Shown piece by piece: positions 1 to 64,000 of a DNA stretch of 64,000 bases. Origin of the DNA: Eledone cirrhosa (taxonomy: Eukaryota); the NCBI GenBank assembly GCA_964016885.1, contig OZ024743.1:172918001-172982000 (forward strand), in the 5' to 3' direction. Under the pieces are notes generated by a model. That model was not told the origin of the DNA. It ran no database searches and saw only the letters and a list, made by a program, of their open reading frames with translations. How positions within the stretch are numbered: the stretch's first letter is position 1; each line of letters begins with the position of its first letter. A program made the translations under genes and the position numbers.

Positions 1-2290
1 TTTCTTCTCTAGTTCAGCCATTGATTCGGCTATGAGCGTTAGATCATCTGCATATAGAAGTTCCCATGGGCAGCCGGTCTTGAACTCCTCCGTTATAGCT
101 TGGAGGCGATAATAAATAGGAGGGGTCTAAGGACACCAACTTTTACGCTAAACTCTTCACTAAATTCGTTGTTAATTCTAACCTTGCTGACTGTTTCTTT
201 ATACATGGCTTGTATAGCTCTCACAAGCCATTCATCTACACCTAGTTTTCTAAGAGCCCACCAGATAATAGAGCGGGGGACTCTGTCAAAGGCTTTATCC
301 AGGTCTACAAAAGCTAAGTTGAGGGGTTTACCTTTAGCTAGGTACTTCTGTAGTTGTCGTACAATGAAAAGTGTGTCTGTGGTACTTTTACCCGACACAA
401 ACCCGAACTGCATTTCATCTAGATCAATTCGCTCACTGATTAGTTGCGCTTTTTACTTTTTCTGTGACCTTCATGACCTGGTCAATTAATTTAATACCTC
501 TGTAGTTTCCCCTATCTAGGGCATCTCCTTTACCCTTGTAGCAGTTAATGATGACGCTGCTACGTCAGTCCTTTGGTATGACCCCATTCTGTATAACTTG
601 GTTTACTATCCCGGTGACCATAGTGTGTCCCACCGTTCCAGATGCTTTCAGCATTTCAGCAACTATTTCCGAAGGCCCAGCCGACTTGCCCGTCTTCATA
701 TCTTTGATTGCCTTACTTATTATACTACCTTCAACTTGCACTGCTGGTCGCTTTATTGGATCGATGTGGGGGAGGCTGTCTTTCTCCCATTTATTCGCCT
801 TTCGTAGTGACACTTCCAAGCTACCTTCTTATCAGCGTCAGTGATGGCAAGTACACCATCATCATTATGGACACACTTCTTCCCGACAATATTACGGTTC
901 TCCTCGACACATTGTCTAGCAATCCTGAACACCTCACGTTGTTGGTCCTCGCGTTGTAGAACATGCTTGAACTTTCTTTCCTCTGCTTCCCTTCTTGCGA
1001 AGTACACTTGTCTCCTAGCTTCCCTCCTACCCACTTCATAGTCTTCTCCACTTCCTCCATCCCGCCATACTTTCCAAGCCTGCTTTTTGGCCTTGATCGA
1101 CTCCTCCACCACCAAGTTACTCTCCTCCTGCCTATAGGTCTGCTCCAGCCACAGATTTCATCTGTCACCTTCAGCAGGTTAGCTTTCAGGAATTCCCACT
1201 GTTCCTCTATATTGTACGACTCTAATTGCTCTTCCTTACTGTCAAAAGCATCAAGTAATATGCTTTTAAATTTATTACTGGCTGTGGGGTCCTTTAACTT
1301 CCATATTTTTCTCCTAAGGATAGTACTCCTCTGTTGTCGAATACGTCTCATCCTGACTATGAGGTCGCTAACTATGAGTCTATGTTGGGAGGTGCATTCT
1401 TCATGGGGGAGGGATTTAGTGTTTACAACAGACACTCTGTCTCGTCTTCTGGTAAAGATATAATCTTTCTGACTGGCGTGTTCCCCTGATCTATAGGTGA
1501 TCAAGTGAGTACCAAACCCATAACTTCCATGAATTCCGTCATAGCCGTCACAGTGTTGTCCAACGTGACCATTTAGGTCGCCAGCAATAATTATATAATC
1601 ACTGTTGGTTATTTGGGAGGTAATGAGCATTAACGACTCATAGAATCTGTCTTTTATAATGCCAGGCAGTCCGGGTTGGGGTGCATACGCAGATATTATT
1701 GTCACAGTAGTTCTATTGAGGACAAGTCTTATTTTAATTATTCTGTCGTTCACTCTATTTATGTCTATTATCTTATCTACCCATTTTCCTGCTAGCATGA
1801 TTCCTACTCCACCCAGCCCATTGTCATTTCCCACCCAGAAAAGCTTATAGCATCGTTTTTTACCCACAATGAATCTAGCAGACCCACCCCTCCACCTGGT
1901 CTCTTGAATACAGCAAACATCAACCTCCTTACGTTCAAGCATCTCTACAACCTCGTTAGAGCGACCTTTTAAGGTACCTACATTCATGGTACCAACTCTG
2001 AAGTTTTGGATTGCGTTTGGTGGGTGGGAAGGACAGGGCGCAGGGAGGGGTGACAGGGCTACGTTAGCCGTCCGCGGCCTAAATAAAGAGGAGGAGTCCT
2101 TGCATTCTCGTCCGGCAGCATGAGGTGAATTTGTCTTTATCTTTGGCATTGTCACTGAGTGTCCAGATTTTTTCAGACTCTCCAGAAATCCGTAGTCCAT
2201 CCATCATATCGAAAGGCAAACAGGTCTAAACTTATGAAGTGATGACATAGGCCGCTGATTTATGATTGGTCCAAATAATAATGATGGTGA
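1..2290 (-). mobile_element. RTE-clade LINE, 5' portion (APE endonuclease and start of RT), frameshifted, runs off the window edge
   Basis: ORF 821..2200 has APE motifs (GTMNVGTL, CCIQETRW, SAYAPQ, AGDLNGHVG). Downstream fragments have RT motifs (QFGF, FVDLDKAFDRV). The 5' UTR is homologous to 58600-58760. Confidence 0.93.
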
Positions 2291-2307
2291 GTGGGGGGAG
2301 TTATCTG

Positions 2308-2520
2308 GGGTAGTTAGCGAGAAGGTTATAAAATAAAATCCACGAAATTTTGGCCATAATTGGACGAGCATATAACTAGGGTAGTTAGCGAGAAGGTTAT
2401 AAAATAAAATGCATGAAATTTTGGCCATACTTGGACGAGCATATAACTAGGGTAGTTATCGAGAAGATTATAAAATAAAATCCACGAAATTTTGGCCATA
2501 ATTGGACGAGCATATAACTG
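2308..2520. repeat. Tandem repeat, 3 x 71 bp, with a further diverged unit near 2941-3005
   Basis: GGGTAGTTA(G/T)CGAGAAG...AAATTTTGGCCATA(A/C)TTGGACGAGCATATAACT starts at 2308, 2379 and 2450. Confidence 0.9.
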
Positions 2521-3108
2521 TAATAAGGGAAGAATTATGGGATTTTAAAATACAAGAAGATTATTTTGAACGATCAGACAGAATTATCGAATAGCATTGA
2601 AAAAGAAAAGGTTGTATTCTGGACGATATGATACAGATAGATGAATGGACTAGGTAAACATGGAGAGACGAGAAAATAGCATTCGTTCATTACATTTCAC
2701 AGAAGAGCGGGCAAGCGATGTAGCCAAGAATATGGGTCGACAAATTCTGAGTTTCGTACCCCGCAACAGTTTATTTTATGTTTGAAGAGAGAGGGGATGG
2801 GATTGAGAGAGAGCCAGCAGGCATGTATACAATGTATGGGGGGGGGGGGGGGAGAATAGTATGGAGCAGGAAGGTTATTTGATAAAATCCTAGAATTTCG
2901 ACCATATTTAAATGAGCGAGGTTATTTTATAAAAATAAAAACCCGAGAGAAGTTTATAGAAGAAAATGCACAAAATTTTGGCCATAATTGGACGAGCTTA
3001 TAGCTGTAATAATATATACATATATATACATATATATATATATATACACATGCACTGAGGGACGAACTGCTAGAAAGAGCATATGTATATATATATGTAT
3101 ATATATAT

Positions 3109-3141
<33 letters not shown>

Positions 3142-3273
3142 CTCTTTCTAGCAGTTCGTCCCTCAGAGGCCACTGGTTCACTGCCCTTAAGCACGCTGTG
3201 ATTTCTCTCTCCCAAGTGTAGCTGGACAGTCAATTTTAAAATTCTCTTAGTGTTGTTTGAAATGTATAGCCTT

Positions 3274-3353
3274 ACACACGCTGATGAACCGAGGCTAACC
3301 CATTTCTTTCAACAAATTATTGGTGAAACATATCTTTGGATTTGTACGTGTGT
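3274..3353 (+). ncRNA. Type I hammerhead ribozyme
   Basis: Stem I ACACACG/CGTGTGT; core CTGATGA 3281-3287; stem II ACCGA/TTGGT; GAAA 3325-3328; stem III ACA/TGT; GUA cleavage triplet. Confidence 0.8.
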
Positions 3354-4361
3354 TATATAGTTATAGAGGTATTTATTTACGCTTTAATTTATATTTTTAA
3401 TTATCGTGTCTATAGTCTGCCTTTCATAGGTTATAGATTCCATACACTGGTGGTTTTTTTCCCTGTATTATTGATAAAGCACTGTATATCTCTCCCTGTT
3501 GTGTTACCTTTTCAACATATTGTATTTTAAAGAGCAAATCAAATACATTATTTACAGGGAATAGCGAAGGCCTATGCGTCCGTTAATTTATCGTTATATA
3601 TATACATATATATATATATACACATATATATATATATACACATATATATATATATACACATATATATATATATACACATATATATATATATACACATATA
3701 TATATATATATACACATATATATATATATATATATACACATATATATATATATATATACACATATATATATATATATACACATATATATATATACACATA
3801 TATATATATACACACATATATATATATACACACATATATATATATACACACATATATATATATACACATATATATATATATACACATATATATATATACA
3901 CACATATATAAATATACACACATATATAAATATACACACATATATAAATATATACACATATATAAATATATACACACATATATATACACACATATATATA
4001 TATATACACATATATATATATACACATATATAAATATATATACACATATATATACACACATATATATATATATACACATATATATATATACACATATATA
4101 TATATACACACATATATATATACACACATATATATATACACATATATATATACACATATATATATACACATATATATATATATACACACATATATATATA
4201 TATACACATATATATATATATATACACATATATATATATATACACATATATATATACACATATATATATACACATATATATATACACATATATATACACA
4301 CACACATATATACACATATATATATACACATATTTATATACATATACATATATATATATAT

Positions 4362-5075
4362 ATTATGAAGAGAGAAGAAACATTTAGATATAATTAGTAA
4401 TAAAATGTATCATACCTAAACTGCTCCTAAATTCCTCGACTACGTAGTTTCGTGGCATAAACAAAAACAATATATCAAAGATATAGAGTCCTTGCGAGGT
4501 CTGCCAACTTATCAAGAGGATACCTCATTTTACTAGTCTCAAGAACGCGTCTACACGACGTGAGAAAGAATCCCAAAAGGCGGAGGGGGAGATAGTCACG
4601 CGATATAACGGTCGAGAAACAGAGCTAAGCCTCTTATAACCACGAAGAAAATACCACGGAGGCGGAGGGGGTATTCATATCGAGGCCGTAGAAGAGGTAG
4701 TGAAGAAGGCGAGAAGTATGAGTAATGGAAGCTTTCCAGTTGTCCCCACACTTCAAAGATTGCTCGACCAGAGGGAGTTATTAATATATTTAGAAACACA
4801 CAGATACATGCGGACACACACATATATACATGAATGCATCCGCACCCAACTGTGAGTTAAGGGTGCCAACTTCACCGATGTTGCTCAATGAATGACTGGG
4901 ACAGACCAATTCAGTTTGAACCAGACTGAACCAGTATCAGAGTTAAAAATACATTATGAAGAGAGAAGAAACATTTAGATATAATTAGTAATAAAATGTA
5001 TCATACCTAAACTGCTCCTAAATTCCTCGACTACGTAGTTTCGTGGCATAAACAAAAACAATATATCAAAGATAT
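4362..5075 (-). mobile_element. Non-coding hammerhead-bearing element (retrozyme or Penelope pLTR-like) with ~120-bp terminal direct repeat
   Basis: 4362-4485 is repeated at 4953-5075 (period 591). It is flanked by (TA)n on both sides and has no ORF with homology. Confidence 0.72.
4433..4520 (-). ncRNA. Type I hammerhead ribozyme, U3-A8 core variant
   Basis: Minus strand reads TCCTC-TTGATAA-GTTGGCA...TGCCAC-GAAA-CTACGTAG-TC-GAGGA. Stem III is palindromic and the site is GUC. Confidence 0.8.
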
Positions 5076-5090
5076 ATATATATATATACA

Positions 5091-5152
5091 TGGGCGGTGC
5101 CCCAGCATGGCCTCAGCCGGATGGCTGAAACAGGTAAAAGAGTAAAAGAGTA
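5091..5152 (+). mobile_element. SINE 3' fragment with GTAAAAGA tail repeats
   Basis: GGCGGTGCCCCAGCATGGC...GAAACAGGTAAAAGAGTAAAAGAG. A related opposite-strand sequence lies at about 50265-50313. Confidence 0.55.
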
Positions 5153-5191
5153 TATATATATATACATATATAGACACATATATATATACAC

Positions 5192-5224
<33 letters not shown>

Positions 5225-5441
5225 CATATATATACATACATAAACATATATATATATACATATATACACATACATAAACATATATATATATACATATATA
5301 CATACATATATAAACATATATATATATACATATATAAACATATATATATATACATATATACACATACATATATATATATATATACATATACATATACATA
5401 TATATATATACATATACGTCTATATACATATACATATATAC

Positions 5442-5472
<31 letters not shown>

Positions 5473-5550
5473 CATATATATATATACATATATATATATA
5501 CATATATATATATACATACATATATATATACATATATATATATATACATA

Positions 5551-5602
<52 letters not shown>

Positions 5603-5653
5603 CATATATATATACATATATATATATACATATATATATATACATATATATAT

Positions 5654-5700
<47 letters not shown>

Positions 5701-5713
5701 CATATATATATAC

Positions 5714-5744
<31 letters not shown>

Positions 5745-5753
5745 CATATATAC

Positions 5754-5802
<49 letters not shown>

Positions 5803-5885
5803 CATATATACATATATATATATACATATACACATATATATATATACATATATATATATATACATATATATACATATATATATAC

Positions 5886-5916
<31 letters not shown>

Positions 5917-6139
5917 CATATATATACATATATATATATATACATATATATATATACATATATATATATACATATATATACATATATATATATACATATA
6001 TATATATACATATATATATATACATATATATATATACATATATATATATACATATATATATATACATATATATACATATATATACATATATATATATATA
6101 CATATATATATATACATATATATACATATATATATATAC

Positions 6140-6176
<37 letters not shown>

Positions 6177-6219
6177 CATATATATATATACATATATATA
6201 CATATATATATACATATAC

Positions 6220-6250
<31 letters not shown>

Positions 6251-6287
6251 CATATATATATATACATATATATACATATATATATAC

Positions 6288-6328
<41 letters not shown>

Positions 6329-6461
6329 TATACATATATATATATACATATATATACATATATATATACATATATATTCATATATATATATATATACATA
6401 TATATTCATATATATATATATATATACATATATATTCATATATATATATATATATATATAC

Positions 6462-6602
<141 letters not shown>

Positions 6603-6709
6603 CATATATATACATATATATATATACATATATATACATATATATATACATATATATTCATATATATATATATATACATATATATTCATATATATATATA
6701 TATATATAC

Positions 6710-6788
<79 letters not shown>

Positions 6789-6921
6789 CATATATATACA
6801 TATATATATATATACATATATATACATATACATATATATACATATACATATATATATATATACGTATATATATATATACATATATATATATACATATATA
6901 TACATATATACATATATATAC

Positions 6922-6954
<33 letters not shown>

Positions 6955-6997
6955 CATATATATATATACATATATATATATAAATATATATATATAC

Positions 6998-7110
<113 letters not shown>

Positions 7111-7111
7111 C

Positions 7112-7178
<67 letters not shown>

Positions 7179-7191
7179 CATATATATATAC

Positions 7192-7306
<115 letters not shown>

Positions 7307-7315
7307 CATATATAC

Positions 7316-7346
<31 letters not shown>

Positions 7347-7393
7347 CATATATACATATATATATACATATATATATATATATACATATATAC

Positions 7394-7457
<64 letters not shown>

Positions 7458-7460
<3 letters not shown>

Positions 7461-8392
7461 AAAACAAATAACGAAACGAAATTAAATTTCGTTTCGTTTG
7501 TAACTCACTTTTGTATGACTGACGCTTAAACAATTAAGTTAAAAATGTACATCTACATATGCATACTGAAATACTAGTATGCATATGAATACACACACGT
7601 ATACATATGTAGATGTACCAAGTCTTTCACTGGTTACTTTACTGTGAGTAATCCAGCTATTCTGTATGTAAACACACAGACAAACCGGTTTTTAGAGTCA
7701 TACTGGTTTTTGAGGAAACACCTTTCCTCTATTACTCACATTAAAGTAACCAGTGAAAGACTTGGTACATCTACATATGTATACGTGTGTGTATTCATAT
7801 GCATACTAGTATTTCAGTATGCATATGTAGATGTACATTTTTAACTTAATTCTTTAAGCGTCAGTCATACAAAAGTGAGTTACAAACGAAACGAAATTTA
7901 ATTTCGTTTCGTTATTTGTTTTTATCGTCTCCGTTGAACCGGTACGTACTCACACTCTATGCAAATTAGTCTGCCCACTACTAATTTTCATAGAAAAAGC
8001 ATATAACGATATGTGCTTTTACGATTCTCCAGAAAGGCCGGTAGATAGGTAAATATAGCTGATGAGTTGTAACAACAACGAAACTAGTTCAATATTCCTT
8101 GTCTGGCTTTCTGAAGAATAGAGGAAAGGTGTTTCCTCAAAAACCAGTATGACTCTAAAAACCGGTTTGTCTGTGTGTTTACATACAGAATAGCTGGATT
8201 ACTCACAGTAAAGTAACCAGTGAAAGACTTGGTACATCTACATATGTATACGTGTGTGTATTCATATGCATACTAGTATTTCAGTATGCATATGTAGATG
8301 TACATTTTTAACTTAATTGTTTAAGCGTCAGTCATACAAAAGTGAGTTACAAACGAAACGAAATTTAATTTCGTTTCGTTATTTGTTTTTAT
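7458..8392 (+). mobile_element. Non-coding hammerhead-bearing element with inverted 5' copy and partial tandem duplication
   Basis: 7458-7733 is the reverse complement of 8117-8392. 7734-7925 is a direct repeat of 8201-8392 (period 467). It is embedded in (TA)n. Confidence 0.8.
8052..8096 (+). ncRNA. Minimal type I hammerhead ribozyme
   Basis: AATATAG-CTGATGA-GTTGT(AACA)ACAAC-GAAA-CTAG-TT-CAATATT. Stem III is the palindrome AACTAGTT. Stem I can extend via CAGAAAGGCCGG/CTGGCTTTCTG. Confidence 0.8.
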
Positions 8393-8504
8393 ATATACAT
8401 ATATATATACATATACATATATATATATACATATATATATATATACATATATATATATACATATATATATATATACATATATATATATACATATATATAT
8501 ATAC

Positions 8505-8551
<47 letters not shown>

Positions 8552-8658
8552 CATATATACATATATATATATACACATATATATATATATACATATATAC
8601 ATATATATATATACACATATATATATACACATATATATATACACATATATATATACAC

Positions 8659-8753
<95 letters not shown>

Positions 8754-8932
8754 CATATATATATATACATATATATATATACATATATATATATACATAT
8801 ATATATATACATATATACATATACATATATACATATATACATATATACATATATACATATACATATATACATATACATATATACATATATACATATATAT
8901 ATATACATATACATATATATATATATATATAC

Positions 8933-8991
<59 letters not shown>

Positions 8992-8994
8992 TAC

Positions 8995-9041
<47 letters not shown>

Positions 9042-9261
9042 CATATATACATATATATATACATATATATATACATATATACATATATATATATACATAT
9101 ATACATATACATATATATATATACATATATATATATACATATATATATACACATATATATACACATATATATATACATATATATATACATATATATATAC
9201 ATATACATATATATATACATATATATATACATATATATATACATATATATACATATATATA

Positions 9262-9870
9262 TGGTGGCTGCCAACTCGTTTTCGAGTACGGCCACTACTT
9301 CATATCCATGTAGGAGAACCTCTACCGATGCGCTGAATGACTGACTTTTTAGTCCAGCCAGCGACTTGAAAACTCTGGTACAAACACTACACTTGTGACA
9401 ATTATTGACACATAGTGCTAGGCCCATGGTACCATGTGACGACAAGTGCAGAGAGATCTCCAGATATAAAGCAATGCCTGTGCCGTGAAGCTTTTATAGT
9501 GAGCAAAGGCACTGCACAAAGCCAGTCCCACTCACTTAACCAAGATGATATTTACCAAAAAGAAGAACAAGTCAACATCATTGGATACCATCAGGGTTGC
9601 AGGTGTTATATCAGAGTTTTCCTTCTCCTAGAATTCTGCCTTGACAAAGGCTAAGGGGTCATCTCTCCCGGTGATTCTGGATGGCCATTGACTCTTAAGA
9701 GCTCCTTTGCCCTTTGACAGGTTTTGTTTTTAGTCCTGCAGGATGTCCAAAGTCACCCTCCTCACCAAGAAACCTTGGTGGGGTTGCCAGTTTAGTCGCC
9801 AACGACCCGACCATGGGACAGGTTGTACTGGGATACATGTTACCAGTAGCACCAACTGGTGACCTGACAA
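9262..9870 (-). mobile_element. ~600-bp non-autonomous, internally deleted RTE-like element
   Basis: Near-identical reverse complement of 29258-29860. It has an RTE-like 5' UTR motif (CTAGGAGAAGGAAAACTCTGA) and a terminal C2H2 remnant ([16 protein letters not shown]). Confidence 0.7.
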
Positions 9871-10456
9871 TACATACATATATATACACATACATACATA
9901 TATATACACATACATACATATATATACACACATACATACATATATATACACACATACATACATATATATACACACATACATACATATATATACACACATA
10001 CATATATATATATACACACATACATACATATATATACACATACATACATATATATACACATACATACATATATATATATAGATACATATATATATATAGA
10101 TACATATATATATATACACATACATATATATATATACACATACATATATATATACACACATACATATATATATACACACATACATATATACACACATACA
10201 CACATACATATATACACACATACACACATACATATATATATACACATACATACATATATATATACACATACATACATATATATATACACATACATACATA
10301 CACATATACATATACATACATACATATATACATATACATACATACATATATACATATACATACATACATATATATATATACATACATACATACATATATA
10401 TATATACATACATATATATATACATACATATATATATACATACATATATATATACA

Positions 10457-10572
10457 TGGTGGCTGCCAACTCGTTTTCGAGTACGGCCACTACTTTATAT
10501 CCATGTAGGAGAACCCCTACCGATGCGCTGAACGAGTGTGACTTTTCAGTCCAGCCAGCGACTTGAAAACTC
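10457..10572 (-). mobile_element. 5'-truncated copy of the 9262-9870 element
   Basis: Matches 9262-9375 and is flanked by (TA)n. Confidence 0.85.
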
Positions 10573-10607
10573 TATATATACATATATATATATACATATA
10601 TATATAC

Positions 10608-10638
<31 letters not shown>

Positions 10639-10702
10639 CATATATATATTATATACATATATATACATATATACATATATATACATATATACATATATAT
10701 AC

Positions 10703-10733
<31 letters not shown>

Positions 10734-10734
10734 C

Positions 10735-10765
<31 letters not shown>

Positions 10766-10766
10766 C

Positions 10767-10797
<31 letters not shown>

Positions 10798-10812
10798 CAT
10801 ATATATATATAT

Positions 10813-10857
<45 letters not shown>

Positions 10858-10874
10858 CATATATACATATATAC

Positions 10875-10922
<48 letters not shown>

Positions 10923-11087
10923 ATATACATATATATATATACATATATATATACATATATATATACATATATATATACATATATATATATACATATATAT
11001 ATATACATATATATATACATATATATATACATATATATATACATATATATATATACATATATATATACATATATATATATACATATA

Positions 11088-11123
<36 letters not shown>

Positions 11124-11127
11124 TACA

Positions 11128-11239
<112 letters not shown>

Positions 11240-11334
11240 TACATATATATATACATATATATATACATATATACATATATATACATATATATATATATAT
11301 ATACATATATATATACATACATATATATATACAT

Positions 11335-11447
<113 letters not shown>

Positions 11448-11461
11448 TACATATATATACA

Positions 11462-11551
<90 letters not shown>

Positions 11552-11576
11552 CATATATATACATATATATATATAT

Positions 11577-11631
<55 letters not shown>

Positions 11632-11744
11632 CATATATATACATATATATACATATATATACATATATACATATATACATATATATACATATATATACAT
11701 ATACGATATTAAACAAATGGAAACTATATTTATAAAACCATATT

Positions 11745-11808
11745 TATTTCGTTATATATATTTCTGGGATATCATTAAAAATATGGTATGCCTTCCTCAG
11801 ACAAAATA
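11745..11808 (-). ncRNA. Type I hammerhead ribozyme in island ~11703-12070
   Basis: Minus strand reads TATTTTGT-CTGAGGA-(imperfect stem II)-GAAA-TATATA-TA-ACGAAATA. Stem I is 8 bp and the site is AUA. Confidence 0.72.
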
Positions 11809-12203
11809 CAATATATAAGCTGTTTTATAAATAATTTTGACATACCTTAGAATAATGCAACTTCCATTTAAAAAGTTGATTTGGTAGTGAAACTGTTGAG
11901 GACAGTTATAGAGAAAGAAAGATGAAGATAAAAAGAAGAAGATGAAGAGATGTATGTAAAGAGAAACAACAGAGCGAGATAGAGAGAGAAATATATTGAG
12001 GAAGTGAAAAAATAGTAGGCAGCTTTGGGACAGATGATCCTCGTACAAGTGAGAGGTTAAGGGGGGAAGGGATATATATACATATATATAGACATATATA
12101 TATATATATACATATATATACATATATACACATATATATATACACATATATATATACATATATATATACATATATATATACATATATATATACATATATA
12201 TAC

Positions 12204-12248
<45 letters not shown>

Positions 12249-12249
12249 C

Positions 12250-12314
<65 letters not shown>

Positions 12315-12844
12315 CATATATATACATATATATATACATATATATATACATATATATATACATATATATACATATAAATACATATATATACATATATACA
12401 TATATATACATATATATATATACATATATATACATATACACATATATATACATATACACATATATATACATATACATATATACATATATATACATATACA
12501 TATATATACATATACATATATATACATACATATATATACATATACATATATATACATATACATATATATATATATATATATACATATATACATACATATA
12601 TATATATATATATACATATATACATACATATATATATATATATATACATATATACATACATATATACATACATATATACATACATATATACATACATATA
12701 TACATATACATATATATACATATATACATATACATATATATACATATATACATATACATATATATATATACATACATATACATATACATATATATATATA
12801 CATGTATGAAAAAGAACACACGAGCGTCTACAACATCAAAAGAG

Positions 12845-12906
12845 TTTTATTGGCTAACAATGTTTCTTCCTTACGTGTAACCGTAGGATTCATCAGAGCT
12901 ATAAAA
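12845..12906 (-). ncRNA. Type I hammerhead ribozyme in island ~12802-13480
   Basis: Minus strand reads TTTTATAGCT-CTGATGA-ATCCTACG(GTTACA)CGTAAGGAA-GAAA-CATTG-TT-AGCCAATAAAA. Confidence 0.7.
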
Positions 12907-13611
12907 GGGGTTTGATTGGTGTTATGGACTCTACCAACCAAACACCCAAGAACAAAGGGTAGAGAGAGTAAAGAGCAAAAGTAGGGGACGATAGGACTAA
13001 TTTTGGTGCGGGAGGGTGGGGTGTTGGTCCTTGTTTACTAGCTGCGGTCATATTCATTCCCGGGGGTCAGGTGGTTAGCTGAACCATAGATGGGGTGGCG
13101 TGGGTAGTATGGTGCAGAGGGTGCGCAGAGGCTACACAAACACAAAGGGCGTAGAATACATATATACATATAGCGGAGGAGAAGGTACATGAGGTAATTA
13201 GAAAAGGAAAAAGAGTAATAATAATAATCTATAATTAATAGTGTATAATAAGGCATGGGGAAGATTACACTATAATAAGGTATAAAGGTAAGAATAAAGT
13301 AAAATATAAAGGAGGATGAAAGTGGAAATAATACTAAAGATAAAAAATATATAGAGAATATATAAGGAAATATAAGCGAATATTTGGAGGGGAAAACACA
13401 ATGTAAAAAAAAACAATTTTTTTCACTGCCAATACCTTAACGGGAAACGGGTATATAATACCTAACTCCTACTAACCTAAGTATATATATATATATACAT
13501 ACATATACATATATATATATACATACATATAAATATATATACACATACACATATATATATATACATATACATATATATATATACATATATACATATATAC
13601 ATATACATACA

Positions 13612-13647
<36 letters not shown>

Positions 13648-13868
13648 TATATACATACATATACATATACATACATATACATATACATACATATACATAT
13701 ATACATATATATATACATACATACATATATATATATATATACATATACATACATATATATACATATATATATATATACATACATATACATACATATATAT
13801 ACATATATATATATATATACATACATATACATACATATATATACATATATATATATATATACATACAT

Positions 13869-13899
<31 letters not shown>

Positions 13900-13918
13900 C
13901 ATATACATACATATACAT

Positions 13919-13957
<39 letters not shown>

Positions 13958-13966
13958 CATACATAT

Positions 13967-14011
<45 letters not shown>

Positions 14012-14065
14012 CATACATATACATACACACATATATATATATATATATATAAATATATATATATA

Positions 14066-14104
<39 letters not shown>

Positions 14105-14109
14105 CATAC

Positions 14110-14146
<37 letters not shown>

Positions 14147-14184
14147 CATACATATACATACATATATATATATATATACATACA

Positions 14185-14222
<38 letters not shown>

Positions 14223-14309
14223 CATATATACATATACATACATATATACATATACATATATCCATATAGATACATATACATACATATATATATACATATA
14301 TATATATAC

Positions 14310-14345
<36 letters not shown>

Positions 14346-14376
14346 ATATATACATATATATCTATATACATATATA

Positions 14377-14417
<41 letters not shown>

Positions 14418-14621
14418 ATATATACATATATATCTATATACATATATATATATATATACATATATATATACATATATATATGTACATATATATACATATA
14501 TAGACATATATATATACATATACATATATATATGTACATATATATACATATATATATATATACATATATATATAGACATATATATATACATATACATATA
14601 TATATACATATATCTATATAT

Positions 14622-14660
<39 letters not shown>

Positions 14661-14663
14661 TCT

Positions 14664-14697
<34 letters not shown>

Positions 14698-14699
14698 AT

Positions 14700-14730
<31 letters not shown>

Positions 14731-14776
14731 CATATATATACATATATATACATATATATACATATATATATACACA

Positions 14777-14810
<34 letters not shown>

Positions 14811-33082: not shown

Positions 33083-33137
33083 ACTGCTATATATATTTCA
33101 GTGACAGCCATCTTTGGCTGTGACCTCTTCAGGCAGT
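33083..33137 (-). ncRNA. Type I hammerhead ribozyme (element ~33033-33255 or longer)
   Basis: Minus strand reads ACTGC-CTGAAGA-GGTCACAGCCA(AAGA)TGGCTGTCACT-GAAA-TATATA-TA-GCAGT. Confidence 0.85.
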
Positions 33138-33580
33138 TTGAATTAGTATGGTATAGACAAGTACATATGTTGTTTAGGTGTATAATATTGTCAATACTCT
33201 GATATGCCCAGTTCCTTGTTGGGTTGTTATTTCACTGAGTAACTGGAGTCATATATATATATGTATATACAACCAACATAAACTCAAAATATATATGTAT
33301 ATATATGTATATATTTATATGTATATACACAGTTCAAGAGTAACCAATCTTAAAGAGAGAGATGGAGATAGTAGATGAGAGGAGAGATTGTCGAGTTAGT
33401 TAGAAGCCAAAGCGTAAAGGCATGTGCTCAATGTGCAATATGCAGTAGAAAGCAGCTAGGTGGCTGGGTTCATGCAGAAGTTAGGTGCGCAGAGCTGGAA
33501 ATAACACCACAAACTTCACCAGGAAGACATTATTAAAAGATTGTCAACATATTTTAGTTTGATGTAAGGAATGTAGAGAA

Positions 33581-36500
33581 TCATCATCATCACCGTTTTA
33601 CGTCCGTTCTTCCACGCTAGCATGGGTTAGACGGGTTGTCCTGTTGTGTGCAGTGTCTGGTCGGCTGACCATGCCTTGCTCATACAGGAACTGATCTGGC
33701 TTGATTTCTACAGCTGGATGCCCTTCCTAACACCAACCTCATTTACAGTGAGTGCTGGGTGCTTTTTCGTGGTGCCTACACGTCCACTTTACAGTGTGGG
33801 CTGGGTGCTTTTTTGCCGTGGCACCTCCACGAACACCTTGCGGTGGGAGGCATATTGTTTATATGCTTCAGCATGTACCCATGGGAGGTCGGGTACTCTG
33901 TATTACTGCGTGAAGCCAGAAGTCACGGTCGTGTGTCATTGTCTTTGAGAGGTGTAATTGGGTAAGGTCGGCTTTTATCACCTCATCCCAGGTCATCTTG
34001 GGTCTCCCCACTCCGCGGTTTCCATCAACTTCTAGTGCTCTGCACCTTTTTATGCAGCTGTCATCCTTCATACGCATCACATGTCCATACCAGCGCAACC
34101 GCCTCTCCTGCACACAGCATTTGATTCCTCTTATGCTCAGTCTCTCTCACAATTCATTTATGCTTTGTCGTTCACGTATATTACTGTTAGACATCCATCG
34201 GAGCATGCAGGCTTCGTTTCTCTCTAATCTACGTAAGTCTTCCACCTTCAGCGCCCAGGTCTCACTACCATGCAACATCGCTGTTCGGATACACGCATCA
34301 TACAGTCTGCCTTTCATTCTGAGGGAGAAGCCTTTTGTAGTAGTTCCCTAAACTTCTTCCATCCCGTTCTTACCCTAGTTATTGTACTTTCTGAACACCC
34401 ACCTCCGTTGCTAATTCGGTCACCTAGGTAGCAGAAGCTGTCTACTGTTTCTACAGGGCCCTCCCAGAGATTGGTGGTACTTGTTTCCTGTGGCTGTTTG
34501 CTGCTTGCTGTTTCAGCACAGCTGCTGCATGTGAATCCTACATTCTTAATTAAGCTTCCTGAGATCCCGCTACATCTCTTGTGTACCCATTGTTTGCATT
34601 TGGGGCAGAGAATGGAGTTCCTACCTACACCTTTCCTACATACTGAGCAAGGCCATTTCCCTGAGGGGATCTGGGTTCTGTTTTCTCGTCTACTTACAAG
34701 GACCTTAGTCTTTGTCATGTTGACTTTGAGACCCTTTCTCTCTAGTCCCTGCTTCCAGGTTTGAAATTTATTCTCTAGTTCTATCATAGATTCAGCTATG
34801 AGTGCGAGGTCATCAGCATACAGGAGTTCTCATGGGCATCCGGTCTTAAATTCCTCCGTTATTGCCTGCATGAACAGGAGAGGGCTAAGAACAGAGCCCT
34901 GGTGGACCCCAACCTGTACGCTAAATTCCTCGCTATACTCATTGCTAATCCTAACTTTGCTGACTGCTCCCCTATACATGGCTTGTACCGCTTTCACAAG
35001 CCATTCATCTACTCCTAGTTTTCTAAGAGCCCACCAGATTACAGCACGTGGAACTCTGTCAAAAGCTTTCTCAAGGTCGACAAATACCAAGTAGACTGGC
35101 TTACTTTTAGCTAGGTACTTTTCCTGTAATTGCCTCACAAGGAAGAGGGCATCAGTGGTGCCTCTTCCTGGTACAAACCCAAATTGCATCTCGTCTATTT
35201 TCACCCGGTCCCTAATCAGCTGTGCTATAACTCTTTCTGTTACTTTCATGACCTGGTCCATCAACTTTATACCTCTATAGTTTCCTCTATCTAGTGCATC
35301 GCCTTTACCTTTGTAGCAGTTGACAATGATGCTACTGCACCAATCTTTTGGTATGGCCCCTTCTAGTATTACCTGGTTAACGATACGTGTGGTTATAGTG
35401 TGACCTACAGACCCAGATGCCTTCAGCATCTCGGCAGCTATACCCGATGGACCGGTTGCCTTCCCCATCTTCATATCTCTGATTGCCTTACTTACTACGC
35501 TGCCGCTGACTTGTACTGCTGGTCCCTCTATAGGGTCTACTTGGGGTAGGGTCTCTTCTTCCCATGCATTCTCCTCATTTAGTAATCTATCATAATGACT
35601 CTTCCATGCATCTTTCTTCTCAGCACTTGTGAGGGCAAGCTCACCTTTATCATTCCGGATACACTTCTCTCCAATGACATCACAACTATCTCTGACACAC
35701 TGCCTCACAATCTTGAATACCTCCTGTTTCTGGTCCTCACGTTGTAAAACATGCTTGAATTTTCTATCCTCTGCTTCCCTCCTAGCTAAGTATACTTGTC
35801 GCCTAGCTTCCCTCTTGGTCTCTATGTAATGTACCCTGCTCCCCCCGTTCTTCCATTCTTTCCATGCCTGTCTCTTGGCCTTGACTGCTTCATCTACCTT
35901 ATTGTTCCACCACCAAGTCACTCTCCTCCTGCTTGAGGTCTTACTCCAGCCACAGACCTCGTCCGTCGCCTCCAGTAAATTATTTTTTAGGAGCTCCCAG
36001 TTCTCTTCTACATTAAATGTCTCTATCTGTTCTTCTTTACTGTTGTAGGCGTTGAGTAAAATATCTTTAAATCTGTTACTGGTTGAGGGGACTTTCAGCT
36101 TCCAGATCTTTCTTCTCCAGGTTGGCCTCTGTTTCAGGGCTCCTCTAGTTCTGAACGTGAGGTCGCTGACAACTAAGCTATGTTGGGATGTACATTCCTC
36201 ACTAGGGAAGGCTTTTGTGTTTACGACCGTCCATCTGTCACGTCTTCTGATGAGGATAAAATCTAACTGACTAGAGTGCTCCCCTGATCTATATGTGATC
36301 AGGTGGTTGTCGGGTTTTTTAAAGTTTGTGTTACATATCGACATGTCATTGGCGTCACAGAATTCTAGAAGTCTGAATCCTTCCTCATTCCTTGTGCCAA
36401 CTCCATGGCCTCCATGTACTCTATTGAAGCCGTCGCAGTGTTTACCTACGTGTCCGTTAAAATCTCCTGCGATGATTAGGAAGTCCTTGTCGTCTGTTAG

Positions 36501-36724
36501 AGTAGTAGTGTGTATTAGGGACTCGTAAAACCTATCCTTAAGTTCGTCTGGCAGCCCCGATTGGGGTGCGTAAGCTGATATTATTGTGGTAATTGTCTTA
36601 TTCAGGACTAGTCTGAGTTTAATGATTCTTGCATTTGCCCTGTACACTGAGATTACTTTATCTACCCACTTGTCAGCTAATAGTATACCTACACCACCCA
36701 TCCCATCGTCATTTCCCACCCAGA
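33581..36724 (-). mobile_element. RTE LINE, 5'-truncated, second subfamily (APE C-terminus, RT, 3' UTR, GAT tail)
   Basis: 629-aa ORF 34830..36719 plus frameshifted downstream ORFs. YADD motif near 34810 and (CAT)n at 33581. Confidence 0.95.
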
Positions 36725-36737
36725 ATAATAATAATAA

Positions 36738-37836
36738 TGAATGGCTTGTGAGTTATATACAAGCCATGTATAAAGAAACAATCAGCAAGGTTAGAATTAT
36801 CAACAAATATAGTGAAGAATTTAGCGTAAAAGTTGGTGTTCATCAGGGCTCTGTCCTTAGCCCCCTCCTATTTATTATTGCCCTTCAGGCCATAACAGGA
36901 GTTCAAGACCGGCTGCCCATGGGAACTTCTCTATGCAGATGATCTAACGCTCATAGCTGAATCAATGGCTGAACTAGAGAAGAAATTCCAAACATGGAAG
37001 TTCAGAGAACTTATACCACTATTGGCCGCTAAAGGTTTCTCTATAAAAATGAAAGGCAGACTGTATGATGCCTATATACGAACAGCAATGTTACATGGCA
37101 GTGAGACATGGGCATTGTGTGCAGAGGACCTGCACAGATTGGAGAGGAATGAAGCATGCATGCTCCGTTGGATGTGTAATACTAATATACAAGAACGGCA
37201 AACCATAAATGAACTAAGTGAGAAATTAGGACTAAGAGGGATCAGATGCTGTTTACTCGAGAGAAGACTACGTTGGTATGCTCACGTGATGCACATGAAA
37301 GACGACAGATGTATAAAAAAGTGCAGGGCGATCAAAATTGATGGAAGTTACGGAGTAGGTAGACCCCAAAAAACCTGGGACGATTTGATAAATTCCAACC
37401 TTACACACTTACACCTCTCTAAGACAATGTCACTAGACTGAGATCTTTGGCGCTACGCCTTGCCTATGTACAAAGCGAAACCTACAGTCAGTAGGCACCT
37501 CTTAACCAAATATACACTCCTCCCACCAACACCACCCTTTCTCTGTAAAGTTATATTGGTACCAAAACATCCAGTCCAAAATGAATGAGGTTGTGTAGGT
37601 GTCACGACAAAAAAACACAGTCCACGCTGTAATGTGGCCGTGTAGGTAACACGGTAAAATCCTCCCAGTTCACATTGTAAACGTGGTTGGTATTAGGAAG
37701 GGCATCCAGCCATAGAGAACCTGCCAGACAGTCCTATATGGGCGAGACAAGGTCACCCGACCAATCTTGCTTCAAGTGAGACAATTCCCGTCTAAACCGA
37801 TGTTTGCGTGGAAGATAGATGTTAAACGATGATGAT
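36738..37836 (+). mobile_element. RTE LINE 3' fragment with internal deletion, head-to-head with the previous copy
   Basis: Reads GVHQGSVLSPLLF, YADD, RRLRWYAHV. The Cys-rich segment is missing (FQTWK joins FRELIP). An (AAT)n junction lies at 36724-36738. Confidence 0.92.
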
Positions 37837-37919
37837 ATATGTATATATATATATATATATATATAAAATAAAATGTGTAAGTCAAACATGTTAAAATTGG
37901 CTTCGTTTATTCTAATTCT

Positions 37920-37972
37920 CTGCTATATATATTTCAGTGACAGCCATTATTGGCTGTGACCTCATCAGGCAG
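37920..37972 (-). ncRNA. Type I hammerhead ribozyme, same family as 33083-33137
   Basis: Minus strand reads CTGC-CTGATGA-GGTCACAGCCA(ATAA)TGGCTGTCACT-GAAA-TATATA-TA-GCAG. Flanks 37865-38090 are homologous to 33033-33255. Confidence 0.85.
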
Positions 37973-38559
37973 TAAGAATTGATGTAGAAAAAACAGGTAA
38001 ACATGGTGTTGTAATGTGTTCCACTATTAATTCATCAATATGTCCTGCTCCTGGGTGTGTTGTTAGTCCTCAGAGGAACTGGAATCATATGAGCAAGAAC
38101 AAACAAATTTTAGCCTCAGAGGACACGTTCCCACCTCATTGGTCAGCTACCATACCACTCCCCAACTGAAAGTCTATAGAAATTCTTCAGAAACAGGTCA
38201 GCAACCATGGTAGGCTGCTGTTATGATAGGAAGAATTTATGCCTGTCGGCAAAAAAACTGGGCATTTCCCTTAGTAGGGAAATGTTGCTCGGCACTATTG
38301 TAGAAGGCAGTGTTCGTGGAAGAGCTCGAAGTCCATGGTTTCCATTCCTCCATACATATGTGTGTGTGTATTCTGTTTTCATTATTATTATTTTTAATTT
38401 TCACCAATAGAGACCAGGTTTCTAACAGAAAAGCTGTTTCATTGGAAAACACCAACTAGGTAATTATGTATGTGTGTGCAGGTATGGATGTTTCTTTCAT
38501 ATGTGGGTCGGTTTAAGTTATATGTGCACATAGACATATTTCTATATCTATGCATATGT

Positions 38560-40085
38560 TTTACATATCTTTTATAATAGATTGTAATTTCCTTATTGCA
38601 ATTTCCTTATTAACCATGCTCTTTCTGTGAAGCCCAGTTTCTCAAGATCTGTAATTAGGCAGTTAGTAACATAACCAAGTGACCCCAATGATCACAAGTA
38701 CAAATCTAAAGGCATAGTCAAGGGAAAATATCTGTTCCTCATTAGTTGAGCATAAATATTCTTGTATATTATTAACATCTGCTGGGTAGCTGATTTCCAC
38801 TTACTGCCCATGCCTTTGTTAGGTCCCATATCACTATGTCTAGTCTGTTATGTTTGCATTTTATTGGGGTTTTGACTAGAACATTCCACCAGTATTCTTT
38901 CATATTATGTTTGCACATGCCTTCCAGATCATTGCATTTTTATATTTTTATTTTCAGAACTATCCTTTCTATGGATTGCATTGTATTGTGCTTTGGCCTC
39001 TACACCATACATCACAGATAGATTGAAACAGTTACTTATGATGTGGGTGACCTCCTTTTTGTTTATTCCACAGAATCTGCATCTGTTGTCACATCTTGGT
39101 GCTTTGTCTGTATCTATATCTCTTGTGCATCTGTTATTTTGTTATTTCCTGTTCCTGGATTGCAAGTGGGAGTTAATATACCCATTGTTGGTCCAAGATA
39201 GTCTGCTTTGGTGATTTATATTACTCTCACTTTGAAGCTTTCTGACAACAGCCATGTATGACGTTTTACTGATAAGCTTACATAATTTCATCCACTGATA
39301 AGCTTACATAATTTCATCCACTGATTTGTTGTGATACTGCTGTGTGATTTGCTTGGGTGTGAGTTTTTAGTCATGATTCAGGAAGTATATCCCAAGAACC
39401 TCCTTTCCAACTCTCAAGATGTTATCTGCCTCATGTAGACAGACTTGTTCTATGGATGGGCTTCTACACTTAGTGTGTGGTAGATATTAAGGGCTATGAT
39501 GCGACATTCAAATGCTGTTTAGATCAATGTTAAGCCTCTGCCTTTCTGTTAACATTTTAAGTAGAGGTGTCTATATCACTGCTGATGTGGAAATTTCTGG
39601 TGCTGGTTTCAATCTTTCGGGTTTTAAGGTCAATGGTTCGGATCTCGTTTAGCATTCAGTTAAGTAGTCCAAATGTTGGTAATAGTACAGGTGTAGCAAA
39701 CACATCGTGTATCACTGATTGATTGTTCACAGAGAGTTCCCAAAACCATATTTTTTTTATCTGGGTGTTATATTCCCTGGTTACTTGTTCCTTGTTACAC
39801 ATTCCATTGTAGGATCTGTTTCCATCAATTCCTAAGTATCTGTAGCTAATTATTCCTCATCAGCTATCAGTGAAACAGTCAGATCATTGATAGAGATGGT
39901 GCTAGATTGGCTTGTAGTTTTTCATCGATTTATAATATGGGAACATTTATCTTGGTCAAACTCCACCACTGTATTTTTTGAGTTCAAGGTTTTTCTTCAT
40001 ATCATTTATATTCTTGGCACACATTTTCTGATGATCTACAAAGAAGCTATGTATTAGGTTAGTGTTTCTGGCCTCCTGTGAACCA
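38560..40085 (-). mobile_element. Heavily decayed non-LTR retrotransposon, probably R4/Dong-like (RT C-terminus plus restriction-like endonuclease)
   Basis: Manual minus-strand translation across stops gives HSFFVD, SYRYLG, KGRGL, EVTHIISNC, VEISYP and VIIGSLGYV. Confidence 0.55.
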
Positions 40086-40087
40086 AT

Positions 40088-40490
40088 TATCATCCTAGTT
40101 TAACGTCCATTTTCCATGCTAGCATTGGTTAGGCGGGTTGTCCCGTTTGAGGCAAGTTGGGTCAGGTGACTGTCTCGTTCACTCAGTGTCTTGTTCACTC
40201 AGAACTGTTTCTGGCTTGGTTTTTACAATGTGTGCTGGGTGCTTTTTGTGGTGACTCCTACACAACCACTTTACAGTATGGGCTGGATGCTTTTTGTTGA
40301 CACCTACACAACCACTTTATGGTGTGGGCTGGATGCTTTTTGTTATGATACCAACACGACAACCTTTACAGTATCAGGGTGGTGGGTGTTTGGGTGTGGG
40401 AGGTGTATGGAAGGGGGTTATAGTGATTAAGATGTGTATGTTTCAGCCCATGTGCATGGGTAGGTGGGTCTTCTGTATTACTACATAACA
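40088..40490 (-). mobile_element. RTE-type 3' UTR fragment
   Basis: TTTAACGTCCATTTTCCATGCTAGCATTGGTTAGGCGG and CCACTTTACAG subrepeats match other RTE 3' UTRs. Similar fragments lie at about 52560-52870 and 53230-53440. Confidence 0.7.
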
Positions 40491-40852
40491 CCAGGACAAG
40501 GGGTTTACTTACAGTATAGGGTCACAGGGAGACTGACTCCTAGAAATATACCTCTGCAACACTATTTTATCAGGGACAATATAGTCCTCTGTATTTAACT
40601 GTAGGATAGTGGCCTTGGACAAAGATAGGTTTTCTATGGTTGGAACAATCTGGGACTTCAGCAAATCAAACGGTTTCCAGCATCAAAAAGTAGGGCACAG
40701 AATCAACTGCTTTTGTATAATTTAATCAGACGATGCTGAGATGATGTAACCAAGTTCCTCCTATGTTCTCGCACCTCTGATATTCTTGTTAACCTTTAGC
40801 GCGCTAGTAATTTTTATGAATTGTTTCCCTTGACACAGCATTATTTTTGATT

Positions 40853-41033
40853 GGCAGTATCGGTAGAGAGTCGGACACCATGCTTTGAAGCATAGAGTTA
40901 CGTCCCTTTACGATCTGAGTTCAAATCCCGCCAAGGTTAACTTTGCCTTTCATTCTTACGGGATCGATAAAATAAAGTACCAGTAATACACTGAGTAATT
41001 GCTGGCCTTGTGCCAAAAAGTAGAAACAATTAT
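40853..41033 (+). mobile_element. tRNA-derived CORE-type SINE
   Basis: B-box GAGTTCAAATCCC, then CTTTGCCTTTCATTC...TCGATAAAATAAAGTACCAG. Homologous to 49955-50169. Confidence 0.75.
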
Positions 41034-41199
41034 TTTTGAAGTAACAAAAAATGTAAGTATCCTCTGAATAGGCTTTATTTTTTTTCTACGCTAATTTGAC
41101 GTAATGCATTGTATCTTTTAAATGTTCTGCCCATATCTTTTAACATTGAAAAACAAACAAAAATACATAAAAACAAAAAAAAACGCGAATGTGTGACTT

Positions 41200-42640
41200 A
41201 CATTTATTATTGCGTGTGGAGTTCCGGAGTGCAGTCTACCTCTGGTTTGGTGGCACTTCTTGCGGTTGGAACATACAACACAGTCTGGGCGAGAAGGCCT
41301 TCCAGAATTCAGGCGCTTTGGGTTGATGATGAGCTAGTGTTCTGTCAATGCCATCCTTTCTGGGGGATTTCCTGACCTCCTCCCTCTCCTGTGAGATACA
41401 TCTGACAAGTAACCTTCCAGTAGAGAATGCACAATTTTCAGCAACGATCTAGCGGGTTGATTTGGCTTTCCAAATGACCAGGGCATTGCGGGAACATACT
41501 TCGAAAAGGTAGAAGAAAACTTTCTTCCTCCACTTGGTACTTATGTAATAGGTCATCTGCTTGACCACTCTGTAAACTCTTCCCATGTACTGGTTTGTGC
41601 ACAATTCGGATATGGCCCTCATGTCATTTTGAATGAACAGATTTTTGGACGGTCTCAGCAGAGTTGGGAGTTGTTAACAGGTTCACTTGCTTTCTATCAC
41701 ACCATGAAATGTATAAAATGTGGCCATCTCTCTGTGTGATGAGAATATCAACTGCTCGGAGTTTTGCCTTGATTTCACTAGGCACATCCTAGCAATTTAC
41801 ATGTAGTGTACCACACACTCCTGTTCCGTGTTCGGCTACAGTGTAGAACAGTCCAGGTGATGGGAAGAAAAATTATCCATGTAGACTACATGCCCCTTAT
41901 TATATATTTTTTTCCGAGAGGGAGGTTATCACTTGATGTGCAACTCAAACTATCCTTGGTATCTGGTTTGTTTCTTGGCCCAAGTATAGCTGCCAGTTAT
42001 ACATGTACCTGTTTTTTGTATCAGTCAGACCCCACTTGGTTGGTTTTGCTGGCATGTACATCAGCAGGTTTTTCCTCCCTTTGAAAGGAATCATGCTTTC
42101 ATCCACCGAAAGCTCCTTTTCAGGATAAAAATAATTTTGCCAAAGTGGCACTTTTTTTTCAAACAGTTTTATAAGCTCTATCATGCTCATAGTGATTTCT
42201 TGGTTTCACTGTTGTGTTGTCTGAAATATGCAAAAAGGATAGAACTTTAAGGAATCTATTCCTTGCCATGATGTTACTGAAGCCAACCATCTCAATAAGG
42301 TGGTTCAATGCAAATCGAATGATGAGCATTCGCTTATCCCAATCAAAAGAATAATTGCAAAAGCGTTCATCTCCTCGAAAGTAGCCTCTCTTCACGTTTT
42401 GATATACAAATGAGTACCAGCATGTGTACTTCTCATTTCTTTCACCTGGCTGGCATATTTATTTGTTTCATTAACAAGTAATAAGATTATTTCAATTATA
42501 AATAAACAGATGAAAGAGTTGGCCTTCGGAAATGTCATCAGGTACTACTTTAAGGCCAGTACTCTCAGAAAAATCCATCAGCCAAGGATGATCATATCCA
42601 TTAGGTATATTGTTTTCTAGAGCATCATTGTTGTCACTTC
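41200..42640 (-). mobile_element. Decayed piggyBac transposase (PGBD4-like)
   Basis: Reads IMARNRFLKVLSFLHISDN and LSVDESMIPFKGR...YMPAKPTKWG, with a C-terminal Cys-rich RPDCVVCS. Confidence 0.85.
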
Positions 42641-44080
42641 AGACAAAAGGAAGGAATTCTGCATCATCTCTCAAGACACCTACGACAACTTGGCATATGA
42701 ACACCTCAGCGACAATGGGACATATACATAAGTAAATACGGCACAGATTGAAAACCTTTTAAACACCACATGGACTGAAACAGCAGTCTGCTCTCATTGA
42801 AAACCTCATCAACAGCACATGTACAAGAAACAGTAGTCTGCTCACATTGAAAACCTCATTATTAAAACTCGTAGTAATATTAGATTACAGATAAGGCCCA
42901 TCATCTCCAACATAGAAGGACTCCTATACAACATTTCCAGGTTCCTCTCCCAAATTCTAAAACCTTTAATTTCAACCTTTCTTGGGCATGTCAGCAACTT
43001 TGATGAAGTTATTAATAGACTCCATCAAGTCCAACCCACCCAACTCAGACTAAACAGATACACATTTATCCATGACGTTATCTCCCTCTACACCACAGTA
43101 CCCAGCAGTCAACCTCATAATTTCTTTTGACATATAATGCTTTGGCCTCAGTCATACAGATATACACCAACTACTTATGGTCACAATTGAGAATACCTAT
43201 TTCACTTTCCACCAACATACATACAGACAGAAAACAGGCTTACCCATGAGATCCAGCCTCTTGGGCCTCCTCGCTATCACATACATGAGCCAGCTAGAAT
43301 GTTGAGTGCTCAACATCTGAGTGCTCAACATCTGCTGCTTCTGTGCCTTCTTCACTCGATATGTGGATGATATACTCATCAACCCATGAGGAAGCCAACA
43401 GGATATACACCACATTTTCTAGCATGGACAACAAGATAAGATCCAGCATAGAACACCCCAATAGCACTGAATCCCTATCTCTGCTCAACTTTCAGAAGAG
43501 GACTGAGACATTCTACACATTTCATGGAAGTGCTGAGGAACAATTGTTACCAACCTTCCACCTTGAACCATCTTAGGAACATGAAATCCTACAAACACAA
43601 GATGACCTCCACGAACACCTGCTTCCTGAAGCTACCACACTTCAGTGAAGGTATAACCACCGTAATTCGCAGAGCCATCCATAGAGAAGGGGTAGATATA
43701 CAATTGGCACACTCCAGTCCTTCATTATGCACACAACTAACCAAGAGACCCCCAACAGCAGATGCACGCTGGCCAGCTGCCCTATCCATGACACAGTATA
43801 TGCTAACCGGCATATGTGGTATACCACATTCAATGATAAATGTAGGGACTTTTACATTGGTAGCACTATCAGACTACTACATATCCAGATTAAGGAACAC
43901 TTACATACACACGCTTCATCTTTCAAGAAACATTTAGACAAATATAAAAATAACAAGATAACTGTTACGATTGAGGCTTGAGATCGAAAGTTAGGAAATC
44001 TTAGAATTAAGGAAGCAATCATCATTAACAAACTCACACCACACATCAACAGCAGATCAGAACTTACCACATAATTCCTA
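42640..44080 (+). mobile_element. Decayed Penelope-like element (RT plus GIY-YIG)
   Basis: Reads IRPIISNI, YFTFHQHTYRQKTGLPM, FFTRYVDDI, FLKLPHFSE, CRDFYIGSTIRLLHIQIKEHL and EAIIINKLTPHINSR. Confidence 0.85.
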
Positions 44081-45059
44081 ATTTAACCAACCCCCACACA
44101 TCACCAACTAATCAGACCTCAGCATACAACACATAAACAAAACACTAAGCACACAGCACACTAACGACAAGCTGCAGTCCGACACAATACACCCATTACA
44201 TAACAATACCGATTGTACAATAATAACACATTTATGTATGTTTGGCACAGTGCCTATCAGAACTTATATCAACACAAACAAAACACTAAACATACAACAC
44301 ATTAAAACATGAAAACGCATGGCACACCAACGGAAAGTTGCACCCCGGGACAAGACACCTGCTTGTCTATTTGAACCTAACGCACAACACTACCTCCGGC
44401 TAATAACAGTGTATGACATACACGTATGTCTGCATGTGTACATACATCATTCCTTTACTTGTATAGAGGTGCGTTTATGTGTACATGTATGTATGCAAGA
44501 GCTATAACACACACACACACAAAATACCCATTGCACAACAATGCAATACCCATTGTACAATTATACCTGCATCCTTTGTGCCAGACATTAAATAATAACA
44601 ATAAATAAATATATAAAATAAAATAAGTAGTTAAATACAATATTAAATTTAAAAAAAAAGGGAAAAACGTACCCATACACGTACACACAAATATGTTGAC
44701 ACTTCTCACGCCTCCTACTACCACTTTCGGCTAGTAATGGCACGAGCAGAAAGAAAAGATGACACATACAAGCTAAAACGTTTTCTCTATTTTCCAAGGT
44801 TTTTGACTTCTGATGATGAGATTTTATCTCAAAAATTAAGGTTGTGTTTTAATAAAGAACAAGTAACACAGAGCAGCTTTGTTGCCTTCTTTTATCTTAA
44901 ATTGTACCACACCTTTCTCATTGTCGCAGCTTTTGTATTACATACCTTCTTATACTTCTTATACACAGTGCTTCAAGCTACAACAAATATGTATACACAA
45001 ATACTTACATTTTATACTTACTTGTAAGATGAGATAAATGGACTGTAATAAACACTAAT

Positions 45060-45886
45060 GGTTAGAGCCATTAAAGCCAAGAGACAGGCATAGAAGGACT
45101 GAAAAAATATAGCTAGCAGAGACTGGTATCAAGTAGCTAAGAGAGAAGCTAGACAACAGTTATACACAGTTCTGAGAGAGGCTGAAAAAAGAAAGTTTGC
45201 CAACTTCTTGAGACATGAGGATCAGAGACATGAAATGTTCTGTATTGCAAGGCAGTGTGTCAGTGTAAATCATGATGTTATTGGGGAAAAGTGTGTTAGA
45301 AATGACTCCATTATTGGTGCTCAAAAGAATGGAAATGTTACTATGAGAGGCTGATGAATGTAGAGAATGAATGGGAGGAAGGGAAATTACATCAACTTGT
45401 CCAACAGAAGGACCAGCTGTTGAAGTTGAGAGTCATAGGGTCAAAGAGATGAAGAATAGTAAAACTGCGAGACCGTCAGATAGTTGCTGAGATGCTATTA
45501 ACCAGCATAGTTAATCAGATAATGTAGGACAGTCATATTCAATGACTGGTGCAGCAGGCAGTACAATCATAAATTGCTACAAGGGCAAGGGTGATGCTCA
45601 AGTAGCAACTATAGAGGATTAAAACTAATGGGCCAAATTAGGAAAGGGATGGAAAGAGTCAAATTAGATGAGATGCAGTTTGGTTTCATGCCTGGGAAAA
45701 GTACTACAGATGCCCTCTTTCTAGTGAGGCAGCTGCAAGAGAAATTCCTAGCCAAAAATAAGCCGCTATACTTATCTTTTGTTGATCTAGAAAAGGCCCT
45801 TGACAGTATCTCAATCTATTATCTGGTGGTCCTTATGGAAATTAGGTGTAGAAGAATGGCTTGTGAGAGCAGTGCAAGCCATATGC
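45060..45886 (+). mobile_element. Old RTE LINE internal fragment
   Basis: Reads LDEMQFGFMPGKSTTDALFLVRQLQEKF...FVDLEKA. Homologous to 54700-55745. Confidence 0.85.
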
Positions 45887-46007
45887 AGACGTATCCAGTC
45901 ATTTGAGCGAAGTTAAAATTATGTGCATTTTGAGCGGTATCAGTTTATATATATGCATTAATTTCAACTTTTCTTATTAATAACTGCTTTGTTTCTTTCC
46001 AGGGACT

Positions 46008-47686
46008 ATCATCATTGTTTAATGTCTATCTTCCACGCTAACAAGGGTTGGACGCGGATTGTCCCACTTGAGGCAAGATTGGTCGGCTGCCCGTCTCTCG
46101 CTCGTATAGGACTGTATCTGGCAGGTTTTCTATGGCTGGATGCCCTTCCTAACACTAACCACATTTACAGTATGGACTGGGAGCCTTTTTACCGTGTCTC
46201 CTACACGACCACTTTACAGCGTGGATTGGGTGTTTTTGTTGTGACACCTAATGTGGACTGGATGTTCCATGGTACCAACATAACTTTACAGAGAAAGGGT
46301 GGTGTGGGTGGAAGTGGGAGTAGGAGTAGTAGGTTGGGGTGTATATTTGGTTAACAGGTGCCTACTGACTAGGTTTAACTTCGTACGTAAGAGAAGGCGA
46401 GTCTTCTATATTACAGCGTAGCACCAAAGGTCGCGATCCAGTGACATTGTCTTAGAGAGGTGCAAGTGTGTAAGGTCAGATTTTATTATGTCGTCCCAGG
46501 TTTTCCTGGGTCTACCTACTCCGTAGCTTCCATCAATTTTGATCGCCCTGCACTTTTTTATACAGCTGTTGTCTTTCATGTGCATCACATGACCATACCA
46601 ATGTAATCTCCTCTCAAGTAAACAGCATCTGATCCCTCTTATTCCTAATTTCTCACTTAGTTCATTTGTTTTACCGTTCATGCATGTTACTATTACATAT
46701 CCAACACAGCATGCATGCTTCGTTCCTTTCCAATCTGTGCAGGTCCTCTGCACACAATGCCCATGTCTCACTGCCATTTAACATTGCTGTTCGTATACAA
46801 GCATCATACAATCTGCCTTTCATTTTTAGAGAGAAACCTTTTGTGGCCAACAGTGGAATTAGCTCTCTGAACTTTCAGAGCACCCTCCTCCACTGCTTAT
46901 TTTGTCACCCAGGTAATGGAAAGTGTCTACTGTTTCTATAGAACCATCTGGGCAGCTGAAGGAGCTAGTATCCAGCAGGCACTTGCTACTTACTGCACCT
47001 GAGCATTGGCCACATGTAAAATCTACATTCTTAGTTAGCTTGCCTGTGATCCCACTACATCTTTTATGTACCCATAGTTTTCATTTGGGGCATAGAATGG
47101 AATTTCTACCTACTCCTTTCCTACACACTGAGCATGGCCATTTCCCAGAAGGCACTTGTGCCCTATTTTCCTTTCTACATACTCGAACTTTAGTCTTAGA
47201 CAAGTTAACTCTAACGCCTTTTGATTCTAGGCCATGCTTCCATGTTTGGAATTTCTTCTCTAGTTCAGCCATATATTCAGCTATGAGAATTAGATCATCT
47301 GCATATAGGAGTTCCCATGGGCAGCCGGTCTTAAACTCTTTTGTTATAGCCTGTAGGGCAATAATAAACAGGAGGGGGCTAAGGACAGAACCTTGATGAA
47401 CACCTACTTTGACGTTAAATTCTTCACTATATTCTTTGTTAATTCTAACCTTGCTGACTGTTCCTCTATACATGGCTTGTATAGCTCCCACAAGTTATTC
47501 ATCTACTCCTAGTTTTCTAAAAGCCTACCAGATAATGTAGCAGGGGACTCTCTCAAAGGCTTCCTCCAAGTCAACAAAAGCCAAGTAGAGGGGTTTACTT
47601 TTAGTTATGTACTTCTCTTGTAGTTGTACAGTATCTGTGGTACTTTTACCTCGCACAAACCCAAATTGCATTTCATCTAGATCAAA
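46008..47686 (-). mobile_element. RTE LINE 3' half, decayed
   Basis: Reads GVHQGSVLSPLLF, LLYADD and RRLHWYGHV, followed by the 3' UTR. Confidence 0.92.
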
Positions 47687-47689
47687 TGT

Positions 47690-48630
47690 TCTCAACTCAT
47701 TTCGGCCAAAAATCAAAGTCACGAAATGCCCCCCCCCCCCCCCCCCCCACACACACACACCTCCTATTTGTCCATTTTTCAATATACTACTGATTTTGAT
47801 ATCAGTAGATTACTGGGCCAAATCAAGTTGTCAAACCGCCCGAAATCGCCCGATAACACCCACACTAAAAAATCGTTCTAAAAATAAACAAACCATCATC
47901 AAAATCTCGTCAGTTCGAGATTACTGCGAGATTAGGCCGTTACCGCGAAAATTAACACTTAATATAGTGAAACAACTTAAAACGACGTGTTTTTTTAACT
48001 TTGAAAGTACAACAAATTTTTTTTTTTGTATCAACATGGCTTATGAAAGTAGCGATACCAACTTTGAAGGTTTTACACACGACATTCAGAATAAACAAGA
48101 AACAAACGATAATATTAGTGATTTATAATTTCAAATGAATCTGATGTTTATATTTCTGAAATTTCGTCTGACGATGATTGTTTTGAAAGTGAAAACGGAG
48201 ATCTCCAGGACGCCATTGAAAATATTACAGCAACGTAGTTGAAAAATACCACACTAATATATGTTCCCGATTTTATTCAAAATACTGGTCCACAACACAC
48301 ATTAGCTGCCGATGCTAAAGCACTGGATTGTTTCTTTTTGTTTTTACCACTAACTTTCTTCGAAGTTGTGTGCAGAAGAGATTAATCGATATGCCCAACA
48401 ACAGATTTCAAATCGAGGAAAACCCAATCTGTTTGGCGACTGACAGATGCTGCTGAAATGCAAGCATTTTTTACCATAAATATTATGTTTGGTATAAAAC
48501 AATTTCCAAGACTGGAATTACTGGAACACTGATATAAGGTTTAGTGATCCTTATAAATCAAGTATTATGCCGAAAACAACGTATTTAAAATTAAACCAGT
48601 ATTTGCACCTGGTTGATACTTGAAATGCCC
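47690..48630 (+). mobile_element. piggyBac-like 5' region with decayed N-terminal transposase
   Basis: Acidic N-terminus MAYESSDTNFEGF, then across stops EINRYAQQ, EMQAFFTINIMFGI and IMPKTTYLKLNQYLHLVD. Confidence 0.7.
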
Positions 48631-48870
48631 CTATTAATTAATTTCACCTGCCCATAAAAGTCAAATTTGACCAAAAAAATCAGGTAAAATTATATAATTG
48701 TAAATTATTGATATTTAAACATCTACTGACAAAATTTCAAGCCTGCACATAGAAAATTAAGAAAATTACAAACGAATAAAATTGATAACCCTCTTGAGTA
48801 TGATTAACTCAAAATAATGCAAACAGATAAGCATGACGTTTGAAAATTAATGCGAATGCTAAAGGGTTAA
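48630..48870 (+). mobile_element. piggyBac-type terminal module ending in GAATGCTAAAGGG|TTAA
   Basis: Reverse-complement copies lie at about 55898-56130 and 56415-56561, each beginning TTAA|CC(C/T)TTTAGCATTC. Confidence 0.75.
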
Positions 48871-49293
48871 AAAAATCTTTAAAATATACTCGTAAGAATT
48901 AAATACAAAAAAGTTTCAGTCCAAAACAAAAGCAAGCTATTTGAAATTATATATTTTTGAAAAATAGACGTGAATGTTCTCAAAGATTTGATCTCAGTCG
49001 AAAAAGCTTTTTTTTTTAAATTCTATATTTCACTGTTAACTGTTGTAATATTTTGAGTGGCTGGACAATTCTACAATTCAAACTGTAAAGTCAAAATACA
49101 AAAGATGCAAAATATGAAGAATTTCTTACTTTTCTCTGGAATCACAAACTCAAGGGAAAAATAGTACCTTGCAAAATAAAGTGCCTTGATCACAAACTTA
49201 GTTGCAACGAATGAATTGAGATGCTTAGTGACAGTGAGCAAACAATGTCTGTATCCCTTATATATAGATAGATAGATAGATAGATACACACAT

Positions 49294-49630
49294 GGAGGCA
49301 CATGGCTTAGTGGTTAGAGCATTGGCCTTGCAATCGAAAGGTTATGAGTTCAATTCTCAGACCGGGTGATGTGTTGTTTCCTTGAGCAAGACACTTTATT
49401 TCACATTGCTCCAGTTTACTCAGCTGTAGAAATGAGATGATAGGGACTGGGGTCCATATTCCACTGCAAAGAGGTCATGGAGGTGCCACGGCAAAAAAAG
49501 CACCCAGCACTCACTGTAAATGAGGTTGGTGTTAGGAAGGGCATCCAGCTGTAGAAATCAAGCCAGAATCGGTTCTCATCCCACCCTTGCAAGCAGGGAA
49601 AAGCAGACGTAAAGTGATGATGATGATGAT
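49294..49630 (+). mobile_element. tRNA-head SINE with RTE-derived 3' tail
   Basis: A-box TGGCTTAGTGG and B-box GAGTTCAATTC. The tail CCCACCCTTGCAAGCAGGGAAAAGC(A/G)GACGTAAA(GAT)n matches the LINE end at 22042-22106. Confidence 0.85.
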
Positions 49631-49769
49631 ACGCGCACACACACGCACAAAATCAAACGTGTGTGTGTGTATGTGTGCCTTGTTTTGGGTACAGAAAGAA
49701 TTTTGTCTCTAGTTTTTATTGCCGGGTCAAAGGCCACTGCTCTTTTCAACAATGTCAAATAAGAACGCC

Positions 49770-49801
<32 letters not shown>

Positions 49802-49954
49802 ATATATGTCTATATATATATAGAGAGAGAGAGTAAGAAGTGTGTGTGTGTTTGGTGAACGTCTATCTATCTCTCAAACATGCGGCCTGTGAACTACTTT
49901 TCTATGGACCGTGGTAGAACCAATATTTCAGATTCCATTATAACTGGTGAAAAT

Positions 49955-50169
49955 AAGGCAGTGAGGTGGTGGAATCGTTAGCACATCCGGCGAAATGCTT
50001 AGCGGTACTTCTTCCGTTTTTACGTTCCGAGTTCAAATTCCGCCGATCTCAACTTTGCCTTTCATCCTTTTGAGGGTCGATAGATTAAGTACCAGTTGTG
50101 AACTGGGATCGATGTAATCGACGGGACCCTAAACCCCAAATTTCATGCCTTGTGCCTATAGTAGAAATG
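49955..50169 (+). mobile_element. tRNA-derived CORE-type SINE with 18-bp target-site duplication
   Basis: ATTATAACTGGTGAAAAT at 49937-49954 and 50170-50187; B-box GAGTTCAAATTC. Confidence 0.88.
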
Positions 50170-50512
50170 ATTATAACTGGTGAAAATCATCCTCCAGGAC
50201 ATAATGGCTCTTTTATGTCCTTGAGTTTGAGACCCCTTTTCTACACACACACACACATATATACACTTTACTCTTTTTCTGTCTCTGGACTATGCCCATG
50301 CTGGAGCATCACCTTGGTAAGTTATGGGGACATCAAGAAACCAACAAACATTGGTGGGAGGGTAAACACAGACCCAAAGATACACACAAACATATATACA
50401 ATGCGCTTCTTTTAGTTTTGGTCTATCAAATCCACTCATAGGGCTTTGGTTGGCCCGGGCAGTGGGACTGAACCCGGAAACATGGTTGGGAAGCAAGCTT
50501 CTTGTCACACTG

Positions 50513-50561
<49 letters not shown>

Positions 50562-50794
50562 ATGTGTTATCAAGTTAACAATGAAAATAAAAAGAACAAA
50601 GTCAAGTTACTTTATAACTTTGTTTTTATTTGTATTGTTAATTTAATACCTAATATCTGACTCTGTATCTAAAGAATTAATTCAGCAAAACACAGTACTT
50701 CTCTATGGATTTTACAAGATTACATTGAGTTCTATCTAAGGTACCGACCCTACCACCAGAGGTAGACCAGACTGAAAAAAGGAAATATATATAT

Positions 50795-51060
50795 GGAGGC
50801 ACAAGGCTTAGTGGTGAGAGCATTGGGCTTGCAATCGAAAGGTTGTGAGTTCAATTCTCAGACTGGGTGATGTGCATGGATGATGAATGCTGGGTGAAGA
50901 AGTGCCAGGAAATCCCAATGGAATGAAGCTGCGGTAGAGGTAGATCAAGAAAGGCCTGGTCAGAGGTGGTGAGAGCTGATCTGAAGAAGACACACAGGGA
51001 GTGGAGAGATGTCGTGCTGAGAAGGACTCATGCAAGCGTGGAAAAGTGAACGTAAAAAAA
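50795..51060 (+). mobile_element. Chimera of SINE tRNA head and RTE ORF 3' end
   Basis: 50795-50872 matches the SINE head at 49294. The rest matches the RTE end at 21849-22075. Confidence 0.75.
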
Positions 51061-52261
51061 AAACAAAAGAAAAATGAAATAACATTTATACACAATTTCA
51101 TATCAAATAAATTTTTTTGATCATTACCTTCCTTTGAACAACATCAGTGGCATTGAAGAAGGTAAATTTGCTTGCTTGGGCAACAGCTTATCTTCCACAC
51201 AAAAAAAAAATCCTCTTCCAGTCTGGTGTCTTGGAGAAAAACGTGCAGATTCATCTTTCTAAAACTTGATAAAGTTAATGGTGTAATTTGAGCTGAGGTA
51301 AAAATAAACAGTCTCAGTTGTCTAAGAATTTTGCCTAAAGCATTCATTTCAGAACTGGTTAACCTTATTGTATTAGTGCAGTCTGAGAAAGCTTTTGCTT
51401 TTTGATCAGTGGTACAGCCAATTTTTAATACAAAAGTATTTTATGCTACAAGCAAGAACTTTTTTATAAACAACAAATAATGACGTTACGCCAGATTAAA
51501 AATTGTAGCAATTCTACATCATCATATCCTTCTAGATCTTGTCCTGTATATGCAAAGAAATTCTATGTGGTAAATGTTGCTATTTCAGCAAATTCTTCAG
51601 GTTAAGATCACTGTATTTTACTACGTCTGTCCATAATGTTAATAGTATGAGTCCCAAAACATTCTGACTATTAAGAAGTAGCTTTGAATTGTGAAACTAA
51701 TAATTTAGATCTGGATAATTGAAATTTAAATGTTTACCCAGTTTAGATGCAATTAGATACTTATGTAACACACATCGTCATTCCAGTTGATTTGAGTTGT
51801 ATGTTAGTCTACTATGAGCATCAACATAACTGTTTGCCAGGTAATGTTGCCACCAAAGGAAGGAGTCTTTCAGAGAGCTCATGCAGTATGGTGCATGAAT
51901 CGTTTTGTGATCTGAGACATCGTAAGAATTTCACCTATTGTTGCTCTTTTTGAAGGAGTTGTCAAGAACTGTATGGAAGCCCATCAAATGGCTTGTATTT
52001 GTAATTCAAAGGGTCAGCGATGTCACACACTGTCATGCTGTATCTCACTGAGAATTAGATTAAAGGAACACCTGCCTGTGGAATACTCAGTCACATGTTA
52101 ATTGTTGGCTGTTCTATTGACTGAATAACTGGAACACTCATCGTCAAGATTAGAGATGCATTTATCTTTCTTAGAAATGAAAAACAACTAAAGTAAGGTT
52201 AGTATTTAATGTTATGCTACCAATTTCCGGATTAACTAATTCTTAATAATTCTCATTTCAG

Positions 52262-52289
52262 TGGAATGCTGTAGCTTTATGGGCCTGGG
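52262..52289 (+). CDS. RBX1: RING-box protein 1, internal coding exon (28 nt, WNAVALWAW plus first base of D)
   Basis: tctcatttcAG|TGGAATGCTGTAGCTTTATGGGCCTGGG|GTaagt. The peptide is the invariant RBX1 cullin-binding strand. Confidence 0.93.
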
Positions 52290-53493
52290 GTAAGTATTGT
52301 GATCTTTTTAAAACCCAAAAAATTCATCATTCATGCCCAACAGTGGGGACAATTATTTAAAAAATGTTCCTTTTGTTTTCCAATTTAATTCCTTTTTTCC
52401 TTACTCTTTTTTCTCTTTCTTTCTTGTCATATATATTGTACTTACTACTGGATATTTTGTATTACACTCTATATGATGTTTCTCAAAAAAAGAAAAAAAT
52501 TAAAGTTTAAAATTGGAAAATAATCAAGATATGAGAATTTTGTAATTGAAATATGGCCAATCATCATCATCTCAAACATGGGATAGATAGATTGTCATAT
52601 TCTGATACCAGACAGCTCAGATGATCATACCCTGCTCATATATTCGAGTTTGGCATGGTTTCTACAGCTGGAGAGAGATTCTTAACACCAACCACTTTAT
52701 AGCATGTGTTGGGTGCATTTTGTCGTGGCACTGACACTACCACTACAGAGTAGGCTGGATGCATTTAATCGGAGCATTATCTTTACCATTTTACAAAGTG
52801 AGCTGGATGTCTTTTATCAAGGCACCAGTACTACTACTTTACAGAGTAGGTTAGATGCATTTATCATAGCAACAGTGCTACCACTTGCAAAATGCATTGC
52901 ACTGTGGCAATAATACTAAGGTGATCGTTGCATCCTCAAGCAAGCAGAGAGAGAGGCAGTGATAAAAGGGTAGAGAGTATGAGAGCATGGCAAAAGTGGC
53001 ACTGTAGAAGCAGTGGATTTGGTAGATTGAAACTGTAGGAAGCCTATTGTGTATGTATATATGCCAGTTGCTGTGAACCACACAGTTGTTTAATATATCT
53101 GGTGGTGTTGCAATGTGATAAATGTTAAGAGAATAATGTATGGTATGGTCTCCAAAGGGGCATACAGCCGTAGAAAAAATTGCCAGAAAAGAGATCTCAT
53201 TTAACTCGTGCAAGGATATCCATTTTTCCATGATGATGATCATCATTACCATTTTACATCTGTTTTCCCTGCTGGTATAGGTTGGAAGGATTTTCACACT
53301 CTGAGACTAGAGGGGTCAGTGAAACAGTTTGCTCATATGTTACATTTTTGGCATAGTCTCTCAAGCTGGATGACTTTCCTAACACCAACCACTTTACAAA
53401 GTGTACTAGGTGCATTTTATCATGGCACTAACATCACCACCCTGAGTTTTACTGAGTGCATTTTATGTATGATGTTTGTGTGCATGTGTATAT

Positions 53494-53829
53494 GGAGGCA
53501 CATGGCTTAGTGGTTAGAGTATTGGCCTTGCAATCGAAAGGTTGTGAGTTCAATTCTCGGACCGGATGATGTGTTGTTTCCTTGAGCAAGACACTTTATT
53601 TCACATTGCTCCAGTTTACTCAGCTGTAGAAATGAGATGATAGGACAGGGGTCCATATCATTCCACTGCAAAGTGCTTGTGGAGATGCCACGGCAAAAAA
53701 TCACCCAGCACTCACTGTAAATGAGGTTGGTGTTAGGAAGGGCATCCAGCTGTAGAAATCAAGCCAGAATCAGTTCCCGTCCCACCCTTGCAAGCAGGGA
53801 AAAGCGGACGTAAAATGATGATGATGATG
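53494..53829 (+). mobile_element. tRNA-head SINE with RTE-derived 3' tail (second copy, intronic in RBX1)
   Basis: Near-identical to 49294-49630. Confidence 0.87.
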
Positions 53830-54496
53830 GTGAGAGATAAATATGTCTAGCAGAGTTCTGTTGATATTAACATCTTTGTCGTGTATATTTACATATACAT
53901 TATGTTTCAATTGATTTGCTCTTAGATCATCATGTTTTAATCTTGGGTGTATGCTTAGTCTCAGGCTGAACATTTATTTCCTTTGTTGTTGTTGATTTTT
54001 TCTCATTGCTTCAGGTTCAATAAAACGCCAGTAATATACTGATAGATCTTTTGTCAGTTTTGATAATGAGCGTTCAGTTGTTTGATGCACTACATGCTCG
54101 ACTTGTTAATTTAGTGTGTAAGTGTCTGAGTATTCGACAGACATGTGTTCCCATAACATGGTTCTCAAGATGAATTAGCACCTTTGAATTTCAGGTACAA
54201 ACCTTCACATGGGCATTCTCACTGCCCTTATTTCTCTGTTTACCCACTTTCACTCATATAGGCTTGGGTTGACCAAGGTTATAGTAAAGACACTTGCCTA
54301 AGATGGCATGCAGTGAGATTTAACCCAGTGTTTCATTGCAAAGTGAACATAACACTCAGCTATTCCTGCAGCCACACTAGTAATATTTGAACCTCTCAAT
54401 TGATTACTTCAAATTCAAATAGATATCTTTGAAACTACTCATGTGTATGTGTGCAAAAGACCTAAAATTATTAAAAGAAACAAATCACTTATCTGA

Positions 54497-54625
<129 letters not shown>

Positions 54626-54699
54626 TGACTTTGTAAATAACACCTGTTATTGTTGTTGGTGAGCTCTCCAGTTATCAAAGATCAGAATTAAATAATGGC

Positions 54700-55745
54700 T
54701 CAAGTGACAAGCTAGATAGTTATAACATAGAGGACAACTGGAAATTCTTGTGTGACAACCTGTTACTAACTATTGACGAGACTTGTGGCTGGAGTGAGCA
54801 CAAGCCAGACAGGGTGACCTGGTGGTGGAACAGCTCAGTGGATAGAGCCATTAAAGCCAAGAGACAGGCATGGAAAGACTAGAAATATAGGGGTAGCAGA
54901 AATCGGTACCAGGTAGCTAAGAGAGAAGCTAGACGACAGGCATACAAAGCTTGGAGAAAGAAAGTTTGCCAACGTTGTGAGACATGAGGATCAGAAACGC
55001 AAAGTGTTCTGCATTGCAAGATAGTGTGTCAGTGTGAATTGTGATGTTGTTAGGGGAAAGTGGGTTAGACACCACTGATGCTCAAAAGAAAGAGGCCTGG
55101 AAATATCACAATGAGAGACTGATGAATATAGTGAATAAAAGGGAGGAAGAGAAACTACCCTGCAGCCTACCCAACAGAAGGGCCAGCTATTGAAGTTGAC
55201 AGTTATAGGGTTAAAGAAGCAATCAAAGAGATGATAAATGGTAAAGCTGCGTGACCATCAGAGTTAGTTCCTGAGATGCTAAAAGCATCAGAAGTAGGTT
55301 CAAACTAGTTAACTGTATAGTCAATCAGGTACATACACAATGACAGGTGCAGCAGTTCAATCATAAATTGCTACAAGGGTAACGGTAATGTTCTAGAACT
55401 ATAGAGGAATAAAACTAATGGACCAAGTTATGAAAGTTAATTAGAGAAAGTCAGATTAGACGGGATGCAGTTCAGTTTCATGCCTGGGAAAAGTACTACA
55501 GATGTGCTCTTTTTATGGAGGCTACTACAAGAGAAGTTCCTAGCCAAAATGAAGCCACTCTACCTAGCTTTTGTTGATCTAGAAAAAGCCTTTGATAGAG
55601 TACCTCGATCTACTATCTGGTGGTCCTTAAGGAAATTAGGTGTAGAAGAATGGTAGTGCAAACTATGTACAGAGGGGCTGACAGCAAAGTGAGAGTAGGA
55701 AATGAATTTAGTGAGGAATTCAAGGTACAAGTAGGAATTCATCAA
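54700..55745 (+). mobile_element. Old RTE LINE internal fragment
   Basis: Reads RVTWWWNS and MQFSFMPGKSTTD...FVDLEKAFDRVPRS. Confidence 0.87.
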
Positions 55746-55897
55746 ACTTTACTGCTGAATTGTTGTTGATCAGAAATCTAAGTTCTTCAATTTCATGTCT
55801 CTCCTCCATAGTCCATTTGGCCATTAATTTTATCATATTAGACTGTTCTATTATCTAACAAACTTTTGTCTCTCAGAATTACATATTGTAGATATTG

Positions 55898-56561
55898 TTA
55901 ACCTTTTAGCATTCACATTAATTTTCAAATGTCATTTTTATCTATTCACATTATTTTGAGTTAATCATACTCAAGGTTATCAATTTGATTTGTTTGCAAT
56001 TTTCTTATGTGCAGACTTGAAATTTTGTCAGTAGATGTTAAAATATCAATAATTTACAATTATATATTTTTACCTGATTTTTTTTTGTTAAATTTGACTT
56101 TTATGGGCAGGTGAAATTAATTAACAGGTGTTTACACAAAAATTTAAACTTTATCTGCCTTACCTGTTAGATTTGTTACAAAAAATATCCAACAATGACC
56201 CAGATGTTGACTTCCAACAATTTTAGCACTTTTCCGAACATGTGAATTAATTTAAAATGCAGGTATAATCAGTACACGGTCTCTCTACATTTCATGCAAA
56301 TATTTTCATTGAAAAAAATGTATAAAACCCTTTCACCAGTCAAAATAAATTTGGCAATGTACTCTTACACAATGAACTGTGTTCAATATAGAATGTGTTC
56401 AATATATAAGTTCATTAACCCTTTAGCATTCACATTGAATTGTCAAATGTCATGTTCATCTATTCGCATTATTTTCACTTAATTATACTCAAGAGGGTTA
56501 TCAATTTTATTTGTTTGTAATTACTTTAATTTTCTATGTGCAGACTTGAAATTTTGTCAGT
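55898..56561 (-). mobile_element. Two piggyBac-type terminal modules (55898-56130 and 56415-56561, the latter cut by an RTE insertion)
   Basis: TTAA plus CC(C/T)TTTAGCATTCACATT starts; homologous to 48630-48870. Confidence 0.72.
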
Positions 56562-57755
56562 CATCATCATCATCATCATCAACGTTTAACGTCCGTGTTC
56601 CACGCTTGCATGGGTTTGGACGGGGGTAGTCCCACTTGAGGCAAGAGTGATTGTCTTGCTCGCATAGGACTGTCTGGCAGGTTTTCTACAGTTGGATGCC
56701 CTTCCTAACACCAACCACATTTACAGTGTGGGTCTGGGAGGTTTTTACCGTGTTGCCTACACGGCCACATTACAGCGTGGACTGTGTGTTTTTTTTGTCG
56801 TGACACCTACACGATCTCATTTGTTTCGGCCTGGATGGTGTGGCACCAACACAACTTTACATAGAACGGGGTGGCGTGGATGGGGTGGGGGTGTATTTTG
56901 TTAGAGATGCCTACTGGCTGTAGTAGGTTTTACTATGTATTTAGGTAAGGCGGTTCTTCTCTGTTACTGAGTACCGCCAAAGGTCTCGGTCCAGTGACAT
57001 TGTCTTGGAGAGGTGTAAGTGTGTGAGGTCGGAGTTTATCAGCTCGTCCCAGGTTTTTCTAGGTCTGCCTATTCCGTGGCTACCGTCTATCTTTATTGCC
57101 CTGCACTTTGTTATACAGCTATCGACTTTCATGCGCATCACGTGTCCATACCAACGTAGCCTTCTCTCGAGTAAACAACATCTGATCCCTCTTATTTCTA
57201 ATTTTTTCCTTAGTTCGTTTATGCTTTGCCGTTCACGTATATTACTGTTACACATCCAGCGGAGCATGCAAGCTTCGTTCCTCTCTAGTCTGCGTATATC
57301 CTCTGCACACAATGCCCAGGTCTTACTGCCATGCAACATTGCTGTTCGTATGCAGGCATCGTACAACCTGCCTTTCATTTTTAGGGAGAACCCTTTAGCA
57401 GCTAATAGTGGTATAAGCTCTCTGAACTTTTTCCAACCAGTTCTGACTCTAGCTACTGTACTTTCAGAGCACCCTCCCCCACTGCTGATTTTATCACCCA
57501 GGTAACGGAAACTGTCCACTATTTCTATAGAACCCTCTGCGCAATTGAAAGAGCTAGTATTTTGTGGGCACTTGCTGCTACTTATTGCACCAGAGCACCG
57601 GCCACATGTAAAATCTATGTTCTTAGTTAGCTTACCTGTGATCTCACTACATCTTTTATGCACCCATACTTTGCATTTAGGACATAAAATGGAGTTTCTA
57701 CCTACGCCTTTCCTACACACCGAGCACGACCATTTCCCAGAAGGGACCGCCGCCT

Positions 57756-57756
<1 letters not shown>
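56562..57756 (-). mobile_element. Young RTE LINE, 5'-truncated (~1.2 kb)
   Basis: Open frame [11 protein letters not shown]...RRLRWYGHV...EKNRLT*, with a (GAT)n tail. Near-identical to 61120-62300. Confidence 0.95.
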
Positions 57757-57839
<83 letters not shown>

Positions 57840-58068
57840 CATATACATATATATACATATACAAAATCCTTCCCATTCTTAATTCTATCGTATCCTCCAA
57901 TTCCCTAATTCTATCGTATTCTCAAACAAACAAAAAAAAAAAAACAAAATCCTTCCCATTCTACTTCTTATAATTTACTTTAAATATATATATCATGCTA
58001 CCTCGAAAGTCAAAAATCCCGCTCATACACCCTTCACCCACCAACTTCTTCACGAAGGGTTGCGGTCA

Positions 58069-58072
<4 letters not shown>

Positions 58073-58131
<59 letters not shown>

Positions 58132-58168
58132 CCTTCCCACTCTCTCTCTCTCTCTCTCTCTCTTAGCT

Positions 58169-58200
<32 letters not shown>
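58073..58200. repeat. Compound (CT)n/(CA)n/(TA)n microsatellite
   Basis: Seen directly. Confidence 0.95.
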
Positions 58201-58201
<1 letters not shown>

Positions 58202-58539
58202 AGATAAATTCCCGTTCATGTTTATTCACTTTCGCCAAACAATTGCTGCTTCAACTATCCCTACTATGGTGTAACCATGTAATCGTAACGTTCACGTTTT
58301 TCCTATCTACTCCACACACCACAATTTCGTACATAGTCCAAACATCCATCCAATCTCGCAAAATCCGAAATCTGTATTTTTTGTTATTTATTAAGGTTTA
58401 AATACGGTGTTTTTGTCGTATTGAACAGAACAAATCTTGCAGTTTTGCTTTTTGTTACTCGCTGTTAAACATTCATAACCTTCCAGCTAGCTACCCCACA
58501 TCCCTCCCACCCGCCCCCACACACCACCATTCTTAATAC

Positions 58540-61500
58540 GTGGACCAATCATAAGCCAGAGACCCCCCCCCCCCCCACACGCATCACCGTTATTATTATA
58601 AGCCAGAGACCCCCCCCCCACACGCATCACCATTATTATTATTACGCGGACCAATCATAAGCCAGAGGCCTATATTATTGCTTGCACGGTTGCCTTCGAT
58701 ATATGATGGATGGTTGGATGGATGGACGGACTGCGGAATCCTGGAGAGTGGAAGGGAGAGAAAAATCTGGACGCTCAGAGCGAAAATGCCAATGTTAAAG
58801 TCAAATTCACCTCGTGGACGAGAATGCGAGCACTCTTCTTTGTTTCGCCTGCGGATGGCTAACATAACCCCATCTCCCCCCGCCCCTCACCACCCCCACC
58901 CTCCAAACGCGATCCAAAACTTCAGAGTTGGTACCATAAATGTAGGCACCCTAAAGGGTCGCGCTAACGAGGTTGTAGAAATGCTTGAACGTAAGGAGGT
59001 CGATGTTTGTTGTATTCAAGAGACCAGGTGGAGGGGTGGGTCTGCTAGATTCATTGAGGGTAAAAAACGATGTTATAAGCTTTTCTGGGTGGGAAACGAC
59101 GATGGGCTGGGTGGAGTAGGAATCATGGTAGCAGAAAAGTGGGCAGATAAGATAATAGACGTAAATAGAGTGAACGACAGAATAATTAAAATACGACTTG
59201 TCCCCAATAGAACTACGGTGACAGTAATATCTGCGTACGCACCCCAATCCGGACTGCCCGGCACTATAAAAGACAGATTCTATGAGACACTGATGCTCAC
59301 TACCTCCCAAATATCTGACAGTGACTATATAATTATTGCAGGCGACCTAAATGGTCACGTTGGGCAACATTGTGACGGCTACGACGAAATCCATGGAGGC
59401 TATGGGTTTGGTACTAGAAATGAGGAAGGCTCCAGAATCCTGGAATTCTGTGATGCAAATAACCTAACTATCTGTAACACTAACTTCAAAAAACGTGACA
59501 ATCACCTGATCACCTATAGATCCGGGGAACACACAAGCCAGGTAGATTATATCCTTACCAGAAGACGTGACAGAGTGTCTGTTGTAAACACTAAATCCCT
59601 CCCCCATGAAGAATGCACCTCGCGACCTCATAGTCAGGACGAGACGTACTCGACAGCAGAAGAGGACTATCCTCAGGAGAAAAATATGGAAGCTAAAGGA
59701 CCCCACATACAAAAATAAATTTCAAAACATATTACTTGATGCTTTCGACAGTAAGGAAGAACATTTAGAGTCGGACAATATAGAGGGACAGTGGGAATTT
59801 CTGAAAGCAAACCTGCTGTTGGCGACAGACGAAGTCTGTGGCTGGAGCAGGCCTCTAGGCAGGAGGAGAGTAACATGGTGGTGGAACAGTAAGGTGGAGG
59901 GGTCAATTAAGGCCAAAAAGCAGGCTTGGAAAGTATGGCGGGATGGGGGAAGTAGAGTAGACTATCAAGTGGCCAGGAGGGAAGCTAGGAGAGAAGTGTA
60001 CTTAGCAAGAAGGGAAGCTGAGGAAAGAAAGTTCAAGCATGTCCTACAACGCGATGACCAAAAACGTGAGGTGTTCAGGATTGCTAGGCAATGCGTCAAG
60101 GAAAACCGTGATATTGTCGGGGAGAAGTGTGTACTTAACGATGATGGCATACTTGCCATCACCGACACTGATAAGAAGGTAGCTTGGAAGTGTCACTATG
60201 AAAGGCTACTAAATGAGGAGAATAAATGGGAGAAAGAAAGTCTCCCCCATGTCGACCCAATAGAGGGACCAGCAGTGTTAGTCGAGGGGAGTATAATAAG
60301 TAAGGCAATCAAGGATATGAAGACAGGTAAGGCGGCTGGGCCTTCGGAAATAGTTGCTGAGATGCTGAAGGCATCTGGCACGGTGGGACACACCATGGTC
60401 ACCCGCATAGTTAACCAAGTCGTACAGAATGGGGTTGTTCCGAAGGACTGGCATAGCAGCATCATCGTTAACTGTTATAAGGGTAAAGGAGACGCCCTAG
60501 ATAGGAGTAACTATAGAGGCATTAAATTAATCGACCAGGTCATGAAGGTCACGGAAAAAGTAATAGCGCAACTAATCAGAGAGAGAATTGACCTAGATGA
60601 AATGCAGTTCGGGTTTGTGTCAGGCAAAAGTACCACAGACGCTCTTTTCATAGTACGACAACTACAGGAGAAGTTCCTAGCTAAAGGTAAACCCCTCTAC
60701 TTAGCTTTTGTCGACTTGGAGAAAGCCTTCGACAGAGTCCCCCGCTCCATTATCTGGTGGGCTCTTAGAAAACTAGGCGTTGACGAATGGCTTGTGAGGG
60801 CTATACAAGCCATGTATAAAGAAACAGTCAGCAAGGTTAGAATTAACAACGAATATAGTGAAGAGTTTAGCGTAAAAGTTGGCGTCCATCAGGGCTCTGT
60901 TCTCAGCCCCCTACTATTTATTATTGCCCTTCAGGCTATAACAGAGGAGTTCAAGACAGGCTGCCCATGGGAACTCCTATACGCAGACGACCTGACACTC
61001 ATAGCGGAATCAATGGCCGAGCTAGAGAAGAAATTCCAAACATGGAAGCACGGCCTAGAGTCAAAAGGACTTAAAATTAACCTGGCTAAGACCAAAGTTC
61101 TAGTTTGTAGGAAAGAAAACAAGGCGGCGGTCCCTTCTGGGAAATGGTCGTGCTCGGTGTGTAGGAAAGGCGTAGGTAGAAACTCCATTTTATGTACTAA
61201 ATGCAAAGTATGGGTGCATAAAAGATGTAGTGGGATCACAGGTAAGCTAACTAAGAAGATAGATTTTACATGTGGCCGGTGTTCTGGTGCAATAAGTAGC
61301 AGCAAGTGCCCACAAAATACTAGCTCTTTCAATTGCGCAGAGGGTTCTATAGAAATAGTGGACAGCTTCCGTTACCTGGGCGATAAAATCAGCAGTGGGG
61401 GAGGGTGCTCTGAAAGTACTGTAGCTAGAGTCAGAACTGGTTGGAAAAAGTTCAGAGAGCTTATACCACTATTAGCTGCTAAAGGGTTCTCCCTAAAAAT

Positions 61501-62300
61501 GAAAGGCAGGTTGTACGATGCCTGCATATGAACAGCAATGTTGCATGGCAGTGAGACCTGGGCATTGTGTGCAGAGGATATACGCAGACTAGAGAGGAAC
61601 GAAGCTTGCATGCTCCGCTGGATGTGTAACAGTAATATACGTGAACAGCAAAGCATAAACGAACTAAGGAAAAAATTAGAGATAAGAGGGATCAGATGTT
61701 GTTTACTCGAGAGAAGGCTACGTTGGTATGGACACGTGATGCGCATGAAAGTCGATAGCTGTATAACAAAGTGCAGGGCAATAAAGATAGACGGTAGCCA
61801 CGGAATAGGCAGACCTAGAAAAATCTGGGGCGAGCTGATAAACTCCGACCTCACACACTTACACCTCTCCAAGACAATGTGACTGGACCGAGACCTTTGG
61901 CGGTACTCAGTAACAGAGAAGACCCGCCTTGCCAGTAGGCATCTCTAACAAAATACACCCCGTCCCGCCACCACCCCCACCCATCCACACCATCCCGTCC
62001 TATGTAAAGTTATGTTGGTGCCGCGCCATCGAGGCCGAAACAAATGAGATCGTGTAGGTGTCACGACAAAAAAACACACAGTCCACGCTGTAATGTGGCC
62101 GTGTAGGCAACACGGTAAAAACCTCCCAGACCCACACTGTAAATGTGGTTAGTGTTAGGAAGGGCATCCAACTGTAGAAAACCTGCCAGACAGTCCTATG
62201 CGAGCAAGACAATCACTCTTGCCTCAAGTGGGACTACCCCCGTCCAAACCCATGCAAGCGTGGAACACGGACGTTAAACGTTGATGATGATGATGATGAT
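58540..62300 (+). mobile_element. Near full-length RTE LINE (APE, RT, 3' UTR, GAT tail), recently inactivated
   Basis: ORFs 58678..59718, 59606..61531 and 61538..61882. Lesions are a deletion frameshift near 59622, a CGA>TGA stop at 61529 and a TCA>TGA stop at 61880. Confidence 0.97.
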
Positions 62301-62716
62301 ACACATATATACATATACATATATATACATATATATATATACATATATATATACATATATATATATACATGCATATATACATACATATATACATGCATAT
62401 ATACATACATATATATATACATACATATATACATACATATATACATATACATATATATATACATACATATATACATACATATATACATATACATATATAT
62501 ATACATATATATATACACATATACATACATACATATATATATACATATATATATACACATATTCATACATACATATATATACATATATATATATACATAT
62601 ACATATACATATATATATACATATATATATGTATATATATATATACATATATATATGTATATACATATATATGTATATACATATATATATGTATATATAC
62701 ATATACATATATATAC

Positions 62717-62750
<34 letters not shown>

Positions 62751-62911
62751 ACATATATATACATATATATACATACATATATATACATATATATACATAT
62801 ATATACATACATATATATACATATACATATATATACATACATATATACATATATATACATACATATATATACATATATACATATATATACATATATACAT
62901 ATATATATATA
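62301..62911. repeat. (TA)n/(TACA)n tract between two tail-to-tail RTE copies
   Basis: Seen directly. Confidence 0.95.
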
Positions 62912-64000
62912 TCATCATCATCATCATCATCAACGTTTAACGTCCGTGTTCCACGCTTGCATGGGTTTGGACGGGGGTAGTCCCACTTGAGGCAAGAGTG
63001 ATTGTCTTGCTCGCATAGGACTGTCTGGCAGGTTTTCTACAGTTGGATGCCCTTCCTAACACCAACCACATTTACAGTGTGGGTCTGGGAGGTTTTTACC
63101 GTGTTGCCTACACGGCCACATTACAGCGTGGACTGTGTGTTTTTTTGTCGTGACACCTACACGATCTCATTTGTTTCGGCCTCGATGGCGCGGCACCAAC
63201 ATAACTTTACATAGAACGGGGTGGTGTGGATCGGGTGGGGGTGGTGGGACGGGGTGTATTTTGTTAGAGATGCCTACTGGCTGGAGTAGGTTTTACTATA
63301 TATTTAGGTAAGGCGGGTCTTCTCTGTTACTGAGTACCGCCAAAGGTCTCGGTCCAGTGACATTGTCTTGGAGAGGTGTAAGTGTGTGATGTCGGAGTTT
63401 ATCAGCTCGTCCCAGGTTTTTCTAGGTCTGCCTATTCCGTGACTACCGTCTATCTTTATTGCCCTGCACTTTGTTATACAGCTATCGACTTTCATGCGCA
63501 TCACGTGTCCATACCAACGTAGCCTTCTCTCGAGTAAACAACATCTGATCCCTCTTATCTCTAATTTATTCCTTAGTTCGTTTATGCTTTGCCGTTCACG
63601 TATATTACTGTTACACATCCAGCGGAGCATGCAAGCTTCGTTCCTCTCTAGTCTGCGTATATCCTCTGCACACAATGCCCAGGTCTCACTGCCATGCAGC
63701 ATTGCTGTTCGTATGCAGGCATCGTACAACCTGCCTTTCATTTTTAGTGAGAACCCTTTAGCAGCTAATAGTGGTATAAGCTCTCTGAACTTTTTCCAAC
63801 CAGTTCTGACTCTAGCTACAGTACTTTCAGAGCACCCTCCCCCACTGCTGATTTTATCGCCCAGGTAACGGAAGCTGTCCACTATTTCTATAGAACCCTC
63901 TGCGCAATTGAAAGAGCTAGTAGTTTGTGGGCACTTGCTGCTACTTATTGCACCAGAGCACCGGCCACATGTAAAATCTATGTTCTTAGTTAGCCTACCT
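62912..64000 (-). mobile_element. Young RTE LINE 3' end, continues beyond the window
   Basis: ORF 63304..63882 and a (CAT)n tail at 62912. Near-identical to the 56562 and 58540 copies. Confidence 0.95.

What the first reader, a model, noticed from the sequence alone, without database searches (positions are those of the whole stretch)
7458..8392. Highly structured 467-bp ribozyme unit with direct redundancy and an inverted 5' arm
Seen: the order is inverted arm (276 bp), direct partial repeat, unique segment with hammerhead, then repeat. The unit is packed with hairpins: ACGAAACGAAAT/ATTTCGTTTCGT, GTACATCTACATATG/CATATGTAGATGTAC, ATATGCATACT/AGTATGCATAT and GAGGAAA/TTTCCTC. The arms are nearly identical, so the insertion is young. 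Inference: this is a viroid-like branched RNA integrated by a Penelope-type mechanism.
Basis: partly seen in the sequence, partly recalled or inferred. Interest (0 to 1): 0.72.

Follow-up and report, generated by a model that had tools for sequence, protein, structure and literature searches.

The report
Penelope-inserted hammerhead retrozyme copy
This is a young genomic copy of a small self-cutting RNA parasite of a known kind (a retrozyme); it carries the insertion marks of a Penelope-type retrotransposon, the helper long suspected of moving such RNAs.

Summary
The anatomy is real. 7458-7733 is the exact reverse complement of 8117-8392. 7731-7925 repeats 8198-8392 (193/195). 7926-8392 is a 467-bp non-coding unit with one type I hammerhead (core 8059-8089). 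The unit folds far better than shuffles (z about -9 to -10). It sits inside a (TA/TACA)n array with the same polarity on both sides.

Public reads show a multicopy family. 3' ends at the 8392-equivalent run into (TA)n in 12 contigs, the head-to-tail junction recurs, and both sides of a helix II pair change in similar numbers of reads.

It is best read as a new family of animal non-LTR retrozyme, a known class. The inverted 5' arm, partial tandem and TA targeting are described Penelope-like-element (PLE) hallmarks; I did not find them reported for retrozymes. A truncated PLE 17 kb away has the same layout. Some copies carry clustered A>G changes, one cluster in a DNA library, suggesting ADAR-edited RNA was reverse-transcribed.

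Not shown: circular RNA, self-cleavage, and the inversion in raw reads. This copy has a private mismatch in helix I and only one ribozyme.

The parts
5174..7457 (.). Left flank: (TA/TACA)n array, the insertion target
   Evidence: 178 C vs 2 G on + strand
7458..7733 (-). Inverted, 5'-truncated copy (276 bp) of the unit's 3' part; its 3' end faces outward into the TA array
   Evidence: 276/276 identical to 8117-8392
7731..7733 (.). 3-nt microhomology joining the inverted arm to the direct partial copy
7731..7925 (+). 5'-truncated direct copy (195 bp), the pseudo-LTR-like partial tandem
   Evidence: 193/195 identical to 8198-8392
7926..8392 (+). Full 467-bp retrozyme unit: GC 35%, 67% paired as a circle, longest Met-ORF 22 codons
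7963..8020 (+). Two hairpins 5' of the ribozyme (7963-7987, 7995-8020)
8030..8113 (+). Type I hammerhead: extended bulged helix I; core 8059-8065; helix II 8066-8079; 8080-8083 GAAA; palindromic 6-nt helix III 8083-8088; predicted cut after 8089 (GUU). Private mismatch at 8057 opposite 8091
   Evidence: variants
8121..8138 (+). 7-bp hairpin; the inverted arm ends just 5' of it (8117-equivalent)
8232..8303 (+). Long hairpin followed by a U-rich run; the minor family 3' end lies at the 8318-equivalent
   Evidence: 6 X1 contigs run into (TA)n behind 7851 (table 7)
8352..8392 (+). 13-bp terminal hairpin and U-rich end: the main family 3' end, 303 nt downstream of the predicted cut
   Evidence: 12 X1 contigs run into (TA)n behind 7925 (table 7)
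8393..9263 (.). Right flank: (TA/TACA)n array with the same polarity as the left flank
   Evidence: 77 C vs 0 G
25120..28515 (-). Context: truncated Penelope-like element (RT thumb, Cys linker, C-terminal GIY-YIG) with a 921-bp inverted arm, a 210-bp partial tandem and minimal hammerheads; same layout as the finding
33034..33288 (-). Context: TA-flanked element with a PLE-type minimal hammerhead; its last 50 nt resemble the retrozyme's last 50 nt

Best explanation
A young dispersed insertion of a non-autonomous, non-LTR retrozyme, made by the enzymes of an endonuclease-bearing Penelope-like element (PLE). SHOWN: a multicopy 467-nt non-coding, highly self-paired unit with a type I hammerhead; preferred U-rich 3' ends abutting (TA)n; here 1.42 units in sense plus a 276-bp inverted arm. 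INFERRED: (1) Read-through transcripts of copies with two ribozymes self-cleave, probably as dimers given the palindromic helix III, and are ligated to circles. (2) A PLE GIY-YIG endonuclease cuts a (TA)n array. (3) The PLE reverse transcriptase primes from one target end just 3' of the terminal hairpin and copies 662 nt, straight through the uncut ribozyme site; this needs a circular or uncleaved multimeric template. (4) The other target end primes at the same site and copies 276 nt. (5) The two cDNAs join at a 3-nt microhomology. Transcripts of such inverted-arm copies would form long dsRNA, an ADAR substrate, which would explain A>G clusters in some DNA copies. This copy, with one ribozyme and a helix I mismatch, is probably a dead end. 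Sub-odds: retrozyme moved by a PLE 0.85; circular template 0.65; ADAR footprint real 0.55.
For: Anatomy and junction. Hammerhead. In run X24 both sides of the helix II pair 8067/8078 change in 269/438 and 264/414 reads, so at least part of the reads must carry both changes. At 8057 all laid copies in 4 of 4 runs carry the pairing base, and at 8114 nearly all do. Fold z -9 to -10. 998 contigs laid in X1; 12 + 6 of them end in (TA)n at two fixed places. The head-to-tail junction is bridged by contigs in X4 and X17 and crossed by continuous read depth in X24. PLE hallmarks as described in PMC8557442: partial tandem, adjacent inverted 5'-truncated copy, (TA)n bias. A PLE remnant with the same layout lies in the window (tblastn E 1e-16 to 1e-18). 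7 hammerhead motifs in 9 kb of TA-array islands vs 0.055 expected, maximum 1 in 200 shuffles. A>G: 7 rows at 8142-8161 with 111-113 reads each in DNA library X24; 19 of 20 minor A>G sites follow T or A vs 67% of all A (P 0.002; 13 of 14 with runs collapsed, P 0.024).
Against: No strand-changing joint was listed. That test was weak: the 1% floor hides single-locus joints, and this locus may be absent from those samples. Circular RNA and cleavage are unshown. The Rfam score is below gathering. The cut site is GUU and forcing the active fold costs 10.9 kcal/mol in this copy. This locus fails the two-ribozyme criterion of bioRxiv 2026.07.22.740005. Family variants break predicted pairs only slightly less than chance (5 of 38 vs 8.2+/-1.7, P 0.06). 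No A>G over T>C bias in X1 (13 vs 11, P 0.38) and a weak one in X24 (30 vs 20 after dropping three majority sites, P 0.08). Depletion of 5' G alone is marginal (0 of 20, P 0.04; 0 of 14, P 0.11). The A>G cluster has one read start (one locus or one molecule), is not phased, and only 40 of 104 variant rows were shown. The unit has no similarity to the neighbouring PLE remnant's end.
Confidence: 0.75

Rival explanations
1. A non-autonomous PLE derivative that moves as linear read-through RNA from partial tandems (like MRC1 of Chlamydomonas). The hammerhead is a passenger and no circle is needed.
For: A transcript spanning two units gives the same 1.42-mer. The 3' ends follow a hairpin and U-run, like a terminator. 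The middle copy differs at 2 places from the 3' copy. PMC8557442 describes non-autonomous PLEs with pLTRs and head-to-tail insertions. 8 of 9 frog retrozyme dimers did not cleave in vitro.
Against: The whole unit, not only its end, is strongly folded (z -9 to -10). Ribozyme helices I and II are kept paired in other copies. The two middle-copy letters are absent or nearly absent from the family in X1 (0 of 19,008 and at most 51 of 470,131 depth), so they look private rather than inherited from a second unit.
Confidence: 0.13
2. The family is real but the inverted arm is an assembly or chimeric-read artefact, or a later DNA-level inverted duplication.
For: The arms are 100% identical and all 4 private differences fall in the 383 bp between them (post hoc P 0.03). 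No strand-changing joint was listed. The locus lies in hard-to-assemble TA arrays.
Against: Both flanks have the same TACA polarity (178 C/2 G and 77 C/0 G); a fold-back would invert one. The arm begins at the family's 3' end. The junction is asymmetric with a 3-nt microhomology. The PLE remnant at 25120-28515 has the same layout.
Confidence: 0.06
3. An endogenised copy of a self-replicating viroid-like circular RNA that passes between hosts and is only captured by PLE enzymes.
For: Runs X4 and X17, labelled as two other organisms, each hold the unit as one unbranched circular contig (496 and 503 letters with 30-letter terminal overlap; depth 4.5 and 10.2) without flanks. They differ from the window by 12 and 21 substitutions, with A>G excess (3 vs 0 and 8 vs 1 T>C after dropping majority sites).
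Against: Ribozyme in one polarity only. Many genomic copies in organism A. The library kind of X4 and X17 is not on record. One partial-tandem DNA copy whose links to (TA)n were pruned in assembly would give the same circle (inference from recalled assembler behaviour); X17's depth of 10.2 is close to that of another short contig in the run (8.2). Cross-contamination is possible.
Confidence: 0.06

Closest known systems
Metazoan non-LTR retrozymes (coral, mussel, axolotl; PMC7229834; reviewed in PMC7761336)
   Same: Small non-coding AT-rich unit, type I hammerhead, highly self-paired fold, many genomic copies, head-to-tail junction. The weak palindromic helix III resembles axolotl HHR_Amex1, which cleaves well only as a dimer.
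   Different: 467 bp vs about 170-400 nt described there. Here a dispersed 1.42-mer with an inverted arm in (TA)n, not a tandem array. 'inverted', 'inversion', 'microsatellite' and 'truncated' do not occur in the main text of PMC7229834; its supplement could not be read. Circles and cleavage were shown there, not here.
Vertebrate non-LTR retrozymes as PLE derivatives (bioRxiv 10.64898/2026.07.22.740005)
   Same: Same conclusion on the helper; unit length within their 51-972 bp range; monomeric and partial copies are common.
   Different: Their evidence is co-occurrence and pLTR similarity, and they discuss local tandem expansion from a PLE terminus. Here the evidence is the shape of a new insertion. 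This locus would fail their two-ribozyme filter.
EN+ Penelope-like elements (Neptune, Nematis, Hydra, Naiad; PMC8557442)
   Same: Partial tandem, adjacent inverted 5'-truncated copy, (TA)n target, hammerhead upstream of a fixed 3' end.
   Different: No RT or GIY-YIG ORF. The ribozyme has a long bulged helix I and lies 303 nt from the 3' end, against about 43-118 nt for the other hammerhead-bearing ends in the window. No 30-40 bp tail seen.
Hammerhead viroids and viroid-like satellite RNAs
   Same: Size class, branched fold, hammerhead, no protein.
   Different: Genome-encoded, type I ribozyme, one polarity only; no evidence of RNA-to-RNA replication.

Membership tests
Non-LTR retrozyme | Type I hammerhead ribozyme in the unit | tested here: met
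   Rfam HH9 E 7e-7 but 35 bits, below 52; complete core with helices I-III; paired variants in other copies
Non-LTR retrozyme | Small, non-coding, GC below 50% | tested here: met
   467 bp, GC 35%; longest Met-ORF 19 and 22 codons on the two strands of the doubled unit
Non-LTR retrozyme | Highly self-paired monomer | tested here: met
   z -10.3 linear, -9.3 circular, 67% paired
Non-LTR retrozyme | Multicopy family with head-to-tail junctions | tested here: met
   998 contigs in X1; junction bridged by contigs in X4 and X17 and crossed by reads in X24
Non-LTR retrozyme | At least two complete ribozyme-bearing units in tandem ('active' by the 2026 preprint), at this locus | tested here: not met
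   1.42 units and one hammerhead. The locus is a partial copy; whether the family has full dimers was not testable without the genome
Non-LTR retrozyme | Accumulates as circular RNA in tissue | tested here: inconclusive
   Unbranched circular contigs in X4 and X17, but library kind not on record and a DNA explanation exists
Non-LTR retrozyme | Self-cleavage in vitro | not testable with these tools
   Bench assay needed
PLE-type insertion | 5'-truncated direct copy ahead of a full copy (pLTR) | tested here: met
   7731-7925 ahead of 7926-8392
PLE-type insertion | Adjacent inverted 5'-truncated copy flanking the unit | tested here: met
   7458-7733 in the assembly; not confirmed in raw reads
PLE-type insertion | Insertion bias for (TA)n | tested here: met
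   Both flanks; 12 + 6 X1 contigs end in (TA)n
PLE-type insertion | 30-40 bp tail at one end | tested here: inconclusive
   Both ends are flush with the array; a tail of TA sequence would be invisible
PLE-type insertion | 3' end shared with an autonomous partner | tested here: inconclusive
   36 of 51 columns with the end at 33034, P 0.0007-0.012 before correcting for 8 comparisons; that element has no ORF in the window; no similarity to the ORF-bearing remnant
Autonomous PLE | RT plus GIY-YIG ORF | tested here: not met
   tblastn with two PLE proteins hits only 26439-27553
Hammerhead viroid (Avsunviroidae-like) | Ribozymes in both polarities and no DNA counterpart | tested here: not met
   Only the + strand has a motif; many DNA copies. 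The family definition is recalled

The most novel reading that the evidence does not exclude
The 467-nt circle is an actively cycling, ADAR-hyperedited RNA whose edits are written back into the germline genome by a Penelope reverse transcriptase, and near-identical circles occur in other species because the RNA moves between hosts: an animal viroid-like agent caught in the act of endogenisation. The milder part alone (edited RNA intermediates fixed in DNA copies by PLE-type insertion, no host jumping) I put at about 0.5, with interest about 0.7.
Probability: 0.07. Interest if true: 0.9.

Novelty: new variant of a known kind. Interest (0 to 1): 0.55.

Why it matters
Which retrotransposon moves animal retrozymes, and how, is open. 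A 2020 review says their repeats show no motif pointing to the helper (PMC7761336). The 2026 preprint rests on co-occurrence and pLTR similarity and says the precise mechanisms remain to be elucidated. A young copy with all three PLE insertion marks, a preferred priming site 303 nt past the ribozyme cut and more than one unit of cDNA is what reverse transcription of a circle by a PLE predicts. The family is a small, protein-free substrate for studying how PLEs make inverted arms, which PMC8557442 lists as unresolved. If the A>G clusters are ADAR edits, DNA copies record the strand and editing state of the RNA intermediate.

Tried and rejected
No whole genome is held, so no genome-wide census of copies, arms or helpers was possible.

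No RNA holder listed. 20 of the 24 listed runs hold some of the unit's words; I laid only 4, and the other rows are not used.

The 'goes back' joints 8197 to 7732-7756 only restore the unit across the edge of my permuted reference. They are not head-to-tail evidence; the real junction is 7925/7926.

The depth dip over 8035-8082 in X1 could suggest 5' ends at the cut site. Rejected: three window-specific mismatches lie there and summed contig depth is no copy number.

A hammerhead pattern scan gave 2 metagenome hits and 0 viral hits. Both hits share only the pattern with the unit.

Co-folding two ribozyme copies did not predict the dimeric form; nearest-neighbour folding is a poor test of this.

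Rfam miRNA and sRNA hits are sub-threshold matches to AT-rich hairpins.

Variant-versus-structure test: P 0.06, with 38 of the 40 shown rows; 7741 and 7852 were dropped as private to the middle copy.

The second partial tandem at 4364-5076 shows no hammerhead.

Three look-ups of earlier scan findings returned nothing.

I read them as RT plus GIY-YIG from motifs in the alignment (motif names recalled).

Full report
OBSERVATION. The insert lies between two (TA/TACA)n tracts. Self-comparison gives 7458-7733 as the exact reverse complement of 8117-8392, 7731-7925 as a 193/195 copy of 8198-8392, and no second copy in the window. The inverted and direct parts share 3 nt. Both outer ends are the unit's 3' end facing the array. 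The flanks have the same strand polarity (178 C/2 G left, 77 C/0 G right), as expected for one array split by an insertion and not for a fold-back artefact. The unit folds at z -10.3 linear and z -9.3 circular. It is 35% GC and has no Met-ORF over 22 codons.

RIBOZYME. The + strand holds a type I hammerhead: core 8059-8065, helix II 8066-8079, palindromic 6-nt helix III 8083-8088, predicted cut after 8089. Rfam HH9 matches at E 7e-7 but below its gathering score. There is none on the minus strand. The window copy has a mismatch at 8057/8091 in helix I, and forcing the active fold costs 10.9 kcal/mol.

FAMILY. No genome was held. I laid 4 of 24 listed runs on the permuted monomer 7731-8197: X1 and X24 (organism A, two studies; X24 is a DNA RAD library), X4 (organism B) and X17 (organism N). 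X1 gave 998 contigs, 844 of them at least 95% alike; the copy number is not determined. Twelve contigs leave the unit at 7925 (= 8392) and six at 7851 into (TA)n; 101 loose-end rows were not shown. The head-to-tail junction 7925/7926 is bridged by contigs in X4 and X17 and crossed by continuous depth in X24. At 8057 every laid copy in all four runs has the pairing base, so the window's letter is private or an assembly error; 7741, 7852 and 8114 are also private or nearly so. In X24 both sides of helix II pair 8067/8078 change in 269 of 438 and 264 of 414 reads, and the 7733/7748 pair also changes on both sides (tables 3 and 5c; not phased). Overall the shown variants break pairs only slightly less often than chance (5 of 38 vs 8.2, P 0.06). 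No strand-changing joint was listed, but the 1% floor hides single loci, so the inversion is neither confirmed nor refuted.

A>G SIGNAL. 23 of the 40 shown variant rows (of 104) are A>G. Seven rows at 8142-8161 have 111-113 reads each, one start and 14 other differences in the cleanest read, in a DNA library. 8086, 8115, 8149 and 8181 may belong to the same copy; this is not phased. Of 20 minor A>G sites 19 follow T or A (background 67%; P 0.002; 13 of 14 with runs collapsed, P 0.024) and none follows G (P 0.04 and 0.11). Clusters of A>G with 5'-G depletion are the ADAR signature (PMC2873906, passages). Strand bias is absent in X1 (13 A>G vs 11 T>C), weak in X24 (33 vs 20) and clear in the single X17 contig (10 vs 1; 8 vs 1 after dropping majority sites, P 0.017). 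The cluster lies in A-runs predicted unpaired in the monomer but inside the span of this locus's inverted arm, whose transcript would form 273 arm-to-arm pairs. Inference: inverted-arm loci make long dsRNA, ADAR edits it, and edited RNA is reinserted.

FLANKLESS CIRCLES. X4 and X17 each hold the unit as one contig with 30-letter terminal overlap and no flank. The library kind is not on record. Circular RNA, a single partial-tandem DNA copy with pruned TA links, or contamination could each explain this. I draw no conclusion on expression.

CONTEXT. A structural scan finds 8 hammerhead-like motifs in the window, 7 with palindromic helix III. Seven lie in 9 kb of islands within TA arrays against 0.055 expected. 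25120-28515 is a truncated PLE. Its two frames match RT-thumb and C-terminal GIY-YIG regions of two 724-745 aa proteins (tblastn E 1e-16 to 1e-18; Pfam GIY-YIG E 0.005, below cut-off), with a Cys-rich linker of the Neptune/Nematis type (motif as described). It has a 921-bp inverted arm and a 210-bp partial tandem: the same layout. The retrozyme's last 50 nt align end to end with the 3' end of the hammerhead-bearing element at 33034 (36 of 51 columns; P 0.0007-0.012 over three scorings, 8 ends compared; 0 of 2042 other windows scored as high). The sequence is AT-rich, so this is a lead only. The host is an animal; its arrays and SINE ends resemble what I recall from octopus genomes, which no call tested.

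MECHANISM. Shown: structured unit, ribozyme motif, multicopy family, preferred 3' ends in (TA)n, 662 nt of contiguous sense copy crossing an intact cut site, inverted arm. Inferred: cleavage and ligation to a circle, PLE endonuclease cut in (TA)n, priming from both target ends at the same site, more than one round of copying on one side, and microhomology joining. An uncleaved read-through template cannot be excluded.

COMPARISON. The unit fits metazoan non-LTR retrozymes (PMC7229834, parts 2-4 of 6 read, and keyword passages; supplement unreadable, and it may show insertion structures). bioRxiv 10.64898/2026.07.22.740005 (parts 1-3 of 5 and passages; supplements closed) argues they derive from PLEs. 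PMC8557442 (passages) describes the partial tandem, inverted copy and (TA)n bias for PLEs. PMC7761336 and PMC5680766 were seen as passages. The 2014 paper on PLE hammerheads was not read. In ten searches of the held open-access library (listings only, apart from the papers named) I found no report of inverted-arm or TA-targeted retrozyme insertions, of a cephalopod retrozyme, or of ADAR-type changes in retrozyme DNA copies; subscription journals are not covered.

VERDICT. A real feature. It works like, and at family level belongs with, non-LTR retrozymes; this locus is a partial, probably inactive copy. The new part is the PLE insertion anatomy and the possible editing footprint. New variant of a known kind; interest 0.55.

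Noticed in passing
window 25120-28515: Truncated C-terminal-endonuclease Penelope-like element with a 921-bp inverted arm (99.2%), a 210-bp partial tandem and a minimal hammerhead in each arm; the ORF is broken into two frames.
   Followed up: yes
window 4364-5076: 591-bp unit with a perfect 122-bp terminal redundancy, TA-flanked. The minus strand folds at -176.9 vs -140.6+/-6.8 in 15 rough shuffles. No hammerhead found; possibly another non-autonomous PLE-type element.
   Followed up: partly
window 11745-11808, 12848-12904, 21273-21317, 33080-33140, 37916-37976 (all minus strand): Further PLE-type minimal hammerheads, each about 45-120 nt from a U-rich end abutting a TA-rich array. The TA arrays look like a hotspot for several PLE families.
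   Followed up: partly
window 9264-9869, 10459-10572, 29259-29859: Three copies (94-99% alike) of another TA-flanked repeat of about 600 bp that share one end; not identified.
   Followed up: no
window 1-2298, 33882-36752, 58555-62290 and fragments: LINE copies with AP endonuclease, RT and a C-terminal PHD-finger match (Pfam).
   Followed up: no
window 50805-50861: tRNA-like match at the Rfam gathering score, in a repeat shared with 49292-49373 and 53489-53573; probably a SINE head.
   Followed up: no
window 21582-21781: 200-N assembly gap; the TACA polarity of the arrays flips across it.
   Followed up: no
runs X4 and X17 laid on 7731-8197: The unit appears as a single flankless circular contig in two other organism labels, with A>G-rich differences; unexplained.
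   Followed up: partly
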